This document shows, piece after piece, positions 1-64,000 of a DNA stretch of 64,000 bases (positions within the stretch are counted from its first letter, which is position 1; the number at the start of each line of letters is the position of its first letter). The notes under the pieces are model-generated. The model saw only the letters and a list, made by a program, of their open reading frames with translations, made no database searches and had not been told where the DNA came from. The stretch comes from a virus (lineage: Duplodnaviria > Caudoviricetes): IMG/VR virus record IMGVR_UViG_3300009185_000001, positions 128,001 to 192,000 of that record; one strand, given 5' to 3'. Position numbers and translations under genes: made by a program.

Positions 1-2934
1 ACTTCTGATTATATAGGAGTAAATGGCATTAGTTTTAAAACGGAAGAATACCCACCAGCAGATAATCAAAAATTTGATTATTTTTTAGGAAATAATTCTA
101 TAGTATTGTTTGAATATAAAAAGAATTATAATAATATTTTAATAAAAAATAGCACTTCTAATACTTTAGTACTTTCTAGTATTAGTTTAACTTCAACAAA
201 TAATCTTCCTAAAAACTCAGTTCTCAAATTTACATCTTACGATAAAAAAGTATTAAACATTGATAATAGTGTATATGATAGTTATATTGTAAAATATAAA
301 ACAGATCCAACAAAAAATGAAAACAATTTAGAAATAGATTATTCATTTTCAAATCAAAATTTGTTATCACAAAATTATTTAGGATTGTTTCCTGTAGAAA
401 ATCCAGATATAAAAGAAAAGGAGTGCTTATATAATTTTCAAATACAAGGACTTAAAAACTATCAAACTCCAGAATATAAATACACAACAGCAAATCCTAT
501 GCTAACCGCATCTCCTTCTATAAGAAGGATATATAATAAAATATTTTCTGGAACTAATCAAAATAAAGGATATGATAAAATATTTTTAGGATTTCAATCT
601 GATACAAAAGAATATACATTTACAACGGATAATGAAAATTTATTTTACTATCCTCCAACCTGTAACAGAGAACCTCTAAGTTCGGTTGGCTTGATAGAAG
701 ATGGTGCTATAGCAGGAGAAGTACCATTTACTTCGGATAGAATATCAATATATAGAACAAACTATGAAGAGCAGATACCCGAAGGACCGCAACCAAAAAG
801 TATAACTAAATACGACAATACTTGGTTGTGTTCATGGTTATCCGGAACAAATTTAGGAGATAAAGTATGGTTTGATCGTTATTATAATTCTGCATACTAT
901 ACTTTAGATCAAGCGTTAACGGCAAAAACTATGGTATATAACCAATCGCTATCTGCCAATGTTCCGTTTACATTTGATGTTCCTTCTTCTATAATACTGG
1001 AACCTGGAGTTTTATATAAATATGACAGAAGTGGAAAACGAAACAGCATAGATTTCATAAAACATTTAGATAGTGATATAAACAATCCACTAGGAGCAAA
1101 AGTTTTAAGTATAACAAGTTGGCTTTCATCGCCACTAATAGATGATTCTAATTATAAAAATAACGGATTGGTATTTTTTAACACTCCTGAAAACTTTAGA
1201 AAAGATTATTGGATATTAAATGGAACAAATCATGCCGTTTTTCCATCAAAAACTTCTTTATTGCAAAAATCTAGATTTACGATTTCAATGTGGTTGAATG
1301 TAGATGATTGGAATAATATATATGGAGATCAAATTTTTGGAAATTATTATGAAAGTGGATTTGGACTTATAAATGATGGTGCTTTAAACGTTCCCTTGTT
1401 TACAATTACAAACACGGCATCTGCGGTTGTTTATAATATAAATTATAAATTTACAAAACTTTCTGAAATTCCACTTCCTATTAATAACAATAGTTCATAC
1501 TCATTTATTCAGCGACTTCCAGACTATAGTTATTGGGTTTTTGATTCAAAACAAAAAACAGGTATAAAATACAACCCAATAAATAATATCGTTGCTTCTA
1601 TTTCAAGCTTACCATCGTCCGTAATAAAAAATATAGATCAAATAGAATTAGATTCAAATCAAAATTTTTATTTTTATGACAATACTCTTAAATCATATTT
1701 AAAAGTAAATCAATTAGGGGAATTCATATCTCAAGGTAGCTTTTCTTTAGATTCTGGTATTAATAGAATAGAAATTGACAATAATAATGTACTATTAGGA
1801 GTTTATGGAAATGCATCTACGATAGATAATAATAATAATATATGGGAAGTTGTTGGTGGAAATTTATATAAAAATCAACAAATATATGCCAATGTAGGAG
1901 TAACTCAACAAATAATTTGTGATTCTGAAAATAATTTATGGATTGCACACGAACAAGATAAAATTTCAAAATTAAATATAACTTCTGGTCTTTTTGAATT
2001 TTCTTCTAGATTGGGAAAGAACTCTGGAAAGCCATTAAATCCATGTTTATCCTCTGAAAGATTTCGTTATATAAATTTGTTAAAAGTTCCTAAAAACACA
2101 AAATCTTGTGATCAAAACAGTTCGTATGAAAATAATTTAATAATAGTAGATACTAGAGACAATAGTATTTATACATTAGATTCTACTGGGTATCTTCTAT
2201 CCAAATTAGATTTAATAGCACTATTATCAGATCCTAAAATCTCTTTAAATTTTTATGCAAATGGAGATTTTAGTGGATATCAATTTGCAAGAAAATTTGG
2301 AGGAATAAATAAGTTGCTTTCTTGGAAATTAAAAATAGCAGAGCCAAATGGGAATAATTACAAGTTAATTTCTCTTTCAAATAATGTGAATTCTTTACCG
2401 AAAGGATGGCACAATTTTTCTTTAGTTTTTGATTCTTTAAATGGAATAGCCAAGAGTTATATCGATTCTATAGAAGTTAATAGTGTTTCATTTGAACCAA
2501 GAAGATATCAAGTATATTATGATTACAGATCATCTTTACTACTAGGAGCAGCTACAATAAAAAATACAACATTAAATGATATTATAGGAATAGATAATAG
2601 TAACAAATTTATAGGAAGCGTTGCAGATTTAAGAATGTACTCCAAGGCATTAACACAGGGAGAGGTAGAACAAATTTATTTTGCTTCAAATTTTGCAGAT
2701 TCTCGAAAAGATTTGCATTGGAATATAAGAGTTGGTGACCGAAATTTTTTAGAAGAAATTGAATACTTCTATAAAGCTCAACTACCGGGAAGTAAAAGCA
2801 AGTACTTTAATATTAACATACACAATCTAAATATAGATAATAATATAAAAATGATTTTAGAAGAAGCTATAAAAACCAATATATCTAAAATAATACCAGC
2901 AGAATCTTCGCTTTATAAAATAAACTGGATGTAA
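1..2934 (+). CDS. Large virion structural protein with LamG/concanavalin-like halves and a beta-propeller-like middle; 5' end truncated by the window
   Basis: Frame is open from base 1, so the track start at 106 is only a TTG. LamG motifs FTISMWLN, GWHNFSLVFD and FIGSVADLRMYSKALT. Confidence 0.7.
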   Translation, partial: TSDYIGVNGISFKTEEYPPADNQKFDYFLGNNSIVLFEYKKNYNNILIKNSTSNTLVLSSISLTSTNNLPKNSVLKFTSYDKKVLNIDNSVYDSYIVKYKTDPTKNENNLEIDYSFSNQNLLSQNYLGLFPVENPDIKEKECLYNFQIQGLKNYQTPEYKYTTANPMLTASPSIRRIYNKIFSGTNQNKGYDKIFLGFQSDTKEYTFTTDNENLFYYPPTCNREPLSSVGLIEDGAIAGEVPFTSDRISIYRTNYEEQIPEGPQPKSITKYDNTWLCSWLSGTNLGDKVWFDRYYNSAYYTLDQALTAKTMVYNQSLSANVPFTFDVPSSIILEPGVLYKYDRSGKRNSIDFIKHLDSDINNPLGAKVLSITSWLSSPLIDDSNYKNNGLVFFNTPENFRKDYWILNGTNHAVFPSKTSLLQKSRFTISMWLNVDDWNNIYGDQIFGNYYESGFGLINDGALNVPLFTITNTASAVVYNINYKFTKLSEIPLPINNNSSYSFIQRLPDYSYWVFDSKQKTGIKYNPINNIVASISSLPSSVIKNIDQIELDSNQNFYFYDNTLKSYLKVNQLGEFISQGSFSLDSGINRIEIDNNNVLLGVYGNASTIDNNNNIWEVVGGNLYKNQQIYANVGVTQQIICDSENNLWIAHEQDKISKLNITSGLFEFSSRLGKNSGKPLNPCLSSERFRYINLLKVPKNTKSCDQNSSYENNLIIVDTRDNSIYTLDSTGYLLSKLDLIALLSDPKISLNFYANGDFSGYQFARKFGGINKLLSWKLKIAEPNGNNYKLISLSNNVNSLPKGWHNFSLVFDSLNGIAKSYIDSIEVNSVSFEPRRYQVYYDYRSSLLLGAATIKNTTLNDIIGIDNSNKFIGSVADLRMYSKALTQGEVEQIYFASNFADSRKDLHWNIRVGDRNFLEEIEYFYKAQLPGSKSKYFNINIHNLNIDNNIKMILEEAIKTNISKIIPAESSLYKINWM

Positions 2935-2935
2935 A

Positions 2936-3715
2936 ATGATTACTTTTAAAAAAACAACACCAACATGTTCAAATATCTATTTAATAGATGAAAATGTTTG
3001 TTTATCAAATTCGCTAAACACTTTAAATTATAATTTTTCATCTTTAAATTTTTCTTTAAATTCTTTAGATAGCTATAGAAATTCTTGGTATAATTTATAT
3101 ACCACAGTAAGTCAAAACAGTTCAAACTGGATAAAAACCGCAACAAATATTAAAGCATATAGTGCAGTATGGATAGATACTTCATTAACAGTATCCTCTT
3201 TGAGTTCTACTTGGATAAAACCATATACTATATATTATCCAAAAATGTTGAATATAGATTATTGGTATTCTTTATCTACAAATGATAAAAATTTAATAAT
3301 AAAAAATTGGATGAATACAAACTTCATAAATACGAATAAAAACACATCTATAATAGCAGATGTTGTATTGTATTTAATTCAAAATCAATCATTTTCCTTT
3401 AGGTTTAATAGAAGTTTCAGAGAACCTTGCACACCAAATGGTGGAGGATTATCAATTGGTTGTAGTGGATGTGCAAGACCTAATAGAGGCTGCAATCATA
3501 CTAGCGGAAAGGGTAAAAACAAAAGACATTGGTGTACAAATGCATATGACAGTTGTAGCGTAAGTATACAATCTTCTACAGCATCAGTTGCTTGTGTTGG
3601 ATCTGGAGCAAAAATGTTAAATGTAGGATTGGCTAGAAATTCTACTGATACTAATGTTGCAAGAACATTAACTATAAGAGTTAAAACTATAAATGGAGAT
3701 TGGACGGTATTATGA
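2936..3715 (+). CDS. Putative virion protein, paralog 1 of 3, with Cys-rich insert
   Basis: 259 aa. N-terminal motif ENVCLSNSLNTLNYNF and SSTWIKPYTIYYP are shared with the next two ORFs. Confidence 0.7.
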   Translation: MITFKKTTPTCSNIYLIDENVCLSNSLNTLNYNFSSLNFSLNSLDSYRNSWYNLYTTVSQNSSNWIKTATNIKAYSAVWIDTSLTVSSLSSTWIKPYTIYYPKMLNIDYWYSLSTNDKNLIIKNWMNTNFINTNKNTSIIADVVLYLIQNQSFSFRFNRSFREPCTPNGGGLSIGCSGCARPNRGCNHTSGKGKNKRHWCTNAYDSCSVSIQSSTASVACVGSGAKMLNVGLARNSTDTNVARTLTIRVKTINGDWTVL

Positions 3716-4692
3716 GTAATATTATTTCACTTAAAACCACGGAAAGTATAGGAAATACGCTATCTACTGTTAATAACAATTATTTTAACTTAGAATTAAA
3801 TACTTTAAGCATACAGAATGATATTGAACAATATTGGAATTCTGTAATAAACTATTATTTAGATTTTCAAAAATTATTAAAGGAAACTACAAGCATAGCA
3901 CAATCATACTCATCAATTTTTATTGGAACATCGACTACAGTAGAAGCCAATTCTTCTTCTTGGATAAAACCGATAACTATCTTTTTTCCTTCTATATTTC
4001 CTACTTTCATAGAATCAAATAGTATAGTAGATACACTATCTAGTTGGATTATTGAATATTTTCCAGAAACGTCATTTTCGGAATATGATGAGATTACAAA
4101 TTCTTTTAATCAAGTATCAAATTATGTAGAAAACCAAGAATTAATAGTATATGCACATAGATGGAAATACGGATCTTCAATATCTGAAAATACTCTTCTA
4201 ACTGATTACACTCTTTGCACAACATCTAGTAAGTCAGTATGTGTGACTTGTACAAATAGATATTCAGGATATGTTCGTTGCGATAATGGGGATTTTAATT
4301 GCAATGGACAATCAAATTCATGTCAACAGTGTAAAACATTAAATTGTTTTTATGCTAGTCCGCCATATAATACATATGTGCCTCCACCAATAAGAACATT
4401 AAGATCAGTTGATCATTATAGTACTATACCAGAACGAATAGTCACTCCGGTATATAACAAAAAAGGAAAAATTATTAGATATATTAAAAAAGTAATTACT
4501 AAAGTAATACGTTGGACAACTGATGAATGGGCAGTTACGGCAAATCCGTCTCCGAATGGACAAAATTCATATGGATCTATTAGAGCAAATGTAGAAATGA
4601 CGTTTCAAGACAGAAATGAAGAAGAAAATATATTTGCTGTTGTTTTTAAAATAAAAAACTGTTCTTGGAGATTTGATAGATTTTTACAATAA
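3712..4692 (+). CDS. Putative virion protein, paralog 2 of 3, with Cys-rich insert
   Basis: ATG 3712 overlaps the upstream TGA (ATGA). Motifs ESIGNTLSTVNNNYF and SSSWIKPITIFFP. Confidence 0.7.
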   Translation: MSNIISLKTTESIGNTLSTVNNNYFNLELNTLSIQNDIEQYWNSVINYYLDFQKLLKETTSIAQSYSSIFIGTSTTVEANSSSWIKPITIFFPSIFPTFIESNSIVDTLSSWIIEYFPETSFSEYDEITNSFNQVSNYVENQELIVYAHRWKYGSSISENTLLTDYTLCTTSSKSVCVTCTNRYSGYVRCDNGDFNCNGQSNSCQQCKTLNCFYASPPYNTYVPPPIRTLRSVDHYSTIPERIVTPVYNKKGKIIRYIKKVITKVIRWTTDEWAVTANPSPNGQNSYGSIRANVEMTFQDRNEEENIFAVVFKIKNCSWRFDRFLQ

Positions 4693-4698
4693 AAAATT

Positions 4699-6282
4699 AT
4701 GAGTAGAAAATTAACACAAGAAATTTTTAGAGAAGATTGCGTTGGAGATTCGTCTGGAAAACACAATTATAATCTTTTATCTTTAGATACGAATATATGT
4801 AATATTTCGAGTCAATATTTTATCGTTCCTAATAATATTAATTTAATTTTTAATGATTTCATAGCAAACGTCGAAAGCTTTACACAAGCAAATAATTTAT
4901 TTTTAGATCCAAAACGATTTAATTTAGTAAGTGCATCTGTAAATCTCTTAAGTTCTTATTGGACAAAACATGAATTTTCAGTTCATTATCCGTTAAACAT
5001 ATCATTATTGCAAAATATGACAGTTAGTTGTCCCACCGTTAATCAATTGGATGAAAAATTAATATCATTGGCAAAAATATATTTAAATACAAATTATGCA
5101 GCAACAGATTTTGAAGAAAATACAAATGTAAATGTGATATTTTTTCTTTATAATGTTCCAGTAAATCCTGCAAATCCCAATGATTTAATTACTTCTAAGA
5201 CAAGTCCAGAATTTTCTTTTAATGTTAGACATATGTATGCTGAATTTATAAGACAAGATGTTTCTCTTGGAAACGGTAAAATTTTTAAATTTAAAAATGT
5301 AAATAAAACTTGGATATTTAATTCAGTTACCATCGGAGCAACCGATTCTACAAAACAACCAGTATTTGTTCAAACAAATCCTCCTAGAATTTTAACAAAA
5401 CAAAATACTATCACTAAAAGATCTGAAATAAATATTATAATATCTTCAAATACTTTTAATTTTGATTTATATTATCAAGCAGTGAATTCTGGATTTTATT
5501 TTTCGGGAATAACTGATATAACACTTACAATAAATTCTGGAATTTATGTAGGAAGCAATTCGACAAACTCTCCTGCTCTTACGATTTCGGGATTTAGTGT
5601 CGGAGATACTATAAAAATAATAAACAATGGAAATATACTTGGATATGGAGGAAAGGGAGGAGAAGGACAAGATTTGGGAACTATTCCATCCGGTGCTAAT
5701 GATGGAAAAGAAGGAGGAGATGCTATTTTATTGAGATTTCCTGTATTGAGTATTGTTAATAATGGAGTTATTGGTGGTGGTGGTGGTGGCGGTGCAGGGG
5801 GAATTGCTTCGTATTCGGATAATAGATATCTAAAAGATTATTACGACCCCACAATTAGAGCAGAGCAGAACAAGTATGCAAACTACTCAAAACCCTCAAT
5901 AGGCTCTGGTGGCGGTGGCGGTGGTGGTGCAGGATATCTCGGAGGATATAACGGAGAATCGGGGGTTTCTCAAACATCACAACCAACTTCTACCAAGCAA
6001 TATTTATGGACATTACAATCTCCAGCACAGAACGGAAGTATAGGAACATTTTTTGCTGGAGGAGTAGGGGGAAGCGGAAATACTTCTGGAGGAAATGGTG
6101 GCTTATTAGGGCAACAAGGAACAAGTACTGGGAAAACCGATTCTAGTGGAATTAAATATCCACCTTTTGGAGGAAGTGCAGGATATGCAATACGAGGAAA
6201 AAGTTTTTTATCTTCAATAACAACAACAGTAGCAAATTCTTCTAATTTAAAAGGCGATGTTAGAGGTGCAATAGCTGATTGA
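4699..6282 (+). CDS. Putative virion/tail protein, paralog 3 of 3, with glycine-rich C-terminal domain
   Basis: 527 aa. EDCVGDSSGKHNYNL motif; C-terminal GGGGGGGAGG-type repeats as in phage tail-associated proteins. Confidence 0.7.
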   Translation: MSRKLTQEIFREDCVGDSSGKHNYNLLSLDTNICNISSQYFIVPNNINLIFNDFIANVESFTQANNLFLDPKRFNLVSASVNLLSSYWTKHEFSVHYPLNISLLQNMTVSCPTVNQLDEKLISLAKIYLNTNYAATDFEENTNVNVIFFLYNVPVNPANPNDLITSKTSPEFSFNVRHMYAEFIRQDVSLGNGKIFKFKNVNKTWIFNSVTIGATDSTKQPVFVQTNPPRILTKQNTITKRSEINIIISSNTFNFDLYYQAVNSGFYFSGITDITLTINSGIYVGSNSTNSPALTISGFSVGDTIKIINNGNILGYGGKGGEGQDLGTIPSGANDGKEGGDAILLRFPVLSIVNNGVIGGGGGGGAGGIASYSDNRYLKDYYDPTIRAEQNKYANYSKPSIGSGGGGGGGAGYLGGYNGESGVSQTSQPTSTKQYLWTLQSPAQNGSIGTFFAGGVGGSGNTSGGNGGLLGQQGTSTGKTDSSGIKYPPFGGSAGYAIRGKSFLSSITTTVANSSNLKGDVRGAIAD

Positions 6283-6731
6283 TTCCTATGTTTGCACTAT
6301 TTAATAAAGATAAAAAGTTTATAGGATATAGTAATGATATTCCAGATAATTCTTGTATTTTAAAAAAAGAAATACCGCCTGAAACTTCTGATATGTTATT
6401 ATGGAGATGGGAAGGGGATTATGACAATGGAAAAATGATTTCCATCGGAATGGGATATCCCATCGAAGAAATTGAATTAGAGAAAAAGTTTTTTAATGAT
6501 ATAAACAAAAAATATCCAATAGAAACTCAAATTTTAAATATAATAAAACAGTTAAAAAAAATAGTTCAACATAATCAAGATATGATAGATGATGATTTTA
6601 TAGATATGGCTGATTGCATTATAAATGCGGAAGATAAATACAATAAAAGAATTAATTATTATAGAAATTACGAAAAATTAATATTAAAAAATGAATCAGA
6701 ACAACAATTCAAAAACATCTTTGGAAAATAA
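6279..6731 (+). CDS. Hypothetical protein (possible fibre assembly chaperone)
   Basis: 150-aa ORF coupled to the Gly-rich gene; the true start may be ATG 6288. Confidence 0.55.
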   Translation: MIPMFALFNKDKKFIGYSNDIPDNSCILKKEIPPETSDMLLWRWEGDYDNGKMISIGMGYPIEEIELEKKFFNDINKKYPIETQILNIIKQLKKIVQHNQDMIDDDFIDMADCIINAEDKYNKRINYYRNYEKLILKNESEQQFKNIFGK

Positions 6732-7173
6732 AAAAGATCCATATCTAAAATTTAGATATTCCCGTGGATTAGGAGATGTTATAGCTTGTATTTTACATAG
6801 TAAATTTTTTGGATGGTTGACAAAATTTATAACCGGAAAATCTAAGCCATGCAGTACTTGTTCAAAAAGAGCAGATGCATTAAATTTACTATTTCCCATA
6901 CCATTTTGGAAATTATTTTTTAAAAATGCAGAATTGATGATTCAAGCACTTGAGACAGACTTAAAAGATTTTGGATATGAAACAAGTATAACCGAAGATG
7001 GTTTGGGGGTATCTTCATTCAAAGCGGATGAGATTGAATTAAAAAATTCGGAAAATATAACTTCTATAGATTATAATGAAAATGATTATATAAAAAATTA
7101 TAGTTTAATTAATAGTGGAGAAAATATTTTAGGAGATTTTTTGATTAAAACAGAAATATACAAAAGAAAATAA
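6691..7173 (+). CDS. Hypothetical protein with GLGD...CxxCxxR...LN motif
   Basis: SRGLGDVIA...KPCSTCSKRADALNLLFP. Confidence 0.6.
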   Translation: MNQNNNSKTSLENKKDPYLKFRYSRGLGDVIACILHSKFFGWLTKFITGKSKPCSTCSKRADALNLLFPIPFWKLFFKNAELMIQALETDLKDFGYETSITEDGLGVSSFKADEIELKNSENITSIDYNENDYIKNYSLINSGENILGDFLIKTEIYKRK

Positions 7174-7174
7174 T

Positions 7175-7642
7175 ATGGAAATAAAAATAATATCTACACA
7201 AAACATAACAAACTCTTTAGATTCTACTAGAGAATTTGGAAGTTTTTTACTAAAAGCAAATGCAGTCATTCATATGATACATTGGTATGTTTTAAACTAC
7301 AATTTACATAAAATATTAGGAAATTTATACGAAGATTTAGATGAATTGTTTGATAAATTGCAAGAAGAAATAATAGGAACAACAAGAAATAATAATTTAA
7401 ATTTTCCTAAAATTAATTTTCAAATTCCTGTTCTAGAATTAGATGATGTTTCTAGATTTGTAGATAATAATGATGAAATATTAAATATATATTTTGAGGT
7501 ATACAAAGAAGTTACCAGTGCAATAACTTCAATAGAATTTAATAATTTTACCACTCAGGTTAAAAGCGGAATACATAATACCGTAGATGAGATTCTATCT
7601 AGATTTAACAAGGCAAATTATCTTCTGTCTTTAGTTAAATAA
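7175..7642 (+). CDS. Ferritin/Dps-like four-helix protein (DUF5856-like)
   Basis: HMIHWYV...HKILGNLYEDLDELFDKLQEEIIG matches the Dps-like H..HW / H..Y..D..E pattern. Confidence 0.65.
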   Translation: MEIKIISTQNITNSLDSTREFGSFLLKANAVIHMIHWYVLNYNLHKILGNLYEDLDELFDKLQEEIIGTTRNNNLNFPKINFQIPVLELDDVSRFVDNNDEILNIYFEVYKEVTSAITSIEFNNFTTQVKSGIHNTVDEILSRFNKANYLLSLVK

Positions 7643-10600
7643 GTCCTAATCCTTTATATAATTCATAGGACAGTTCGCTATCTAAAAATCCTTCATCTCC
7701 AAACCAGTATTTAGAAGTTGATAAATTTTCATTAATCGTTGTTTGTGGATTTTCCCAATCTATTAAACCTTCTAATTGTTTATAATCATAACTAGGAATG
7801 AATTCATAAAATTCATAATAAGAAGGCCAATTATAATCAGTTAGTCCTATAAAATTTGCTAAAATACCTACGGTGTATACCTGACATCCATTTATTTCTC
7901 CTGTTTGTATTGTTTTATATTTGTTTATGGATTTGTCTTTTAATATTACTGGAGTACCTGCTGTTATTTTATAACATAAAGAAGTAATAAGATCTCCTCT
8001 GTTTACAACGTTTTGATTGTTGACTGTTGTATATGAAGTTTCTTGTAAAGATTTTGCTCCTAACAATCTAGATTGATTTATGCTAGCATAATCAATTACT
8101 CGTTGAACATTAGGAGGAAAATTTAATCTGAAGTCTTCAGAATCCATTCCAACTTTTTTAGCCATATCATAAATTTGATTTATATTGCAGTAATCAATGT
8201 CTGCATTATTTGAAACAAAGTTTGCAATTTTTTCATATATAGAAACACCTAAATCATCATGCTCAAATGGATACTTTCCGTATATAGAACCTAAAAAGTT
8301 TTCAAACAAATTAGTACTTTCATTCAAAGAAGGCATGAAAGCCATTGATTGCATTTGTTTTGCCATATCAAAATCTTCGTTTAATTTAAAAATAGTTGTG
8401 TCTTGATGCTCTGTAAAATTCAAATAACGCGATTGTCCTGTTATTGTTTCTTTAAATGTGTCTGTTGTAAAATAAGGAAGATGTTCTTTTCCGTATTTAT
8501 TAACCCATTTAAGACCTGTCCAATCTCCGGTTGCTTGTAACGATTTATTCCATATAGAATAATTCATTATGGTTGGACTTGATTGATCTTCAAGATAAAA
8601 TGTAAATCCTTGTGGATTTATGTAAAATGTATTTAATATTTGTTTTGTGTTTCTATCTAAAATGTATATTTGATTTTCAATTGAATTTATAATATAAACC
8701 CTTCCTTTTAAATCACACCCAATACCTTCTAGTGCAGTTTCATCGGTATTTATATTTGGATCAAACCAATCAGGAGCATATGTCGTTTCAGTTGTTCCTG
8801 ACAAGTTTATTGTAAAAAGTGTTCCAGTACTATTATCCACAGAACCAACCCAACTATAACTAAAAGTAAACCAAGGGTTTTGATCCGTATCGAGAGTCAA
8901 ATGATTTAAGCCTATTATAGGATAAACAGAACTTAATAGAATTCCATTTGAATTTCTTTTTTCTAAAGAACATTCTCTAGTACTCCAAATATTGTTTGAA
9001 AGAGCAACCCAAACATTATTGTCTTTGTCTACTGCTATTTCTTGTGGGCAAGAACAAACTGGGTATGAATGAGAATATAGTAAGTTTCCATTAGAATCAT
9101 ATTTGATTAAATATCCACTAGCAAAGTATGAATATGTAACCCATACATTATCTTCAGTGTCAGTGTCTATTCCCGTTGGTTCTATGATGCCATTTGCTTC
9201 GTTATTGAGCAAATTATAATCATATGGAGAATTTTCGTCATATTCATAATATGATGTTTGTGAATACCAATCACCAATTGCTGGAGCGGGTGGAAATTTA
9301 TATTCAATAGCAGATGCAGGAGTTATAGCAAATAAAAAATTTCCATATCTATCAAATTTAAGGGTTGATATTGTATCATAAAGCGTAACCCATATATCCT
9401 GTTTACTATCTAAAACAACAGATGCTGGAGATACTTGATCATAAGACCAAAATCCTAAATTATTATCAGAAACTACTTTATTTATGTCTATTGCACATAA
9501 TATATCTCCTCTTGTTGTAAGTCTATAAAGATTATTTAATTCTGAATCCAATGCCCATGCATGATATGTAGGAGAAGGCATAGCTGCTACACTGCATATT
9601 CCATGAATACCAGAAAGTGCCATAGCATCTTTCGAAAAATCGACTTGATCATCATTAATGATTGGCATTTCAAAAGTTTTAATAACAGCAACGTTCATGT
9701 TTGGAGTATCCATTGCTGCTGATAATACGGGATTGTATATGTACTGAGCAACAGTCATCAGCCCCGCTTCTGGATTGGATATCCATAGCATGGGATTATA
9801 ATATTGTGTAGAAAGAGCAGGAAATTCTATGTCAACACTTCCGGTAATAACCGAATTTAAAGAAGAAGCAGTAGTGGTAAAAAACGTTCCCTTATAATAA
9901 CCCGGAGTTTTATATCCCGTTTCATCTATCCATTTAAATTCTGTTGGTTGTGGAGTAAAATTTGAATTCAATCCTGTCGTACCTACTTTTATAGATAAAT
10001 TTCCAGAAAGAGGAATGCTATGACAAAATGCATATTCTGGATTTAAAATTTTTATACCATTACTTCCATCGTTCCATTCATAGTTGTCGGGATATGGAAT
10101 AATGCTATTCGTATTTATTAATACAGGTTGTTGAGCTTGAGGCCATCTAGGATTTACATAATCTCTAATACCATTTTCAGTTATCCTTACATTATCTGGT
10201 GGTCTCACCATAAAAATATAAGGACATGAAACAGTTGCTAAACTATTTGAAAATCCCGGCAAGTCTTTGTCTGCATTGGCACTATCGTTAAAAGATCTTA
10301 TTCCACTTGTTCTTAAGGTTGCGATAAGTGTTGTATATGGCTTATCTTCTATGAAAAGATCATAATTGTGTATATCATCAATACAATAAAATTCGGCACT
10401 TCCAGTCACGCCAGCCACTAAACCGTCTCCATTGTTATTTATTTTTCCTACAGCATTGGAATATATCTTATCTTCTTTTGGAATTATTGTTTTTATTATA
10501 TTTCCATCCAGATCTAAAAATCTCCATTCTGGTCTTAAAAAAGACCACTTATTTCTAGGCTCTTGTGTTTGATATGATCTTGAAAATTGTGTCGCTAAAT

Positions 10601-11225
10601 CGATATAATGCGGACCTTCTTTCGAAGATGTGAAATTTATTTTAAATGGATATCTATTATAATGTCCAGCAAATGTAGGGGGTGGAACAACATCAAAATA
10701 TATAGACTCGTTTATAATAAGATTTACATTTAAACTAGAAGATAGGGTTACAACACCAGAAGATACATATGCAAATAAAGAAATTATATAATTTCCAGGT
10801 AACTCATATATATGACTTGGATTTATTTCAGTGCTCATACCCCCATCACCAAAACTCCATAATAAAGAATATGAAGAAAGCGTTTGTTGACTATTTGTTG
10901 TGAATTGATATCTAGTTGCCCTAGCATATCCCACATCTGGAGACACTCCAAAAGTTAAATTAGAATATGCAGCTTCTTTTATTGAAAATTCTATAATAGA
11001 AGAATTTGCTCCCTCTGAATTAGTTAAAGTTACATAAGCATATCGTTTTTCAGCTTTAATCGGAGTTCCTACTAGTTCTCCTGTGTTTGTTATAGAAATT
11101 CCACTCGGAAGACCAACCGCAGACCATGTAAGCGGACTTGTTCCAGAATGAGAAATAAACGCTGAAAAATAACTTCCAACAGTTAAATTAAAAGATTGTT
11201 TAGGAGTTATGTTTGGAGCAGACAT
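7635..11225 (-). CDS. Large virion/baseplate-associated protein (Ig-like, PKD and NHL-like propeller domains; baseplate-wedge-like C-terminus)
   Basis: 1196 aa. PLTWSAVGLPSGISI (Ig), LLWSFGDGGMSTEINPSHIY (PKD), repeated D..DNVWV. Adjacent to gp6. Confidence 0.7.
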   Translation of the reverse strand: MSAPNITPKQSFNLTVGSYFSAFISHSGTSPLTWSAVGLPSGISITNTGELVGTPIKAEKRYAYVTLTNSEGANSSIIEFSIKEAAYSNLTFGVSPDVGYARATRYQFTTNSQQTLSSYSLLWSFGDGGMSTEINPSHIYELPGNYIISLFAYVSSGVVTLSSSLNVNLIINESIYFDVVPPPTFAGHYNRYPFKINFTSSKEGPHYIDLATQFSRSYQTQEPRNKWSFLRPEWRFLDLDGNIIKTIIPKEDKIYSNAVGKINNNGDGLVAGVTGSAEFYCIDDIHNYDLFIEDKPYTTLIATLRTSGIRSFNDSANADKDLPGFSNSLATVSCPYIFMVRPPDNVRITENGIRDYVNPRWPQAQQPVLINTNSIIPYPDNYEWNDGSNGIKILNPEYAFCHSIPLSGNLSIKVGTTGLNSNFTPQPTEFKWIDETGYKTPGYYKGTFFTTTASSLNSVITGSVDIEFPALSTQYYNPMLWISNPEAGLMTVAQYIYNPVLSAAMDTPNMNVAVIKTFEMPIINDDQVDFSKDAMALSGIHGICSVAAMPSPTYHAWALDSELNNLYRLTTRGDILCAIDINKVVSDNNLGFWSYDQVSPASVVLDSKQDIWVTLYDTISTLKFDRYGNFLFAITPASAIEYKFPPAPAIGDWYSQTSYYEYDENSPYDYNLLNNEANGIIEPTGIDTDTEDNVWVTYSYFASGYLIKYDSNGNLLYSHSYPVCSCPQEIAVDKDNNVWVALSNNIWSTRECSLEKRNSNGILLSSVYPIIGLNHLTLDTDQNPWFTFSYSWVGSVDNSTGTLFTINLSGTTETTYAPDWFDPNINTDETALEGIGCDLKGRVYIINSIENQIYILDRNTKQILNTFYINPQGFTFYLEDQSSPTIMNYSIWNKSLQATGDWTGLKWVNKYGKEHLPYFTTDTFKETITGQSRYLNFTEHQDTTIFKLNEDFDMAKQMQSMAFMPSLNESTNLFENFLGSIYGKYPFEHDDLGVSIYEKIANFVSNNADIDYCNINQIYDMAKKVGMDSEDFRLNFPPNVQRVIDYASINQSRLLGAKSLQETSYTTVNNQNVVNRGDLITSLCYKITAGTPVILKDKSINKYKTIQTGEINGCQVYTVGILANFIGLTDYNWPSYYEFYEFIPSYDYKQLEGLIDWENPQTTINENLSTSKYWFGDEGFLDSELSYELYKGLGLI

Positions 11226-11231
11226 TTTTTT

Positions 11232-13034
11232 TTAAAAATCAACGGCTTTTATATATCCACTTGGTTCAACAACTTCTATTCTAGAACCAATATTATTAAT
11301 ATTATTAAACACCGCATATTGATAAAATCCTAGCGTAACGTTTTGAGTATAAACCTTCGAATCTTGATTTGGGTATAAATCATTCCACAACAATATAGAA
11401 ATTCCGTTTACAGAAGTATTTGTATCATATCTATAGGTATCAACATTTGCTACTCCATCTATATTTAATATATCAGATGTTAATTTATATAAATCAATTA
11501 TTTGTCCTAATTTAGAAACTTTGTGATTAAAATTATTTAAAAATAAAGTTCTAATATCATTAACAATAGCCGAAGAAGCTCTTCTACTATTTTTATTTTT
11601 TGTTATTCTTAACTTAGAATTTGCTAAATCGTTTACACTTGATACACCATTAATAGGTTTTGCGTAAAAATCTAAATTCATATAAACAGGGTCCATAACA
11701 ACAATTTTTGATGTTATTGTTTTATTTTCATTCAATCCATTTATAATTAATTCTTTCTGCGGAGGAGCTAAAAAATCTTGTAATTCATTTTTTGGAACCG
11801 CATATACATATAAATTGTTAAAATTACAACTATTAGCAAATTTTATTTGATTTAATAAAATTTGATTTTCAAGCTGTGGATCGTTTAATCCTATTTCATA
11901 TAAATATTTTATATGACCTCTCATGTAATCATCATTGCTTATTACTTTAGAATCACATAAAATATTAAAATAATTTGCTTCTATAAAAGATTCATAGTCT
12001 CTATCGGTTACTAAACGATACTGAGATCTAAAGTTTTTTGGTGCATTCAATCGAATTGAATCTACATTTTCATAATCAGAATATGAATTGGAAGGATATT
12101 CATTAGACAGTGAAATAAAACTTAACTGTTGAGTTGAGAGTTTTTCTTCATAATTAAAACTAATATCAGATATAATTTCATTATATCGTACAGTATTGTA
12201 TTGAACAAATTTTGAACCATTTAATCCATTTGGAGCAACACCAGCAGCATTTGGATTTATTTGTAGATAATAAACAGCAACTTGATCACCCTCGTTTAAT
12301 TTTTTTCCATTGATACCATCTCCAAATTGTATTTCATATCTAAGATTTTCATTAAACCTTGTTGTAAAAACATTTTCAGTTGCAGTATATAAAAATAAGT
12401 CTGAAACATTTGTCCATTCTTGCCATTTAATTGCATTTTTTGGTTTTACATATACAAAAATATTAAAATGGTCAATTTGTATAGTAGTATCTAATGCCAA
12501 ATAAAGAACCTCATTGTCTATTCCAGCTGCACTATATAGTGGATATTCTTGAAAAGTTCCTTGATAAAGCAAATAGTTATTATTAACGTCTTCTATCTGT
12601 GAAGCAGCATCTACTAGCTTTGAAAATGCTATATCTTTATTTGTAGAAAATTGAGTTCCGCCTACATTGATATAACTATATCTAGAGATGAAGTAGTTGC
12701 CCCTAGAAAGCCCGTCAGTGGCTCCTAAACCAAAAGGAATGTTCTGCCCTATGCGACCAACAGGTTTATAATTTAAAAGCTTTACGATTCTATTCATGTT
12801 CTCATAAATTTGAGATTCTGAAAACATACTTTCTGAGGAAGTTTTATTCAAATAATACAAAAGAGTTGTAAATGTATAACTGATTATATCAATAAAACCT
12901 GATAGGTTAGATCCTTGATAATTTTGATCAGTAAAAACCTTTCCTTGATTTAATCGATTTACTATGATGTCTCTTATACTGACACCATCAAAAGCTACGT
13001 AGGAATTTTTATTGAAAGGAATTAAGTCACTCAT
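11232..13034 (-). CDS. gp6: Baseplate wedge subunit, T4 gp6-like
   Basis: FDGVSIRD...FTDQNYQGSNLS...LLNYKP, YEIQFGDGINGKK and RLVTDRDYE motifs. Confidence 0.85.
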   Translation of the reverse strand: MSDLIPFNKNSYVAFDGVSIRDIIVNRLNQGKVFTDQNYQGSNLSGFIDIISYTFTTLLYYLNKTSSESMFSESQIYENMNRIVKLLNYKPVGRIGQNIPFGLGATDGLSRGNYFISRYSYINVGGTQFSTNKDIAFSKLVDAASQIEDVNNNYLLYQGTFQEYPLYSAAGIDNEVLYLALDTTIQIDHFNIFVYVKPKNAIKWQEWTNVSDLFLYTATENVFTTRFNENLRYEIQFGDGINGKKLNEGDQVAVYYLQINPNAAGVAPNGLNGSKFVQYNTVRYNEIISDISFNYEEKLSTQQLSFISLSNEYPSNSYSDYENVDSIRLNAPKNFRSQYRLVTDRDYESFIEANYFNILCDSKVISNDDYMRGHIKYLYEIGLNDPQLENQILLNQIKFANSCNFNNLYVYAVPKNELQDFLAPPQKELIINGLNENKTITSKIVVMDPVYMNLDFYAKPINGVSSVNDLANSKLRITKNKNSRRASSAIVNDIRTLFLNNFNHKVSKLGQIIDLYKLTSDILNIDGVANVDTYRYDTNTSVNGISILLWNDLYPNQDSKVYTQNVTLGFYQYAVFNNINNIGSRIEVVEPSGYIKAVDF

Positions 13035-13534
13035 AAAATGTTTATATTATTTGCTTGAAAGTTTATTTGAAATCTATCAACCTTTCCAATATTTAATAGT
13101 TTATACACAAATAAAACATAATATTGATTTTCTTCGGGCATTGGCATTACTTGTACATTTTGCACTTCTATTCTAGGTTCTTGTGCAGCGGATTCTAATA
13201 TATTATTACCAAGTATTTTTGCTTTGAATTCTGTTATTCCTTCAAACAAATATTGGTCTAAAGATCCACCAAAGTTAGGACTTAATAATTTCTGTCCCTT
13301 TTTTGTTGTGAATATATTATAAAGAGAATTTCTTATTGCATTTGAATCATAATCAGCAACAATATCGTTACTTTCAACGGTGTTCAAACCATTTCCAACA
13401 TTATTATTTATAATTAAGTCCAAGTGCAAATCAGTATATACATATTGATTTTCCTTTGTTTCCTTTGAAGGATAATTAGTAGGAGAATTTACTTCTCTTG
13501 GTTTTATAAGATTATCTATGTAAATAGCAGCCAT
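13031..13534 (-). CDS. gp25: Baseplate wedge subunit, gp25/GPW family
   Basis: AIRNSLYNIFTTKKGQKLLSPNFGGSLDQYLFE...EPRIEV. Likely start ATG 13534. Confidence 0.85.
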   Translation of the reverse strand: MAAIYIDNLIKPREVNSPTNYPSKETKENQYVYTDLHLDLIINNNVGNGLNTVESNDIVADYDSNAIRNSLYNIFTTKKGQKLLSPNFGGSLDQYLFEGITEFKAKILGNNILESAAQEPRIEVQNVQVMPMPEENQYYVLFVYKLLNIGKVDRFQINFQANNINIL

Positions 13535-13569
13535 GTATGGTAAATATTTATGATAAAAACCCAATATAT

Positions 13570-14193
13570 ATGAGTAAAAAATTTAATAAATTTGAAACTT
13601 TATGCGAAAAGGCATTTACACACCATTCTAATGGTGGATTTCGTACAAATACACCAGTAAAACTTAGACCCGAATTTTTTAATTCAGATTTCTACAAGAC
13701 TCGTTACCAAACAGATTCTTTATTTGATACATGGCTGAGAGGATGTATTCAACAAAATCCTAATCTATTCTTTTTTATTCATGACATCGCAGCAAACAGC
13801 ACGAATGCAAGTGCTAAAGATGCAAACGACTTAGCAGGTTCTAATTACACCATCTTAACACTGAAAATGGATCCAAGAACATTGCAAGCACCTACGGAAT
13901 ATAATGAATTCTCGGTTCCGGGTGATTTTAATCTTATTGAGGTATTAGATTTTGGTATTAATCTTCCTCCTGTACAAGGAGTTCCTAATAAGTACGAAAA
14001 CTACGAAGCATATACTCAAAGCAAACCTGTACCCGCAAATCCTGATGATTTTAAAGCATTAGGAAATCAACCAATGGATAATAAACTTCCAGTGGCACAT
14101 ACAGCAATTCCTGCTTCTCCTGCTATTGCTAAAAAATATTTTACAGGTCCAACTCGCTCTAAAAAGAACGGCCCTAAGAAATTAAAAAAATAA
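13570..14193 (+). CDS. Hypothetical protein (possible internal head protein)
   Basis: ATG 13570. N-terminus MSKKFNKFETLCE; basic C-terminal tail. Confidence 0.6.
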   Translation: MSKKFNKFETLCEKAFTHHSNGGFRTNTPVKLRPEFFNSDFYKTRYQTDSLFDTWLRGCIQQNPNLFFFIHDIAANSTNASAKDANDLAGSNYTILTLKMDPRTLQAPTEYNEFSVPGDFNLIEVLDFGINLPPVQGVPNKYENYEAYTQSKPVPANPDDFKALGNQPMDNKLPVAHTAIPASPAIAKKYFTGPTRSKKNGPKKLKK

Positions 14194-14194
14194 T

Positions 14195-15133
14195 TTAGAT
14201 AGAAGCTTCGATTGCCAAAATGCAACAGAAGAAATTGATTTCGTGATCTAATACGAAATTATCTCTATACATATATTCTCCAAGATTTAAGAGAAACATT
14301 TTTTTGCATTTTTCATCAATATCTGTACAATCATATACATAATTAAACATATTGATCATAAGTTTCTGATAATCATTACCAAATAACTTTTCAGATTCGA
14401 TTACAGTTTTTCTAATTTCCAAAGAAGACAATTTTGAAATTGCAAGTCCTTTAATTATAAAACTAAAAAGATCACAGACTTCATTTTTTTCTGGAAATAT
14501 AAGAGTTCCTGTTACAGAAAACTTCTGAAGATCATTAACAATTCTCCTCATATCAGGATATCGTTCGGTTAAAAACTCCGATAGCTTAACTTTCATTGTA
14601 TCAGAATCAAATTTAATATTTTCTTTCTGTAAAATTTCTATACAACGCTGTCCACAGGATTTTAAGGTAGGTTGAAGCTTAAAGAGTACACACCTAGAAC
14701 GAATGGGTTCGATTATTTTATTTATATAATTAGCAGTCAGAATGAATCGTGTAGTATCAACATATTCTTCCATGACATTACGAAGCATTCGCAAAGAATC
14801 TCCTGTAAGACCGTCTGCCTCCTCTAATATTACTATCTTCCTCTTACTATCAATAGAACGTGTTTGTGCAAAACTAATGACCTTGTTGCGAATAGTATCA
14901 ACACCATTTTCATCAGATGCGTTAATATACAAGTACTGGCACTTGAGAAGATCATTTACAATTATCTTTGATAAGGTACTTTTACCCGTGCCCGGTGAAC
15001 CATAAAACAACAAACTAGGAACATCATCCGTAATAGTTTTGAAGTGATCCTTTACTTCAGTATCTAAAAGAATTTCGTCTAATGTTTTTGGGCGGTATTT
15101 TTCAACCCAAAGATTGTTATAGTGATTAGTCAT
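14195..15133 (-). CDS. gp44: Sliding-clamp loader AAA+ subunit (gp44/RFC-small type)
   Basis: LWVEKYRP, Walker A GSPGTGKS, INASDENG, Walker B ILEEAD, SRC motif. Confidence 0.92.
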   Translation of the reverse strand: MTNHYNNLWVEKYRPKTLDEILLDTEVKDHFKTITDDVPSLLFYGSPGTGKSTLSKIIVNDLLKCQYLYINASDENGVDTIRNKVISFAQTRSIDSKRKIVILEEADGLTGDSLRMLRNVMEEYVDTTRFILTANYINKIIEPIRSRCVLFKLQPTLKSCGQRCIEILQKENIKFDSDTMKVKLSEFLTERYPDMRRIVNDLQKFSVTGTLIFPEKNEVCDLFSFIIKGLAISKLSSLEIRKTVIESEKLFGNDYQKLMINMFNYVYDCTDIDEKCKKMFLLNLGEYMYRDNFVLDHEINFFCCILAIEASI

Positions 15134-15134
15134 T

Positions 15135-15518
15135 TTATTTAAATTCTGGTTCTATTGTTAAAAGAGGTAGATAAACAATTTTTGCTATCTCATCTCCAGA
15201 ATTCAATAAATAATCTCTGTCGGAAGAATTGTAAAGAAGAATTTTCAACTCGCCCCTAAAAGAATTATCAATGGATTTAAAAATTGGCTGTATTCCATAT
15301 TCTTTTACTAAATTTTCAAGCGGTAGAATCAATCCCCATGCTCCCTTAACAAAGTCTTCAATAATAAGACCAGTATCTATCAAAACACTCTTATGCTCTG
15401 CTATAATCTTGCAATCGATGGATTTTAAAATATAACCAGAATCGCTTTGATTATTTCGAAATGGAAGAACTGCATCTTCGTCACTTTTTGAGAATATTAT
15501 TTTTGGAACTGTAAACAT
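15135..15518 (-). CDS. dUTPase-fold protein with degenerate catalytic motifs
   Basis: DAVLP..SDSGYIL, IDTGL and IDNSFRGELKILLYN follow the trimeric dUTPase pattern. Motif 1 Asp, motif 2 RSG and motif 5 are absent. Confidence 0.75.
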   Translation of the reverse strand: MFTVPKIIFSKSDEDAVLPFRNNQSDSGYILKSIDCKIIAEHKSVLIDTGLIIEDFVKGAWGLILPLENLVKEYGIQPIFKSIDNSFRGELKILLYNSSDRDYLLNSGDEIAKIVYLPLLTIEPEFK

Positions 15519-15524
15519 GATCTT

Positions 15525-15559
15525 ATTATAGTGGAATACTTGGCTTATTCAACTAAATA
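15525..15559. promoter_or_regulatory. Back-to-back promoters: sigma70-type on minus (for the dUTPase-like gene) and late-type ACTAAATA on plus (for gp16)
   Basis: Minus strand TTGAAT-16-TATAAT (15552-15525), ATG 7 nt after the -10. Plus strand ACTAAATA 15552-15559. Confidence 0.6.
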
Positions 15560-15576
15560 TTTAAAATATATATAAC

Positions 15577-16050
15577 ATGGACCCTACTAATGATATAGAT
15601 AATATTATCGATCAACTTCGTGTTGATGCTGTTCCAACAGTTTCCAATCCCGTAAAAAGAAACGAAATTCAAAATTTAAATGATGAAAATGTAAGTGATT
15701 ATGTTTACAAAAAAACAGCAGAAATCATAGAGGTTGGATTGGAATCCATATCAAATTTAAAAGATATTATAACTTCTGGACAAGATCCAAAGGAAATAAC
15801 AGCACTAGCCAGTTTAATCAGCGCAACAACCAAAGCTATTGATAACCTAAATAAAATCAATTTACAATCTAAACAACATAAAAACAATTTAGAGGTTGCA
15901 AAGATAGAAGGAAATACCGCCAAACAACTTGGAATTGGCAGTCAAACAAATAACATTGTTATTGCAACAAGAGATGAAATCTTAAAAATTCAAGACAAAG
16001 AGCCTAAAAGACAAAAAATTGAATTGATTGAAGATAACTCTCAAGAATAA
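15577..16050 (+). CDS. gp16: Terminase small subunit, T4 gp16-like
   Basis: DYVYKKTAEIIEVGLESI...PKEITALASLISATTKAIDNL...TNNIVIATRDEILK follows the gp16 helical pattern. Confidence 0.65.
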   Translation: MDPTNDIDNIIDQLRVDAVPTVSNPVKRNEIQNLNDENVSDYVYKKTAEIIEVGLESISNLKDIITSGQDPKEITALASLISATTKAIDNLNKINLQSKQHKNNLEVAKIEGNTAKQLGIGSQTNNIVIATRDEILKIQDKEPKRQKIELIEDNSQE

Positions 16051-16097
16051 TTTTAAAATTTTTTGAAATTTTAAAATACGTAAATTAAAAAAGTACA

Positions 16098-16138
16098 AAA
16101 AAATACCCATCCTCTTTCAAAGATGGGTAGATTTTTTT
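16098..16138. terminator. Bidirectional intrinsic terminator between convergent gp16 and gp23
   Basis: TACCCATC/GATGGGTA stem flanked by an A-run and a T-run. Confidence 0.75.
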
Positions 16139-16151
16139 GTGAGGTTTACTC

Positions 16152-17624
16152 TTAGAGATATCGCGCAGTCTGGTTAGAAGCAAAGCCTTCTCCGAGACCC
16201 TTGACGATGATTACATGGTAGTACAGAGAAGCACCAAAGATGTAATCTACAACTCCGTAGCGAGTCATAAGACCGACGCGAGGTGAGAAGTCATTTGGGC
16301 CGACTGTACGCTGAATCATGACAGGGATATACGGACAATATACGATACCTGTATCGTAGTATTCTGTGCCTTTATAACCAAGCAATGCATATTCCAATGC
16401 GGTTTGTCTTTGACCTGTTAGATACTGAGCATCTGTACGTGTGTCGCGGTAAACAGTAAATCTTCCACCCAATGTTCCAACTTTGGCAATGCCTGTTGGT
16501 TGTGTGTTGATATTTCCGTTTACTGGCATCCACGTAAACTCAGGGAGCATTTCAAGAATCGCGCAAACGCGAGGTGTAGCAATAATAAAATTGGCTGAAC
16601 CACGGCGGTTACGGATAGCAATGCGGTTAGCTTCGACGATGACCTTGGAGTAGAAATCACGATTTCTTTCTCCGAGCCAACGTGCGTCAGCTGACTGAGC
16701 GTACCAGAATGTGTATCCATTTGGGTTACCAGCATTAAGAGCGATTTGAATCATTCTGATGACCATTTCACGGTCGATCTCAGCCTGAATTTCATATGAC
16801 ATAGCATTTGTTAATTCAGAGTCGATATCGAGTCCGTTCATGTTCTTCAAGTCTTGCTCAAGTTCAACAGACCAGCGAGCGGCGAGGCGGCGTGTGCCAG
16901 CTTCAACGGCTGTTTTGCTGAATTCAACAGTAACTTGAGGAATGTTTCCAGTAAGTTCGAACTGGCTAAGGATAGCAGCAACACCTTGATCAGTAGAAGC
17001 AACGCTGAAATCAGCATTGCCTGTGAGTGAGGCGGCACTAGTACCTGTAAAGCGAGTATCGAGATACTGATAGCCAAGTTCATTCGGACCAGCAACACGG
17101 GGAACCGTGTAGTTGGTTGGGTCGTTTGAATCTTTAAATGAACCAGAAGTTGTTGATCCGGTTGCATATCCATCGATTCCATTTGAACCTAAGCTAGCAT
17201 TCTCATAGCGGTAACGAAGGGCAAATGCAAGTCCGACTGGACCACTCATAGGCTGAACACCGACGATCTCGTTAGTGATAAGCTCTGGGAATGTACGTCT
17301 GATCATCGGTATAAGAACCTTTGGTAAACGTGCATCACCATTAGCATAACCATCATTCGAGTTAACTGATCCCGGAGGAGCATAGATACCACCGATAGTA
17401 CTGCCAGAGCCGAAGGCTCCACCATTACCAGCGAAGTTTCCACCCTCTTCCAAGCACCAACGCTCTTGGTTTTCCATCAGCATAGCTGTGGTAACGCGAG
17501 CATGCTCGTCTTCAATTGGGCGGACTTTATCACTTGTGTAATTAAGTACCGGGGCCCATTTTTCGAGGAGTTGATTGGCACGGGATTTGTCGATGTAACC
17601 GGGTGCGGGTTTTACATTATTCAT
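16152..17624 (-). CDS. gp23: Major capsid protein, T4 gp23 family
   Basis: LLEKWAPVL, LIPMIRRTFPELITNEIVGVQPMSGP, RRLAARWSVELEQDL, YCPYIP, GLMTRYG. Confidence 0.97.
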   Translation of the reverse strand: MNNVKPAPGYIDKSRANQLLEKWAPVLNYTSDKVRPIEDEHARVTTAMLMENQERWCLEEGGNFAGNGGAFGSGSTIGGIYAPPGSVNSNDGYANGDARLPKVLIPMIRRTFPELITNEIVGVQPMSGPVGLAFALRYRYENASLGSNGIDGYATGSTTSGSFKDSNDPTNYTVPRVAGPNELGYQYLDTRFTGTSAASLTGNADFSVASTDQGVAAILSQFELTGNIPQVTVEFSKTAVEAGTRRLAARWSVELEQDLKNMNGLDIDSELTNAMSYEIQAEIDREMVIRMIQIALNAGNPNGYTFWYAQSADARWLGERNRDFYSKVIVEANRIAIRNRRGSANFIIATPRVCAILEMLPEFTWMPVNGNINTQPTGIAKVGTLGGRFTVYRDTRTDAQYLTGQRQTALEYALLGYKGTEYYDTGIVYCPYIPVMIQRTVGPNDFSPRVGLMTRYGVVDYIFGASLYYHVIIVKGLGEGFASNQTARYL

Positions 17625-17690
17625 TTGTTTATTTTTTCCTTTATGGATTTTAGCGTTCGAGAATGGCGGATTGCCTTCTCCACCTTGAAA

Positions 17691-18578
17691 TTATCTTATT
17701 TCCTTTAAAGCTGTGAGATATTTGTTAACTGGTGTGTTTTCAACAGTTGTAGACTCAGAGATTACTTTTGAAGCAGGAACTCTAGCATCTTTAGAAACCG
17801 CAGTTTTTTTGGCTTCTTCTACTAAAGTTTTTGACGTTTCGCTTTCTTCTCTTTCAAACATCTCAACAACATATTTAAAGTTCTCCTCAATGTATGAGGT
17901 AGATTTGTCATTCAACAGATTTGAAATATAACCTTTTTTAGAGGCTGACATTCCTTTTGTTTTTTGTTCTAAAATTAATGAAGATTTTACAGTTTCAAAT
18001 TTTTCTTGAAGATCAATATTTTCTTTGAAAGATTCATTCAATTGATTTTCTAATTTAGTAATCTTTGCTCTTCCTTCAGAAACGATTCTTTTAACATCGC
18101 TATTCAATGATGAAGGATCAAAGGCAATGATGCTTTTGATTTGCTCTAATTGTTTGATTGCTGTTTTATTAGAAACTGCTTCTTCTAATTGTGATTGTGG
18201 AATTGCTTTTGAAAGGTAAGCATCCATGAAGTTGCTGATTTCGTTAACAACTTTTTTGCTAAATTTTTCAGCCTTTTCATTTAAGGCTTTGCGATAAAAC
18301 CCAACAAGCTGTTCGAGTTTAATTGTATGGTTTTCGTTAATAGCAGATACAACCTTTTCAAGTTTTGAGGAATGATCAGTATCAATCGCTTCTAAAAGTT
18401 TTTCTAATTTTAAAGCATGTTCGTCGTCTTGTTTGCTGAGAGCCTTTTCAACTTGCAATTCAAGTTGATCTTCGACCTTTTCACTAACAGCTGATTCAAA
18501 CGCTTCAGCAATTGCGGAAGCAGCTTCTTCATTGAGAACGTTTGTATCAATATTTGAAATGATTGATGAGATATCCAT
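17691..18578 (-). CDS. gp22: Prohead core scaffold protein, gp22-like
   Basis: Coiled-coil, Glu-rich, AIAEAFESAVSEKV; directly upstream of gp23. Confidence 0.85.
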   Translation of the reverse strand: MDISSIISNIDTNVLNEEAASAIAEAFESAVSEKVEDQLELQVEKALSKQDDEHALKLEKLLEAIDTDHSSKLEKVVSAINENHTIKLEQLVGFYRKALNEKAEKFSKKVVNEISNFMDAYLSKAIPQSQLEEAVSNKTAIKQLEQIKSIIAFDPSSLNSDVKRIVSEGRAKITKLENQLNESFKENIDLQEKFETVKSSLILEQKTKGMSASKKGYISNLLNDKSTSYIEENFKYVVEMFEREESETSKTLVEEAKKTAVSKDARVPASKVISESTTVENTPVNKYLTALKEIR

Positions 18579-18599
18579 ATTATATATTACTATTTACTC

Positions 18600-18875
18600 T
18601 TACTTCTTTCCTTTTTTATTATTTTTTTTCAACTGCTTAAAATCAGCACCTGTGATTTTATTTTTTGGTTTTGCAGCACTTGCAAGTTTTTTTTGAGCAG
18701 GAGATAATTTTTTCTCGGCAATTTTCTTGACGCGAGATTTTACTTTTTCAGTAACCACTTTATCTAAAGTTGTGTTAGCATCAGAATAATTTTTTTCGCA
18801 GATTTGAGCTACCAATTTAGAAATTAAGTTTCGAATATTCATATTAATATTATTATTTATCCTAGTGCTATACAA
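18600..18875 (-). CDS. Small basic prohead-core-like protein
   Basis: Lies between gp21 and gp22; KLSPAQKKLA...KITGADFKQL. Confidence 0.55.
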   Translation of the reverse strand: MYSTRINNNINMNIRNLISKLVAQICEKNYSDANTTLDKVVTEKVKSRVKKIAEKKLSPAQKKLASAAKPKNKITGADFKQLKKNNKKGKK

Positions 18876-18876
18876 A

Positions 18877-20655
18877 TTAAAGTTTCTTTAATGAATTAAT
18901 AAATTTAATTATTTCTTCAGTGAGATATTTATTGCCTTCTTTTGTGGGAATATTTGAAATGGCTTTTTCAAATCTGTCATATGCAGGAGCAAATTTACCA
19001 TCTTCATTTAATATCCATTGTTTAGATTCTAGAATACCATTTACAAAAGCAGAAGGAACCGAAGGATCAGCAACAACGTCAACGGCAACAAGTCTAAAAT
19101 CAGCAACACGATTAACACCGGATTTACTTTCTTCTAATCTGCCTAATGCACGACTAGAAACACCGAGCTTAACACCATCCATGATCAATGAACGAACGAT
19201 TTGTCCCATGGGAGTAGAAAGAACTTTTGATTTTCCTTCAAAAATATTGCCATTCTGTTTCAATTCTGTAACAACATGACAAACTCTTTCAAGGTTTATT
19301 TCTGGAGAGTTACCAGTCCAAGAACACTTGCCATTGTCCATGCAATAAAAATTTTCATTTGGAACAGAAACACAATATACTCTGTCATCAAAATCATTTA
19401 CTTCTTCTATTTTTAAAAACCTATCATCCAAACAAACATATTCTGTTTTTGCTATATTTAATTGATATAAGGGAACTTTATTTTCTGCTTTTATTATTCG
19501 ATCTGCAAATTTATAATCTGCTTCGGTAATAATAGTTGTAATATTTCCACATCCGCCAGATTTAAGGAGAATTTCATTGAAATCTAACATTAATTGTTTT
19601 GATGTAGAAAAGATATTTCTGATTTCATATTCTCCAGCTTCTTGAATAACTGTAGAAAACCTACCATCACCTAAATTAAACCAATATATCATTTCCTCTA
19701 AAAGAGGAGCAGAAATATTTTTAAATTGCTTTGGAATTTTTTTATTGTAACAATTAGTTCCAAAATTTTCTTTTAAAAATTGAGAAAGTCTTAAATCTCT
19801 TAAAATAAATGTGGATGTTCCACTAGAAGATATATTTTCAGACCATTTCATTTCTTCTGGAAACTTGGAAAGAAGTTCTCTTATTTGAATTTTTATTTCT
19901 TCTTTTCTTTGTGTAATTCCAATCGTTGTTTCTCTGTGGGTTACGGTATAACCTTCTGCCAACCATATACCCAAAAATTGAACAAATGTTTTATAATCAA
20001 TTTTAGAATCAATTTCTGGATTTATTAAATACTTTCCTTTTTTTAAAGTATTTTTAACTCCTTTTAAAATAAAAAAATCAGGAGTTTCAGCAAACCAGTT
20101 TCCTGTTTTTGGAATTCTGTGTTTATTGTATTTTGTTCTATTATTAAAAATTTCTTCGATTGTAACAAAAACAGGATTGTTATATCTATCAATTAAAAGA
20201 AGTCTGTGAGTAGGAGTAATAAGAGTGTTTATGTTTCTTCCATTTACTCTATACATTTTTCCTTTATATTCTTGATCTATTTTTTTTGTTATTTGATTGA
20301 GTTCTATTTCTCTGGTTTTAGGATTTAAAGTATAAACCTTTTCAGTTTCAGATATTTCGGTTATATTCTTCCAACCATCTTCGCAAAGTATTGATGCTGA
20401 TGATGTTATACAGGAAGGGTGATTCAATTCCCCGGTGGCTCTTTTTGTTACAATCATTTCGTCATTATAACGATTAACTTCTTTAACCATTTCTTCTAGT
20501 GGATAAACTCTTTTATTTTTATTGGCTTCATTAGCCATTAAAAATGGTCCTTGGATATGAAGGATTGAAGGAGTATTTCTATTACGTTCCTCGATGAGGT
20601 ACTGAACATCATAGGTTGGTTGTTCTACTAAAAGACTATAAGCATTTTTTGACAT
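18877..20655 (-). CDS. gp21: Prohead core protease, T4 gp21 family, intein-containing precursor
   Basis: The exteins rejoin as GELNHPS-SPEINLERVCH. Also IQGPFLMANEANKNKRVYP, GVSSRALG and VDVVADPSVPSAFVNGILE. Confidence 0.93.
   Translation of the reverse strand: MSKNAYSLLVEQPTYDVQYLIEERNRNTPSILHIQGPFLMANEANKNKRVYPLEEMVKEVNRYNDEMIVTKRATGELNHPSCITSSASILCEDGWKNITEISETEKVYTLNPKTREIELNQITKKIDQEYKGKMYRVNGRNINTLITPTHRLLLIDRYNNPVFVTIEEIFNNRTKYNKHRIPKTGNWFAETPDFFILKGVKNTLKKGKYLINPEIDSKIDYKTFVQFLGIWLAEGYTVTHRETTIGITQRKEEIKIQIRELLSKFPEEMKWSENISSSGTSTFILRDLRLSQFLKENFGTNCYNKKIPKQFKNISAPLLEEMIYWFNLGDGRFSTVIQEAGEYEIRNIFSTSKQLMLDFNEILLKSGGCGNITTIITEADYKFADRIIKAENKVPLYQLNIAKTEYVCLDDRFLKIEEVNDFDDRVYCVSVPNENFYCMDNGKCSWTGNSPEINLERVCHVVTELKQNGNIFEGKSKVLSTPMGQIVRSLIMDGVKLGVSSRALGRLEESKSGVNRVADFRLVAVDVVADPSVPSAFVNGILESKQWILNEDGKFAPAYDRFEKAISNIPTKEGNKYLTEEIIKFINSLKKL
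19309..20412 (-). mobile_element. Intein (368 aa) with LAGLIDADG homing endonuclease
   Basis: Starts CITSS (Cys1); block B TPTH; FLGIWLAEG and WFNLGDG; block F VYCVSVPNENF; ends TGN followed by Ser+1. Confidence 0.92.
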
Positions 20656-20728
20656 ATGTATTCTTTTTATATATTTATCGATATTGCTATCAACTTTGTT
20701 ATTTATATTTACACTGGAAGATCACTAT

Positions 20729-21193
20729 TCAAGCATTTATATGCTTTTCAGTTAAAATTAAAAACTGATATCCTTTATTTTTAGCATATTGTTCTGCTGC
20801 TTTCCATTTGGCTTGATTTACAGCCCATTGTGTATTTTCATAAATCATTGTTTTAACTTTTTTATTCTTAGTAGCCTCTGGTTTCATGGTTTGCTTGTGA
20901 GGTTTTATTTCTATTAATAATTTTTTTATTTCACCAGATCTGTCTTTAAGAGCAGCAACAAGATCCACGAAGTATCTATGAAGTTTTCCATCTAAGGGAG
21001 ATTGATATGGAACAACAACACTTTCCGATCCCCATGTAATAACATTTAAATTATTATCAAACCAACGAAAAACCTTTAATTCTAAAGAAGAACGATATAT
21101 ACAAGGAAGAGAACCTTTATACTTTTCTGGATTTAATATACTATAAATTCCTTGTATATAGTTGGAATTTTTTTTACCAATTTTAGGTTTCAT
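20729..21193 (-). CDS. gp4: Head completion nuclease, T4 gp4-like
   Basis: YRSSLELKVFRWFD...WGSESVVVPY.SPLDGKLHRYFVD...IEIKP...NQAKW.AA. Confidence 0.9.
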   Translation of the reverse strand: MKPKIGKKNSNYIQGIYSILNPEKYKGSLPCIYRSSLELKVFRWFDNNLNVITWGSESVVVPYQSPLDGKLHRYFVDLVAALKDRSGEIKKLLIEIKPHKQTMKPEATKNKKVKTMIYENTQWAVNQAKWKAAEQYAKNKGYQFLILTEKHINA

Positions 21194-21195
21194 TT

Positions 21196-22083
21196 TTAAC
21201 CGACAAAGAAGCGGATAGGATCTCTGTCAATAGTATCTTTGGTTATTTCTTCTTCTAAAGCAGCCTTTTCCTGAGTTCCTTGTGACATCAAATCACTATA
21301 GTTTAATGTTTGTCCTCCGAATAAGTTGGTTCCAGCAAATTTTCCTCTTGTATGACCAACGGCTATTTTTGTTAAAGCCAAAGTATATCTATAAACCCAC
21401 AGTTGACCTACCAAGTATTTTAAAGGCTTTAGTATTTTACAACCCAGTAATCCAAAGTATGGGGTGCTGCTTTGTTGGGATGGTTCTGGAATAATTTTTA
21501 AAATTTGAGAATCAGGATCAAATCTAAGATAAGGCGTCAGTGCCAATAACTTATCTCTTGTATCTAACCATGTTTTAAGTGCTTGCCAAGTAACTAAATC
21601 ATAACCAACATTTCCAAGCAATTGACCGAAGTATGCTTGTTGAGCAATTGTATTTTCAATAGTAAAAAGGGTATTAACTCCTGTATTATTTCCTTCTGCA
21701 AATGAGAATACGTCTACAACTCTTCTATAATCATCTAAGTCATAATCATAACAAGCACTTAACGAAGGATTGGATGTATTTGAATTATACATGTCTGGAG
21801 TAATGTTCATCAACTTTCCAATCTCAAGACCAACTCCAGATTTATATAGATCGGATCTAAAAATTAAATATTCTTCTTCCAAACCTGCAAATTTCGTGAA
21901 ATATTCGATTGCAATATCAATCATTTCATAGATTTGCTCACTACTAATTTCTATTTGAATTAAAGGTTCGCCCAAGCTTCTACGAACTCTTTGTGCCAAA
22001 AGATCATAGCTTTTAATTTGAGTATTAAAAGTTGTACCGCCATGAAAAGAATTAGGTAAAACTGGTTGTGATGGATAAGGCAT
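21196..22083 (-). CDS. gp13: Neck protein, T4 gp13-like
   Basis: RSLGEPLIQIEISSEQI...AIEYF; KFAGTNLFGGQTLN. Confidence 0.85.
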   Translation of the reverse strand: MPYPSQPVLPNSFHGGTTFNTQIKSYDLLAQRVRRSLGEPLIQIEISSEQIYEMIDIAIEYFTKFAGLEEEYLIFRSDLYKSGVGLEIGKLMNITPDMYNSNTSNPSLSACYDYDLDDYRRVVDVFSFAEGNNTGVNTLFTIENTIAQQAYFGQLLGNVGYDLVTWQALKTWLDTRDKLLALTPYLRFDPDSQILKIIPEPSQQSSTPYFGLLGCKILKPLKYLVGQLWVYRYTLALTKIAVGHTRGKFAGTNLFGGQTLNYSDLMSQGTQEKAALEEEITKDTIDRDPIRFFVG

Positions 22084-22097
22084 ATATAATATACTTA

Positions 22098-22865
22098 TTA
22101 CAATGCTGTCGTAATTAACTGTCCTGAATTATCTACGGTAATTCTCCATCTATTGTTATTCGGTGATCTTAATATCACGCCTTTGTTAAAGTCCGTTACT
22201 TCTATGTCTTCTGTTATACTAGCATTACCCACAACATTTAAAGCTTCTGTAGGACTGTCTGTATTGATTCCAACCTTGTTTGATCCTACATATAAAGAAA
22301 TTGTTTCTTGATTGTTATTAATTTCTAAATTATTGGTTACATATAAACTTCCCGTAGAACTTAAATTATTTACATATGTAAAATTTTCCGCATGACTTGT
22401 TAGATTAGAACCTAAAGTAAAAACATTTTCGTGTTGAATTAAATTATTTGTACCCGCAGCATTAAAAGAATTGTTAGAATCTAATAAAATTTTATTATTA
22501 TATCCTGCACCTATAAATGAAAAATTACTTTGAATTTCATTCTCTTCTCCATTTGTTATTGTAGATGCCGCACCGGAAACTTTATTATTTATGCCATTAA
22601 AAACTGATGAAAATATTTCATCAGCTATATTATTTCCATATTGAAATGAATATGAACTTAGATTCTGATTAAATGTAAATAAATTATGCTCAGAATTTAA
22701 AAAAGAAATTAGAGACTCGTTTTCATCATTAATTTTTTTAAAAAATATCTTACCATCAGCAAGATTCAGTGCCAATTCACCCAATTCTAATGCAGATAAA
22801 TCAGGTGTTCTATTGGAAATTGTTGATCTTTTAAATTTTATGATACTTTCGCCTAGAGATGGCAT
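22098..22865 (-). CDS. Short fibre-like virion protein
   Basis: N-terminal IKFKRS...LELGELALN module, VGINTDSPTEALNV, and C-terminal LRSPNNNRWRITVDNSG. Confidence 0.7.
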   Translation of the reverse strand: MPSLGESIIKFKRSTISNRTPDLSALELGELALNLADGKIFFKKINDENESLISFLNSEHNLFTFNQNLSSYSFQYGNNIADEIFSSVFNGINNKVSGAASTITNGEENEIQSNFSFIGAGYNNKILLDSNNSFNAAGTNNLIQHENVFTLGSNLTSHAENFTYVNNLSSTGSLYVTNNLEINNNQETISLYVGSNKVGINTDSPTEALNVVGNASITEDIEVTDFNKGVILRSPNNNRWRITVDNSGQLITTAL

Positions 22866-22906
22866 AATATATCACATATTTAGTAAAAAAATTGATTTTT
22901 TCAATG

Positions 22907-23074
22907 CTAAAATTCTTCTGCGGCTGAAAGACTTGGAATATTTGATCCGATATATAGAGTTTTATTGGTTTCGTTAAATGCCAATTCACCTTTATTAAGC
23001 ATTGGTGGTGGTCCTGCTTCTCCACTAACTCTTCTTTTAATTAAAATTGTGCTGTATATTCTTTGTTCTTCCAT
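22907..23074 (-). CDS. 55-aa mini-protein consisting only of the fibre N-terminal module (absent from the ORF track)
   Basis: MEEQRIYSTILIKRRVSGEAGPPPMLNKGELAFNETNKTLYIGSNIPSLSAAEEF aligns with the N-terminus of 24099-26498. Confidence 0.75.
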   Translation of the reverse strand: MEEQRIYSTILIKRRVSGEAGPPPMLNKGELAFNETNKTLYIGSNIPSLSAAEEF

Positions 23075-23149
23075 GACTATACTTATACAAAAAAATAAGG
23101 AGTATGCGATTAAACATACTCCTTATTTTATATATTTTTTTAAAAAAAA

Positions 23150-23245
23150 TTATTTCTTTTTGTTCGCCCCTTTTTTGGAAGATTTAGAACCTTCTTTTTT
23201 TGGCTTTTTAACTTCTTTTTTGTGAGCGTTATTTCCTTTGGCCAT
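23150..23245 (-). CDS. 31-aa lysine-rich peptide (absent from the ORF track)
   Basis: MAKGNNAHKKEVKKPKKEGSKSSKKGANKKK; same strand as neighbours with a similar upstream A-rich context. Confidence 0.55.
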   Translation of the reverse strand: MAKGNNAHKKEVKKPKKEGSKSSKKGANKKK

Positions 23246-23270
23246 GATTTTTTCTTTCTATTTTTAAAAT

Positions 23271-23299
23271 CCCTGCACTGGGTTAGGACCAATGCAGGG
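23271..23299 (-). terminator. Hairpin terminator, copy 1 of a direct repeat
   Basis: CCCTGCA..TGG/CCA..TGCAGGG stem followed by ATTTT on minus. Confidence 0.7.
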
Positions 23300-23318
23300 T
23301 CTTATTTAATCGTTTATA

Positions 23319-23996
23319 TTATCCAACAAATTTAACTTTGCCGTAGAATTTAGCTTTACCTTGGATCTTGGTAAGTGTGTTTAAAGTAGGTGTTGTACCT
23401 AATTCCAGCCCAGTTCCATTGTTGTAGAGTTCGGCGACTTCTGCATCGCTCAATGCTCTGTTCCAGATACCAACTGCGTCGATTTGACCGTTGAAGTAAT
23501 TAATATTGCTTCCGCTACCAATAAAAAATTGGTCAACAGTTGCTAAAGTAGATTGAGAAGTTTGAATCAAAGAACCATTAATATAAAGGCTCATGTTTGC
23601 ACCTTCAGTTTTAAAGCAAACGTGATACCAATTATTTGTAGAAACAACCCCTTCGTTGCTTGACATTTGTGGGTAAGTGTAGTCATTCAACCAAACTTGT
23701 CCGTTAGGTTGAATTGCTAAATTTACAGTAGGTGTTGGATAGTTACGAATTCCGAAGAGAGTAGATTCTCCGTCTATAGAATTTGAATTAAACCAGAGCG
23801 AAACTGTAGCGGAATTAGAAAAAGGAATTTGGAAATTCCCATCCATTTCATTTGTTCCATCAAACACAGCAGCATTTCCAATTTTGCCAGAAGCAAAAGA
23901 GACATTGCCGTTGTTGGTGAGGGTGCGGTTGTTGCCGGAGGAGTCGTTTGTATTGTCTAGCTTATAAAAAGCCAATAAGTTGTTTGTAAGTGCCAT
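23319..23996 (-). CDS. LamG/concanavalin A-like domain protein
   Basis: LLAFYKLD...DSSGN, GKIGNAAVFDG, TVSLWFN, WYHV, FNGQIDAVGIWNRALSDAEVAELYN. Confidence 0.85.
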   Translation of the reverse strand: MALTNNLLAFYKLDNTNDSSGNNRTLTNNGNVSFASGKIGNAAVFDGTNEMDGNFQIPFSNSATVSLWFNSNSIDGESTLFGIRNYPTPTVNLAIQPNGQVWLNDYTYPQMSSNEGVVSTNNWYHVCFKTEGANMSLYINGSLIQTSQSTLATVDQFFIGSGSNINYFNGQIDAVGIWNRALSDAEVAELYNNGTGLELGTTPTLNTLTKIQGKAKFYGKVKFVG

Positions 23997-24042
23997 AATA
24001 TTTTGTTTTTTTCTATTTGTTTTTTAATTGTTTTTTTTAAAA

Positions 24043-24073
24043 CCCCTGCACTGGGTTAGAACCAATGCAGGGG
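24043..24073 (-). terminator. Hairpin terminator, copy 2 of a direct repeat
   Basis: Matches copy 1 at 28 of 29 nt; followed by TTTT on minus. Confidence 0.7.
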
Positions 24074-24098
24074 CTTAAGTTTGATTTATTCTAATTTT

Positions 24099-26498
24099 TT
24101 AGAATGATCCACCGTCAAGAACAGAAATCATGTAATCTACATAATTTTTTGTTGTTGCGTCAGTACCTTCTACTGGTTCACCTACGGATTTCAATGTGCG
24201 ATTTCCGATAGCAAGTTTGCCTGTCTCACCCCAACTTAAAACTAAACCTTCGCCGTTAGTTCTATATATTGCACTTTCTTCAAGACTGAGCGTATTAGCC
24301 CAAGCATTTGATGAAATCATACCAGATGAAACTGTAATATCTTCTCCGTTGTTATTTACTTCAAGTCTTGATCCTGAAATTTTAATATTTCCAACTACTT
24401 CGAGTGCTTCGGTAGGAGCTTCGGTATTAATACCTACAACACCATCACCAACAAACAATGAGGTTGATGCACCGCCACCAGAGATTTCTAAACCACCAGT
24501 AGCAGAGATAGTACCTTCAACTGTAACGTCACCAACAACTGTACCACCAGTGCGTTTGTCGAGGTAGTTACCTTCGATGTCGCTAACGCGAGTATCAAGA
24601 GCACCTTCGGCAGCTGTTGCGCGACTTGCTTCAGACGCAAGATCAACAGTAAGAACGCCTTCAGCAGCTGTTGCGCGACTTACTTCAGATGCAAGATCAG
24701 CAGTAAGAACGCCTTCAGCGGCAGTAGCGCGAGCAACTTCGTCAGCTAATGCAGAAGAAGCGGCATTTGCTAATGAGGTAATAGCACCATTAATATCATT
24801 ATCAGCATTTTGGAAAGCTGAAACGATTTCTGTTAAGGAATCAAGCGCAGCAGGGTCAACATTACTGAGAACGTTGTCAATTTGTGATTGAAGACCACTA
24901 ACTTGTGAATCAACTGATGATGACAAGCTTGCGATTGTTGTATTAAGAGTACCAACTTCTGAGGTGATTCTTGAATCAAGAATACCATCAGCTTCAATTA
25001 AAGCATCTATGTTGCCGTTTACATATGCTGTAATATCAGCTGAAACGGAAGCAACGGTTGAGTTTAATGTAGCAACTTCTGAAGCAATTGAGCTTTCGAG
25101 AGCAGCAACTTCTGAATCAATTTTAGAATCAAGAGTAGCTGAAACGGAAGCAACAGTTGAGTTCAATGTTGAAACTTCTGATGCAATTGCTGTCTCAAGG
25201 TCTGAAACTTCTGAAGCAATTGATGCTTCAAGAGTAGCAACTTCTGAGTCGATTTTAGAATCAAGTGTTGAAGAAACAGATTGAACAGTTGTATTCAATG
25301 TTGAAACTTCTGATGCAATTGAGCTTTCAAGTGTTGAAACCTCTGAGTTAATTTTAGAATCAAGAGCGGCTGAAACAGAAGCTAATTGTGTTGAAGCACT
25401 GTTTGCAAGGCTTGTGATTGTATTATTGAGATCACCATCAGCAGCTTGGAAAGCACTTACAATTTCAGTAAGCGAGTCAAGGGCAGCAGGATCGACATTA
25501 CTAAGAACATTGTCAACACGGGTGTTAACAGCGGCTAAGTCTGAAGCAAGAATTGAAGAAACAGATTGAACAGTTGTATTCAATGTTGAAACTTCTGAAG
25601 CAATTGCGCTTTCAAGATCAGCAACTTCTGAGTCAATTTTAGAATCAAGAGTAGCAGAAGCAGATGCCATTGCTGTGCTTAAAGCACCTTCAGCGGCAGT
25701 TGCACGGCTAACTTCAGCAGCTAGATCAGAAGTAAGAACTCCTTCAGCAGCAGTAGCACGACTAACTTCAGCAGCTAAGTCTGAAGAAAGAGCGGCTGAA
25801 ACTGAAGCAACTGTTGAATTTAAAGTTGAAACTTCTGAAGCAATTGCGCTTTCAAGACCAGCAACTTCTGAGTCAATTTTTGAATCAAGAGTTGAAGAAA
25901 CTGAAGCAACAGTTGTGTTTAAAGTTGAAACAGAGCTATCAATTTTTGAATCAAGAGCGGCTTCAACGGCCATAGCACGGCTAACCTCATCAGAGAGGGC
26001 TTGTGCAGAATCTGCTTCGAAGGCGTCTAACTCTGATTGCAAAGAACCAGAAATTGATGACATTGTTGAGTTAACATTGTTAAGAGTATTAACAAGGTTT
26101 GATGCAAAGTTTTCGTCATCACCTAAAGCAGCAGCCAACTCGTTAAGAGTATTGAGTGCTTCTGGAGCCATGTCGATGACAGCAGCGATTTGTGAATCGA
26201 TTTTGGCATCAAGAGTGCTTGAGACTGAAGCAACAGTGCTATTTAAAGCAGCAACTTCACTATCAACTTTAGCGTCTAAAGTTCCGATTTGTGAACTAAG
26301 GTCAGATGAGATAGAACCAACAAGAGTGTTAGTAGCAAATTCACCAGTACCCCCGATAGGTATTACACCATTTTCTGAACCATAGTATAATACTGAGTTT
26401 ACTTCGTTGAATGCCAATTCACCACCAGAAAGAGATGCAGGAGCACCCGCTTCACCAGTAGTACGGCGTTTAATAAGGATTGTGTTAATGTTTGACAT
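24099..26498 (-). CDS. Long coiled-coil fibre protein with tandem repeats
   Basis: Likely start MSNINT at 26498. Repeats SEVxTLNxTVxSVS and AEVSRATAAEG; APEALNTLNELAAALG and two DPAALDSLTEIV modules; C-terminal DATTKNYVD...LDGGSF. Confidence 0.8.
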   Translation of the reverse strand: MSNINTILIKRRTTGEAGAPASLSGGELAFNEVNSVLYYGSENGVIPIGGTGEFATNTLVGSISSDLSSQIGTLDAKVDSEVAALNSTVASVSSTLDAKIDSQIAAVIDMAPEALNTLNELAAALGDDENFASNLVNTLNNVNSTMSSISGSLQSELDAFEADSAQALSDEVSRAMAVEAALDSKIDSSVSTLNTTVASVSSTLDSKIDSEVAGLESAIASEVSTLNSTVASVSAALSSDLAAEVSRATAAEGVLTSDLAAEVSRATAAEGALSTAMASASATLDSKIDSEVADLESAIASEVSTLNTTVQSVSSILASDLAAVNTRVDNVLSNVDPAALDSLTEIVSAFQAADGDLNNTITSLANSASTQLASVSAALDSKINSEVSTLESSIASEVSTLNTTVQSVSSTLDSKIDSEVATLEASIASEVSDLETAIASEVSTLNSTVASVSATLDSKIDSEVAALESSIASEVATLNSTVASVSADITAYVNGNIDALIEADGILDSRITSEVGTLNTTIASLSSSVDSQVSGLQSQIDNVLSNVDPAALDSLTEIVSAFQNADNDINGAITSLANAASSALADEVARATAAEGVLTADLASEVSRATAAEGVLTVDLASEASRATAAEGALDTRVSDIEGNYLDKRTGGTVVGDVTVEGTISATGGLEISGGGASTSLFVGDGVVGINTEAPTEALEVVGNIKISGSRLEVNNNGEDITVSSGMISSNAWANTLSLEESAIYRTNGEGLVLSWGETGKLAIGNRTLKSVGEPVEGTDATTKNYVDYMISVLDGGSF

Positions 26499-26576
26499 AT
26501 TTTTTTTTTTGTATAAAAGACCGCAAAGCGGCATTAATACTTATCCTAATCGATATGCCAATATTTTATTTTTTTT

Positions 26577-26906
26577 TTAAAAAGTTCCACCATCAACAAT
26601 CGGAGTCATATTTTCATATGCTTTTTCCCAATTTGCTGAAAGTCTATCCTGTACGGTATTAACCTCATGAAACGTTTCTTGCCAATTTGCAGTCAATAAT
26701 CCAACATGACTTAACATTTCTTTGTGTTCTGGATTTAAATACATCGCAGAATTTGATATAATATTAGTAGAAGCAACATCAAATTTTTCGTAATTATTTT
26801 GAATAGAATTTAATAATTTATAATAATGTAAAATATTAGGACTGCTATTGTCTATTATAACAGTAACATTATTTGATGTTTGTTCTATTGTTAATTTTTC
26901 ACTCAT
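26577..26906 (-). CDS. Small virion-associated hypothetical protein
   Basis: ATG 26906 overlaps the upstream TGA; SANW-type repeats; ends IVDGGTF like the neighbouring fibre. Confidence 0.6.
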   Translation of the reverse strand: MSEKLTIEQTSNNVTVIIDNSSPNILHYYKLLNSIQNNYEKFDVASTNIISNSAMYLNPEHKEMLSHVGLLTANWQETFHEVNTVQDRLSANWEKAYENMTPIVDGGTF

Positions 26907-27256
26907 CTTGTAGTTGTTGCAAGAATTTCCCATTCTCCCTTTAGATATGTTTTTATATATGCATTTGGTAAAATCGGAAATGTAACTTGTAAATCATAAT
27001 TATATCTTCCGACAGGTATATCTACTGTTCTTGGAGGTATAGATATAATTCCACTTAAAGGTTCTATAATTACTATAGTATCATCTATAGTTGAAAATTC
27101 TATAAATGCAGGAGAAGCAACACTATTTACAGATCGAACCTGAAGAGCTATATTACAATCTGTTAAATCTATGGGCAATCCTTGAGATAAAATAGTTATT
27201 GAAGAAACACCGTCCCAAGTGTCTCCGCTTATATGAGATGGAAAATCGTATGTCAT
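26903..27256 (-). CDS. BppU-like Ig-fold structural protein
   Basis: GDTW...PIDLTDCNIALQVR...GRYNYDLQV...TYLKG. Confidence 0.6.
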   Translation of the reverse strand: MTYDFPSHISGDTWDGVSSITILSQGLPIDLTDCNIALQVRSVNSVASPAFIEFSTIDDTIVIIEPLSGIISIPPRTVDIPVGRYNYDLQVTFPILPNAYIKTYLKGEWEILATTTR

Positions 27257-27262
27257 AATTTA

Positions 27263-29146
27263 TTATGCAGGTGTAGGAGCTTCTGTTGGAGCAGCACTAG
27301 CAGCAGGAGCAGGAGCAGGAGCAGCACCTGCTTCTCCAGCGGCAGCTTCAGGAGTAGCTTCTGGACCACCTCCACCACCGCCTCCACCACCAAATTCAGG
27401 AATAGAAGAGGATGATACACCACCACCACCTCCAAATCCTCCACCACCGCCTCCTTCAACTCCGCTAGCGGCATTTTCAGCAGCTTCGATATGTTCTCTC
27501 CAATTTGGACCATTACCTTCGATTTGAGAAAGTTCCCATTTAAGAGCAGCTTCCTTTTTCTTCCATTCCATATTTTCTCCAATTTTTTCATCGGAAAATC
27601 CAAGATAATGTCTTTGAGCAAAAATATTTGAAATTCCCTCATTTTGACTCATATCAGAGAAATTTTTTAATTTCAATTCAAGAAGTTGTTGCTGTCTGAT
27701 TGCAAAAAAGTTTGAAGGAGGAGTAAAACTTAAACTAAACTGAGATTCGTGCAATTTGTATTCTTTCCACCATCCCCTGAGTTTTAAATGAGTTATAAAA
27801 GCATCTTTAAGACCCGCTGAAATTTGATTTTGCAGTCTAACTATCATTTTTGCAAATTTTAATTCCTCTTTTAATATTTCAGATCCATCTCTAAATGGTT
27901 CATTTGGATTTAAACGAGATACAGGAACACCAAGGCTCTTATATAATTTGTTAACAAAGTACATAAGATCATCGAGTTGGCCTAAATTTGCACCACCCTG
28001 CATTAATTCAACATCGGAACCAACTTCTCCGTTTCTTTTTGCAAACCAATAGGCATCTAGCATGGATTGTGGATTGTAGATATTTCCAGCACCGGGTGAG
28101 CTAGTATTGGAGTTATACGTCTGTTTGCTCCAATGTTGTTGCATCAATTGTTTTAAATATCCTTCTGCTTTTGCAGGAGGCATATTACCCACGTCAATCT
28201 TAAATTTAAGACGTTCGGGTGCTCTTACCATTCGATAAATAATAATAGAATCTTCTAGAAGAGAAAGTTGTTTATACGATCTTCGACAATTTTCTATATA
28301 TGGAATACGAATAGACTGGTCTTCATTCCATGATCCTGAATGAATATAGGTAATCTGATTTCCCTGTAGTGTGACTATTTGTTGTTGTAAAGCATTTATG
28401 GAACTAGTATTGCTTTGAATTTGAGAAAGTGGAGCAGATGGATCATTGGTTAGACTAATTGGTTTTTGGAAAACAAAGTTTTCTATGACATTATTTTGAA
28501 TATTGTCATAGATGGGATTTATCAACTCTCCGGGAATACTAAGAACCCCAATAATTCCCTTGTCTCTATTTTCTTCGTGAATTACATTTTCAAAGAACAA
28601 TTCACCTTCGACTAACAATCTGCGAGCATACATCCATCCCTTATGCTCCAAGTCATAAATATTAATAAATTTTGTAAATTCTTTTAATAATTCATTCTTT
28701 TCTTCTTGTCCTAAGTTCGAGTATGAAGAAAAGTCTAAATGAGTTATTTTTCCATTTTCATCCTTTACAATAACTTCATCACAGATTTCATTCAAAGCAT
28801 CGGAGATTTCAGCATATGCCGCCATTCTACGATATTCTGCCAATCTACGAATTTTATCAGCATCAACATTTGCATAGATGTATTTGTGATAAGCATGATC
28901 AGAAACAAATGAACCGGGATTGTAGTAGTCTCCAAATTCATTACGCATAAACGGTCCAGTAAGAACCGATTGTTGCATTATTTTTAATTCTTGTCTCTTT
29001 GACAAACGATCAAATAATTGATATTTAGGATTTCCAACATCAGCAGTAACAGCAGTAGCTACATATGGTAGTCTCTGCAATAATTGAGAAACAAAATTTC
29101 TACTGGTGTCTGGTATTCTATTAGAATTTGATGTGATATCTGCCAT
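27263..29146 (-). CDS. gp20: Portal vertex protein, T4 gp20 family
   Basis: RRLLVEGELFF, QLSLLEDSIIIYRMVRAPERLKFKIDVGNMP, SMLDAYWFAKR, KLYKSLGVPVSRL; Gly/Ala/Pro-rich tail. Confidence 0.95.
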   Translation of the reverse strand: MADITSNSNRIPDTSRNFVSQLLQRLPYVATAVTADVGNPKYQLFDRLSKRQELKIMQQSVLTGPFMRNEFGDYYNPGSFVSDHAYHKYIYANVDADKIRRLAEYRRMAAYAEISDALNEICDEVIVKDENGKITHLDFSSYSNLGQEEKNELLKEFTKFINIYDLEHKGWMYARRLLVEGELFFENVIHEENRDKGIIGVLSIPGELINPIYDNIQNNVIENFVFQKPISLTNDPSAPLSQIQSNTSSINALQQQIVTLQGNQITYIHSGSWNEDQSIRIPYIENCRRSYKQLSLLEDSIIIYRMVRAPERLKFKIDVGNMPPAKAEGYLKQLMQQHWSKQTYNSNTSSPGAGNIYNPQSMLDAYWFAKRNGEVGSDVELMQGGANLGQLDDLMYFVNKLYKSLGVPVSRLNPNEPFRDGSEILKEELKFAKMIVRLQNQISAGLKDAFITHLKLRGWWKEYKLHESQFSLSFTPPSNFFAIRQQQLLELKLKNFSDMSQNEGISNIFAQRHYLGFSDEKIGENMEWKKKEAALKWELSQIEGNGPNWREHIEAAENAASGVEGGGGGGFGGGGGVSSSSIPEFGGGGGGGGGPEATPEAAAGEAGAAPAPAPAASAAPTEAPTPA

Positions 29147-29163
29147 AATAACGTATTATATTC

Positions 29164-29171
29164 TATTTATA
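29164..29171 (-). promoter_or_regulatory. T4-type late promoter TATAAATA
   Basis: Exact TATAAATA upstream of the portal gene. Exact copies also at 40797, 48113, 55360, 56550, 57827 and 58431, each just upstream of an ATG. Confidence 0.75.
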
Positions 29172-29195
29172 GTAAAAAGTCTAGTAATCAAATTA

Positions 29196-29993
29196 TTAAA
29201 CACCATCATATCCCAAAAATTCGCTCAATTCTGTTAGAATATAATAATAGTCTTCGGTTATGATACCATTTAATAATTGTGTAGGAAGATCTTTTAAAGA
29301 AATTATTTCACAATTTTCAGCATCAATTATAGCATATGGTAAAAATCCATCAACTTGGTTTATATACGGTTCATCAGTATTAAAAACATTAACACTTATA
29401 ATTCCTAATGTATTTGTTTCGTTTCTTACTATAAATGAAACATTAAATGTTTTTGTATCTGGATTATATGTTATTTTAGGATTTTCTATTGTTAATACTT
29501 CTGGATTCCAATTTTCAGATGAAAGAAATTTTATTATAACATTATCAATCAATAATGTTTTTATCAATCCTGTAGAACAATCAAAAACTTTAAATAGAAA
29601 AACAAAACTAAATGAATTTAAAGGAATTGTAGGATCAAGGAAATAATATAAATCAGTAAAAAATACTTTATTTTTCTTTTCATCAAACCAATAATCAACA
29701 GTTGTTGTTTTTCTTATATTGAAAAGATTTATTTGATTAAATGGTTTTATCGTATCATTGTTTATATAAAATTTTTCAAAAATACAACCATTTAAGGTTT
29801 CAACAAAAATTGTATCATAAAATACGTCAAACCTATTTATTTTATTTGCTGTTAATTCATTAAAAAATGAAGAATTTATTTCTTGATATTTAAAATATAT
29901 AGAAGATAAAACATTATAAGAAGGCTCTACGCTGTTTTTTAAATCTCTAAGCCAAAGCTCGCCTGAAGTTTGTTTGTTATAATATATACTCAT
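29196..29993 (-). CDS. Hypothetical protein (structural module)
   Basis: 265-aa ORF coupled to its neighbours. Confidence 0.6.
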   Translation of the reverse strand: MSIYYNKQTSGELWLRDLKNSVEPSYNVLSSIYFKYQEINSSFFNELTANKINRFDVFYDTIFVETLNGCIFEKFYINNDTIKPFNQINLFNIRKTTTVDYWFDEKKNKVFFTDLYYFLDPTIPLNSFSFVFLFKVFDCSTGLIKTLLIDNVIIKFLSSENWNPEVLTIENPKITYNPDTKTFNVSFIVRNETNTLGIISVNVFNTDEPYINQVDGFLPYAIIDAENCEIISLKDLPTQLLNGIITEDYYYILTELSEFLGYDGV

Positions 29994-30667
29994 TGGTACT
30001 CTCCTTCATATACAGTCATATCAGGACTTCCATCGTCAGGATTTGGACTAGCAGCAACTGGATTAATAAGGATAATATCCGTTCCGGTTTCTGCACTATT
30101 TACTAATTCATTTTCAAAAGGAGCAAGTAGTTTATAAGGACGATAATGATCTTTTATAGGAACAAACATAATTGGTTCTGGAGGTCTTGGTTTCCAGTTT
30201 ACAGAAACGGGTATAAGATAATTCGGAGTTATACTTTCAAAAATATATAAAATATCATTATTAGGACCAAACATTCTAGATCCGACCAAATGAAGTTCGC
30301 TAAAATAGTTAGAACACAATGTTTGAGATAACGTATCAATTCCTTCTAATTTTGGAACACTCAAATCTAGAGAAAAACTATAAGAATCATATGAAGAAGT
30401 TCCTAATTTATATATGTATGTTTTTACATTAAATGCTTTAGTAAATTCTCCCGTAAGATAATAAACATTTGTGCTAATATTTTTTAGAGGATTATTATCG
30501 GGTGATAATAAATCATGTATAATATTACCATCACCAAAATCATAGGTTATTTTATAAACCTTTGAACTTACTGAAATGCCAGAAGGAATCAGCGTTAATG
30601 TATATGGAGACGTTCCTGTAATTAAAGGACTAAAACTATTAAGATATACCTTCTGACTATTATTCAT
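29990..30667 (-). CDS. Hypothetical protein with PKD-like YDFGDG motif
   Basis: 225 aa; KITYDFGDG. Confidence 0.6.
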   Translation of the reverse strand: MNNSQKVYLNSFSPLITGTSPYTLTLIPSGISVSSKVYKITYDFGDGNIIHDLLSPDNNPLKNISTNVYYLTGEFTKAFNVKTYIYKLGTSSYDSYSFSLDLSVPKLEGIDTLSQTLCSNYFSELHLVGSRMFGPNNDILYIFESITPNYLIPVSVNWKPRPPEPIMFVPIKDHYRPYKLLAPFENELVNSAETGTDIILINPVAASPNPDDGSPDMTVYEGEYQ

Positions 30668-30704
30668 TAATAATATTTAATGAAAAGTGTTAAAATTCCA
30701 ACTA

Positions 30705-33700
30705 TTATAATAATTTTCTAGCAATTATATAACTACCTGCTAGAGGAACACAGGATATACCACCACCCGCAGTACCTAAAGCAAATTGCCAATTTAAAGT
30801 ACCACCAACCGTTCCCGACCTTATATGCATTCTTCTTCTAACAAACCATGTGTTAGCAGTGTTACTACTTGGAGTTGTTAAATTTGTTGGAGTACTAGTA
30901 TTATCAGCACCAACTCCTGCATATGTAATAGCAGTAGGAGTTCCGGTAGCAGTGAACCATGCATCATCTATCATAAAATAGTTAAATTTTAAACTTCCGT
31001 CACCAGTAAATTGATATTTAACACCCCCTAATCCTGTAGTTGTTAATATAGCAATAGCAACAACTTCATAATTTGTATTAGCATCTAAGGACACTCCATT
31101 TACTATATTTGCTAAAGTTATAGTTGCATTTGAACCTCCCAATGTGCTTCCTTTTATTAAATTTCCATATCTAGTATCGCCTAAACCTCCAGTAATTACA
31201 GAACTATCACCAAGATATGTTTGATTAGGAGCAGTTACACTTGGACTGTTTACTACTGTTACATTAGAAGCTGTATTATTACCGATTGTCGTTGTTACTG
31301 CACCAGTACCAGTATTGATGTTGGTTGTACGAGCAGTTGTTGAGTTAATGTCAACCTGACCAGTTGTTGTCAAACCATATGTGCTTGCAGCAGCAGTTAC
31401 TACTCCTGTACTGTTTCCGATAGTTAGAGTATTAGCAGCAGTATTTGCTATTGTAGTATTTCCTGCTATTGTTGTTGTACCATTGATTGCAACTGTTCCT
31501 GCTGCATTTCCAATAGTAGTTGTTACAGCACCAGTACCCGTATTAATATTGGTCGCTGCTGCCGTTCCATTATTAATATTGAGTGCTCTTCCTGTAGTTG
31601 TATTAATGCCTATAGTACTTGCAGTTGTAATTGTTAAAGTACTTGCTTCTAAATCTGCTGTGCCAGTTTGATTTCCAACCACAAGAGTATTTCCTGCGGT
31701 ATCTGCTATTGTCGTGTTTCCTGCTATTGTTGTTGTTCCGTTTATAGCAACTGTTCCTGCATTTCCAATCGTAGTTGTTACAGCACCAGTACCAGTATTA
31801 ATATTTGTAGTTCTTCCTGTAGTTCCATTTATTGTAAATGTACTTGCAGTTGTAATTGATCCGGTATTTCCATTTAATGTAAGAGTTCCTGAAGAATTTC
31901 CGATACTAACCGTTCCAGTAGTTGTTCCTGTTCCGATATTAGTGTTGGTTGTGGTTCCTGAATCGTTGTTAATTCCAATAGGAGCACCTTTTGCATTAAT
32001 TACTGCGGAGTTATTACCAATTCTTACTGTTCCGGTAGATCCATTGATATTTATTTCAGTATCTTTAAATGATGCTGTGGTATTTCCATCATTTATTTTA
32101 ACATAACCTGCAACATTTACATTGGTTCCATTGGCATTGGAATTTCCAATATTAACATTTGTTAATGTTGTATTATTTGAATTGATGTATGTGCTTCCAC
32201 TTCCATCATAATTAATTCTAGTATCTCCACCTGCTATAATCGCACCAAATGCAGATCCATAGGCAGACAATGCTGTTGTTCCATTACTATCACCAAAAAT
32301 TGCTAGTTTAGCGGTTGGTGTAGCATGATTTATGCCCACATTACCATTTGATAATATGGTAACTTTTTGGGTATTGTTAGTAACAATATCAAATGGAACA
32401 GAATTTTCTGTGCCTATATATGGATTAGAAGCATTTGTACCAAAAGTACCAATTGTAATTTTATTTGTTGTTCCATCATATATTCTAACTTGTGGTTGAC
32501 CATTAGCTTCACTTGCTGTATTAGCTTTAACAATATTAAAGGGAGCAGTAGGCGTATTAACTCCAACACCAACCCAACCATTAGTAGCACCATCAACAAT
32601 TAATGACGCTTTAGAATGAGGAACATCAATGTCTTGATCAAAACATTGTAATATAGGATATGCTCCAGTTTGTATAATTGTAGTAGCAGCATCAGTTCCT
32701 TTGTTGTTTACTACAAGAGAACTAGTTATTTGAACTTTAGTATCAAGATAAGAAAATGTTCCTAGTGCTGAAAGATCTCCTGTTATAGTTGTGTTTCCAT
32801 CGATTCTAACATCTCCATTAACATCAAGAACTACTTGTGATGCTTGTTGAGGATAATATGGCTGTGGTACTTTATAAATTCCTACTCTACTATTGAATAC
32901 GTTTATTCCACCACCACCAGTAGAAAGAGAAATCATCGGACTATGAAAGGATGCCCCTACATTTCCCCCTTCGGCTTTAATACCTGTTAATGCACCATAG
33001 GCAGATAATGCAACATTATTAGAATATGCACCAACACCCATTGTATTTCCATATGAATTAACACCCCAATTGGAAGAATAAGCATCCAATCCAATGTTTT
33101 TACCATAAGCACTTAATGCTCTAAATGGGCTATAAAATTCTCCACCGACAAATCCACCGAATGCTGATATGCCTCTTGAGGACGAATAAACATCTAAACC
33201 AATCTGTCCACCATAAGCAGACAATGCTCTTATGGGACTATAAAATTCTCCACCAATTCTTCCGCCAAAAGCAGATATGGCCCTTGTAGGAGAATAAACA
33301 TCCAATCCTATTTCTCCACCCCAAGCACTTAATGCTCTTACAGGACTATAAAATTCTCCACTAATAAATCCACCATAAGAAGATATGCCTCTCGAAGAAG
33401 AATACACATCTAAACCAATTTGTCCACCATAAGCAGACAATGCTCTTATGGGACTATAAAATTCTCCAGCGATTCTTCCACCAAATGCTGATATTGCTCT
33501 TGTAGGAGAATAAACATCCAATCCTATCTGTCCACCCCAAGCAGATATGGCTCTCATAGGGGAAAGGGCTTCTATTGCAATTTTAGGAGCATTTGCAGAA
33601 ATACCAATTGATTTTGTACTGATAACCTCAAGACCTAAATATCCTTCACTATGTATATATGCTCCGCGAGTTCCTGCATATGCACACAAAGCTGTATTAT

Positions 33701-33887
33701 CAGTATATAAAAATGCTGCAAATGAACTTAAAGGACAAGTAGCACTTAAAGCACCTTTTAAAACAAATTCCCCAAGAAAGGGTTGTTGTTGGCTGGCTAT
33801 TGGATCATGCGATGCATCAGGATTTGTGTCATTACCATATGTATGGTGATTACGTCTATGCCATTTTGAATGAAAACGATTACTCAT
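30705..33887 (-). CDS. Tail fibre/adhesin with two repeat regions
   Basis: 1060 aa. 9/18-aa RAISAxGG-xxxxxYSP repeats, VGINHATP, and TNINTGTGAVTTTIGN repeats. Confidence 0.75.
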   Translation of the reverse strand: MSNRFHSKWHRRNHHTYGNDTNPDASHDPIASQQQPFLGEFVLKGALSATCPLSSFAAFLYTDNTALCAYAGTRGAYIHSEGYLGLEVISTKSIGISANAPKIAIEALSPMRAISAWGGQIGLDVYSPTRAISAFGGRIAGEFYSPIRALSAYGGQIGLDVYSSSRGISSYGGFISGEFYSPVRALSAWGGEIGLDVYSPTRAISAFGGRIGGEFYSPIRALSAYGGQIGLDVYSSSRGISAFGGFVGGEFYSPFRALSAYGKNIGLDAYSSNWGVNSYGNTMGVGAYSNNVALSAYGALTGIKAEGGNVGASFHSPMISLSTGGGGINVFNSRVGIYKVPQPYYPQQASQVVLDVNGDVRIDGNTTITGDLSALGTFSYLDTKVQITSSLVVNNKGTDAATTIIQTGAYPILQCFDQDIDVPHSKASLIVDGATNGWVGVGVNTPTAPFNIVKANTASEANGQPQVRIYDGTTNKITIGTFGTNASNPYIGTENSVPFDIVTNNTQKVTILSNGNVGINHATPTAKLAIFGDSNGTTALSAYGSAFGAIIAGGDTRINYDGSGSTYINSNNTTLTNVNIGNSNANGTNVNVAGYVKINDGNTTASFKDTEININGSTGTVRIGNNSAVINAKGAPIGINNDSGTTTNTNIGTGTTTGTVSIGNSSGTLTLNGNTGSITTASTFTINGTTGRTTNINTGTGAVTTTIGNAGTVAINGTTTIAGNTTIADTAGNTLVVGNQTGTADLEASTLTITTASTIGINTTTGRALNINNGTAAATNINTGTGAVTTTIGNAAGTVAINGTTTIAGNTTIANTAANTLTIGNSTGVVTAAASTYGLTTTGQVDINSTTARTTNINTGTGAVTTTIGNNTASNVTVVNSPSVTAPNQTYLGDSSVITGGLGDTRYGNLIKGSTLGGSNATITLANIVNGVSLDANTNYEVVAIAILTTTGLGGVKYQFTGDGSLKFNYFMIDDAWFTATGTPTAITYAGVGADNTSTPTNLTTPSSNTANTWFVRRRMHIRSGTVGGTLNWQFALGTAGGGISCVPLAGSYIIARKLL
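32990..33580 (-). repeat. Coding tandem repeat with 27/54-nt periodicity and a 216-nt higher-order duplication
   Basis: TGTCCACCATAAGCAGACAATGCTCTTATGGGACTATAAAATTCTCCA occurs at 33205 and 33421. Confidence 0.85.
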
Positions 33888-33948
33888 ATTTTTTAGTCTC
33901 TGTTGTTAGCAGGAACCGTTCATTTCTGAAGGTTACTATTATCAATAT

Positions 33949-36900
33949 TTATACTGGAGGAATAACTTTATTACAACATTCTGAAGTAGCAGATCCCCAT
34001 GTTTTACTCGGAGCATAGGATATTGGGAAACTATTTTCAAGCTCTGCATATGTTATAGGATTTATGTTACATATACGTATTGCAGGAAAGGTTAATTTAT
34101 AACAAGACATTGCCTTCCAAGACCAACAGAATACATCATTACATCCATTACTGGAATTATTTGATTGCACGTTATAATCAACTATATTTAAAAACAAGTT
34201 TAAATCATTTAAAGCACTGCACAATTTAGACAATTCTCTATTCATTACTTGTGGTGTATGTAATTCATTTACACCAACACCTAATGTTTCACACTCTATT
34301 GTTCCATCAAAATAAGGCAAGTCATTTACATCAACAGGAACAGATGCAAAATATTTTACTATATTCGTAGAAGTTTGTTCGGTGGCTAATACTAATTTGT
34401 AATTTAATGAACTTCTAAGGGTTTTAATATTTTGAGCCATTCGTATTAAACATCTATTATAATTGGTATCTGATGCTAATTCATCCCTATCTATTAATAA
34501 TTGATCCCTAGACCAATACTGACTAGGCAATCCTTCTCCAACTTTATATACTTCTAAAACGTCTTGAAGTTTTATTATACATTTCTCGGTCAATAATAAT
34601 ATAGAACGATTTTTATCCTTTTTAGCACCAACAAAAACAAGATTTGCTGGAAGATCAAGTTGTGATATAAAGTAACCGGAAGCAGAATATTTGTAAACAT
34701 CTGTCGAAGTAACTGCATATATAAAATCGCCTACTTCATCAAATATAATTTTAATAATATTTGAAGTAATATTATTTATTTTAAATTTTGAAACATAAGA
34801 AGAACTAAATGAATCAAATATGTATATAGTTTTTGTTTCTGTTAATACATATAATAATTCAAATTCTGGATGAACTGCTATGCTTATCGGTCTTTCATCA
34901 AAAAACTCATCGGCTTCATATGTATAAACCCAATTTAAATCGGTGTTATATCTTTTAACACAGCGATTGTTAAAATCCAATACATACAGATTTTGTCTTT
35001 CATATGCCAATTCGGATGGAGAATTAAATTTATTAGTGTCTTTTTTAGAACCTAATCCCCCAACATTTAATGTATAATTTAATGTAGATTGCGTATTGAA
35101 TTCTAAATCAAATCTATAAACTCTATTTTTTGGAGGGTCTGCTATATATGCTATGGTTCCGGTTTCATCTACCTCTAATGAAATTGGATTTAAGAAAATA
35201 GTATTTAATGAATCTGCTCCATCTAATTGTATTTCAGAAGAAATATTATCGGAAGATAAACATCTGAATAAGTTTCCATCCAATACATAAATGCGATTAT
35301 TAACTTCTATAGCATCTTTTATTTTTGTAAAATAAGAAATTCCAGAAGAAACTGCTAATTCCGGATTATAATAAAATTCGGTTCCAAAATCTCTTGTATA
35401 CCATCTTATTCCACTACTTAAATTAAAGGGATTACTACCCAACCAACCAAAAAATATTGTTGGTGAATTAGTATTTATTGTTTGTAAATTTGATGCCAAA
35501 TAATCCAAATTATCTTGTATTCTACCTATTGAGGTATTGAATATATCAGAATCTCCCCATTCATTTGGTTGAATGAAAACTCCTTCGTTTGTATAGGGAA
35601 GTGTTAAAACAGCTTCTTCTACAAATCTTAATGAGTTTGGATCATATGTTTGCCAATTATTTTTTACAAAAATTGGATTTGGATGTTCATACATTTTTAA
35701 TGATCCATCATTATATAATGCACTATAAGAAATATAATATGTACCAGAATTTTTATATGAATAAAATAAAGAAGAATCGAATGCGGTAATTCTATCAGAA
35801 TCGTACTCACCAAAATTTACCATATATGCAATTATAGATATATTACCTGTAGAATCCGGTGTATCAAATTGTAGGAATAAATCTTGTCCAGTAAGAACAT
35901 ATGCAGTTGATATAAAAATTTCTGGACTTGCAGCACTGCTGCTTGATATTAACGTTTTAGTTGGTGAAATAGAAGTTGTTATTTGAGTAACAGTACTCCA
36001 TAAATCTCTAGAACCTGTATAAGCATTATCTGGATAGTTATTAAAGGTTGATGAAAATATTTTTTTATCTATATTTGAAGAAGCATGTAAAAAAAGAGTA
36101 TTCTTCTTGGTTCCCGATACTGTGAGTTCATTGGCAGGATCTCCTATTACTAATTCAAATACATCAAAACTTCCTGTTGTTGCTGGAATTTCTCTATTAA
36201 CCGACCAAAAATATGTTGAAAGGGTATATGTTATTGTTCCATTGACTATTTCTACGGGAGAATTTGGAATGCTTGTGCTTATACTTTGATATACTGATAT
36301 AACACGATCATTATCAATATCTATAGCAGTTGTATCTACCATATATGTTGTTGTTATATCTGTGTAAGGAATCAATTTTAAATTTTTTTGCAATCTATTT
36401 GCACTATTATTATCAGATTTTGCGGTTATATTAAATGTATATGTATTTAAATTTAAACCACTTGGCATTTTATAATATATTCCATTATTTTCTGGAAATA
36501 ATTCATCATTAAATGCTGTTAATGTTATAGGCAATCCAGATGATGAATACATTTCAGTTGCATATGGAATATTTGTTAATGTATAATAAGAAGAAAATTT
36601 TTCTAATTTTGTATTAAGATTTTCTCCGGTATAATATCTAAAATCATTCAGATATGATTTATTTGCAGATAGATAATATCCTTGGCTATTTGATTTTTTA
36701 TTTCCATATGCAGTATTAGATGGTATTTGTGTATAGTTATTTTGATCAGAAAGCGTTAGATACTTTCCATTTTTCCAAAAGAATTCTGGAATTGTTAAAA
36801 ACTGTAATGATTTATTAAATTCGGATGAATCTAAAATATTCACTACAGTATTTGCCTGAACATTATGTGCGCTTGTCCAGCCGGGCACAATGGCATTTAA

Positions 36901-39636
36901 AGCACTTAAGCTTATTATGGTTTTAGAAACATTTGATATATTAACATTTATAGGATTGTTTCCATATGTTAATGTATTAACATTATTATTACTAGATACA
37001 TTCCAAACAATTGTAGAATTTATATATGTTGGAATAACATCACCCAAAGAAGAAAATGTATAACTATTTGTTGCATTATTTGGTCTAGTAATTATATATT
37101 TTTTATCTCTTGTATTTGAAATTTCAGATGAAAGTTTTTGAAATGCTGTATAATATCCTAAGAAATTAGTATTAAAAATAGAAGGAGCAGGAAAATCATC
37201 AACATCAAATATATAACTTCCTTCTATCAATCCAGATTGAGTATCTATAGAAGCAACAATTCTAACGGTATTTATATTTGGAGTTTTAGTATTATATGGA
37301 GGAGTTACTTCTACTTTTATACTACTTAAAATAGTAGTTCCTAAGTCATATCCATATGAATATGTATTTAAAGATGGATATAAATAAGCATTTATAGGAA
37401 TTGTTTCATAATCAATATCATTATTATATGACCAAATCCAATTCAATTGAGTATCTGATGGTAGATTATACTGTCTTCCTTTATATGGAACTGCACATGT
37501 TAAATAAACACTTCTAGTTTCATTTAAATTGTTTATACCATAGGGTGCTCCAACTAATAATCTTTCTTCCGCAAAATAATTAAAAAGTGCAGAATTTGAA
37601 CTAAGGTTAGTAACTTCGTTATATTTCTGAGAAGATAAATTTATTACTGTTGTTTGCGGACCATATCCAGAAACAACTACAGACCAAGTATTAAAACCAA
37701 AAGGAACAGCACTAAATGCAGGTATATTTTGAATAAAATTGCCGTCTATGTCTACTGAATTTATAGTAACAGAATTATTTTCTGGAGTAAAAAACCAAGA
37801 TATATAAGAATCTCTAAGATCTCTTGTAGGCCAAGAACTTGTTGATATTAAAAAAGATCCATCAACTTCCATATAATCTTCGGTTTCATATATCTTAGAA
37901 AGAAATATTGGCTGACCGCCATTATATGGTAATTCACCTATTGCCAAACGTATTCTGGTTGCTTCGTATGCATCAATATATCCAGCAATCGTACATAAAG
38001 ATGGTCTCAAACTGAAATCTAATTCTCCATGAGTTGTTATTGGATATGTAATTAAAAATGAATTTGCAGAAGAAGCAGGAATCCAACCAGAATCTACCAA
38101 TGAATATGGAATGTCTAAATTATTTCCATAAAAACAATAAAGAGAAGATAGAAATACGCTATTAGAAGGAACCAATGGAGAAAATTTAATATAATCCGAA
38201 CTTGATCCATACCACAAATCATAGCTAATAAAATTAAAATCCGAGGCTATGAATGAAGAAACAGTTACAGATGATGTATAATTTTTACCAGATGTATATT
38301 TTTCAGAAACCGAAGAACATTTTAAATAAAATGTTAAATTCGCAGTTTCCATCAAACCAGTAATATTAGGTTCTGCGGAACCAGTTAAAGATGCTTTGTA
38401 GGAATAATAATGAGGAGGATATTTTGTAGTCCAATCTATACTCTGAGAATTGGTTGTCGCAAGAGGAACTCCTAATTGTGCTCCTGTTGTGGAAATAAAA
38501 GTATCTTGCCAAAACTCATTGCTAAATTTCATCGCAGGACAATCTGCTATGTAGCTAACCGAAATAGAAGTATCGGGAATTCCGGTTACAAGATTTATTA
38601 TAGAAGTCGAGGTATTTAAAGATCCGTTATTAAAATATGAAAAATTACTATTATATAAATCAAAGACACCACTCAACACACAATATCTAACATCTCCAAG
38701 ATCTATGTCCGCAGTATCATTTTTAATCTGTACCAATTGAAATGCTTGTTTATTGGCTGGTGTTTGTGGAGTAATTATACAAGAGGATTTTAACGTAGGA
38801 GATAGTCCTAAATTTTCATCTGGTCTTTGTTGTCCAAGGGAATACAGAGAAACGTTTCCTTGTGCATCAGATTCATAATATTTTACATTATAAGTTATGT
38901 ATGTTGTATCGGGCCTTATTCTAGAAGTTGATGTAGAATTTACAGGCGAAGGTTCTAATACTGTAGAATAAAATGTAGGATTGTATGAATCGGTAAAAGT
39001 TATAAGCGGAAGACCTACTCTAGTACGAGAAGCACAAAGATTATAAACAATTGAATAGTTTGCATCTGATATAAGAGAAGTGGTTACTGGAGTTTTTTTT
39101 AAAAAATTTATATTTCCACTTGCAGCATCTAAATCGGTAGTAGATCCTAAATAATACGTTGCAGCTGTACTTAATAAAACAGTTTGAGTGTTTAATCTCC
39201 AATTATTTCCATCTTTTATGGGTTTGGCAGTAGGTTTTAAAAAAAGTCTTTTTGGGTATAATAAATATGAGTAATATCTTTCACCAATTTGCTTTCCCGG
39301 AGCAATGTCTATACTCAATGAATTTAAAGTATTTCCAATATCAAATGCTCTTCTTTCAGCAGAAACATTCCAAACTAAAAGCGTATTACTTGTAGTATCT
39401 AATTCCAACAATCCCTGACTATAAAAGGTTGGAACAGAATTCAAATAATCATATTTTCCATAATTAGAAGGTAATCCATTCAAAGGAACCGTTTGATTAT
39501 TCACAAATCTAAATGAATTATCAGCGGGTATAGAAGCTAATGCTGGATTTATTAACTGTCCTGCAATAGATATTTTATACACTTCATTCGGCCAAGTACC
39601 GGATTCGGTTATGTAATATGCCTGATTTGATGCCAT
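33949..39636 (-). CDS. Giant virion protein (1895 aa) with NHL-like propeller and Cys-rich C-terminus
   Basis: AYIADPPKNRVYRF, FNSPSELAY, LYVLDFNNRCVKRY; C-terminal CNDVFCWSW...CC. Confidence 0.7.
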   Translation of the reverse strand: MASNQAYYITESGTWPNEVYKISIAGQLINPALASIPADNSFRFVNNQTVPLNGLPSNYGKYDYLNSVPTFYSQGLLELDTTSNTLLVWNVSAERRAFDIGNTLNSLSIDIAPGKQIGERYYSYLLYPKRLFLKPTAKPIKDGNNWRLNTQTVLLSTAATYYLGSTTDLDAASGNINFLKKTPVTTSLISDANYSIVYNLCASRTRVGLPLITFTDSYNPTFYSTVLEPSPVNSTSTSRIRPDTTYITYNVKYYESDAQGNVSLYSLGQQRPDENLGLSPTLKSSCIITPQTPANKQAFQLVQIKNDTADIDLGDVRYCVLSGVFDLYNSNFSYFNNGSLNTSTSIINLVTGIPDTSISVSYIADCPAMKFSNEFWQDTFISTTGAQLGVPLATTNSQSIDWTTKYPPHYYSYKASLTGSAEPNITGLMETANLTFYLKCSSVSEKYTSGKNYTSSVTVSSFIASDFNFISYDLWYGSSSDYIKFSPLVPSNSVFLSSLYCFYGNNLDIPYSLVDSGWIPASSANSFLITYPITTHGELDFSLRPSLCTIAGYIDAYEATRIRLAIGELPYNGGQPIFLSKIYETEDYMEVDGSFLISTSSWPTRDLRDSYISWFFTPENNSVTINSVDIDGNFIQNIPAFSAVPFGFNTWSVVVSGYGPQTTVINLSSQKYNEVTNLSSNSALFNYFAEERLLVGAPYGINNLNETRSVYLTCAVPYKGRQYNLPSDTQLNWIWSYNNDIDYETIPINAYLYPSLNTYSYGYDLGTTILSSIKVEVTPPYNTKTPNINTVRIVASIDTQSGLIEGSYIFDVDDFPAPSIFNTNFLGYYTAFQKLSSEISNTRDKKYIITRPNNATNSYTFSSLGDVIPTYINSTIVWNVSSNNNVNTLTYGNNPINVNISNVSKTIISLSALNAIVPGWTSAHNVQANTVVNILDSSEFNKSLQFLTIPEFFWKNGKYLTLSDQNNYTQIPSNTAYGNKKSNSQGYYLSANKSYLNDFRYYTGENLNTKLEKFSSYYTLTNIPYATEMYSSSGLPITLTAFNDELFPENNGIYYKMPSGLNLNTYTFNITAKSDNNSANRLQKNLKLIPYTDITTTYMVDTTAIDIDNDRVISVYQSISTSIPNSPVEIVNGTITYTLSTYFWSVNREIPATTGSFDVFELVIGDPANELTVSGTKKNTLFLHASSNIDKKIFSSTFNNYPDNAYTGSRDLWSTVTQITTSISPTKTLISSSSAASPEIFISTAYVLTGQDLFLQFDTPDSTGNISIIAYMVNFGEYDSDRITAFDSSLFYSYKNSGTYYISYSALYNDGSLKMYEHPNPIFVKNNWQTYDPNSLRFVEEAVLTLPYTNEGVFIQPNEWGDSDIFNTSIGRIQDNLDYLASNLQTINTNSPTIFFGWLGSNPFNLSSGIRWYTRDFGTEFYYNPELAVSSGISYFTKIKDAIEVNNRIYVLDGNLFRCLSSDNISSEIQLDGADSLNTIFLNPISLEVDETGTIAYIADPPKNRVYRFDLEFNTQSTLNYTLNVGGLGSKKDTNKFNSPSELAYERQNLYVLDFNNRCVKRYNTDLNWVYTYEADEFFDERPISIAVHPEFELLYVLTETKTIYIFDSFSSSYVSKFKINNITSNIIKIIFDEVGDFIYAVTSTDVYKYSASGYFISQLDLPANLVFVGAKKDKNRSILLLTEKCIIKLQDVLEVYKVGEGLPSQYWSRDQLLIDRDELASDTNYNRCLIRMAQNIKTLRSSLNYKLVLATEQTSTNIVKYFASVPVDVNDLPYFDGTIECETLGVGVNELHTPQVMNRELSKLCSALNDLNLFLNIVDYNVQSNNSSNGCNDVFCWSWKAMSCYKLTFPAIRICNINPITYAELENSFPISYAPSKTWGSATSECCNKVIPPV

Positions 39637-39688
39637 GTTATCTAATATTTAGACAGAACATCTAAAAATAAAGTTTTTAAACATCATC

Positions 39689-39865
39689 TTATTCCTCATT
39701 TGGAATAAGACCAGTTGCATATTTTTCTGATATAAATTCGTTTTGTGGTGTTGTCGTTTTTGTAGTTACTAAACAATCATTAGGATCATCGGTAGAAACT
39801 AAAAAACTTCCTCTAATAACGGATCTTCCCTTAGTATATGAATTAAGTTTTATTATATTTGACAT
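39689..39865 (-). CDS. Small hypothetical protein
   Basis: ATG 39865 lies 7 nt after CATAAATA (39880-39873). Confidence 0.5.
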   Translation of the reverse strand: MSNIIKLNSYTKGRSVIRGSFLVSTDDPNDCLVTTKTTTPQNEFISEKYATGLIPNEE

Positions 39866-39875
39866 TTTATTATAT

Positions 39876-40787
39876 TTATGAAACAATAAGATAATCTTTT
39901 AAATCTATAGAATATGATATAGAAGGATTCAATGGCTTAGTATTTAAATCAGAACTATATATTTTTAAAACTCCATTTATATAGTCTACCCAATTATAGA
40001 TATATTTATTGGTTCCTGTTGTGCCACACAAATCAAATGATGGTGTAAATGTTATTAATGAGCTTGAGACACTTCCATTTACATCTATTTCTATGTGATT
40101 ATTGTTAGGATCAAAATAATTTTGATAAGAATCATATCCAACAGCTATACTATCAGGAATTCCATCGTATGCCAGTCCACCACCATAACCACCCGCAATG
40201 TTGGAATAACTTTGTAAAATAAATGTGATGCCATCAGCCCTGCTGCCTCCACCCATTGAAAATACATAGTAACAAGACCAATTTAATAAATTTGAATTGC
40301 TATCTATAAAATATAAAGGATTTTTATAAAAAATATTTCCGGTTTGGTTTCCTCCTGCTTCTGTAAATCTAATAGAATTTCCTATTTTTGTTGCATTGTT
40401 TAAATAATTAGAGGTATTTAAAACATCTGAATGACTTAAAGAATTTAAGGAAGAATTCCATGTTACATTGTGTAGCCAATGCTCATTAGTTGAAGCTCCA
40501 GTAGATCCACCAAATCCCATATAAAAAGAATTTTTGCCTATTATTGGAGGATTAATTGTATTAATACATTTAATCGGTGGAAGCGGAACGTCTAAAGAAG
40601 GATTTGGAGGACGATTTCCAACAATACCATCTATGCTTGTAGAATAAGTCGAAGGGCTGCTGGAAACTATATATGGATTTCCATGACCTAAATCACAACC
40701 ACAATCTGATGTAGTAGTGACTGGTTCATTTTGAGTTTTTGAAACTGTTATATCATATGATTTTCCAAATCCAATGTAATTTACCAT
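39876..40787 (-). CDS. L-type (legume-like) lectin domain protein
   Basis: IRFTEAGGNQTGNIFY, ADGITFILQ, GGYGGGLAY, SIAVGYDSYQN..DPNNNHI; own TATAAATA at 40797-40804. Confidence 0.8.
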   Translation of the reverse strand: MVNYIGFGKSYDITVSKTQNEPVTTTSDCGCDLGHGNPYIVSSSPSTYSTSIDGIVGNRPPNPSLDVPLPPIKCINTINPPIIGKNSFYMGFGGSTGASTNEHWLHNVTWNSSLNSLSHSDVLNTSNYLNNATKIGNSIRFTEAGGNQTGNIFYKNPLYFIDSNSNLLNWSCYYVFSMGGGSRADGITFILQSYSNIAGGYGGGLAYDGIPDSIAVGYDSYQNYFDPNNNHIEIDVNGSVSSSLITFTPSFDLCGTTGTNKYIYNWVDYINGVLKIYSSDLNTKPLNPSISYSIDLKDYLIVS

Positions 40788-40854
40788 ACTATGTAATATT
40801 TATAGTTACATGCTTAGTAAATTTGTATTTATTTTAAAGTTTGACCCTGCCAAC

Positions 40855-41010
40855 ATATTTCGTATATTATATTCAGTATATTACATTTACTATATTATAT
40901 TTAAATATTATCTTTCCTATATTATATTGATGCATATTATATTTGGTATTTTATATTTGTATATTATATTTCGTATATTATATTTACTATATTATGTTTA
41001 CTATATTAAA
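40855..41010. repeat. Array of 11 ATATTATATTT-like units with 13-15 nt period
   Basis: Units start at 40864, 40878, 40892, 40905, 40919, 40934, 40948, 40961, 40975, 40989 and 41003. Confidence 0.85.
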
Positions 41011-41025
41011 ACAGCTTTATGTTAT

Positions 41026-41275
41026 CACGATAGTTCTTTATCTATCGTTTCTAACTATTCCTAGTTAGATCAGACTATATCTTCACTCTATTTTTTTTAT
41101 AAAAGAGTGTCAGGCGTTCTTGGGAAGAATTACTGTCCGTTTTGGACTCGCTTCCTAGTCGTTGCACCTTCAAATGCATTCCTGCATATGCTTGGTTCAG
41201 GATTGTCCGTTCTGGAGTTTCCCTGAGTTAACCTGATATGGGCCTATTTTTATGTCAAAGAGCTATTTCCATTAA
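41026..41275 (-). ncRNA. Group I ribozyme core in an intergenic region
   Basis: Minus strand: P3 UCAGGU/GCCUGA; P4 UCAGG/CCUGA; J4/5 GAAAC; P6 with GGAA loop; J6/7-P7 GCAACGACUA; P7.1 hairpin; P8 CACUCU/AGAGUG; AAGAUAUAGUCU; P9 CUAACUA-GGAA-UAGUUAG. Ends are approximate. Confidence 0.85.
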
Positions 41276-41310
41276 AGGAATTGTTTATACTTATTTATTA
41301 TATACAATTT

Positions 41311-44300
41311 TTAATTGCAACCGTAAATATTATATTTAGTATCACTTGAATACCAACCAGCAGGAGTCAATAAATTACCAGAATTATCATACGTTCCTCT
41401 TTTTCTCCATCCAAAAAATTCAAATGCAAATGTATATATTCCAACAATTAATGAAATTAAATTATTTGTTTGAAGAATTTCTACTAAATTTAAATTATTT
41501 GTGGAATTTCCGGATTGGCTTTGATTTATTATATTTCCAAATTGATCAATTTCTATCGTAACTGTTATGAAACATGCTTTATGCCTGCTAAAACCTTCTT
41601 CGGGTGTAGATTCTAAAGAATCATAACTATAAATTAACGTTCCATTATTTGTGCAATTATCTGTTGATGGAGGAGTCGGTGGATCGGTTGCTAATGGTGC
41701 GGTTGCCGTTAGCTTTGAATAAGGATCTTTAAACAAACCATAATCATTTCCATATATATCATTCTTCCAATCGGTCATTGTTCCTTTGTTTACAAGAAGT
41801 TCTTTTATTCTATTTTCATAAGAAGATGCTAAAACTTCTCTTCTTAATGTTATTGGATATTTTTCCGCGTAATCCCATGTAGATGGTAAAGGAAATTTCC
41901 AAAAATCAAAATCATCATTTTGTCTACAAAGACCTAAATTATTTCTTTTAATTATTTCGTATTTAGATTGATAAGGAGTAAATTTTTGATTGTTTAATGT
42001 ATCTGTTATTCTACCAGCAGCATCCGAAGAACTATAAGATTCCATCATCCAGCGATTATCAATGTCAGTAATCATGGAAGGAGAGTATTGATCTTTTTTT
42101 GTCAACCCTCTCTGTCTTCCGCTAAATTTATTTGTATTTAGAAACAATCTTTCTGCACTTATACTGTCTATAAATGTAAGAGTATCCTTACTAACTTCCA
42201 TGGAATATCCTCTTCCTCTCCAATATGAAACTCCTAGATTTTCAGGAAGCATATATTCTCCTAATTGCTTTTCTGATTTAGCTAAAGATGGTAATGAAAT
42301 AGTGGCTACTGTAGGATAGAACACATTATTCATGTTTGCATACGGATGAAAAGCTTCTACAGCAACCGCAGTATTAAAAACCGCAAAGGTATTTAAACAC
42401 TTGTTTCTTAGATAAAAATCTTGTGTGTATGTAAAAGCATTACGAGCATAATAGTTATACTTGGTTGGTATAAACGAAGAATAGCTTTCTAGTATAATAT
42501 CACTTGGTTCCTCTGAACTATAGGCAATTAAATCTAAAGTATTACCGTTTCTAAAAATGTCTTGTAAATTTGAAAAATCTTTATAAAATACTATTTTATT
42601 CCATTGATAAGAAGATAGCAAAACATTTAAAGTTAAAGGTTGTGTCCATAATAAATTTGTAATCCCTCTTCTTTGATATGTCATGAAACTTCCATTGGAT
42701 AGTGTCATATAAGATATTTCTGGTTGATGAACAGGTAGATATCCATCTATAAATCTTACTTGACCACCGAAGTACATTAATTGTTTTTCAAAGTGTTGAT
42801 CTAAATTTTCTTCTGGTTTTGTATATGATTTAGCCCAAAATGGTTTTCCCCCATATCCTAAACCAACTCCAGTAAGTTGAAACGAATTTGTAGAATAGTC
42901 CCATCCATTCAATTTCATATTTATTGTAAATGATATTGAAGGAGTAGTAAAAGAAGTATTATTTGATCCTTCATAGGAAACTTCTGATCTGTGTATGTAA
43001 GTCAAATAATCACCAGAACGCAATACCATATCAGAAATATCGTTTGTTGCAATCCATTCTCCAAAAGTATTTCTAATTGCTTTATACCAAGTCGGTACAA
43101 TCGATAGTTTAGAATAACTAAACAATGAAGCCAGATATTGAATAAAATTATTTAAATTTCCTTCTCCATCATACAAATATTTTTGTAAATTAAAGTACCC
43201 ATTTCTACTAGCAATTTGTTGCATATTTTCATTGAAATATGTATTAGGACCAATATCTACCGCATATATTTGTGTTCCTTTGTTTTTTAATTCAAGAGAA
43301 TATGGAACGGCACTTCCAACATTTATTGTTTCATAACCATCGCTCAATATGATTATATTCTTTATAGCATTACTTCTTGGTACGTTTCTATTTGTTTTAA
43401 ATTCTGCCTTTTTCTGAATAATTGCATTTAAAGAATTACAAATTTCAAAAAGACTGTCTGGTTCATTATTATCATATATTGTAGTATTTAAAATATAATC
43501 TGAAAGATACAGTGCATTGTATATGTCAGTCTGAGCAGTGTCTTTTATTGATTGTGATAAAATATCCTGAATAGCAAAATTAATTACATTCAAATCATTA
43601 GTTAAATAAGTGGCAACTAAAGCATTTTCATTGAAAGAAATTATTGAAATCTGTACATTTACATTTCCATTGATTAAGCTAGAAGCAAATTCTTTAACTA
43701 TTTCTATTGTTTTTTGTATGTCTTTGTTTTGTGAATAGCTTTTATCTATGACTATTGATATGTCAAAAACATTATCAGAAGTATTTGTGGTTATTCCTCT
43801 AATGTTTTTATATGGATAATTTACTATTAAATAAGGAGATGCATTATTTTCTTGCTCTGTTGTGCTTGCTACTAAATCACTTCTGAAAGATGTTCTATAA
43901 TATGTATATCTTCTTCCAGTTTTTAAAACCATTCTAGAACCATTTCCTGTTTTCCAAATACCACTACCCCAACCAACTTGTTTATCTCCAAATATTTCAT
44001 CTAATTTATAATAAGAAAATTGAGGACTTTGTAAAGGATTTAAACCTCTTGTATCCAACCAAGTATTAAAAGCAAAATCGGCTCCTAACCCCTGTGGATC
44101 AGCAAATAAATAATCTGCCATTCCGTTATAATCAGTTACCACTTCTCCTGAATGTCCTATTGGAGAATATTTTGTAGATTTACATCTACACTTTGTCCAT
44201 GCAGGTTTAGCATCAAATGGATCCGGATTTTGATAGTTTTGATTTGTATAATAATTATGAGGAGAACGTTTTACATACGGACAATCCGCAGAGTGTTCCC

Positions 44301-46230
44301 TATAAAAGAAAACATCATCCGCTATAGTATCCTCATCCATCCAAACAAACGAAACTTTTTGCTTTGGATTTATTTTAGCACATAATCCTCCCTGAACGAC
44401 ACCATCTATATGAGAAGCACAGTATATAGCATTGGTATCATATATAGAAATAGGATTCCCTCCATCTCTATTTAATAATTGAATAGACCCTGCTCCTAGC
44501 CATGCGGCTTCAATCGGATCTTCTGTTTTTGTATTTAATTTATATATTAAATCCGCATTATTAAAAGAATTTCCTGCAACAGCACCCGTCATTATTTTCG
44601 TAGCATCTACTTCAGAAAGATTAATCGGTAAGCAAGTATCATCTAAAACAGTAATTGGAAGATTTTCATTTAAGGCATCATATTTTAAAATAGGCCATGC
44701 AATATCATTGGTTCCCTCTGATATAGGAAGGTCTGTCTTTTCAAATTTATATAAATATGCTTGTTCTGTTTCACCAGAAAGAGCATCGCTATATGTAGGA
44801 TTTATTCCAGATCCAAAAGATCTTTTTGTCAACGTATCGGCTTCATCTGAAAATTTTTCTGAAAATGCATTGCTATAAACTAAATTCGAATCATTTATGT
44901 ATATAGGAGAGGCAGCAGAGTTTGGAAGAGTATTTGTATAATATTGAGTTAGAATTTCTTTCTTTTGCTCATCCAATAGCTTTAAGTATAAAAAATAATC
45001 ATCATCGTTTAAACTATATCCATCCCAAAGACTTCCTTTTGATGTCAATTTAAATCCAGGATACGGATATATAAATTCTCTCGATGTTTGTGCATTAATC
45101 GTAAACTGCATTTTATCTTCTGCTTTTATTATATTCGGACCTTTAAGCCATGCACCCTCAAGATTTCCTGATTTGTCTGTAAAAAATAAATCAGAATTAG
45201 TATAATCATCACCACCCGCTGCACCAGATTTTACAAACGAGGAATCATTAATAAGAATTGGATTGTATACATTATTAAAAACCGTTTCATCAACAATTCT
45301 GTCACCAGAAGGCCAGTAGAACCAATTATTTCCTTGCTCTAAATCTATATTCATAGTGAAATCTGGTTGATTTATTTCACTTGCCCTAATTGCCGTTAAC
45401 CCATATACAGTTTCACCTAAATATTGTTGTGTTGCAATAATTTCATTATATATTAAATTGCTTGCATTGGCAGACAATGCAGCAGTTGAAAGAGTAGGAA
45501 TTTCTAAAAGATATTGATTAAATAATCTAGACAATGGAGTATCCGCAACTCTTGAAAGATATCTAGTCGAAAGCAATTCCAACACTTCGTTTTCTTCTAA
45601 ACCTTGAAATGGTATTTCATTAACAACCTGTTCTAAATCAACATACTGATTTATTGAAATAGAAGGATCAGAGTCATGATAATTCTGAGAATCGTGCAAT
45701 TCTTCTAATTCTACGAAAAAATTTCCACTAACTGATGAAAGATCAGGAAAATAATTTGATAAAGAAGATATAGGAACCTGTGTAATATAATTCTCGTCTT
45801 TAGTAAATCCTTTTAAAATATATTCATACATCAATGCTTCTAGTCCCATGTTAGAACCTGCCAGATTATAACGAAGCTTTGCATTTTTTACAGACTCTCT
45901 TTTATATGATAATACTTTGCAAACTTCCTTTAGCTTTTTAACGAAATATGGAATTGCAAATATTAATTCTTCATCATTTTTATAATCCAAATCTGCTAGA
46001 AATAAATCTTTTTCTTGCGTACCAAAAAGAAAATTTAAATCTTTTAATAATTGTATGTAATTTTCTTTAATAGCATTGCTATTATTAGAAGTTAATAAAG
46101 TATTACTCCTATACCATTCGCGTAAATATTCTGAATAATATTCCTGTGCGGTATCTGGTTTTAAATTTTTCTGATACTTCAACCAAGTAGGATAAGTTAA
46201 AGGAGATACTGTATTTAATGGTGCTGACAT
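41311..46230 (-). CDS. Giant virion protein (1639 aa) containing a VWA domain
   Basis: MIDAS-like VIDKSYS...TDIYNAL...IIILSDG at about 43150-43770. Confidence 0.72.
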   Translation of the reverse strand: MSAPLNTVSPLTYPTWLKYQKNLKPDTAQEYYSEYLREWYRSNTLLTSNNSNAIKENYIQLLKDLNFLFGTQEKDLFLADLDYKNDEELIFAIPYFVKKLKEVCKVLSYKRESVKNAKLRYNLAGSNMGLEALMYEYILKGFTKDENYITQVPISSLSNYFPDLSSVSGNFFVELEELHDSQNYHDSDPSISINQYVDLEQVVNEIPFQGLEENEVLELLSTRYLSRVADTPLSRLFNQYLLEIPTLSTAALSANASNLIYNEIIATQQYLGETVYGLTAIRASEINQPDFTMNIDLEQGNNWFYWPSGDRIVDETVFNNVYNPILINDSSFVKSGAAGGDDYTNSDLFFTDKSGNLEGAWLKGPNIIKAEDKMQFTINAQTSREFIYPYPGFKLTSKGSLWDGYSLNDDDYFLYLKLLDEQKKEILTQYYTNTLPNSAASPIYINDSNLVYSNAFSEKFSDEADTLTKRSFGSGINPTYSDALSGETEQAYLYKFEKTDLPISEGTNDIAWPILKYDALNENLPITVLDDTCLPINLSEVDATKIMTGAVAGNSFNNADLIYKLNTKTEDPIEAAWLGAGSIQLLNRDGGNPISIYDTNAIYCASHIDGVVQGGLCAKINPKQKVSFVWMDEDTIADDVFFYREHSADCPYVKRSPHNYYTNQNYQNPDPFDAKPAWTKCRCKSTKYSPIGHSGEVVTDYNGMADYLFADPQGLGADFAFNTWLDTRGLNPLQSPQFSYYKLDEIFGDKQVGWGSGIWKTGNGSRMVLKTGRRYTYYRTSFRSDLVASTTEQENNASPYLIVNYPYKNIRGITTNTSDNVFDISIVIDKSYSQNKDIQKTIEIVKEFASSLINGNVNVQISIISFNENALVATYLTNDLNVINFAIQDILSQSIKDTAQTDIYNALYLSDYILNTTIYDNNEPDSLFEICNSLNAIIQKKAEFKTNRNVPRSNAIKNIIILSDGYETINVGSAVPYSLELKNKGTQIYAVDIGPNTYFNENMQQIASRNGYFNLQKYLYDGEGNLNNFIQYLASLFSYSKLSIVPTWYKAIRNTFGEWIATNDISDMVLRSGDYLTYIHRSEVSYEGSNNTSFTTPSISFTINMKLNGWDYSTNSFQLTGVGLGYGGKPFWAKSYTKPEENLDQHFEKQLMYFGGQVRFIDGYLPVHQPEISYMTLSNGSFMTYQRRGITNLLWTQPLTLNVLLSSYQWNKIVFYKDFSNLQDIFRNGNTLDLIAYSSEEPSDIILESYSSFIPTKYNYYARNAFTYTQDFYLRNKCLNTFAVFNTAVAVEAFHPYANMNNVFYPTVATISLPSLAKSEKQLGEYMLPENLGVSYWRGRGYSMEVSKDTLTFIDSISAERLFLNTNKFSGRQRGLTKKDQYSPSMITDIDNRWMMESYSSSDAAGRITDTLNNQKFTPYQSKYEIIKRNNLGLCRQNDDFDFWKFPLPSTWDYAEKYPITLRREVLASSYENRIKELLVNKGTMTDWKNDIYGNDYGLFKDPYSKLTATAPLATDPPTPPSTDNCTNNGTLIYSYDSLESTPEEGFSRHKACFITVTIEIDQFGNIINQSQSGNSTNNLNLVEILQTNNLISLIVGIYTFAFEFFGWRKRGTYDNSGNLLTPAGWYSSDTKYNIYGCN

Positions 46231-46284
46231 TTATAATATTTAGATTGAAAGATAATAATTTCAGCGAATAAGTACAAATATAAC

Positions 46285-46476
46285 ATGGACACATTCACTT
46301 CAGACTATTCTTCTAATATTCCAACTGGAATAACTTCTAATCTTGTTAAAAGCGTTTCAAGAACCGTTAAAAAACCTATTAAGGTTTTAGAATATTCTTC
46401 CAAACATAAACAGGAAATAAAAAATATACAAAATATTTTATTAAAACTTGCGGAAATGTTATCAAAAGTAGATTGA
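46285..46476 (+). CDS. Small hypothetical protein
   Basis: 63 aa; AATAAGTA late-like box upstream. Confidence 0.5.
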   Translation: MDTFTSDYSSNIPTGITSNLVKSVSRTVKKPIKVLEYSSKHKQEIKNIQNILLKLAEMLSKVD

Positions 46477-46506
46477 CATTTATATTTTTTGCTGTATCTT
46501 TGAGGG

Positions 46507-47253
46507 ATGGGTAAAGTAATAGAGTTTATAGCAAACACAAAAGAAATGTTGGAGGTTATTGAAAAACCATATCCAGCAATAACAAAACTTCCTGATTGGA
46601 TTAGTAATACTCCTTCGTATATCAATTGTAAAAAATCTGTGGATGAATTTGGTGATCCTACCAGCACCATTAAAAAATGTCTACCCGTAGTAGATGCTAT
46701 GACTGCGGGATATCATATTCCACTTCATTGCGATGTTTGGGTAGAAAATGCAGGACCAAGTGATATTAATATAAAATGGTCTTGGGATACCCTACAAGTA
46801 ATTGATATGCAGAAGCAAGAACAAATGCAAACATATCCCGTTCCAGAAGGATTTTATCCTACATCATTTAAATTTATAAATCCTTGGATTGTAAAGACTC
46901 CTGCGGGGTGGTCTTGTTTGTTTACACATCCACTCCACTATGATGATCTTCCATATAAATGCCTTCCAGCAATTGTAGATACCGATAAGCATCCAATTCC
47001 TGTTAATTTTTTATTCTTTTTAAATAAAAATTTTTCCGGATTGATAGAAAAGGGAACACCGATGATACAAGTCATTCCATTTAAACGAGAAGATTTTAAA
47101 TCTCAATTTTCATTTGATACAGGAAGCTTTAAGCAAAAATGGGAAAAGGCTCATCAAGTATTTTTTGATAGATATAAAAGATTTTTCAGATCTCCCAAGA
47201 AATATGAACAAGGGGATATTAAAAATTGTCCGTTTGCATTTTTACATAAATAA
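46507..47253 (+). CDS. Conserved phage hypothetical protein (DUF6065-like)
   Basis: TIKKCLPVVDAMTAGY, FINPWIVKTPAGWSCLF, GTPMIQVIPFKRE; promoter TTGACA-16-TATCTT at 46473-46500. Confidence 0.6.
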   Translation: MGKVIEFIANTKEMLEVIEKPYPAITKLPDWISNTPSYINCKKSVDEFGDPTSTIKKCLPVVDAMTAGYHIPLHCDVWVENAGPSDINIKWSWDTLQVIDMQKQEQMQTYPVPEGFYPTSFKFINPWIVKTPAGWSCLFTHPLHYDDLPYKCLPAIVDTDKHPIPVNFLFFLNKNFSGLIEKGTPMIQVIPFKREDFKSQFSFDTGSFKQKWEKAHQVFFDRYKRFFRSPKKYEQGDIKNCPFAFLHK

Positions 47254-47265
47254 CTAAATATTAAT

Positions 47266-47460
47266 ATGAACCTAACATTAACACATAAAACTGAGTTTAA
47301 ACCCAATTCAAGCTTCATGGAGCGTGAATCTTTGATCAATACCGAAACTCTTAAGATAATGGATACTCTTAGACAAAAAGGGTTCTATCCACTGGAACAT
47401 ACAGTTACAAACAAAAACGATAAGACAGCAACGATCACAGTTGCTTATAGAGCACAATAA
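47266..47460 (+). CDS. Small hypothetical protein
   Basis: 64 aa; ACTAAATA upstream. Confidence 0.5.
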   Translation: MNLTLTHKTEFKPNSSFMERESLINTETLKIMDTLRQKGFYPLEHTVTNKNDKTATITVAYRAQ

Positions 47461-47592
47461 ATGAGTGCAGGAAAGGGAGATAAACCTAGAAGTTGCTTTT
47501 CAAAGCAGTTTAAAGATAACTATGATTCTATAAAATGGAAGAGCAAAGAATCAGAACATAATCAAAATAATAAAACCAGCAAGAAAAAATAA
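47461..47592 (+). CDS. 43-aa basic phage peptide (absent from the ORF track)
   Basis: MSAGKGDKPRSCFSKQFKDNYDSIKW...; abuts the preceding stop codon. Confidence 0.55.
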   Translation: MSAGKGDKPRSCFSKQFKDNYDSIKWKSKESEHNQNNKTSKKK

Positions 47593-48125
47593 TTTTCAAT
47601 GTTAAAAGATTTTATTTATACTATAAAGTTTTTCTTTTGGTATGTTTTTTTTATAATAAAGAAACTTCCGACATTGACATACCTGTTCTTGTATAAAGAA
47701 TATCTTTATATTAGAGTAATGTTTTTAGAAATTTTTAAATAATCATGTACAAAATTAAATATAAAATCGCAGAGTTTATTGTTAATATTCAATTGTTTTT
47801 CAGTAAGAAATATTCTTATCAATATTATCAGAATTTGTATCTTTTGGAAGACATAGTGAAAGAAGGATATATAGAAAAAATTTCTAAACAAACAAAAACC
47901 GATTGGACTAATTTTTACAATTAGGTAAAAACAGGTACAAAGTTGATCTAAAAAGTACTTTAAAATAGGAAAAAAGTTCCTAAAACTGGCATAAAACTTG
48001 CTATAGGTACATATTTTTTTCAATTTTTTAAAACCACTTTTGTTTATAATCAGGGACTTATATAATTTAATATAAAATTGAATTAAAATAAGAGACTTTT
48101 CTTTGTTTTAAATATAAATAGATAT

Positions 48126-48404
48126 ATGAAATTTGATTTACTTGTAGAAAGTTTGCTAAACGAAGCCGCTCGTTGTAAGGGTCCAACTAAAAAAACCCAA
48201 TCTGACCGAAAGGGTAAGAAATACATGCAGTGTGTAAAAAATCCAAAAGGCAAGGGATATAAAAGAGTTCATTTTGGACAAGCAGGAGTAAAGGTAACAG
48301 GAAAGTCTGGAAACACAAAACGAAAAAAATCATTTCGTGCAAGACACAAATGCTCCACTGCAAAACCGGGCACGGCCAAATATTTAAGTTGTAAAAATTG
48401 GTAG
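48126..48404 (+). CDS. Small basic Cys-containing late protein (probable internal head protein)
   Basis: TATAAATA 48113-48120; N-terminus MKFDLLVESLLNE; KSFRARHKC...YLSCKNW. Confidence 0.7.
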   Translation: MKFDLLVESLLNEAARCKGPTKKTQSDRKGKKYMQCVKNPKGKGYKRVHFGQAGVKVTGKSGNTKRKKSFRARHKCSTAKPGTAKYLSCKNW

Positions 48405-48415
48405 GTTAAAAATGA

Positions 48416-49117
48416 ATGAAAACAAAAAGGCTTATAAAAGAAGAAATTCTTCATATAAAAAACCGTTTAAATGCTATAAGCCTGAAATGTGAGAGTTCAA
48501 GCGATATATGTAGTTTTTTTGATTATGAAATAAGCCCTAAATTGAAAAAAGCATGTAATTCCGACTCTAGTTTTTTAGATTATTATGCTACTTCCAAATC
48601 ACTTTTAGAAATTTTTGGCCAGCTTGCAGTCCTTCGACCAGAAAAATCATATGTTTTAGATGTAATGCAAAATGTTGAAAAAAGATTAGATGATATTATA
48701 GAAAATAATGTAGAAAGAAATTATCTTATGAATTATTCTTTATTTTTTAATTATATTTTATCTCGTAGAATTTTGTATAGTCTAGATACATTAATGAATA
48801 GTGATAAATTTAAAGAAACTTTTTTAAATATAGAAAAAATAGAAAAAATGATTACTCCAAGAAATTTTGACAGTTTTAAAACAATTATGTGGTATAATTT
48901 GTTGATATTATTTGGTATTTATGATGATAAAGATCCTGCTGGTTCTTTCAAAAAATCTGTTGAAAACTTTTTAACTTGTTTAGAATCTTTCGGTCCTTCT
49001 ATTCAAAATAATACAAGGGATTATTATAAAATGCTCAGAAATGAAGAGGAATACCACATACCACCTGATAAAAAAGAATTGTATAAAAGACATGATGGTA
49101 ATGATGATATGTTTTAA
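48416..49117 (+). CDS. Hypothetical protein
   Basis: 233-aa ORF. Confidence 0.55.
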   Translation: MKTKRLIKEEILHIKNRLNAISLKCESSSDICSFFDYEISPKLKKACNSDSSFLDYYATSKSLLEIFGQLAVLRPEKSYVLDVMQNVEKRLDDIIENNVERNYLMNYSLFFNYILSRRILYSLDTLMNSDKFKETFLNIEKIEKMITPRNFDSFKTIMWYNLLILFGIYDDKDPAGSFKKSVENFLTCLESFGPSIQNNTRDYYKMLRNEEEYHIPPDKKELYKRHDGNDDMF

Positions 49118-49161
49118 AATTTTTTAATTGACATACTACGTTTTTATTATATCATATTGTT

Positions 49162-50037
49162 ATGAGCAAAGTATTAATTTTAGGAAAAGGTTTCGTTGGT
49201 AACTATTTAAACAAACGACTGTCGGTTAAAAATAAACTTCACATCTCTAAAAAAGATGTGGACTACTCTGATTATAATACATTTTTTAATTTCTTAAAAA
49301 AGCATAAATATCCAGCACCAGAAGAACAAAGAATTGAGCATGTTATAAACTGTTCTGGATATACGGGATCTCCAAACGTAGATGCCTGTGAAGATAACAA
49401 AGAATCTTGTTATCACTACAATGTAACAATTCCATTATACATCACAGAAGCATGTAATCGTTTAAGCATTCCAATAACACATATCGGAAGTGGATGTATA
49501 TATGATGGGTATGAAAAATTTTATAGCGAAGAAGACATTCCGAACTTTGGAGCAGATTGTCATTATTCTTCGTTTTACTCAAAGACAAAAGATGCCTTTG
49601 AAAAACTTTCTGCTCGCTTTGATAGGTCTGTGTTGAGAATTAGGATGCCATTCTGCGAAGAAGTTAATCCTAAAAATTATATAAACAAACTCCTCAATTA
49701 TGATACTTTGATATCTAAACCAAATTCATTAACATCTTTATATGATTTGAGTTTATTTGTTAATAAGTTTATATCAAGCGGATTAAGTGGAGTTTATAAT
49801 ATTGTAAATGATGGATCCATCGACTCCATAGAAATTACAAGAATTCTTAAGACACATGGAGTTGATAATCCTAATTGGAAATTCGTTTCAATTAAAGATT
49901 TATCAACTAAAACACAAAGAAGTAACTGTATTCTCTCTACAGAAAAAATTGAAAAGAATTTTGGAAAGCTTCCAAATGTCACAGAAAGCCTAGAATGGGC
50001 AGTAAAATATTTTGCGGAAAATTTAAAAAAACAATGA
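49162..50037 (+). CDS. NAD(P)-dependent nucleotide-sugar epimerase/reductase (RmlD/UER1-like extended SDR)
   Basis: ILGKGFVG, NCSGYTGSPNVDACE, HIGSGCIY, YSKTK (YxxxK), LRIRMP; promoter TTGACA-16-TATCAT at 49128-49155. Confidence 0.85.
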   Translation: MSKVLILGKGFVGNYLNKRLSVKNKLHISKKDVDYSDYNTFFNFLKKHKYPAPEEQRIEHVINCSGYTGSPNVDACEDNKESCYHYNVTIPLYITEACNRLSIPITHIGSGCIYDGYEKFYSEEDIPNFGADCHYSSFYSKTKDAFEKLSARFDRSVLRIRMPFCEEVNPKNYINKLLNYDTLISKPNSLTSLYDLSLFVNKFISSGLSGVYNIVNDGSIDSIEITRILKTHGVDNPNWKFVSIKDLSTKTQRSNCILSTEKIEKNFGKLPNVTESLEWAVKYFAENLKKQ

Positions 50038-50363
50038 AATTTAACAATCTTTTTAAAAAATATCTGAAAGAAACTCAATTAGAATTTGATTTCAAATATC
50101 CCTCGAAAGAAGAAAAATCAGAAGAGAAGAAAAAACTTCCAGAACCTTCCTTGAAGGATAAGTCTTTGTCAGATTCAAAATTAAGAACCTTCACCGTATT
50201 TTGGGATAGAAATACATATGAAACAACTGCCATTTCAAGGCAAGAAGCAATTTCTCATATTGCTGCTAGATTGTCAAAAGGGTCAACCAAACCTATCGGA
50301 GTTCTAAAAAATGAAATGGCAAATTCATTAGTAAGAGACGAAAAGTGGAATGTAAAATATTAA
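50034..50363 (+). CDS. Hypothetical protein (possible internal head protein)
   Basis: ATG 50034 overlaps the upstream stop; MKFNNLFKKYLKE. Confidence 0.55.
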   Translation: MKFNNLFKKYLKETQLEFDFKYPSKEEKSEEKKKLPEPSLKDKSLSDSKLRTFTVFWDRNTYETTAISRQEAISHIAARLSKGSTKPIGVLKNEMANSLVRDEKWNVKY

Positions 50364-50408
50364 AAGATTTTTCTTGATATTTCCAGAAATATCTCATACA
50401 GTAAATCC

Positions 50409-50552
50409 ATGTTCACATTCATGGTAATTGCCACTTCAGAAGAAGAACCGTTTCTAGTAGAAGCAAACACTCAAGAAGAAGCACAGACAAAAGCATTAGA
50501 ACTCTTGGGCTGGCACGTAATCAAAACAGAAGATGATTCAGAATCTGAATAA
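50409..50552 (+). CDS. 47-aa acidic early protein (absent from the ORF track)
   Basis: MFTFMVIATSEEEPFLVEANTQEEAQTKALELLGW...; TTGATA-17-TACAGT at 50374-50402, ATG 7 nt later. Confidence 0.6.
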   Translation: MFTFMVIATSEEEPFLVEANTQEEAQTKALELLGWHVIKTEDDSESE

Positions 50553-50595
50553 GATTTTTATTGACAGTAACAAAACCTTTTAATACTATATAAAA

Positions 50596-50955
50596 ATGCC
50601 AAGAGGTAGACCAAGAAAAAACATTTCTACAAAGAATCTAATTGATAAAAGTATTGTGGGTGTACGCAAGAAACGTACCAAGTCTATTGTTCCAAGTATT
50701 GTGAAAAGACCAGTGGAAGAATTGACTACTAAAGAACGCGAAGAAAGAGAAAAATGGTTGGATAGCTTCTTGCCCAAGATTGATCTCAATAAGAAAACTG
50801 TTGTCCTTGATTTGAATAAGAATGTAGAAGCATGTAAAGAACATACCAAAGGTGCTTGCGTTCGCCCTGACATATATCTAGACTATGGATGTAATCACTG
50901 CTCGCTATTTGAGAATTGTGCATGTCGCCTAAAAAAAGTTAAAAAAAATTATTGA
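50596..50955 (+). CDS. Basic protein with AT-hook-like N-terminus and Cys cluster
   Basis: MPRGRPRK; C...C...CxxC...CxC; TTGACA-17-TACTAT at 50561-50589. Confidence 0.65.
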   Translation: MPRGRPRKNISTKNLIDKSIVGVRKKRTKSIVPSIVKRPVEELTTKEREEREKWLDSFLPKIDLNKKTVVLDLNKNVEACKEHTKGACVRPDIYLDYGCNHCSLFENCACRLKKVKKNY

Positions 50956-50980
50956 CTTTACCGGAAATTTGAAATATAGT
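50952..50980 (+). promoter_or_regulatory. sigma70-type promoter driving the structured-RNA/tRNA region
   Basis: TTGACT-17-TATAGT with TTACCGGAAAT in the spacer; no ORF follows. Confidence 0.7.
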
Positions 50981-50986
50981 CCTATA

Positions 50987-51500
50987 CATGATTTCGAATG
51001 ACAAAGCTTGGTTGGTAAATAATAAGAGTTTCTGTGGTGGTTACTCTTATTATTTCGGAAGTCCTACCTTCTGTGGTGGTAGGTAGGACTTCCTTAAATT
51101 TGTGAGTTGGTTCCCGATGAGCCAATGGGACTGGGAATACTCGGTCGAAACCAAAATCGGAAATTGATATTTGACATTTTAATTTTTTGGTAGATAGAGT
51201 AGTAATACCTATCCCTGTGGACTCGAAAGAGGAGTGATATCTGAAAAGAAGCGTTTCGAGAGTATTCGCACTCACTTACCAAATAATATTTTAAACCCGC
51301 CATGCCTCTGCTTGCAAGAGTAGTTTCTGAAGGCCAAGGCAACTAAGCAAGTCATGCATAATTTGGCGGGTGTTTTTATCAAGCGCAGATGCTATTTAAA
51401 AAGCTCTACCGCGACAGATGACAATGCAATGTTTCCGGAAACAACATTTAATCTGTAGGGAACTTCTCCTTAATAATCAAAAAAGAATGAGAAGTCTTGG
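50987..51500 (+). ncRNA. Unidentified highly structured RNA, 5' part
   Basis: Consecutive stems at 51017-51055, 51057-51093, 51188-51281, 51295-51372 and 51462-51496; GNRA-type loops; no credible ORF. Confidence 0.6.
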
Positions 51501-51514
51501 TAATAAATTTAAAT

Positions 51515-51601
51515 GGGTTACTATACCGTTAAAGAGGCGGTCCAGACTGTAAATCTGGCGTGTTCTGCACTCACTAGGAGCATTACCTAGGTAGCCCACC
51601 A
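51515..51601 (+). tRNA. trnY: tRNA-Tyr(GUA) with non-canonical T-loop
   Basis: Acceptor GGGUUAC/GUAGCCC, anticodon arm CCAGA-CUGUAAA-UCUGG, long variable arm, T-arm CUAGG-AGCAUUA-CCUAG, ACCA. Confidence 0.85.
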
Positions 51602-51639
51602 TTTTAATATAGAAAGAATAGATAGTGTTAGTAATAAAT

Positions 51640-52000
51640 TTTGACTGGGATGTTGGTCTAGAAAATCATCATCTAAGGAGTGGAACTGGACGTGGAGAAC
51701 TGGTAATTAGTAGGGACACAATTCATATAAGCCCTACATCCTATTTATAGGTACGGAGATGACCGTGAATTGCGTTTCACAGGATAGAGAAATCTATAAC
51801 CCCTTTAGCTTTAAAAAGCACACCAGTTTATTTTTGATAAGTCGGACGGGGAATGTGTGCTGTGCATTCTTAAAAAGCTCACCGTTGCAGACGTATCACC
51901 AGACCCGATTAGGCAGGGGGTAACAAGTAACCTTCGTCCAACGTGTTAAAAACACGGTAGCCAATGAAGAGCTTTCTGGAATTGATATTTAAAATTATAT
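51640..52000 (+). ncRNA. Unidentified highly structured RNA, 3' part, containing a 23S rRNA H42-H44-like junction
   Basis: GACUGGGAUGUUGGUCUAGAAAAUCAUCAUCUAAGGAGUG ... GCACACCAGUU plus many short hairpins. Confidence 0.6.
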
Positions 52001-52015
52001 TGTAAATAGTTTATA

Positions 52016-52088
52016 TGCGGGTTACAGTTCTGGCGAACTGAGGGGTTTCATAAGCCTCTTTAGGTGGATTCGATTTCCACACCCGCAA
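52016..52088 (+). tRNA. tRNA with CAU anticodon (Met or lysidine-Ile2)
   Basis: UGCGGGU/ACCCGCA, D-stem CAGU/ACUG, loop UUCAUAA, T-arm GUGGA-UUCGAUU-UCCAC; no encoded CCA. Confidence 0.8.
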
Positions 52089-52096
52089 TTTTTAAT

Positions 52097-52231
52097 TCCT
52101 CATTAGACGAATTGGTAAAGTCACGGGACTGTGGGAGAAGCAGGTTAGCGTAATATGAGTTCGATTCTCATAACTCCAAGTCTAATCCCGCGCAGCAATG
52201 CATTCTTCGTTCAAGTCGAAGATGAGGAGCA
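52097..52231 (+). tRNA. Type II tRNA body with a 50-nt insertion in the anticodon loop
   Basis: UCCUCAU/AUGAGGA, D-arm GAC/GUC, anticodon stem CGGGA/UCCCG, variable arm GCA-GCAA-UGC, T-arm CUUCG-UUCAAGU-CGAAG; insert 52131-52180. Confidence 0.75.
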
Positions 52232-52289
52232 TTTTAGAATAGATAAAAAGGTTCTCGATGATCCAGATAAAAAAAATCGAAAATACTTC

Positions 52290-52318
52290 TTGACCTTTTC
52301 AGAAAAAATTGTTAGAGT
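52290..52318 (+). promoter_or_regulatory. sigma70-type promoter for the second tRNA group
   Basis: TTGACC-17-TAGAGT. Confidence 0.6.
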
Positions 52319-52393
52319 ATTTGAAGATTAGTAAAGGTTATCTGAACCTTGTAAAAAAATCAGAAAAGATTTTTGATAGAATAGAATTTATAT

Positions 52394-52736
52394 GGTCGAG
52401 TGGTGGAATGGCAGACACAACGGACTTAGAGAAATTTGAGCTTTGATTGGGAAACCTTTCAAATGTAACTTGTCAAATTCGGTGAAGGGTTTAAACTCCT
52501 AATACCGAGCCAAGCATCGAAAGATGAAGGTGTAGAGACTTGACGGCAAGAACCTAAAGCGAAAGCAATGGTTAAGGTAAAGTCCAGACTACAAACAGAT
52601 TGAGAAAAGTAAATCCCGAAAGGATTGAACAGAGCGGTAAATACGCTGACTGACGAATCTGGTAACGAAAGTTATAGTAGTAAGAAAATCCGTTGCCAGT
52701 AATGGCGTGAGGATTCGAGTTCCTCCTCGACTACCA
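52394..52736 (+). tRNA. trnL: tRNA-Leu(UAA) split by a group I intron
   Basis: Exons 52394-52427 and 52685-52736 rejoin as ACGGA-CUUAAAA-UCCGU; acceptor GGUCGAG/CUCGACU; ACCA. Confidence 0.92.
52428..52684 (+). mobile_element. Group I intron (257 nt) in the tRNA-Leu anticodon, no ORF
   Basis: Follows U34 and ends in G. P1 CUU/AG with UUGAG; AAAUUCGGUGAA; AAUACCGAGCCAAG; GUAGAGACUU; AAGGUAAAGUCC; P9.0-like ACUAC/GUAGU. Confidence 0.9.
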
Positions 52737-52744
52737 ATTTAAAA

Positions 52745-52838
52745 GCAAGGTTAGTGTAACTGGAAGCACCGACAGACTTATAATCTGTGTATCCTAGATT
52801 TGGATCGAGCGTGGGTTCAATTCCCACACCTTGCACCA
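52745..52838 (+). tRNA. trnI: tRNA-Ile(UAU) with long variable arm
   Basis: GCAAGGU/ACCUUGC, ACAGA-CUUAUAA-UCUGU, 22-nt variable region with AUCC/GGAU, GUGGG-UUCAAUU-CCCAC, ACCA. Confidence 0.8.
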
Positions 52839-52861
52839 TTTTGTAAGTAGTTGATTTAGAT

Positions 52862-52933
52862 AGGGGTGAAGCATATTGGTCATGCGCTCTGCTCATAACG
52901 GAAGGAAAGTGGGTTCGATCCCCATCGCCCCTA
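52862..52933 (+). tRNA. tRNA with CAU anticodon (Met/Ile2)
   Basis: AGGGGUG/CGCCCCU, GCAU/AUGC, loop CUCAUAA, GUGGG-UUCGAUC-CCCAU. Confidence 0.8.
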
Positions 52934-52945
52934 CATTTTTCATAA

Positions 52946-53030
52946 GCACTTGTAACTCAACGCTCTTCTAAAGCGTCCTTTAACGAGTAATTGGATATAA
53001 GGTCTGTTGGTTCGAATCCAACCAAGTGCG
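52946..53030 (+). tRNA. Rearranged tRNA-Arg(UCU)-like gene
   Basis: Acceptor GCACUUG/CAAGUGC, T-arm GUUGG-UUCGAAU-CCAAC and anticodon arm ACGCU-CUUCUAA-AGCGU are intact, but the D-arm parts are out of order. Confidence 0.7.
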
Positions 53031-53204
53031 CTTAATAAACAAAATACAGGTTCAAATCTCATTTCAATACAATGCCCCACAAAAAACCCAAACCCTCCCA
53101 CAAAGAAATTCTAAAATATCTGGAATTTCTTTCCTCAATCAAAAAAGTAAAGCCTTCTAAAACTCTCTTGACACCCAAGAAAAACTAACATACCATCTAA
53201 CATC

Positions 53205-53513
53205 ATGGATATACTAAGAATCCTCCCAAAGGGAGAAAACATTGAAAACATAATAGAATCATTTAGAAGTACTTTAATCAATTCTAAATGTGAACATTCT
53301 GCCAAGGTGTCGGTTTTCGTAGTAACAAAAGAAAAGTTTGAAAGGTCATGGAATTTAATATATCCAAACAATGAAGATGCCTTGTTGGAATCCTTGAAGA
53401 AAGAATATTTGGAATTGATTAACCAGAGACGAGTAACCGTAACAGTGGCAGAGGAAGAGAATTATTTTTTAAAAAACATTAAAAAAAATATTGACGAGAA
53501 CGATATTTTTTAA
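53205..53513 (+). CDS. Hypothetical protein
   Basis: 102 aa; TTGACA-17-TACCAT at 53168-53196. Confidence 0.55.
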   Translation: MDILRILPKGENIENIIESFRSTLINSKCEHSAKVSVFVVTKEKFERSWNLIYPNNEDALLESLKKEYLELINQRRVTVTVAEEENYFLKNIKKNIDENDIF

Positions 53514-53525
53514 TACATTCAAATT

Positions 53526-53690
53526 ATGGAAGAAAACTACATCAAACTAATAAGCAAATACGGAAATCAAAAAGTGGAATTCACAATTGATCCCGACATT
53601 GACATGACAGTAATGGTATCAACTCTGGAATGCTTCTTGAAAGCTATTGGATACCAATTCAATACACTGGAGGAATGGATTAACGAATAA
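53526..53690 (+). CDS. 54-aa hypothetical protein (absent from the ORF track)
   Basis: MEENYIKLISKYGNQKVEFTIDPD...; TTGACG-17-TACATT at 53491-53519, ATG 7 nt later. Confidence 0.6.
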   Translation: MEENYIKLISKYGNQKVEFTIDPDIDMTVMVSTLECFLKAIGYQFNTLEEWINE

Positions 53691-53691
53691 T

Positions 53692-53859
53692 ATGAAACTA
53701 AAAGACATTGAAATACCAGATGGGCCAGTACTGGCAATTTTAGGATTTGGCTGCATATATTTTGGTGCTTGTTTGTTGGGCCTGACAATGACAATCGTCA
53801 AAGCAATTGCACTATACTTCTTTAACTATACTATTACAATCGGAGGAATACCACTATGA
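53692..53859 (+). CDS. Small membrane protein
   Basis: ATG 53692; hydrophobic VLAILGFGCIYFGACLLGLTM. Confidence 0.55.
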   Translation: MKLKDIEIPDGPVLAILGFGCIYFGACLLGLTMTIVKAIALYFFNYTITIGGIPL

Positions 53860-54050
53860 AAAGTAATGATATGCTTTTTACCGGATTCGGATTAATTCTA
53901 TTTGGAATCGGACTTCTTCTTATCAGTCCCTTCCTCTTGATATGGTCGGTGAATGGATTGTTTGGATTGACAATTCCTTTCACATGGACAAATTGGTTCT
54001 ATGCCTTCATCATTATTATGTTGCTCCGAGGAAGTATTAGTAGCAAGTGA
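53856..54050 (+). CDS. Small two-TM membrane protein
   Basis: GLILFGIGLLLISPFLLIWSVNGLFGLTIPFTWTNWF. Confidence 0.65.
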   Translation: MKSNDMLFTGFGLILFGIGLLLISPFLLIWSVNGLFGLTIPFTWTNWFYAFIIIMLLRGSISSK

Positions 54051-54052
54051 TT

Positions 54053-54340
54053 ATGAATTACGATAAAGTTGATACTAAAAAGGCAAATGGAACTTCCTTT
54101 CAGGGAAAGATTAAAACAAACTTCTATAGGTTGGAAGAAGTATTCGGAGAACCCTTGTATCCAAATAGCGGAGACGGAAAGGTTATCTGTGAATGGGTAT
54201 TGGAATTTGAAGACGAAACAATTGCAACGATCTATTGTTGGAAAGTTTCATCAATTCCTGTAGAAGAATATGATTGGCACATTGGCGGACATTCACAAAA
54301 AGCAGTTGAATATATTAAAACCTGTTTGAAAGAAAATTAA
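54053..54340 (+). CDS. Conserved phage hypothetical protein
   Basis: GTSFQGKI...LEEVFGEP...DGKVICEW...ATIYCWK...WHIGGH. Confidence 0.6.
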   Translation: MNYDKVDTKKANGTSFQGKIKTNFYRLEEVFGEPLYPNSGDGKVICEWVLEFEDETIATIYCWKVSSIPVEEYDWHIGGHSQKAVEYIKTCLKEN

Positions 54341-54342
54341 TA

Positions 54343-54582
54343 ATGAATACAAAACAATATAGAATCAGTCTGGATAACCAAAAGAACTTCATTCTCAATA
54401 CCTGCCCGATTGATGAACTAACAGAAGGATTCATCAGGGATGTTGTCATTGCATATAGGCTCCGACATATTAACCTGTTGAAGGCTCTGGAACATTTCTC
54501 AAAGAAAGATATAGAACAGGTTCTAGAAGCAATGGCGAATCTTAATCATACTATTGAAGAATTTATCAAAGAAGAAGATTAA
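54343..54582 (+). CDS. Hypothetical protein
   Basis: 79-aa ORF. Confidence 0.5.
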   Translation: MNTKQYRISLDNQKNFILNTCPIDELTEGFIRDVVIAYRLRHINLLKALEHFSKKDIEQVLEAMANLNHTIEEFIKEED

Positions 54583-54610
54583 AGAAGTATAAGTAATTTA
54601 CAATTCAAAT

Positions 54611-55309
54611 ATGAAAACCAAAGATCAAATATTATTAGAAGATTTATATATATCTATATATAACGAAAACAATCAACAGGATGCATTAGCAAAACTTTCT
54701 CCGCACTTACAACAAATTGCTAATGATCTTTTATCATATCTTTCAAAGGGAGCAAGAAAGGCTAGTTTTTATTACCGATCTAAAATAAGCGGAAGAGAAG
54801 GAAAATATTACGTGGATCTTGGAGTTGATTATGGAACTGCAAAAAGAGAAAGCCATGAAACCATAAGAAACTATATCGACATGCTAAAGGAAAGCGATCC
54901 GGAAAATCCGGATATAGCAGTTGGAGAAAAAATTTTAAATCCATCAGAATCCACAAGAAAACCTTCGGTAGATAGAAAAATAAATCTTGGACATGGAATA
55001 TCAATTCAAGATACTGTAAAAGAACCAGAAGTATATCGCCTATATATCTATGCATATGCTCAAAATGACATAGAAAAGGATGAAGAGGGAAAGGCCATAA
55101 AAAACTTTGAAGGCAATTATGTTCGATCTTCTGCGGGAAAGGTAGATGAAGTTATTCCTGCATCAAAACCAAAATCTTTCAGCAGTGCAGAACAACTTAA
55201 TTATAAATTAAAAACAAAACTTTCTAGATTTCGAAGATTCATTCTCGATCCGGAAAACATTTCAGGAATTACATACAAAGGCGGAATAATAGAATTCCAA
55301 AATCAATAA
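54611..55309 (+). CDS. Leader-cassette protein 1 (putative internal head protein)
   Basis: MKTKDQILLEDLY; TATAAGTA at 54588-54595. Confidence 0.7.
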   Translation: MKTKDQILLEDLYISIYNENNQQDALAKLSPHLQQIANDLLSYLSKGARKASFYYRSKISGREGKYYVDLGVDYGTAKRESHETIRNYIDMLKESDPENPDIAVGEKILNPSESTRKPSVDRKINLGHGISIQDTVKEPEVYRLYIYAYAQNDIEKDEEGKAIKNFEGNYVRSSAGKVDEVIPASKPKSFSSAEQLNYKLKTKLSRFRRFILDPENISGITYKGGIIEFQNQ

Positions 55310-55375
55310 TAAAAAGAAATTTTAAATAAAGTTTTTTTTTATATTTTGGCATACCGTGATATAAATATTATTATT

Positions 55376-55720
55376 ATGAAAACAAAAGATACAATACTAT
55401 TAGAGAAAGCCTATAAAAAAGTTTTGAAGGAAGCCGAAGTAGGATCTTATGGAGAACGTATGAATGCACAGGGAACACTTTCTAATGCTAATCCTGCGGA
55501 AGTTTATGCAAAATTTGAAGAACTTACAGATAACTTTTACGCCAGTTTAAAAAAGGTAAAAACCCTTTTAGATAGTGAGGTTTGGAAAAAATTAGCGAAC
55601 AATGGAGGGTTTAATGATATTTTGGATCATGAAGAGGGTGACGATTATGGTTCAGGTTCACATCCATTCGATTTTGACGACTGGGTAAGCCAAGTTGACG
55701 TTAAAGGTTATTATTTCTAA
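55376..55720 (+). CDS. Leader-cassette protein 2 (putative internal head protein)
   Basis: True start ATG 55376, MKTKDTILLEKAY; TATAAATA at 55360-55367. Confidence 0.7.
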   Translation: MKTKDTILLEKAYKKVLKEAEVGSYGERMNAQGTLSNANPAEVYAKFEELTDNFYASLKKVKTLLDSEVWKKLANNGGFNDILDHEEGDDYGSGSHPFDFDDWVSQVDVKGYYF

Positions 55721-55744
55721 GTTGTAAATATTTTATTTTAAATT

Positions 55745-55783
55745 AATACCACACCTTGTAAAAATACAACAGGGTGTGGTATT
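55745..55783. terminator. Hairpin between convergent cassette genes
   Basis: AATACCACACC/GGTGTGGTATT stem. Confidence 0.65.
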
Positions 55784-55790
55784 ATAGCAT

Positions 55791-56543
55791 TTAAATAAAA
55801 GTAAAATATTCTTTAAATTTAATACTACTAATTCCCTCTTCGTATTTGTGTAGAGGTTCTTTCATAAGTTCTTTATCCTCTTGTTCCTCTTTTAATTTAT
55901 AAGTCAAATTCAAAAGTTCTTTGCTACTTTTAATCCTTCCAAATTCTTGCGGAGATATTATTTCAATGTTTGGATTTAATTGCTTTAAGGTTTTAATTAT
56001 ATTAACATACTTCTGACTATTACTCGGCGGGGGCGTACCCCTTCCAATCCATTCTTGATTGGTTGTCTTGGGAACACTGGCAAAGACAACCTCGGCAGTA
56101 TTAAAATCCATAATACCTTCATCATAATGAAGAGATTCATCATATCCATTGAAGTCTTTATCAATGCCATGCAATCTTTCGTCCTTCAATCGCGGACTTG
56201 TTGCAATTCGAGAACCATCTGGAAGTTGCTTGGTATATGCATCAAAGTCATATAATTCTTTTATTTTACCAAATCCAACTATTATTATACTATTGTTTTC
56301 GTCTCTATATACCGAATTGCTTCTTATGGTTGAAACACAGATTTCAGCCTTTTTTCCGATTTGTTTCAAATTAACCAAATCATTTGCATTCTCTTCTGTC
56401 CAATAAAAGGAATGGATGAATATTCCATGATACAGACGATTATATTCCTCTGCCTTTTTTTGGCCTACTTTCATCATGTTTGAATTCGGTTGAATGTTTT
56501 CTTTATAAAGATTTTCTAAAAATACTTGATCTTTTCCGCGCAT
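55791..56543 (-). CDS. Leader-cassette protein 3 (possible ADP-ribosyltransferase-like fold)
   Basis: MRGKDQVFLENLY; TATAAATA at 56557-56550; FIHS...CVST...HYDEG. Confidence 0.65.
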   Translation of the reverse strand: MRGKDQVFLENLYKENIQPNSNMMKVGQKKAEEYNRLYHGIFIHSFYWTEENANDLVNLKQIGKKAEICVSTIRSNSVYRDENNSIIIVGFGKIKELYDFDAYTKQLPDGSRIATSPRLKDERLHGIDKDFNGYDESLHYDEGIMDFNTAEVVFASVPKTTNQEWIGRGTPPPSNSQKYVNIIKTLKQLNPNIEIISPQEFGRIKSSKELLNLTYKLKEEQEDKELMKEPLHKYEEGISSIKFKEYFTFI

Positions 56544-56567
56544 ATGATATATTTATAAAAAAAAGTT

Positions 56568-57443
56568 ATGGAACAATTAGATTTTTTTGTAAAGTTGGAA
56601 GAGAAGAAACCAATTTGTCGTGTTTGTGGTAATGATTTTGAAAAAACTAGAAGATGGCAAAAATATTGTTCTAAAAGTTGTAAACACAGAAAGTTGAGAA
56701 TTAAAAAAAAACTATCTAATTTTGTAAAATTAGAAGAAAATAAACCAATTTGTTCTATTTGTGGGAATAGTTTTGAAAAAACTAAACATAATAAAATATA
56801 CTGTTCTAAAAGTTGTAAACATAGACAGGGGTGGATTAAAAACAAAAAAACAAAATCTATATCTAATAAAAAATATCGTTTAATTAATAAGAAAAAAATA
56901 AAAGAAAGAAGAATAGAAACATCTAAAATATATAGAGAGAAAAATAAAGAAGAAATAAAAAAAAAGCAATTAGAATTTTATAAAAAAAATAAAAAACGTC
57001 TGTGTGAGATTCAAAAAGAATATCGTAAAAATAACAAAAATTCTATATCAGAAACTAAAAAATTATATAGAAAAAATAATAGAACAAAAATAAATCAAAA
57101 TTTAAAGGAAAAATATTGTACTGATTTTTCCTTTAAACTTTCACAAATTTTAAGAAAAAGATTAAGAAACGGATTACGAGCACAAAAAACAACAAAAACA
57201 AATAAAACAGTTGATTTAATAGGATGCTCCTTTGATTTTGTTAAAATTCATTTAGAAAAACAATTCAAAGAAGGAATGACATGGGAGAATCATGGTTTAT
57301 ATGGATGGCACATTGATCATATTATACCTTGTGCATCTTTTGATCTAACAGACCCTGAACAACAAAAGAAATGCTTTCACTACACAAACCTTCAACCCCT
57401 ATGGGCAGCAGAGAATATGTCCAAAGGAGCAAAGATATTATAA
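56568..57443 (+). CDS. Free-standing HNH endonuclease with duplicated zinc-ribbon N-terminus
   Basis: Two CxxCG..F......KxYCSKSC units; MTWENHG..GWHIDHIIPCASFDL...CFHYTNLQPLWAAENMSKG. Confidence 0.85.
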   Translation: MEQLDFFVKLEEKKPICRVCGNDFEKTRRWQKYCSKSCKHRKLRIKKKLSNFVKLEENKPICSICGNSFEKTKHNKIYCSKSCKHRQGWIKNKKTKSISNKKYRLINKKKIKERRIETSKIYREKNKEEIKKKQLEFYKKNKKRLCEIQKEYRKNNKNSISETKKLYRKNNRTKINQNLKEKYCTDFSFKLSQILRKRLRNGLRAQKTTKTNKTVDLIGCSFDFVKIHLEKQFKEGMTWENHGLYGWHIDHIIPCASFDLTDPEQQKKCFHYTNLQPLWAAENMSKGAKIL

Positions 57444-57818
57444 ACCAAATGATCGGTAGTTTGTTTCTATGAAATTAATAAAATTTTGAATATTTGTATT
57501 ATCAAAATCTTTTATATTCTCGACATTTTGTAGCATACTCATCAAATTATTAAGAGTCTGCTTTAATTCATTATTATTATTAAAACTTTCAAATCTTCCA
57601 CTATTAGCCATGTCCTGTAAAATTCTAAAAAAGTGATTAAATAAATCCCCTTCTCTAGAACTCCCTAAGTTTTTTGATTTGATTTCATTTAATATGGGTT
57701 CTAAAACATCCATAAGTTCCATAAACAATCTTTGAAGATCTTGAATACCACTTCCATAAAAATTTTCAAAAACTTTTTCGTAGGCTTGTTCTAATAATAT
57801 AGTATCGTTTGTTTTCAT
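57438..57818 (-). CDS. Leader-cassette protein 4 (putative internal head protein)
   Basis: MKTNDTILLEQAY; TATAAATA at 57834-57827. Confidence 0.7.
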   Translation of the reverse strand: MKTNDTILLEQAYEKVFENFYGSGIQDLQRLFMELMDVLEPILNEIKSKNLGSSREGDLFNHFFRILQDMANSGRFESFNNNNELKQTLNNLMSMLQNVENIKDFDNTNIQNFINFIETNYRSFGL

Positions 57819-58467
57819 ATTTTATATATTTATATTAAAAATAACCAAATTCCTCTTATTCTTTATATTAATCTAAAGGAGCATTCGGTTTATCTTTAAA
57901 ATAAGAAGCCATGCCCTTACTTCTATTTGCCAACATATCAATGTATCTTTCAACATTGTATATTGTTTCCTCATCCTCAATCGGCCCTGTAATAATATCA
58001 TTAGGACGAATATCCAAACCACCCCTATAAGAACCCTCTTCCCCTTCTGAATTATAAATTTTATACTTAATTCCGGTTCTGGTATCAACATCATTAGTAG
58101 CAGGTGCTATTTCCTTCTGACCCATATCCCTTTGCTCATCCTCTACAAATATTTTACCCGCAGATAAGTCTGCAATTTTATATAACCTTGGATTATATCC
58201 ATCTTGTTTAGAATGAATATACCAAGAACCTTCTTTTAAATTTTCATTCTCAATAGCATCATAAAAATTTTGCTTCGGTAAGGAAGATACATTATCTCCC
58301 AATGCTTTTTTCAAAGGAGAACTAAAATCTGCACCCTTAAAGAATTCTTCAGAAGTTGAATTATCTTTCCCAAGAACCTTTTCATAGGCTTGCTCTAATA
58401 GTATTGTATCTTTTGTTCTCATATTTTATATATTTATATTAAAAATAACCAAATTCCTCTTATTCTT
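57816..58467. repeat. 48-nt exact direct repeat (promoter + start codon block), 604 nt apart
   Basis: CATATTTTATATATTTATATTAAAAATAACCAAATTCCTCTTATTCTT at 57816-57863 and 58420-58467. Confidence 0.95.
57868..58422 (-). CDS. Leader-cassette protein 5 (putative internal head protein)
   Basis: MRTKDTILLEQAY; TATAAATA at 58438-58431. Confidence 0.7.
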   Translation of the reverse strand: MRTKDTILLEQAYEKVLGKDNSTSEEFFKGADFSSPLKKALGDNVSSLPKQNFYDAIENENLKEGSWYIHSKQDGYNPRLYKIADLSAGKIFVEDEQRDMGQKEIAPATNDVDTRTGIKYKIYNSEGEEGSYRGGLDIRPNDIITGPIEDEETIYNVERYIDMLANRSKGMASYFKDKPNAPLD

Positions 58468-58498
58468 CATATAAGATATAAGAAGTATTGGGGAAAGC

Positions 58499-58620
58499 TT
58501 TTGAAGATTAAGAAAATTTTTGAAGACTTTTTTATATTAAGAAAACTTTTGAAGATTACGGAGAATTTTGAAGATTAAGAAAACTTTTGAAGATTAGGGA
58601 GAATTTTGAAGACTTTTTTA
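58499..58620. repeat. Six TTTTGAAGA-cored units, about 19-nt period
   Basis: Cores at 58499, 58518, 58547, 58566, 58585 and 58604. Confidence 0.9.
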
Positions 58621-59001
58621 TATTACACTCGGTTTTTTTTAAAAATTTTGCAAAAAAAATTTTACCAGAAATTTTTAAAAATGTCAAGAATAATCTTCAA
58701 AATCTTTAACTCTTTAATATCCAAAATTTTACACAATATTCCCAATACTCCCAAGCCTTCCCAAGTATCCCCCAAGGGGTATAGGGGGTATAAGATTCTT
58801 AATATTATATCAAATAGGGTATAGTGTTTTTATATCAACCTCTGTTTTAATAGAACATGGTGTAGCATTACAGCAGGATTTAAAATGACATTAGGTGTTG
58901 ATGCAGGTTTCTAGCATTTGTAATATTAAGCATATTAGTATAAATTTCCTCTAGGGGGAAAATTACTAATTGATATATAATATTAAGAATACTTCCCAAT
59001 G

Positions 59002-59296
59002 CTTTTTAATATTACCGGAAATTTCTCCTAGGGGGAAAATTGAATATTACTGGAAATTTCTCCTAGGGGATTTTTAATATTACTGGAAATAATATTATGA
59101 AGAATTTTTAATATTACTGGGAATATTATTATGGGAAATTTTTAATATTACTGGGAATAATATTACGAAGAATTTTTAATATTACTGGAAATTTCTCCTA
59201 GGGGGATTTTTAATATTACTGGAAATTTCTTCTAGGGAATTATTGATAATATTAGGAAGGGTATTGGGGGAGGGATGATTGAGTATTACTGGGAAT
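59002..59296. repeat. Phased array of AATATTACYGG(A/G)AAT units, 33-35 nt period
   Basis: Units at 59008, 59043, 59076, 59110, 59144, 59178 and 59212, partial at 59282. Confidence 0.9.
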
Positions 59297-59403
59297 TTTT
59301 GAGGATTTTTGATATTATTTTTATTGGGAAAATTTTTTTTGGTGTGAGTATGATTGTGCATATATTTATGCGTATATGATGGGGGAGGGGAGGGGTAGGC
59401 AGA

Positions 59404-59549
59404 TTTTGCCTATCAAAAGTTTTTGGAGGTGTCGAAAAATAAAAATTTGACACCTCCAAAACTTTGAAATTTTTGATGCGGAAATTTTTGCCTATCAAAA
59501 GTTTTTGGAGGTGTCGAAAAATAAAAATTTGACACCTCCAAAACTTTCC
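59404..59549. repeat. Tandem pair of a palindromic element (GGAGGTGTC...GACACCTCC)
   Basis: Two copies 82 nt apart (cores at 59425 and 59507). Confidence 0.9.
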
Positions 59550-59599
59550 ATGCTGTGGTTGCTCTCCCAAACTTTTTTTCATGTTTCCAAAAATAGTTC

Positions 59600-59628
59600 T
59601 TGCTTTTACCAGAAATAAAAACTATTCT
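59600..59628 (+). promoter_or_regulatory. Early sigma70-type promoter of rIIA
   Basis: TTGCTT-17-TATTCT, spacer TTACCAGAAAT. Confidence 0.7.
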
Positions 59629-59637
59629 ATTTGCCTT

Positions 59638-61605
59638 ATGAAATTGCAAACCGCCACAACAACAATCGAACAAATCGGAAACATATCACAAGAGGCTCAA
59701 TTCACGATGAAGACATCGAGAAAAGCCTTTCAGATTCTTTCTGACTTGTATAGTGATAAACCCCTCGCAATCGTTCGTGAACTTGGAGCAAATGCCAAGG
59801 ACGCAATGGTTGCTGCTGGTAAAGGAGATCAACCATTCCATGTTAAACTTCCCAATGCTCTGGAGCCTTGGATTGTTATTGAAGATATGGGAACTGGTAT
59901 TTCCCATGAAGACATATACAATGTCTATACGAAATACTTTGAATCTACCAAGTCAGAATCAAATGATTTTGTGGGATGCCTCGGCTTGGGCAGCAAAAGC
60001 CCTTTCTGCTACTCGGATAACTTTTTGATCACTTCTACCCACCAAGGAGTCAAACGCATCTACAATGCCTTTTTCAGCCAAACTGGAACTCCTGCCATTT
60101 CTTTGATGTCCACAGAGAATACAGATCAAGGCAATGGATTGGCAATTCAAATTCCTGTTAAGCTCGCAGATGTTGTCACCTTCTGCAATGCGGTTGCAAA
60201 AGCCTTTCGCTTCTTCAAGATCAAGCCTTCTATTAGTGGTGGGACTATTGATTGGAAGATCAACAAGATTATGTTTGAGGGTGAAGGATGGGAAGCTCAC
60301 GAAGGTTTCACCTATGGGGAATGCTATGCAATCATGGGTGGCGTTACCTATCCTGTGGATCGTTACAAACTTTCACATGAGGCTCAAAACTTTTGTGCCA
60401 AGGGTGGAGTTGTCATGTATTTTGAGATCGGAGAATTGGATGTAACTCCTTCCCGCGAATCTCTTTCTTATGACGATGCAACAATCAAATCACTTGAAAG
60501 CAAATTTGCCTTTATCAAGAAAGATTTTGAGGAAAAGCTGACCAATACTATCGAAGGCAAATCAAACCTTCTGGATGCACTTCGTTCACATTGGAATCTT
60601 TCTCACACCTTTGCTCATCTTACTACCAATTTTGACAATGTGAAATGGAGGGGCATTGAGCTTTCAAATCCTGCTCAACTCATTTCAAAAATATCAAAGG
60701 GTGATGTTATGACTCATTCCTTTACAAAGTATTCTCGTTCCAAGTATCGGGAATCGGTTTTTGTTTCGATTGATACAAAAGCCAAGTGGTATGTCGATGA
60801 CCTTGCAAAAGGAACAACAGCAAGGGTTAAACAACACCTTCGCAGCAACAACGACGATATGCTTTGCGTATTCAGCAAAGAAACATTCGATACTCTTGTC
60901 AATCATAAGGATGTAAACTATCGCTTCGATGCTTCGATGTTCATTCCAACTTCTACCCTGCCCAAGGTTGTCAATACTCCCAAGGGTGGAACGAGGACTC
61001 CCAAGGTTGGTTTCAATGTTTATACCTTTGGAACATCTTGGCACTCCCGATGGGATTCTGAAACCTTCAACCCTGCCAATGCTCCCAAATACTATATCGT
61101 AAAAGAGGGAAGCACATGGGATATTTCAATCAAAACAAACTTTGGAAAAATCAGCGGAAAGTCTGACTTGCGTTCTTTGCTTGGATATTTGAATCTCAAG
61201 GAATCTGATATTGTCATGGTATCCCCTCAAAACGAAAAGCATCTTGCCCCATTCTCAAAGAATATCAAAGATGCTGCCAATGATATTAAAATTGACTTGG
61301 ATGAAGATACGATTGCAACCGCACAGCATTATGCTAATGATACTTATCAAGATATTAAAAAGCATCCCACATTCAAGAAACTGAAACAAGATTCTGATTT
61401 TGTGGTGTTTGTGAACAAAGTCTGTGCGGCTCATAATAGTGTGAAGAAATATAAAAACCTTTTGGGAATGTTTACTATGTCAAAGGGAAAGCCAGCAGTC
61501 CTTGATTCCCAATGCCCTATCACAAATCTTGTGTCAAAGCGTATGGGAAGATATGGATGGGAAGCAGAAGACATTCTAACCATCCTCGAAAATTTCCAAA
61601 AATAA
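59638..61605 (+). CDS. rIIA: rIIA protein (GHKL ATPase N-terminal domain)
   Basis: True start ATG 59638. KAFQILSDLYSDKPLAIVRELGANAKDA, EDMGTGIS, STKSESNDFVGCLGLGSKSPF, PSRESLSYD. Confidence 0.9.
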   Translation: MKLQTATTTIEQIGNISQEAQFTMKTSRKAFQILSDLYSDKPLAIVRELGANAKDAMVAAGKGDQPFHVKLPNALEPWIVIEDMGTGISHEDIYNVYTKYFESTKSESNDFVGCLGLGSKSPFCYSDNFLITSTHQGVKRIYNAFFSQTGTPAISLMSTENTDQGNGLAIQIPVKLADVVTFCNAVAKAFRFFKIKPSISGGTIDWKINKIMFEGEGWEAHEGFTYGECYAIMGGVTYPVDRYKLSHEAQNFCAKGGVVMYFEIGELDVTPSRESLSYDDATIKSLESKFAFIKKDFEEKLTNTIEGKSNLLDALRSHWNLSHTFAHLTTNFDNVKWRGIELSNPAQLISKISKGDVMTHSFTKYSRSKYRESVFVSIDTKAKWYVDDLAKGTTARVKQHLRSNNDDMLCVFSKETFDTLVNHKDVNYRFDASMFIPTSTLPKVVNTPKGGTRTPKVGFNVYTFGTSWHSRWDSETFNPANAPKYYIVKEGSTWDISIKTNFGKISGKSDLRSLLGYLNLKESDIVMVSPQNEKHLAPFSKNIKDAANDIKIDLDEDTIATAQHYANDTYQDIKKHPTFKKLKQDSDFVVFVNKVCAAHNSVKKYKNLLGMFTMSKGKPAVLDSQCPITNLVSKRMGRYGWEAEDILTILENFQK

Positions 61606-61608
61606 ATC

Positions 61609-61637
61609 TTGCAATTACCAGAAATAATCTCTACTAT
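61609..61637 (+). promoter_or_regulatory. Early sigma70-type promoter of rIIB
   Basis: TTGCAA-17-TACTAT, spacer TTACCAGAAAT. Confidence 0.7.
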
Positions 61638-61647
61638 TATCAGCCTT

Positions 61648-62694
61648 ATGAACACTACAAACAATGCAGTCACAATCACAGGAACAGGAAAAATCGCAGC
61701 GGTCGTCAATGGCAGACCATACTCGATTGCTTCTGATCATCCAAACTACAATCAAATCATTGGGGCTATCAAATCCCAAGACTGGACTTCGTTCGTAACT
61801 CTTGCCGATGTTACAAGCCAAGTGAAACAATACACGACAACCGATGGAGTTGAGATCGTGGATGGAGCAGTCATCTATAAGGGTGAAGCAATTCACAATA
61901 CTCTCACCAATCGAATCGTGAAGTTCATGGGTGAAGGTCTGCCCTTCCAACCCCTCGTAAGGTTCTTGGAAAATCTGATGAACAATCCAAGCAAGCGAGC
62001 AGTGGATGAACTCTACACATTCTTGGAAGTCGGGGAACTTCCAATCACAGAGGATGGATGCTTTCTGGCATACAAGAATGTTCGTGCGGATTACATGGAC
62101 ATTCATTCGGGAACATTCAGCAACAAGATTGGTGATGTTTGCGAAATGCCTCGCAATCGGGTTTGCGATGATAGCGAACGCACTTGCTCTGCGGGTCTTC
62201 ACTTCTGTTCAATCGCATACCTTCCCCACTTCTCCGATAGTGATGGAGGACATACAATGATTGTGAAGATCAATCCTGCGGATGTTGTTTCAATTCCAAA
62301 GGATTACAACAATACTAAAGGTCGGGCTTGCAAGTATGAAGTCATTGCAGAATACACCGAGGATTGGCGTTCCAAGCTCAACAAAGGTGAAAGCGGATGG
62401 GATGCAGGTCTTTACACTTCTGATGGTGAAGACTATGAGCTTGATGAACTCGATGAGCTTGACGAAAATGAAAACGAAAACGATTGCACCTACTCTCATC
62501 CAGATTGCGATGATTACCATTGCTTCTGCGAGGACAAGGATTATGGTTACAAACCCAATGGTCACAAGTTCCACAATGTTCGTGGAGCCGATGGAAAGTT
62601 TGTAAAGAAAGAAGAAGAAGGTTTAGGTAAGGTGGTTGGTGGATTGGTGAAGGCATTCAGCGATGCTCTCAACAAAGCAGGATATATTCACTAA
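61648..62694 (+). CDS. rIIB: rIIB protein
   Basis: True start ATG 61648. FLENLMNNPSKRAVDELYTFL, ITEDGCFLAYK, CSAGLHFC, VKINPADVVSIPKDYNNTKGRACKYEV. Confidence 0.92.
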   Translation: MNTTNNAVTITGTGKIAAVVNGRPYSIASDHPNYNQIIGAIKSQDWTSFVTLADVTSQVKQYTTTDGVEIVDGAVIYKGEAIHNTLTNRIVKFMGEGLPFQPLVRFLENLMNNPSKRAVDELYTFLEVGELPITEDGCFLAYKNVRADYMDIHSGTFSNKIGDVCEMPRNRVCDDSERTCSAGLHFCSIAYLPHFSDSDGGHTMIVKINPADVVSIPKDYNNTKGRACKYEVIAEYTEDWRSKLNKGESGWDAGLYTSDGEDYELDELDELDENENENDCTYSHPDCDDYHCFCEDKDYGYKPNGHKFHNVRGADGKFVKKEEEGLGKVVGGLVKAFSDALNKAGYIH

Positions 62695-62707
62695 TCGTTT
62701 CATAGGG

Positions 62708-62744
62708 AAAAATCCCCACTCTCAAAAGGAGTGGGGATTTTTTT
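62708..62744 (+). terminator. Intrinsic terminator after rIIB
   Basis: AAAAATCCCCACTC/GAGTGGGGATTTTT followed by a T-run. Confidence 0.85.
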
Positions 62745-62790
62745 GTGCCTTGAAAAGTTTACCATTTCAAAAAACCCTTCCCGTAAAACT

Positions 62791-62838
62791 TTTTTGGAGG
62801 TGTCGAAAAATAAAAATTTGACACCTCCAAAACTTTCC
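62791..62838. repeat. Third copy of the palindromic element
   Basis: Identical to 59502-59549 over 48 nt. Confidence 0.9.
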
Positions 62839-62888
62839 GCACTGGATGAGTGCTGCGGTTGCGTTTTTCAAACCATCGAAAAAAGTTC

Positions 62889-62917
62889 TTGACCTTACCA
62901 GAAATTTCTGAGAGAAT
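62889..62917 (+). promoter_or_regulatory. Early sigma70-type promoter
   Basis: TTGACC-17-GAGAAT, spacer TTACCAGAAAT. Confidence 0.55.
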
Positions 62918-62925
62918 TATTGTCT

Positions 62926-63480
62926 ATGAAATCTTATATGCAACAAATCAGCGACTTTGGTAGAGTAGTATCAGAGTATGATGAGAATAAGCATATCCTT
63001 TCAAAAACAAAATCAATAAACGAAAAGGTAGATGCTCTGTGCAAAGCCATTGAGTATCTTAAACAAAGAGAAGAAGAAGAATACGAAGAAGACGAAGAAG
63101 ACGAAGAAGACGAAGAAGACGAAGAAGAAACACCATCAATAACATCAAGAATAATCAAATCTATGAAAATGCCTGTAATAATAGTAGTAGCCGCACATCT
63201 GGCAGTGATCGGAGGAATAATGATTACTTCATCAAATTCCGCAAAAGCCAAGCAAATTTCTTCTGATAAAAAAGCATTGGAAGAATCATATAGTTATGCG
63301 AGTGTCGAAGACAAAGGAGAAAACGATTGGCCTAAACCAAAATTCCATGTAGTAACTTCCAAGGATACTTTTTATGGATTGGTAAAAAAGTATAAAGTCG
63401 ATGCCAATAAATTCAAAGAAATAAACAAAATCAAAGACATCAATGTTCTGATTGATGGTAAAAAGCTAATCATACCATGA
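62926..63480 (+). CDS. Membrane-anchored LysM protein with acidic tract
   Basis: EEEEYEEDEEDEED tract, TM PVIIVVAAHLAVIGGIMI, C-terminal HVVTSKDTFYGLVKKYKV...INKI..INVL..GKKLIIP. Confidence 0.75.
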   Translation: MKSYMQQISDFGRVVSEYDENKHILSKTKSINEKVDALCKAIEYLKQREEEEYEEDEEDEEDEEDEEETPSITSRIIKSMKMPVIIVVAAHLAVIGGIMITSSNSAKAKQISSDKKALEESYSYASVEDKGENDWPKPKFHVVTSKDTFYGLVKKYKVDANKFKEINKIKDINVLIDGKKLIIP

Positions 63481-63605
63481 CACTCCAAGAAGTTCGCCAA
63501 CGCAAGAAAGAGAGTAAGAAGACTTTAAGACATTTCTGGACAGCAGTATGCTTGGGAAATATTATATTACTCACAATGCTTGCGATTATTTCCTATAATC
63601 TTTGA
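63477..63605 (+). CDS. 42-aa single-TM peptide (absent from the ORF track)
   Basis: ATGA overlap with the LysM gene; basic N-terminus then FWTAVCLGNIILLTMLAIISY. Confidence 0.45.
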   Translation: MTLQEVRQRKKESKKTLRHFWTAVCLGNIILLTMLAIISYNL

Positions 63606-63615
63606 AAAATAGTTC

Positions 63616-63644
63616 TTGACTTTACCAGAAATTTCTGGAATAAT
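63616..63644 (+). promoter_or_regulatory. Early promoter with perfect 14-bp palindrome in the spacer
   Basis: TTGACT then CCAGAAATTTCTGG at 63625-63638. Confidence 0.6.
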
Positions 63645-63720
63645 ATCGCCTCAATCAAACCACAACGAGCAAAGGAACGGATGTTCTATCTTGCAAACTA
63701 TCAACCCTAAAACAAATCAA

Positions 63721-64000
63721 ATGAAATATAAAACCTTCCCATTCACCATCACTATTGACGATGGTTTCAACGAACCTAAAAATTTCAAAATGGAATTTGA
63801 TGGTAGTGTTAGTATGCTCGATCTCATCAAAACCTTGGAAGAAAAATTCCAAGCTAAACCATCCATCGAGGAACTTCTTTCAGAAGCTATGGAACTGGCG
63901 AGCAAATCAATCACGCTTGCGGAGGATTATAGTGAATCCGAAAAGGTGAAATGCCTCGCAAAGAAGTTTGAAGAACTGGAATGCAAAGTATGGGATATGG
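63721..64000 (+). CDS. Hypothetical protein, runs off the window end
   Basis: MKYKTFPFTITIDDGFNEPKNFKMEFDGSVSMLDLIKTLEEKF...; no stop before 64000. Confidence 0.6.
   Translation, partial: MKYKTFPFTITIDDGFNEPKNFKMEFDGSVSMLDLIKTLEEKFQAKPSIEELLSEAMELASKSITLAEDYSESEKVKCLAKKFEELECKVWDM

Follow-up and report, generated by a model that had tools for sequence, protein, structure and literature searches.

Behind a 1639-aa gene of a freshwater jumbo phage lies a group I ribozyme of the T4 td-like kind (subgroup IA), which is genuine and selectively maintained and which probably cuts a message rather than splicing a gene. We prefer message cutting because the predicted cutting site lies behind the catalytic core, not before it. 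The arrangement suggests that the P1 helix is circularly permuted, with the RNA starting with its guide and the GGGU partner strand of the guide lying downstream of the core, and that the ribozyme acts at this downstream site; to each of these two proposals we give a probability of about one half. More tentatively, such phages may carry a natural back-splicing group I family, whose members would cut an upstream virion-type transcript at one set position and release the segment between the two splice sites as a circle.

A td-like group I ribozyme with no host gene

The DNA analysed here (the window, 64,000 nt) corresponds to bases 128001–192000 of a 202,880-bp IMG/VR virus record that has direct terminal repeats and represents a freshwater jumbo phage. 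Between the stop codon of the 1639-aa ORF and a 303-aa ORF, an earlier note made from the sequence alone had placed an orphan group I ribozyme on the minus strand, and this identification holds. A permissive Rfam search of 40700–41500 matched RF00028 at 41051–41298 (minus strand) over the full model, positions 1–253, with 84.4 bits and E = 6.3e-22 (the gathering score is 50); a whole-genome search returned the identical match. The 286-nt stretch folds better than 200 of 200 shuffled sequences (z = −3.7). All the helices that the note had read are present, from P3 to P9 with its GNRA loop, together with P7.1 and a further hairpin, and so are the P3/P7 pseudoknot and the J6/7 and J8/7 consensus of a group I core. 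The element also has the P7.1/P7.2 insertion, the P9.1 extension and the td-like guide and splice-site context of subgroup IA2 (T4 td type). Its parts are as follows.

41027–41236, minus strand: catalytic core (RF00028, 84.4 bits; RNAalifold on 11 units)
41236–41230 with 41116–41110, minus strand: P3
41227–41197, minus strand: P4–P5
41195–41167, minus strand: P6
41160–41156 with 41077–41073, minus strand: P7, GACUA/UAGUC
41155–41123, minus strand: P7.1/7.2, 33 nt
41109–41084, minus strand: P8
41068–41051, minus strand: P9, with a GGAA loop
41048–41027, minus strand: P9.1, the further hairpin after P9

An Rfam run over the whole window at the gathering threshold missed this intron, a filter loss, and a multi-locus run missed one related unit (L031) that was found otherwise. 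Because long or pooled input missed clear RF00028 matches in this way, we regard negative intron scans of long sequence as unreliable.

The surroundings of the ribozyme are the following.

41311–46230, minus strand: 1639-aa ORF with one VWA domain and otherwise no family; stop codon at 41313–41311
41311–41701, minus strand: 3' end of this ORF, encoding a P/T-rich linker and a C-terminal domain of about 110 aa; left part of a window-specific cassette
41251–41310, minus strand: leader from stop codon to guide, with a small UUCC/GGAA hairpin at 41280–41267
39876–40787, minus strand: 303-aa ORF with a legume-lectin domain (Pfam PF00139, E = 2e-21), outside the cassette

As the note had stated, the ribozyme neither interrupts nor contains an ORF, a tRNA or an endonuclease gene at this locus. 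Nor is there an interrupted gene whose product splicing would restore: the 1639-aa ORF is already complete, as in its closest homologue, and splicing is therefore unnecessary to finish the protein. We considered and rejected an extension of this ORF by splicing, since the tails that homologues carry past the C-terminal domain are short and show no conservation, and since the window ORF and its closest homologue, P0003, end at the same point. Past omega-G, each of the three frames meets a stop within 9 codons.

The ribozyme recurs behind one protein domain

We collected related loci through the C-terminal domain of the 1639-aa protein and through a DNA pattern. The family comprises 11 complete units in 10 loci of uncultured phages, several of which may share recent ancestry, and one further locus (L034) that is truncated by a contig end. 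The unit-bearing loci (L024/25, L026, L029/35, L030, L031, L033, L034, L036, L037/38 and L040–48) gave RF00028 matches of 36–107 bits or held units that were recognised by eye. Every unit sits directly behind a gene ending in the same ~110-aa domain and begins at, or just past, the end of the domain-coding sequence, and the domains at these loci are only 30–45% identical to that of the window. Three domain loci (L023, L027/32 and L028) have no unit. The window intron locus itself is present identically in other freshwater samples, in contigs of public runs.

An alignment of the 11 complete units, when folded with RNAalifold, gave 36 core pairs, and 22 of these show changes on both sides. The covariation by which the earlier note had proposed to judge the ribozyme is thus present, and it extends to P7, where GACUA/UAGUC in the window stands against GCAUA/UAUGC in L029. 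The catalytic joints J8/7 and J6/7 are nearly invariant. Because 22/36 core pairs carry compensatory changes, the ribozyme RNA is under selection; it is selected for its fold and is not a decaying relic. These changes, and the recurrence behind the same domain, make it more likely that the ribozyme has been put to use, as the note had supposed, than that it is decaying.

The same evidence bears on the view that the unit is a passenger or structural element without downstream chemistry, whether a stable mRNA 3' end, a DNA linker for domain swapping or a selfish remnant. GGGU and CUG would then be leftovers from a td-like ancestor. Compensatory changes in P3, P4 and P6–P9, including P7 in L029, point to selection on an active fold, as do the near-invariance of J8/7 and J6/7 and the retention of GGGU in 11/11 units although the segment before it varies from 15 to 215 nt. 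For a passenger speak the short and invariant P1, the exchange of domain, ribozyme, segment X (see below) and GGGU as one cassette between near-identical phages, and the hypervariability of the region (fused in L018, split in L003, other modules in L005). We consider this explanation unlikely.

Most loci, 8 of 10, carry a single unit. L040 has two full units in tandem, and in L036 a full unit follows one whose core is deleted. The second ribozyme of each pair is preceded, 47–67 nt upstream of its guide, by a GGGU; this is the normal layout, and such a ribozyme could splice forward. The L040 pair (reverse strand, about 8690–8150) lies behind a diverged member of the domain family, and the same sequence occurs in L041–L048, from eight samples; the guide of its second unit reads AAU-GCCC. 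The core-deleted copy of L036 (2330–2930) retains the 5' leader, 3' tail and GGGU and precedes the full unit.

These arrays raise the question of whether the units are ordinary introns of tandem arrays, with mini-exons X, that splice forward from GGGU to the next CUG, single units being either reduced or trans-splicing. The upstream GGGU of the second ribozymes in L040 and L036 is what such splicing would use. Against it, the single units of 8/10 loci have well-kept ribozymes, the first ribozyme of every array is without an upstream exon, and no candidate trans partner is known. We therefore hold forward splicing within arrays to be quite improbable. Because 8/10 loci carry a single unit, the conserved ribozyme must work without an upstream exon.

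DNA pattern scans extended this picture little. Among exact and degenerate patterns, two found nothing in viral contigs; another found one further phage in viral contigs and nothing in genome contigs; and a pattern for the core returned only ordinary gene-borne relatives. No family member with a different guide was found by these scans.

A putative partner of the guide lies downstream of the core

Between the guide and P3 there is no P2 hairpin, only 4 nt (AUAU) following GCCC in all units. The guide and the elements to which it relates are these.

41240–41250, minus strand: internal guide, with its P10 part AAAAUAG at 41250–41244 and its P1 part GCCC at 41243–41240
41015–41026, minus strand: 3' tail GAUAACAUAAAG, ending in omega-G at 41015
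41014–40844, minus strand: segment X, 171 nt from the CUG at the 3' splice site to its CAG-GGU end; predicted circular product
40855–41008: AT array of eleven 14-nt AT-rich repeats with the core ATATAATATA (tandem repeat finder), within the loop of X
40847–40844, minus strand: GGGU, the only available partner of the guide GCCC, with a U.G wobble as in td; predicted cleavage after U40844

The whole feature, from the guide at 41250 to the GGGU at 40847–40844, thus exceeds the extent first reported, 41026–41299.

In a standard P1 the 5' exon ends in a U that is U.G-paired to a guide downstream of it, and no such exon was found in the window. Across the 11 units there is no conserved GGGU upstream to partner the guide GCCC. 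Within 200 nt upstream, GGGU occurs only where Gly-Trp codons read GGG-UGG, and it is absent in the window, L026, L029 and L040 unit 1. Comparison of the 11 leaders shows that the leader is dispensable, since in L029 and L038 it measures only about 3 nt; with the stop codon this close to the guide, these two units have no room for an upstream P1 strand. The P1 that the earlier note had proposed (AUUCCU with GGAAAU, splice after 41276) does not survive comparison: it has a mismatch inside, lacks a U.G at the splice site and is conserved in no relative.

Downstream, all 11 units have GGGU, and in each it stands at the 3' foot of a hairpin that has the 3' splice site as its 5' foot; the order is omega-G|CUG...CAG-GGU|(A/C)AA. 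As read from the sequence, all 11 units accordingly share a permuted layout, in which the 3' splice site precedes the 5' splice site and there is a single guide. The ends GGGU and CUG, if joined, are complementary to AAAAUAG-GCCC (with omega-G at 41015 and GGGU at 40847–40844). The putative P1 has only 4 bp (three G-C pairs and the U.G), and since GCCC and GGGU are both invariant their pairing is without covariation support.

Between its two feet segment X is variable. It measures 15–19 nt in L029, L030, L031, L038 and L040 unit 1, 25–77 nt in L024, L026, L033 and L040 unit 2, about 215 nt in L036 and 171 nt in the window, where its ends pair together and its interior folds into no more structure than shuffled sequence. 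The AT array of the window holds five of the six exact window copies of a 10-mer. In the full unit of L036, X contains a 56-aa Cys/His-rich ORF whose AUG lies 5 nt past the 3' splice site.

Could the ribozyme be an ordinary cis-splicing intron of the 3' untranslated region, removed from a polycistronic message, with its 5' splice site between the stop codon and the core, either at 41276 or at UUGUAU|A (41302, with GUAUAA)? Relatives in named phages are ordinary introns within genes (Vi06 DNA polymerase, DES1, the qdvp001 terminase and S-CBWM1 psbA); a 6-bp candidate P1 with a U.G can be drawn at 41307–41302/41290–41285, and leaders of the L030 type hold a 6-bp hairpin, AUUAUU/GAUAAU, that ends in U.G. 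Yet none of the candidate helices has been kept throughout the family. AT-rich sequence is expected to form helices of this sort by chance, and a search for P1 by complementarity alone gave many. With these candidates there is no P10 to CUG and no explanation for the invariant YAG-GCCC, and in L029 and L038 the leader, at about 3 nt, is too short to hold them. An ordinary 3' untranslated intron is accordingly highly improbable.

Omega-G and P10

The earlier note had placed omega-G at 41026, a position that is U in L024. A conserved AACA followed after 3–5 nt by G, and then by CUG, instead puts omega-G at 41015, in agreement with the comparison with td. The guide YAG-GCCC is likewise invariant in the family, apart from variants on the P10 side in L038 and L040 unit 2. 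The 3' exon begins with CUG. Besides omega-G, the window has the P10 of a group I intron, and this P10, AAAAUAG/CUGUUUU, is 7 bp long.

None of the control positions at the window locus reached a P10 of 7 bp. In the other units P10 has 1–5 bp, and the family as a whole exceeds its own-locus controls (Fisher p = 7e-8). Where P10 varies it has changed on both sides: L038 combines the guide UA-GCCC with the exon UG, and L040 unit 2 combines AAU-GCCC with GUG. L040 unit 1 is left with a P10 of a single base pair. Within X, CUG also pairs with CAG to form the stem, and this hairpin alone could account for the conservation of CUG without P10.

We took the td intron (IA2) for comparison from a T4-like genome (L039, PQ759884). 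There exon 1 ends in CUUGGGU|, the guide is GAG-GCCU, the intron ends in GAACAUAAUG (also given as AACAUAAUG) and exon 2 starts with CUA. The family resembles td in the GGGU end of the 5' exon, the guide AG-GCC(U/C), the 3' end AACAUAAxG followed by CU, the P7.1/7.2 and P9.1 extensions and the J8/7 consensus GAAGAUAUAGUC. The two differ in that td interrupts the thymidylate synthase gene, its GGGU precedes the guide, and it has a P2 hairpin and carries the I-TevI gene; in the window ribozyme an upstream exon, P2 and an ORF are all missing, and GGGU comes after omega-G. The related introns of named phages lie within genes without exception, with P1–P2 immediately before P3.

Transcription of the ribozyme

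No terminator and no convincing promoter was found between the 1639-aa gene and the ribozyme. The earlier note had suggested that late-type boxes (AATAAATA/AATAAGTA, 41299–41288) could give the ribozyme its own transcript, which would make it a stand-alone small RNA. In favour of this, boxes of the T4 late-promoter consensus TATAAATA stand 6–58 nt upstream of seven minus-strand ORF starts in the window, so that the phage probably uses them.

40797, 29164, 20700, 33946, 56550, 57827 and 58431, minus strand: TATAAATA boxes before ORF starts

The first belongs to the lectin gene, whose T4-late-type TATAAATA box occupies 40804–40797. The boxes before the ribozyme, on the other hand, are near-matches only, with no exact TATAAATA upstream of it, and the count of such boxes in the window, 21 against 15 ± 4, is not above chance. 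In relatives the upstream stop codon lies inside or beside the unit and leaves no room for a promoter, and the absence of a terminator between gene and ribozyme also speaks against separate transcription. A promoter of its own thus finds no support, and we judge a stand-alone RNA to be very unlikely.

A proposed mechanism

In our preferred reading, that of a permuted P1, the ribozyme would be transcribed as the tail of the message of the 1639-aa gene and would then fold. GCCC (41243–41240) would pair with GGGU (40847–40844), and free guanosine would cleave after U40844, freeing the downstream RNA with an added G. The new U-3'OH could then attack the bond after omega-G 41015, with CUGUUUU held on AAAAUAG as P10. 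The predicted products are an upstream mRNA with the folded ribozyme at its end, a second RNA from downstream and an AT-rich ring, which in the window phage would have 171 nt and eleven AT-rich repeats and a junction in which ...GGCAGGGU is joined to CUGUUUUAAU. The unit would travel with the exchangeable C-terminal protein domain.

That segment X is closed into a true ring is possible, at distinctly less than even odds. Rings of 15–19 nt may be sterically difficult, and since X has only this length in five units, selection more probably acts on the cut, or on a structured mRNA 3' end, than on the ring. The cut would not be needed for expression of the lectin, because the lectin gene has its own promoter box. 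Among the functions that the earlier note had listed, mRNA end processing and circular RNA fit the anatomy of the locus; GTP sensing, trans-splicing and priming of the AT array find no support. Contigs from one metatranscriptome and three DNA runs contained no splice-site joint, and contigs cannot reliably show joints, ends or rare forms.

The unit is part of an exchangeable cassette

A HMMER search with residues 1490–1639 of the 1639-aa protein gave 28 family representatives, which were aligned. They share a domain of about 110 aa with the motif FEFFGWRK...GWYSSDTKYNIY (family form FEFFGWR...GWxSxDxxYxIY), followed by short, unconserved tails. An AF2 model of the domain has a pLDDT of about 96. 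It had no Pfam or PHROG matches and no Foldseek match in the PDB at E <= 0.001; its best VIA-align Z, 5.1, is within the noise range.

The closest relative by flanking sequence is L005/L016, whose flanks are 93.5% and 89% identical. By blastn, homology with L005 ends at 41702 (about residue 1510 of the large ORF); it is found again from 40838 onwards, 50 nt ahead of the lectin start. What lies between is specific to the window: 863 bp that hold the final 130 codons of the ORF, the ribozyme, the AT array and the motif GGCAGGGUCAAAC. In its place L005 has 2250 bp of different modules, and no group I intron was found in any of ten related phage records chosen as relatives of the flanking genes. 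GGGU comes with the cassette and not with the conserved flank: it is missing in L005, whose homology starts right after GGGUCAAAC. Relatives thus differ in whether they keep the ribozyme at this intergenic site, the point that the earlier note had set for comparison: L005, despite its 93.5% identical flanks, lacks the whole ribozyme cassette, and distant phages with the same domain keep the ribozyme behind it.

Behind about residue 1505 the large protein has a hypervariable zone of C-terminal modules. This swap zone (41311–41701 in the window, compared with 10530–12779 in L005 and with L018 and L003) holds another C-terminal domain and two extra ORFs in L005, a direct fusion to the lectin domain in L018 and a split gene in L003. 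We also considered whether the 863-bp cassette, or the 1190 bp absent from L018, might be one long intron linking the large ORF to the lectin domain, and rejected this because the C-terminal 130 aa form a real and widespread domain.

Other introns and tRNA-like genes in the window

A second group I intron lies at 52395–52736 on the plus strand (RF00028 at 52418–52604, 50.5 bits). It sits in a tRNA-Leu(UAA)-like anticodon loop, between U34 and A35, which is the classical position of cyanobacterial and plastid introns in this tRNA; ARAGORN misses the tRNA. Two tRNA-like genes with long inserts follow at 52745–52838 and 52946–53030 (plus strand). One is a tRNA-Ile(UAU) with about 19 extra bases in the variable region; the other scores 35.5 bits as a tRNA, with an insert of 26 bases and a D arm that is shortened. 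There is also a weak tRNA match at 52103–52172.

Discussion

Textbooks treat group I introns as selfish elements, bound to lie within a gene and to be spliced out of it cleanly. Engineered permuted intron–exon (PIE) constructs derived from the T4 td or Anabaena introns make circular RNA. The transcript order is the same as that seen here, 3' splice site, exon, 5' splice site, and in both cases the two splicing steps close the exon into a ring, a step that is predicted for the window. PIE constructs differ from the phage unit in being artificial and in having their opening in a peripheral loop (P6 or P8), which leaves half the core on each side; in the window the break falls in the loop of P1, with the whole core on one side and only GGGU on the other. 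Such constructs are covered in reviews (e.g. PMC4344496). A literature search found no published example of a natural permuted group I intron.

In bacteria, group II introns with a circularly permuted order occur naturally and have been shown experimentally to back-splice and to release RNA circles (Roth et al., 2021; PMC8637638). They, too, are natural self-splicing ribozymes with their domains in permuted order. They belong to another ribozyme class with another chemistry (branching or hydrolysis), and the circle of the window is a prediction from sequence.

A review of bacterial group I introns lists as hosts only tRNA, rRNA and protein genes, in addition to the Clostridioides difficile case, a c-di-GMP-dependent allosteric group I ribozyme in a 5' untranslated region (PMC3984707). 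Like the window ribozyme, the latter lies outside coding sequence, and it is used in mRNA processing. It differs in its P1-first layout, its riboswitch aptamer and its position in a 5' untranslated region; beside the window ribozyme there is no riboswitch aptamer, a permissive Rfam search of 40700–41500 returning RF00028 alone. The lariat-capping ribozyme GIR1 is also derived from a group I ribozyme and cuts RNA, setting the 5' end of a downstream message. It has lost the normal P1 and the guanosine cofactor chemistry and makes a 3-nt lariat, whereas the window RNA retains its guide, omega-G, the guanosine site in P7 and P10.

If our reading is correct, these phages would possess a natural counterpart of the laboratory permutation trick for making circular RNA, and the permuted group II introns reported in 2021 would have their equivalent in group I. 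Phages would also gain a new way to cut or finish a late message, by a ribozyme linked to a swappable protein module, which may serve host recognition.

Follow-up and report, generated by a model that had tools for sequence, protein, structure and literature searches.

The question raised by this locus is whether a gene-free, highly structured kilobase at the head of a phage tRNA cluster encodes one large RNA or a collection of small ones. The region (positions 50,987 to 52,000) belongs to a window of 64,000 nucleotides, the whole stretch of DNA analyzed here, which lies inside the complete genome of a freshwater, T4-like phage (202,880 bp, with terminal repeats and 32% GC). Upstream of the region lies a 119-aa gene of unknown function (50596-50955), and on its other side a tRNA cluster begins at 52016. 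A first-pass annotation had proposed either a divergent member of the GOLLD/ROOL type of giant phage RNA or a single new giant class, counting one or two RNAs. Comparison with related loci favors a different reading, to which a probability of about 0.9 is assigned: the kilobase encodes about ten small RNAs that fold separately, strung together at the head of the phage tRNA operon. Features of the window described below are all on the plus strand.

The basic character of the region is as first described. A dedicated promoter had been claimed, and a sigma-70-type box, TTGACT-17-TATAGT, is found at 50952..50980, with a 10/12 match and a predicted start near 50987. This box is found again at further promoters of the genome, and relatives have it in the corresponding position, behind the same gene; within the region, promoter-type matches show no excess over chance (20 found, 18.4 expected). 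Credible ORFs had been denied, and the only frames are of 41-97 aa, with relatives carrying frame-breaking indels of 1 and 2 nt. The stems, put at more than ten, are well above that number, and folding of the entire region gives z = -2.8 relative to shuffled sequences. The tRNA-Tyr placed inside the region was also recovered, as a tRNA-Tyr(GUA) cloverleaf at 51515-51601. The 3' limit drawn at 52000 did not hold, there being no terminator-like site at this position; the array runs past it and, without a terminator, into tRNA-Met(CAU) at 52016..52088. The kilobase is promoter-led, conserved, structured, tRNA-associated, and non-coding, without a family-level Rfam hit.

Searches of Rfam with the whole region and its sub-regions, at the gathering score and at E<=10, returned a single match, abiF, below its cut-off (28.1 bits against 37). 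RNase P, SRP, and tmRNA were not matched, nor were GOLLD and ROOL, and the covariance models of GOLLD, ROOL, and OLE likewise gave no match at the gathering score or at E<=10. Comparison by blastn with cultured phages and plasmids yielded only a generic tRNA-Tyr with a canonical T loop, and a literature search for the module sequences yielded unrelated primers only. Membership in GOLLD or ROOL was consequently abandoned, parts of the region having other templates (abiF, 23S rRNA, and tRNA-Tyr).

Related loci were gathered via the upstream protein and DNA patterns, giving about 50 loci from freshwater phages (labeled L### where one must be told apart), and combinations of modules were counted over the 50 distinct loci with enough sequence after module B, which served as the search anchor. 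Modules E, C, F, H, and G occur in 14 different combinations in these loci and are gained and lost one at a time, with F standing alone in 10 loci, E in 6, and G in 5, while tRNAs are inserted at seven junction types. No large core is common to all arrays, as every module except B, the anchor, is missing from many of them. Downstream of the shared gene and promoter, B, J, and F are present in L002 and L123, from which A, E, C, H, and G are all missing, and L125 and L126 proceed from one A hairpin to a new promoter and then an ORF. Nesting is also observed: module D, free or inside B in L002, L016, and L126, is inside a group I intron here. This pattern shows that modules are exchanged between phages as cassettes. 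As a point against the reading, C, H, and G mostly travel together.

The folds themselves are separate and selected. Helices within modules are 96-100% paired, compared with about 10-60% for slid controls, a contrast to be read with the caveat that kinship of the sequences inflates covariation counts. Double changes occur in 5/6 pairs of P1 and 4/5 of P4 in module F, 5/5 of P4 in E, and 2/5 of P2 in G5. The homolog and covariation check that had been suggested thus upheld helices within modules and none, at good support, between them: of five candidate inter-module helices, each has one double change, in 16 similar sequences that provide low power. GC content is 44% in the modules and 10% in the linkers, the latter being as between tRNA genes. 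Independent assortment, closing stems of their own with compensatory changes, and AU-rich linkers together argue for an array of separate small RNAs. A single new giant class is contradicted by blocks that assort independently and by supported helices that all close within a block, and the count of one or two RNAs gives way to many self-closing modules in the relatives.

A GOLLD-like alternative, in which a single large, ornate RNA has domains that may be absent and a tRNA set within it, would still account for the mostly kept order B-E-C-F-H-G and for the joint presence of C, F, H, and G in 15 of the 50 loci, and the linker of GOLLD may likewise contain tRNAs (PMC12286853). This reading is nevertheless very improbable, considering the lack of a universal core, the changes of position of E and H, the absence of any inter-module helix with at least two double changes (at low power), and the nil result with the GOLLD, ROOL, and OLE models. 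The array resembles GOLLD (RF02032) and ROOL in being phage-encoded, near tRNA islands, and of comparable overall length, but differs from them in having no sequence or model match, no universal domain, and no supported long-range pairing; the 3' region of GOLLD and the intertwined ends of ROOL are cores kept family-wide, for which the array has no counterpart.

Beyond the window, the same array slots are filled in L149, L146, L234, L243, L273, L327, L142, L139, and L153 by at least five further structured modules, J and K among them, that recur, measure 50-170 nt, and have no Rfam match. In L164 (12860-13380), an ORF with a phosphoribosyltransferase-type motif is inserted between two J-type pseudoknots of the array.

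Two of the modules have named host templates. Module C (51294..51372) is an abiF-type hairpin, homologous to RF03085, with a 46-nt structured insert in its loop, and it is because of this insert that its score remains below the cut-off, the insert-free ortholog in L016 reaching 49.6 bits. Its stem is 97% paired, with double changes in 2 of 7 pairs, and it aligns with copies linked to Abi_2; in L173 and L182, a nearly identical hairpin precedes Abi_2 genes by 20 nt (E 2e-55). No Abi_2 gene was found in the complete phage genome, where the search controls were positive, or among 20 related contigs that bear arrays and are fragmentary. Module C is thus an antitoxin homolog without its toxin, and its 46-nt insert is conserved. 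In Clostridioides difficile, abiF RNA neutralizes AbiF in trans via direct binding (10.1101/2025.04.15.648962), and an abiF RNA has already been reported in cyanophage S-CREM1 (PMC9964418). Of the features of the abiF family, which includes RCd22, the antitoxin of AbiF/Abi_2 toxins in C. difficile, module C has retained the stem that closes the hairpin, the conserved run on the 5' side, and the bulge on the 3' side; it differs in being a single motif, where RCd22 has two, in carrying the insert, and in lying in a tRNA operon without a toxin gene. Minimal abiF hairpins are also present in 42 viral loci (L166-L206), most of them without Abi_2 on the contig (present in 2 of 29 tested). Many of these hairpins lie between a stop codon and a U run, and those with U runs downstream could act as terminators.

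Module H (51643..51829) contains both ends of the uL11-binding domain of 23S rRNA (E. coli 1051-1108), flanking a structured insert of about 125 nt. Its 5' part aligns to positions 1051-1091, with a profile E value of 6e-6 against rRNA, and its 3' end to 1091-1108, the insert being located near 1090. In the 5' part, the L016 form is identical to a bacterial 23S rRNA at 33 of 40 positions without gaps. The top of H42, H43, the 1082-1086 junction, and the base of H44 are all in order and paired, U1060, A1067, and A1088 are present, and positions 1082 and 1086 pair as C-G; compensatory pairs are A1062-U1076 and C1082-G1086. Module H is, by this homology, a copy of the uL11-binding site, reproducing both strands of the GTPase-associated center (H42-H44), and it departs from that center in being free-standing and split by the 125-nt insert. 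The copy in the window is without G1071 and C1072, leaving the H43 loop 2 nt shorter, and its H44 loop deviates from the consensus; in L016 and L144, the two nucleotides and the H44 loop are all preserved. In rRNA, positions 1071-1072 form tertiary base triples. No paper on a phage RNA of this kind was found in the literature. A separate array module in L136 (reverse strand, about 990-1075 from its end) and L250, represented by one sequence type, matches the uL1-binding helix of 23S rRNA (E. coli about 2118-2132) exactly over 10 nt and resembles it in the flanks.

Two pseudoknots form a further group, one of them outside the coordinates first annotated. Module B (51106..51175) folds into a compact H-type pseudoknot; a hairpin may be present in the A-rich loop, and a tail follows at the 3' end. 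Stem 1 is 92% and the pseudoknot 96% paired across 68 non-redundant sequences. The module is usually the first after the promoter, a strict promoter pattern preceding 31 of 103 copies, and its tail is common to G2, T, and other modules of relatives. A minimal second copy (52249..52281) contains a compensatory change in the pseudoknot helix. Module T (52334..52380), behind a second promoter (52290-52318), is a ToxI/antiQ-like H-type pseudoknot supported by compensatory variants; it aligns to Lactococcus lactis antiQ and a ToxI-type repeat of Clostridium perfringens, with p values of 0.002-0.004 in 2 of 40 tests. With natural ToxI/antiQ repeats, B shares only a partial match in the tail. Both modules resemble ToxI/antiQ and the pseudo-ToxI of phage phiTE, a phage-borne RNA antitoxin mimic (PMC3594212), in being H-type pseudoknots with A-rich loops and single-stranded tails, T also bearing a possible likeness to antiQ in sequence, but they are single copies in tRNA arrays rather than tandem repeats, and B has no demonstrable ToxI homology. 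A search of 185,579 prokaryote species genomes with the B pattern gave one match, on a phage-like contig and in no bacterial toxin context; an uninformative search for ToxN in the small phylum to which the genome of that contig belongs came back empty, and a toxN search gave no match, its control being likewise silent. Assignment of B to the preQ1-I riboswitch was rejected, the minimal copy having no Rfam match at E<=10 and no ORF following it in arrays. In another phage (L329:1303-5700), B lies directly upstream of three different ORFs, the 3' strand of one copy overlapping GGAG, which hints at cis-regulatory use.

The remaining modules have no such template, and A, B, E, F, G5, and G2 all match nothing in Rfam. 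Module A1 (51017..51055) is a 13-bp hairpin with the conserved loop UUCUGUGGUGGU, which is borne by four different stems, and module A2 (51057..51093) carries the same loop on an unrelated stem, the pair giving z = -6.4. A single A hairpin followed by a new promoter is present in L125, L126, and L128. The tetranucleotide UGGU reaches 4-6 copies per 100 nt in the A region (window 50997-51093; L125:690-780; L126:3715-3805), compared with 0.35 genome-wide; as the complement of the ACCA end of tRNA, as in T-box antiterminators, it offers a lead. Module E (51186..51283) is a multibranch RNA with five covarying helices, 97-100% paired in 13 sequences, and an invariant possible kissing pair; in relatives, it occupies other array positions. 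Module F (51376..51503) has a closing stem and four arms, represented by 28 sequences. Module G5 (51835..51898) consists of nested stems with an invariant loop and junction, and module G2 (51899..51990) is a three-arm RNA with its own closing stem followed by the shared tail, both being supported by covariation in relatives. G2 is usually fused to G5, which stands alone in an unrelated 230-kb phage (L381), and tmRNA often lies downstream of G2 in relatives. A tmRNA with an unusually long tag directly follows module G in L087 (2558-2969), L156, L157, L158, and L165, with none at that place in the present genome.

Other likenesses were weighed and set aside. Alignment of A, B, C, D, E, F, and G to 16S and 23S rRNA gave no support beyond chance: the 14 nt that E has in common with one 23S rRNA and the one weak gapped match of F are attributed to chance, the family profiles giving no support (E 0.37 or none). 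G5 may conceivably be a reduced uL11/uL10 site, with which it has only the junction word in common (E 0.22). Resemblances to preQ1-I, TPP, c-di-GMP, twister, hatchet, and hammerhead RNAs found no support in Rfam.

The 11-nt motif reported at 51396, 51811, and 51870 is present at all three sites, with 0.24 copies expected per window and no further copy in the 203-kb genome. The idea that it is one recurring functional element was not borne out by conservation. The copy at 51396 falls in a variable apical loop of F and is kept in only 1 of 28 F homologs. The copy at 51811 makes up the loop and 3' strand equivalent to H44 in module H, where 2 of 9 homologs have it, and the copy at 51870, which forms the conserved junction of G5, is retained in 19 of 22. 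The three-fold occurrence is lineage-specific and falls into three different contexts.

Between modules F and H lies the tRNA-Tyr (51515..51601), the only tRNA-Tyr found in this genome, many relatives having a canonical one. It is missed by both default ARAGORN and Rfam because its D and T loops are non-canonical: the usual elbow, a D-loop GG and a UUCRA T loop, is replaced by UAAAGA and AGCAUUA. A pattern scan retrieved 57 loci, about 10 being expected by chance, and 22 distinct sequences form full cloverleaves in which all stems covary. The two words are co-conserved in all 22, including the D-loop word, which was not part of the search pattern. The tRNA retains the encoded CCA, G1-C72, A73, the GUA anticodon, the long variable arm, and full stems, among which are the identity elements of bacterial tRNA-Tyr, and it is probably a working tRNA with an altered elbow. 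The family (L340-L396) is spread over many unrelated phages from gut and freshwater, and only one of these tRNAs is called by default ARAGORN. Downstream, positions 52097-52230 contain a tRNA with a 50-nt insert in its anticodon loop where relatives have an uninterrupted tRNA-Asn, and tRNA-Leu(UAA) at 52394-52736 is split by a group I intron (RF00028, 50.5 bits), the 3' part of which harbors module D (52597-52662).

In the proposed mechanism, one host-type promoter would give rise to a polycistronic precursor comprising the separate small RNAs and then the tRNAs. Modules would fold by themselves and be cut out at the AU-rich linkers, presumably by host tRNA-maturation enzymes, yielding stable RNAs. 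Those with templates would copy protein-binding host RNAs, namely the antitoxin of the AbiF HEPN toxin (C), the uL11/GTPase center (H), and a ToxI/antiQ-type pseudoknot (T). C, and possibly T, would occupy abortive-infection RNases, as phiTE pseudo-ToxI does (PMC3594212), H would occupy uL11 or a factor reading the uL11 site, and the tRNA-Tyr with its altered elbow would keep translation going. By this analogy, a decoy function toward host proteins that bind RNA is given a little better than an even chance of being the main theme of the operon; for A, B, E, F, G5, and G2 it would be extrapolation only. Several findings weigh against it: these six modules have no template, B is next to a toxin in no bacterial genome of the 185,579 species, C is single and interrupted where RCd22 has two motifs, the H of the window is without 1071-1072 and has a changed H44 loop, and the p values of T stem from 40 comparisons.

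The same separate RNAs could instead tune host translation rather than block defense, with H titrating uL11 or uL10-(bL12)4, thereby altering the stringent response or ribosomal-protein autoregulation, and the others recruiting housekeeping proteins. H being a copy of an rRNA protein site, the embedding of the array among tRNAs and tmRNA, and the block of a relative that resembles the 23S uL1 site would all be in keeping with this alternative, which is rated unlikely given that the template of C is solely defense-related, that T may resemble type III antitoxins, and that no module besides H matched rRNA beyond chance. A cis-acting role within the tRNA operon, whether as leaders, attenuators, processing marks, or protectors of the 5' end, appears less probable again. 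The frequent promoter-proximal location of B (31/103 copies by the strict pattern), its position ahead of ORFs in other phages, once overlapping GGAG, the U runs that can trail A and abiF hairpins, and a shared 3' tail that could be a cut signal would fit such a role; yet the invariant unpaired bases and elaborate folds of E, F, G, and H exceed the needs of processing marks, the second B follows a tRNA rather than a promoter, and modules can vanish while the tRNA genes stay. Small selfish or hitch-hiking elements, such as unknown ribozymes spread because tRNA arrays release them harmlessly, would explain the patchy distribution and the nesting in each other and in an intron, but there is little to commend them when no mobility gene or known ribozyme core was found and two modules copy specific host RNAs.

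Small stable RNAs from the tRNA clusters of phages are a decades-old finding to which no function has been assigned, those encoded by the T4 and T5 clusters (such as T4 RNA C and D) being examples. The present array resembles them in consisting of structured non-tRNA RNAs presumably co-transcribed and processed with phage tRNAs, and differs in having about ten modules, shuffled among relatives, some with identifiable host templates. Two cassettes with named host templates make the question of function testable, the orphan abiF RNA against AbiF toxins and the free uL11 domain against uL11 or RelA. Six RNA motifs that are supported by covariation and missing from Rfam also emerge from the region, along with a tRNA-Tyr family that is widespread but missed by standard gene finders. 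The region further provides a caution for genome scans that a structured kilobase beside phage tRNAs is not necessarily one giant RNA. More broadly, it is possible, if doubtful, that large lytic phages maintain RNA decoys in a dedicated operon with shuffled content, as the RNA counterpart of anti-CRISPR gene clusters, each cassette copying a host RNA that binds a defense or stress protein. If this were true, A, B, E, F, G5, and G2 would point to undescribed RNA-gated host systems, and H would be a free-standing mimic of a ribosomal site acting on uL11-linked signaling.

Follow-up and report, generated by a model that had tools for sequence, protein, structure and literature searches.

A free-standing phage RNA family resembling the GTPase-associated centre of 23S rRNA, and its derived member in the tRNA cluster of a T4-like lake phage

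Genomic setting of the element

The window analysed here is a stretch of 64,000 nt taken from a 202,880-bp IMG/VR virus record with direct terminal repeats. The genome is that of a distant T4-like lake phage, with a gp23-type major head protein, portal, prohead protease, baseplate wedge and rIIA/rIIB; its gp23 shares only about 35% identity with those of the nearest cultured cyanophages. Between 51280 and 53200 no credible ORF is present and RNA genes are clustered on the + strand instead, namely three tRNAs called by ARAGORN, further tRNA-like matches, a group I intron and a weak abiF-type motif. The element described below, 186 nt of non-coding sequence at 51643-51828, lies within this phage tRNA cluster and on the tRNA strand (Table 1). 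No ribosomal protein gene is found among the ORFs neighbouring it, no uL11 gene or domain is found in the phage genome, and a promoter and terminator scan returned nothing above shuffled sequence.

Table 1. Positions of the element's parts and of other RNA features of the cluster, in window coordinates; numbers in brackets from 1057 to 1103 are E. coli 23S rRNA positions
Feature	Position	Strand	Basis or remark
abiF-type RNA motif	51296-51371	+	Internal insertion
tRNA-Tyr(GUA)-like stretch	51513-51642	+	CCA encoded, odd T arm
H42-like closing helix, 5' strand GACUGG	51643-51648	+	Pairs with 51823-51828; G51648 = G1055
H43-like hairpin (1057-1081)	51650-51672	+	E. coli alignment, R1 alignment, clade comparison
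Junction strand CUAAGGAGU (1082-1090)	51673-51681	+	C51673-G51677 tertiary pair; A51679 = A1088
Inserted domain, 122 nt, between 1090 and 1091	51682-51803	+	Clade consensus fold
Linker UUUA (family consensus UUUG)	51804-51807	+	Precedes H44
Remodelled H44 hairpin GCU-UUAAAA-AGC (51808-51819), then ACA (1101-1103)	51808-51822	+	R1 alignment, clade comparison
H42-like closing helix, 3' strand CCAGUU	51823-51828	+	RNAalifold and R1 alignment
Conserved non-coding stretch	51833-51990	+	
tRNA genes	52016, 52745, 52862	+	Same strand as the GAC-like element
tRNA-Leu(UAA) gene	52394-52736	+	Group I intron at 52428-52684
tRNA-Ile(UAU)	52745-52838	+	20-nt insertion in the variable region
tRNA-like gene	52946-53030	+	35.5 bits; D arm shortened, long variable insertion

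The tRNA-Leu(UAA) gene is interrupted in its anticodon loop by an intron that Rfam recognizes as Intron_gpI (50.5 bits); when the exons are joined ARAGORN reports tRNA-Leu(taa), and this joined form, a 257-nt skip, is present in RNA-library contigs from two lake studies. Immediately before the element stands a tRNA-Tyr(GUA)-like stretch called by neither ARAGORN nor Rfam. Its roughly 130 nt are inserted in comparison with the orthologous locus (L047), and an 11-nt direct repeat, GTAATAAATTT, is found at 51502-51512 and again at 51632-51642. Directly downstream of the element is a non-coding stretch that is conserved at more than 90% identity in L047, contains UUAAAAAGCUCAC and has the deepest cover by RNA-library contigs. 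The abiF-type motif, about 270 nt upstream of the element, scores 28.1 bits, below the gathering score, and its orthologous counterpart at L047:4814-4850 (-) scores 49.6 bits, above it. An abiF-type antitoxin-like RNA, tRNAs and a copy of the GTPase-associated centre (GAC) in one place suggest an RNA 'counter-defence' cluster.

Anatomy of the copy in the window

The element copies the top of H42, H43 and the 1082-1090 junction of 23S rRNA and is closed by a 6-bp H42-like helix. The E. coli sequence with which the original prediction had compared the letters at this locus proved exact (1051-1108, as in L001:1110-1167), and the letters are indeed where they had been placed. G51648-U51681 aligns to E. 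coli 1055-1090 with the identical blocks GGAUGUUGG, UAGAA, CAUCAU, UAA and GA. In the H43-like hairpin an AUG/CAU lower stem is followed by the bulged U51653, equivalent to U1060, and by an upper stem in which GGU/AUC stands for GGC/GCC, the compensated exchange that had been noticed at the outset. The 7-nt loop, CUAGAAA, holds A51660 at the position of A1067 and is shorter by the two nucleotides expected, which can be named as G1071 and C1072. In the family form, H43 has G1059, the bulge at U1060, an upper stem GG..CC and the loop UUAGAAGCA; of these the copy has the stem, the bulge and UAGAA but lacks G1071/C1072, and its stem reads GGU/AUC.

The junction strand CUAAGGAGU fits the family junction Y-U-A-A-R-G-A-G-U with its pairing between 1082 and 1086, and the C and G that had been proposed as a covariant of these two positions are located there. 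The distant 3' strand pairs with the 5' flank as foreseen, GACUGG with CCAGUU, and the register of these 6 pairs (G1055-C1104 outward) is common to 71 of 84 members. Binding of uL10 by the element is unlikely, because its H42 part is no more than a helix of free sequence, 6 bp long in this copy, and the internal loops conserved in H42 of rRNA are missing from it.

The 3' half had to be redrawn. It had been thought that about 135 nt of extra hairpins replaced the H44 loop; what is found is a remodelled H44 close to the 3' end and, separate from it, a 122-nt arm between the equivalents of 1090 and 1091. The H44 of the window reads GCU-UUAAAA-AGC followed by ACAC, as compared with GC-GUANNA-GC-ACAC in the family (also given as GC-GUARNA-GC-ACA) and GC-GUAAUA-GC-UCAC in rRNA. 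In the clade consensus fold the inserted domain forms four hairpins (51710-51737, 51740-51751, 51752-51767 and 51784-51797) and a long-range helix of 51691-51708 with 51768-51783, and compensatory changes are seen in hairpins 1 and 4. At its foot only 2 pairs (GG/CC) are left in this copy, three of the five model pairs being broken. Identity between the insert and those of clade relatives is 89-95%.

Two candidate structures in this region were rejected. The stretch GGUACGGAGAUGACC (51750-51764) looks like the sarcin-ricin loop (SRL) of rRNA, but it forms a simple ACGG/CCGU hairpin, variable among its relatives. An alternative pairing of CUAAGGAGUGG with CCCCUUUAG, offered by RNAalifold for the clade, shows no covariation and is opposed by those family members in which 1082-1086 is A-U. 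The fold of the single sequence was uninformative (MFE -43.7 kcal/mol, z = -0.70).

Evidence for membership

Pairwise likeness to E. coli is not significant alone: when the E. coli 40-mer is locally aligned to the window the score is 28, within the range of 100 Markov-shuffled windows (25 +/- 2, max 37). Membership was instead assessed with a covariance model, R1, constructed from 26 short phage copies from which the window copy and its orthologue were left out. R1 returned a single match in the window, 51639-51832, at 44.2 bits (E=7.5e-12) and over the full model (1-161/161), and the same one match only in the whole 202,880-bp genome. For comparison, the genuine E. coli GAC reaches 52.4 bits with R1; scores in the family range over 44-118 bits, with the window copy at the low end.

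Models already in Rfam are of no help here. Alignment to a large-subunit model had been put forward as a check, and the Rfam LSU models gave no match on the element at E<=10; nor is an LSU rRNA match (RF02541) found anywhere in the 202,880-bp genome, whereas of 14 control genomes 13 have one. Searches with Rfam 15, at gathering scores and at E<=10, of the window, of a 231-nt stretch and of 11 family loci yielded tRNAs, group I introns and abiF and nothing else; the element family is covered by no Rfam 15 model.

Size, fold and covariation of the family

A pattern derived from H43 found 20 IMG/VR loci, one of which is a real rRNA gene. At the other loci the H43 sequence is followed by unrelated sequence and then by UUUGGCGUAAUAGCACAC and the complement of the 5' flank. 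A pattern made from this 3' block found at least 120 further viral loci, nearly all with an H43-like hairpin 80-450 nt upstream. The family thus comprises well over 100 IMG/VR contigs as well as cultured phages; when run on 100 IMG/VR loci, R1 gave about 90 full-length matches of 50-118 bits. In prokaryote contigs, 110 of the 120 matches listed for the 3' motif are without the 5' H43 motif and most likely represent chance, those inspected looking protein-coding. Since only 10 of these 120 listed matches carry the element, the family is essentially viral.

The helices that RNAalifold recovers from the 26-member alignment are the H42-like one that closes the element, the two stems of H43, H44 and a new one at the base of the insert, with compensatory changes in 15 of 24 pairs. 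Across the family both sides have changed in 7 of the 8 pairs of the closing helix, and the foot helix of the inserted arm covaries in 5 of 5. In 95 distinct aligned rows 90.9% of cells are paired compared to 69.0% after shuffling, a level reached by none of 500 shuffles, and 505 cells are changed on both sides compared to 169; sliding the partners as a control lowers pairing to 30-53%. The tertiary pair 1082-1086 is U-A in 47, C-G in 24, A-U in 9 and G-C in 1 of 88 copies, and U1060/A1088 is kept in 87 of the 88. A1067 is retained in 76/88, G1093-A1095 in 12 of the 13 copies that had been selected on their H43 side, and the loop bases 1093-1095/1098 in canonical members. The covariation and conserved junction bases that the original prediction had expected of homologs are thus present, in every helix as well as at 1082-1086 and U1060/A1088. 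Its broader interpretation is supported in part, namely in the proposal that the RNA mimics the uL11-binding junction of rRNA, for which the family model and these covarying and conserved pairs speak.

From these comparisons the predicted family fold is the GAC fold plus one extra arm between 1090 and 1091. The alignments show it as a four-way junction, in which an H42-like helix, H43 with the U1060 bulge, the 1082-1090 strand, the variable arm and H44 come together. Arm length varies between 26 and 366 nt, and the arms form classes that are specific to clades; in the shortest members (L030) the arm is a 26-nt hairpin only. In one subclass with an arm of about 310 nt (L018:5486-5864, L064:7739-8120, L081:3688-4068 and L131:8148-8534) the arm holds AGUACGAGAGGAA, the sarcin-ricin loop sequence, in a hairpin of the form AGUAC-GNRA-GGAA on a covarying 7-bp stem, followed by UUAA. 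As this hairpin is inside the inserted arm, GAC and SRL are combined in one RNA; the hairpin is absent from the window copy and from most members. Two further loci, L020:341-453 and L011:3359-3502, keep rRNA-like sequence further down H42 (GACAGCCAGG ... CACUGGCCGAGC). By sequence they look closest to an rRNA ancestor, and they could still hold a uL10 site.

Carriers and signs of transcription

Four cultured phages carry the element: Pseudomonas phage pf16 (R1 104.6 bits), where it lies between tRNA-Asn and tRNA-Pro, Aeromonas phage 4_4572 (85.6 bits), Xanthomonas jumbo phage XacN1 (83.8 bits), where it adjoins a 2'-5' RNA ligase gene, and Ralstonia phage RSP15 (62.5 bits). In all four it is housed in an unannotated gap. 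A tRNA gene is present at 64 of 94 distinct loci, at a median gap of 10 nt and on the same strand in 64 of 64, and no protein family recurs as a neighbour, the commonest being found at 5/94 loci.

RNA-library contigs from three lake-water studies cover relatives over 51671-51961, 51644-51793 and 51693-51828, and one such contig has a compensatory change, 51713 G>U with 51734 C>A. These contigs are a hint of transcription, as such libraries can contain DNA.

A derived subtype with both loops rebuilt

The clade of the window copy was gathered through a 19-nt word from the inserted arm, and its members carry one of two sets of loops. Type A combines GCUUAGARGCAGC with GGCGUANAAGC. In type B the corresponding sequences are GGUUUAGAAAACC, without G1071 and C1072, and GCU-UUAAAA-RGC, with a new loop and one additional pair (a third H44 pair, U-A or U-G). 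The two loop types co-occur in 17 of the 17 clade sequences that show both, and type A and type B inserts are up to 98% identical. At least 15 distinct type B sequences are known, six of them further copies found later, and all belong to this clade. R1 scores type A at 83-91 bits and type B at 44-69 bits. With the divergent L276 and L282 left out, clade inserts are 87-100% identical. The orthologue L047 has a near-identical arm, with compensatory changes in two hairpins, and canonical loops. Differences between it and the window copy are concentrated in the H43 loop and the H44 hairpin, whereas the arm is better kept, which points to a function in the arm in this clade.

The window copy is a member of a conserved derived subtype, type B, and thus not simply decaying. 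Within type B it is an outlier, as seen in its GGU/AUC stem, its 2-pair arm foot and an R1 score tied with that of L280 for the lowest. In E. coli, H43 and H44 are in contact through G1071/G1091-C1100, C1072/C1092-G1099 and A1070-A1096 (PMC2952862), so the parts rebuilt in type B, the H43 loop and H44, are those that touch in the ribosome. Without G1071/C1072 the tertiary fold recognized by uL11 may be looser.

Type B keeps the H43 stem and the U1060-A1088 and 1082-1086 pairs, which, following the L11-RNA crystal structures, we take to be the site of the uL11 C-terminal domain; its A1067/A1095 face is altered. It probably retains the uL11 C-domain site, then, and no longer shows the canonical face for thiostrepton, EF-G and Tre23. 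For the window copy, the altered face together with the kept stem and tertiary pairs would make holding uL11 likelier than acting as a decoy for thiostrepton, EF-G or Tre23. A decoy role for these ligands seems less likely here than for canonical members, because both loops facing them are remodelled.

Comparison with known RNAs

The closest known structure is the bacterial 23S GAC itself (top of H42, H43 and H44; E. coli 1051-1108, which contains the 58-nt uL11/thiostrepton fragment). The order of helices is the same, and the element shares the bulged U1060 with A1088, the covarying 1082-1086 pair and UUAGAA at the start of the H43 loop. It differs in being free-standing, outside any rRNA gene, in having a variable arm between 1090/1091 that makes a four-way junction, in an H42 reduced to a plain helix of free sequence, and in an A instead of U at position 1101; the window copy also lacks G1071/C1072 and has a different H44 loop.

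Leaders of ribosomal protein mRNAs, such as the L10 leader (RF00557), are likewise RNAs that copy a protein-binding site of rRNA off the ribosome. They act in cis upstream of ribosomal protein genes and copy local motifs only, whereas the element is a separate gene among phage tRNAs, and no Rfam leader model (RF00557 and relatives) matches it. GOLLD (RF01998) and ROOL (RF03087) are, like the element, ornate non-coding RNAs borne by phages next to tRNA genes and on their strand; the element is much smaller, its core is an rRNA copy, and neither covariance model (Rfam 15) matches it. Kinship with T4 rnaC/rnaD (species 1 and 2) was considered and rejected, since R1 run unfiltered on T4 69500-73500 gave at best 10.4 bits, inside segB.

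Phage-encoded copies of host or defence RNAs are also known as decoys or spare parts, including tRNAs set against tRNA-cutting defences, pseudo-ToxI and abiF-type antitoxin RNAs. Unlike the element, none of these copies an rRNA domain, and a decoy role for the element is only putative. Full-text searches of the literature brought up no account of an RNA of this kind, and as far as we could find the family has not been described so far.

Proposed function and alternatives

We tentatively favour reading 51643-51828 as the gene for a small stable RNA of the GAC-copying family that would imitate the factor-binding platform off the ribosome and titrate a host protein. The RNA would be co-transcribed with the tRNAs, released by tRNA-processing enzymes and take up the fold of the 58-nt rRNA domain. 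During infection host uL11 would bind it, at least through the uL11 C-terminal domain. Acting off the ribosome as a mimic of the platform, it would then titrate a host protein that recognizes this site, candidates being uL11 itself, a translational GTPase or RelA, or a toxin attacking the site. Because the phage has no uL11 and no partner gene accompanies the element, any protein partner would be the host's. A trans-acting decoy is possible but more doubtful: here the RNA, carried by large phages of many hosts, would be a GAC replica (in all members, with the SRL added in one subclass), loaded with uL11 and directed against a host factor or defence effector, and type B, which outside its two jointly rebuilt docking loops is 90-98% identical, would be an arms-race step with changed or escaped binding specificity.

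It is unlikely, though worth weighing, that the RNA serves as a decoy substrate for toxins of the host or of competitors that attack the factor-binding site, flooding the cell with the GAC, and with the SRL in the subclass, much as phage tRNAs buffer tRNA-cutting defences. Such toxins exist, as Tre23 ADP-ribosylates H44 at 1095-1098 and the SRL is the target of VapC20/26 and ricin-type enzymes (PMC8661411). The presence of AGUACGAGAGGAA in a covarying hairpin of the arm of L018, L064, L081 and L131, and the clustering of the element with tRNAs and an abiF-type RNA, agree with such a role. The H44 loop that Tre23 modifies is UUAAAA in the window copy, however, which would make it a poor substrate mimic. 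We also know of no defence system that targets the GAC during phage infection, which counts against this explanation.

Somewhat less probable still for the family is that the GAC fold is a tough, self-folding chassis or processing handle and that the inserted arm, which differs among clades, is the working part. The clade-specific classes of insert, from 26 to 366 nt, would follow from this, as would the 87-100% identity of clade inserts (without L276 and L282) while the rRNA-like loops were swapped. The core and not the arm is common to the whole family, however, the shortest members (L030) have nothing but a 26-nt hairpin as arm, and A1067 (76/88) and G1093-A1095 (12/13), which by the solved GAC structures we take to be exposed and not needed for the fold, are largely kept. 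For the window copy in particular, a function of the arm itself competes seriously with the titration reading.

An improbable variant is a sponge or platform for EF-G, EF-Tu, IF2, RF3 or RelA, with or without uL11, a 'ribosome in pieces'. The occurrence of GAC and SRL together in one subclass RNA and the retention of A1067 and the 1093-1095/1098 bases in canonical members are in keeping with it, and EF-G has reportedly been found, by Munishkin and Wool in 1997, to bind oligonucleotide mimics of both sites. Most members, the window copy included, are without an SRL, both factor-facing loops are changed in the window copy, and isolated pieces of rRNA are bound only weakly by translational GTPases and RelA.

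That the element is a dead piece of rRNA captured from a host, or resembles rRNA by chance, as the pairwise E. coli similarity not above chance and the silent Rfam LSU models might suggest, is hardly credible given the R1 profile (E=7.5e-12), well over 100 family copies with compensatory changes, also inside this clade, the GAGU at 1087-1090 kept irrespective of host, and a pf16 copy that differs from its host at the H43 stem, where Pseudomonas 23S presumably has the E. coli form. The last two points argue that these are not recent captures.

Significance

The family is large, ancient and present in the culturable phages pf16, XacN1, RSP15 and 4_4572, and is thus directly testable. It offers many natural variants of a textbook RNA tertiary fold, including a four-way-junction version, and the window copy is a natural double-loop replacement that probes the docking of H43 and H44. 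If the titration reading holds, phages would imitate a functional centre of the ribosome and not tRNAs alone. This would be a new class of virus-host interaction, located at the translation-factor site, on which thiopeptide antibiotics and toxins such as Tre23 also act.

Follow-up and report, generated by a model that had tools for sequence, protein, structure and literature searches.

Bacteria and their viruses are, to our knowledge, thought to possess self-splicing tRNA introns only, protein-dependent removal being regarded as an archaeal and eukaryal trait, and we know of no description of a protein-excised tRNA intron route for bacteria or their viruses. The tRNA introns of archaea and eukaryotes present a bulge-helix-bulge to the Sen/EndA endonuclease, and the exons are joined by the RtcB or the Trl1 ligase. 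In the tRNA repair of phage T4, PrrC nicks the anticodon loop of tRNA-Lys, Pnkp heals the ends and Rnl1 seals them; Rnl1-type ligases are so far known to us for repair only. tRNA-shaped modules that recruit RNase P and RNase Z occur at the 3' end of MALAT1 (mascRNA), in the t-elements of plant mitochondria and in mitochondrial tRNA punctuation.

The closest published match to the locus reported here is found in the Lak megaphages, whose tRNAs carry introns described as 'enigmatic', one of which was suggested to encode a tRNA itself (Devoto et al., 2019; PMC6784885). These introns are 79-114 nt in length, possess an acceptor-like stem along with a T arm of the TTCGAAT type, and have no Rfam match (Table S6; PMC6784885). 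No mechanism was offered in this Nat Microbiol study (Devoto et al., 2019; PMC6784885), and our full-text literature search found no later paper with a mechanism for such introns. The Lak introns of 2019 hence hinted at a non-self-splicing route that was left unexplained.

The window, the whole stretch of 64,000 nucleotides that we analyzed, corresponds to bases 128001-192000 of a 202,880-bp phage genome that has direct terminal repeats and is rated complete; the sequencing runs containing this phage are from freshwater lakes, and its T4-type genes imply a bacterial host. On its plus strand, the window has a tRNA cluster of 1 kb, which includes a 133-nt gene (52097-52229, plus strand) whose anticodon is split by a 50-nt insert. 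We read it as an intron-bearing tRNA gene whose intron, shaped like a miniature tRNA, would be cut by the nucleases of tRNA end maturation and sealed by a phage ligase, and we assign a probability of about 0.5 to this reading. The parts of the gene are as follows.

52097..52132, plus strand: 5' exon (ARAGORN -i and sequence; end placed by homology)
52097-52103, plus strand: 5' strand of the acceptor stem, 5' exon (ARAGORN -i)
52106-52122, plus strand: D arm with a 3-bp stem, 5' exon (ARAGORN -i)
52124-52128, plus strand: 5' strand of the anticodon stem, 5' exon (ARAGORN -i)
52129-52132, plus strand: loop bases C32 U33 G34 U35 of the 5' exon (end by homology)
52133..52182 (alternatives 52132-52181 and 52131-52180), plus strand: 50-nt mini-tRNA-shaped intron (fold, L160/L222 alignment, pair counts and covariance model R1)
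52133-52139, plus strand: acceptor-like 5' strand GGGAGAA of the intron
52140-52149, plus strand: D-like hairpin of the intron, with the D-loop GG kept
52150-52154, plus strand: five-base connector of the intron
52155-52171, plus strand: T arm of the intron, 5-bp stem and 7-nt loop UUCGAUU at 52160-52166
52154-52172, plus strand: sixth T-arm pair of the intron
52172-52178, plus strand: acceptor-like 3' strand of the intron, seven bases
52179, plus strand: discriminator-like A of the intron, invariant
52180-52182, plus strand: 3-nt tail of the intron, G and two variable bases
52183..52229, plus strand: 3' exon (ARAGORN -i; cloverleaf fold of the spliced RNA)
52183-52185, plus strand: U36 A37 A38 of the 3' exon
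52186-52190, plus strand: 3' strand of the anticodon stem, 3' exon
52191-52204, plus strand: 14-nt variable arm of the 3' exon, 3-bp stem and GCAA loop
52205-52221, plus strand: T arm of the 3' exon
52222-52228, plus strand: 3' strand of the acceptor stem, 3' exon
52229, plus strand: discriminator G of the 3' exon

When introns are allowed, ARAGORN recovers a class II cloverleaf of 84 nt (52097-52230) that holds the 50-nt insert within its anticodon loop, and it thereby reproduces what an earlier interpretation made from the letters alone (the sequence-only reading) had proposed. Default ARAGORN and the Rfam gathering scan both miss the split gene at 52097-52229; since standard bacterial tRNA finders miss such genes, phage tRNA sets, together with inferences on codon supply and recoding, are undercounted. 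The tRNA had been proposed to extend to 52231, but its discriminator G is position 52229, and the CA at 52230-52231 lies outside of the tRNA. With the insert removed, the joined exons (83 nt) adopt the cloverleaf as their minimum free energy fold. In the unspliced RNA, the nested cloverleaf (-34.5) lies 1 kcal/mol above the minimum free energy fold (-35.5). The latter contains a helix between the intron's GUGGGA and the 3' strand of the anticodon stem, which we treat as incidental because it is not conserved in L160 or L222, two relatives described below.

Folded on its own, the insert takes on the very structure that had been claimed for it: GGAG/CUCC closes a 2-bp hairpin, GC-AGGUUA-GC, and a 6-bp arm, UAUGAG-UUCGAUU-CUCAUA. 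The energy of this fold (-9.5 kcal/mol, z -0.9) is unexceptional, 35 of 200 shuffles being equally stable; a chance fold is excluded by the compensatory changes in the homologues of the insert and not by its energy. With the 5' junction set by homology, the parts of the intron follow those of a tRNA in order over positions 1-76, and only bases 8-9 and the anticodon arm are missing. Counted from the sequence, the acceptor-like region comprises seven layers, four Watson-Crick pairs and three non-standard ones that flank them, with a G.R mismatch as the first acceptor-like pair, and the first intron base occupies layer 12 from the T loop (5-bp T stem plus seven layers). The 5' junction reads U at -1 and G at +1, and the 3' junction lies past a four-base single-stranded tail (the A plus 3 nt), where mature tRNAs end; the sequence of this tail is AGNN and not NCCA. 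The earlier idea of a nested tRNA remnant consequently holds with respect to the shape, that of a tRNA minus its anticodon arm, but not with respect to a relic, as the element appears to be maintained and mobile.

To find relatives, IMG/VR was scanned for two T-loop motifs 22-50 nt apart, a spacing impossible for tandem tRNAs. At least 120 loci were obtained, and many of those listed represent nested tRNA-like arrangements of several kinds. The insert of one of these loci, L160, is clearly homologous to that of the window. Pattern scans contributed the genes at L180, L181 and L197, which are identical to that of L160 and make four samples in all, and L222 as a distinct third member, so that the family has three distinct members: the window, the L160 group and L222. 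The virome search for the same architecture, proposed earlier as a check, thus yielded homologous inserts, and the insert is not unique and unstructured, a case that had been considered as well, since two other tRNA genes carry it with its fold kept. The inserts of L160 and L222 are 49 nt long, sit at the same position of the anticodon loop as that of the window, and are 80% (L160) and 88% (L222) identical to it, with exons that are about 51% identical. From this disparity it follows that the insert either moved between non-orthologous tRNA genes or is constrained more strongly than its hosts.

In the three-way alignment, the proposed structure is paired in 98% of the cells, compared with 50% or less once the partners have been slid. 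Two compensatory double changes are located in the intron, one from C-G to U-A in the D-like stem and one from U-A to C-G in the T stem; the four other double changes of the alignment are located in the anticodon stems of the hosts. The support that three sequences lend to a conserved intron fold is modest but consistent. In all three members, CUGU precedes the GGGAG core, exactly five bases separate CUCC from UAA, and removal of the insert gives a 7-nt loop with U33 and A37.

Covariance model R1 scores 93-95 bits on its own training sequences, which is no independent support because these are the sequences it was trained on, and it detected no new member among all loci collected here. In IMG/VR, a pattern for the insert core returned the L160 group only, two looser patterns returned no further member, and 2 of the 41 matches of a metagenome pattern scan were real. 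No family member was found among GenBank phages by blastn, the best hit being an 18-nt T-arm match to Lak-A2, or in scans of prokaryote genomes. IMG/VR contains no close relative of the window's host tRNA, either with or without the insert, apart from one chance match in a coding region. An exact search of IMG/VR for the 19-nt T arm gave ordinary tRNAs and one free-standing element only. The latter (L024:6422-6463, minus strand) is a mini-tRNA-like element that lies outside of a recognizable tRNA on a 193-kb viral contig; it combines a T arm identical to that of the insert with a GC-UGGU-GC hairpin and a closing stem, and it scores 25.8 bits with R1.

One could envision the insert as selfish DNA that stays in place for good, with an interrupted tRNA that is dead or dying and whose loss is tolerated. 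However, the cloverleaf stems of the host are intact in three different tRNAs, and the interrupted tRNA is the sole one of its kind in each cluster; furthermore, an RNA fold kept by compensatory changes is needless for a parasite at the DNA level, and the element is identical in the four L160-type samples and in the strains of three other sequencing runs (X2, X3 and X8). We therefore consider a selfish insertion unlikely, despite the odd body of the window's tRNA, whose acceptor is Asn-like and whose D arm and variable arm are Leu-like, despite RNA contigs that show the unspliced form only, and despite the fact that no protein-dependent tRNA splicing is known in bacteria. Judged from the sequences compared here, the split gene is a real, conserved feature with a mini-tRNA-shaped intron that is probably mobile, and the insert is in good likelihood an intron that is removed.

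The window by itself permits three readings of the junctions: a cut after U33, as placed by ARAGORN and by the sequence-only reading, yields the anticodon UCU, one after G34 yields GCU, and one after U35 yields GUU. The exons of L222 are 88% identical to an intron-less tRNA-Asn(GUU) of the related phage G001 (211-kb, 99%-complete), and a MAFFT alignment of the two tRNAs has a clean 49-nt gap between CTGT and TAA, which places the junction of the family between positions 35 and 36. By this rule, L160 is Asn(GUU) too, and the uniform geometry of the three members leads to an intron at 52133-52182 and the loop CUGUUAA (Asn) in the window. Homology hence favors 52133-52182 as the most likely boundaries over the 52131-52180 claimed previously. 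The UCU anticodon that had been derived from a cut after U33 is probably wrong, because a tRNA-Arg(UCU) is already present at 52946-53030 and because L160 and L222 would receive anticodons with A34.

As to the mature product, we lean slightly toward a tRNA-Asn(GUU) with an expanded variable arm. The U1-A72 pair and G73 of the window tRNA speak for this identity, as do tRNA-Asn genes as its nearest class I neighbors once the variable arm has been trimmed, the codon usage of the phage (Asn 79 per 1000 versus AGY 23 per 1000; 3.4 times), and the common occurrence in this lineage of class I tRNAs with expanded variable arms, Ile in the window and G001 and Met in L160. What speaks against it are a D stem of 3 bp and a variable arm of 14 nt, both of them class II-like and similar to those of tRNA-Leu genes. 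In combination with G73, a class II body is what textbooks give for tRNA-Ser, and the long arm and G73, put forward earlier for a GCU (Ser) anticodon, retain their weight; however, this identity requires junctions one base off those of L222, whose orthology points to GUU, and neither the acceptor (U1-A72, C2-G71) nor the variable stem of only 3 bp resembles those of the relatives' tRNA-Ser genes, which start with GG or AG in G001 and G002 and exceed the window's tRNA in the length of their variable arms. tRNA-Ser(GCU) is consequently a possible but less probable product, and we deem a product that is neither of the two improbable.

The neighbors of the split gene in the cluster are the following.

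52016..52088, plus strand: tRNA-Met(CAU), 8 nt upstream of the split gene (ARAGORN)
52394..52736, plus strand: tRNA-Leu(UAA) with a 257-nt group I intron at 52428-52684 (ARAGORN -i; RF00028, 50.5 bits)
52745-52838, plus strand: tRNA-Ile(UAU) with a long variable arm (tRNA scans)
52862-52934, plus strand: second tRNA-Met (tRNA scans)
52946..53030, plus strand: tRNA-Arg(UCU) without a D arm (Rfam tRNA, 35.5 bits; anticodon loop CUUCUAA)

The variable region of tRNA-Ile(UAU) measures about 20 nt both in the window (52745-52838, 94 nt) and in G001 (147809-147898, minus strand, 90 nt); a class II-like arm on a class I isotype has thus been kept between the window phage and this distant relative, and the tRNA-Met of L160 (84 nt) likewise carries a class II-like arm on a class I isotype. 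In the long non-coding stretch upstream of the cluster, positions 51296-51371 weakly match the abiF RNA motif (28.1 bits against a gathering threshold of 37). In the strain of run X3, tRNA-Met (52016-52085) is swapped for 76 unrelated letters with both flanks being nearly identical, which looks like a cassette-like exchange within the tRNA cluster.

The insert is also present in Logan contigs of two further studies: X2 matches our record with 0 differences, whereas X3 shows 2 differences and 1 indel over 52085-52357. An assembly artefact, which had been considered for this locus, can be dismissed because these contigs are independent of our record. The insert is identical in the X2, X3 and X8 strains despite their differing flanks. 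In the RNA library X8, a 252-nt contig (record 26) spans 52009-52230 and thus tRNA-Met and the whole split gene in its unspliced form; its 3' end is 1 nt past the discriminator of the split tRNA, and 29 extra letters of this record have no placement. This contig is probably a precursor with processed ends, although contaminating DNA could also give it. The metatranscriptome contigs of X4 and X8, which lose rare variants, contain no joint across 52131-52183. The unspliced X8 contig is no more than a mild argument against splicing, since minority forms are lost in contigs and the capture of mature tRNAs is poor. As an internal control, we used the group I intron of tRNA-Leu(UAA): its joint (52427 to 52685) occurs in the RNA runs X4 and X8 and in no DNA run. 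One spliced tRNA-Leu RNA contig extends without mismatch into tRNA-Ile, which indicates that splicing of the tRNA-Leu intron precedes the cutting of the polycistronic precursor.

An X8 contig that represents the full unspliced form and ends at the 3' end of the tRNA would also be in line with the unspliced 133-nt RNA itself being the product, that is, a tRNA mimic with two elbows that serves, for instance, as a decoy for tRNA-binding defence nucleases or processing enzymes. Phage tRNA clusters include stable non-tRNA RNAs such as species 1 and 2 of T4, and these provide a precedent. A decoy or mimic had been listed among the options of the sequence-only reading, and this RNA-library contig is what can be said for it; the placement of the insert in different tRNA bodies, at exactly the point where its removal restores a sensible anticodon loop, is something for which a mimic has no need, and we judge this explanation to be improbable.

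Bacterial RNase P recognizes the stack of acceptor and T arm together with the T loop, has a preference for U(-1)/G(+1), and generates a 3'-OH on the upstream and a 5'-phosphate on the downstream product. The mini-tRNA fold would offer both junctions of the intron to the tRNA end-maturation nucleases of the cell. The predicted RNase P site at U(-1)/G(+1) falls between 52132 and 52133, at a distance of twelve stacked layers from the T loop, and that of a 3' endonuclease falls between 52182 and 52183, past the 4-nt tail; the two cuts would leave a 3'-OH and a 5'-phosphate in the nicked anticodon loop, which the Rnl1-like or the Rnl2-like ligase of the phage could then seal. The 5' junction derived from orthology and the RNase P site derived from structure, which were obtained independently, fall on the same position. 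The 3' cut is the weakest link of this model: RNase Z usually cuts directly 3' of the discriminator, a site three nt before the inferred 3' junction, and we know of no enzyme that cuts at such a non-CCA tail. Removal by RNase P, a 3' nuclease and a phage ligase is accordingly proposed here with reservation, albeit as the most likely route. Among the options raised by the sequence-only reading, a substrate for nuclease-ligase processing fits best, given at least three tRNA genes that are split at one position and whose 7-nt loop is restored upon removal.

The phage genome encodes an Rnl1-like ligase (PF09511, 48 bits; G000 42388-43485, minus strand), whose gene adjoins that of a metallophosphoesterase, and an Rnl2-like ligase (PF09414, 62 bits). 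Neither RtcB nor a tRNA-intron splicing endonuclease (PF01974) was found in it, nor a polynucleotide kinase above the Pfam cut-off; the lack of a kinase fits ends that already bear a 5'-phosphate. An Rnl1 that is 75% identical to that of the window phage is present on all three L160-type contigs, which are 5-25% complete each, and two of the three also possess Rnl2; G001, which is 99% complete and has a tRNA-Asn without the intron, possesses neither Rnl1 nor Rnl2. With two intron-bearing lineages set against one intron-less genome, this co-occurrence of ligase and intron is suggestive. Rnl1 homologues are widespread in this phage group (336 at E <=1e-30), and no split tRNA was present within 10 kb of Rnl1 in five relatives with an Rnl1 homologue. 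At a distance of up to about 1.5 kb upstream of Rnl1 and on the same strand, a metallophosphoesterase gene is found in the phage's own genome outside of the window (G000 42388-44516), in L160 (5887-8027) and in all five relatives whose flanks were examined (L287-L295). The two genes look like a conserved heal-and-seal pair for RNA repair.

This pair bears on another scenario, in which a dedicated endonuclease of the phage or its host that has gone unrecognized grips the elbow of the mini-tRNA, the metallophosphoesterase heals the ends and Rnl1 seals them, with no part for RNase P or 3'-end nucleases. It would explain why the metallophosphoesterase adjoins Rnl1 in the phage and its relatives, as in heal-and-seal cassettes, and why the 3' junction is mismatched to RNase Z; moreover, many ORFs around the cluster belong to no known family. 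That the 5' junction coincides with the +1 position of the mini-tRNA would be an accident in this scenario, however, 5'-OH ends would need a kinase, of which none exceeds the Pfam cut-off, and we found no candidate nuclease. A dedicated endonuclease therefore appears rather unlikely to us. Processing by end-maturation nucleases would, if it takes place, make the locus a third type of phage tRNA splicing, in which a portable cassette hijacks RNase P and a 3' endonuclease, an Rnl1-type ligase rejoins the loop, and the excised mini-tRNA may be stable; we advance this idea tentatively.

The site in the anticodon loop after a U, and a working group I intron 200 nt downstream, may bring to mind a degenerate or minimal group I-like intron that splices itself or is spliced in trans by the neighboring group I ribozymes. 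In agreement with the previous verdict that the insert is far too short to self-splice, its 50 nt contain no catalytic core (no P3-P9), and an Rfam search of 52131-52182 with E up to 10 gave no match to group I introns, self-cleaving ribozymes or other families. The observation that the insert follows a U and ends in G, made earlier with reference to group I rules, stands for its first half, U(-1) being present in all three members; the terminal G exists only with the boundaries chosen at that time, and the last intron base is otherwise C, U or G across the three members. No internal guide pairing is conserved, the trans-splicing suggestion has no support, and we consider any group I-like process highly improbable.

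Other short or nested inserts came to light. The tRNA just upstream of the split one on the L222 contig (L222:406-509) has an anticodon-loop insert of about 30 nt that lacks a T arm; if UUUGU were joined to AA, the anticodon would be that of Thr(UGU), and this contig would hence hold a second kind of short non-group-I insert. Four IMG/VR loci (L133, L170, L171 and L142) contain Tyr(GUA)-like tRNAs into which about 37 nt, including a T arm, are inserted on the 3' side of the anticodon. Two others (L104 and L134) contain Lak-like introns of 65-92 nt, built from a 5' hairpin and a mini-tRNA, in Thr(UGU)-like and Tyr(GUA)-like tRNAs for which the ARAGORN labels differ. At L223-L240, many phage tRNAs have an acceptor ending in CUCC and a stand-alone T-arm-like hairpin 15-35 nt downstream; these hairpins may be truncated tRNA copies or processing signals.

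With the introns of the Lak phages, the window's insert shares the location in the anticodon loop of a phage tRNA, a length too short for group I, the lack of an Rfam family, and an acceptor/T-arm module; both are identical across samples and vary in presence between relatives, and in both the 3' junction is a few nt past the acceptor-like stem (three to four in Lak). The Lak introns differ in possessing an extra 5' hairpin and an A-rich spacer, and they reside in Tyr, Phe, Thr and Gly tRNAs, where they were mapped to about 37/38 (PMC6784885), whereas the window's insert is a bare 49-50-nt module without a 5' hairpin at 35/36. In the notation for tRNA intron sites of Williams, 2020 (bioRxiv 10.1101/2020.01.27.920355), the window's site would be '4U'. 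Their similarity in sequence is limited to the 18-nt T-arm match, and the two are not sequence relatives; judged on sequence and fold, the intron of the window represents a sequence family of its own, Lak-like in kind but smaller. No example so far is smaller or cleaner: its 50 nt form a module that starts and stops where a tRNA-shaped fold has its 5' and 3' ends. The locus further adds a pair of genes with and without the intron, by which the junction is fixed, and ligases are encoded in the same genomes.

Group I introns of tRNA genes, such as that of tRNA-Leu in the window, resemble the insert in their anticodon-loop site after U and in their mobility between tRNA genes, but the insert has no catalytic core, measures 50 nt compared with about 200 or more, and has no conserved terminal G. 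Manual pairing of 52129-52133 with 52179-52185 gave no 3-4-3 motif of a bulge-helix-bulge intron. With the protein-spliced tRNA introns of archaea and eukaryotes, the insert shares its small size and its place in the anticodon loop and, under the proposal made here, removal by a nuclease and a ligase that are proteins; unlike them, it is located at 35/36 and not at 37/38, and the phage has no gene for their endonuclease or for RtcB. The proposed sealing of an anticodon-loop nick by an Rnl1-type ligase, and the vicinity of the Rnl1-like gene to a phosphoesterase gene, recall T4 repair, although T4 answers an attack by its host without any programmed excision, and no Pnkp-type kinase was found in this phage. 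In mascRNA, the t-elements and mitochondrial punctuation, finally, the RNAs flanking the tRNA-shaped module stay unjoined, whereas their rejoining at the locus described here would amount to true splicing.
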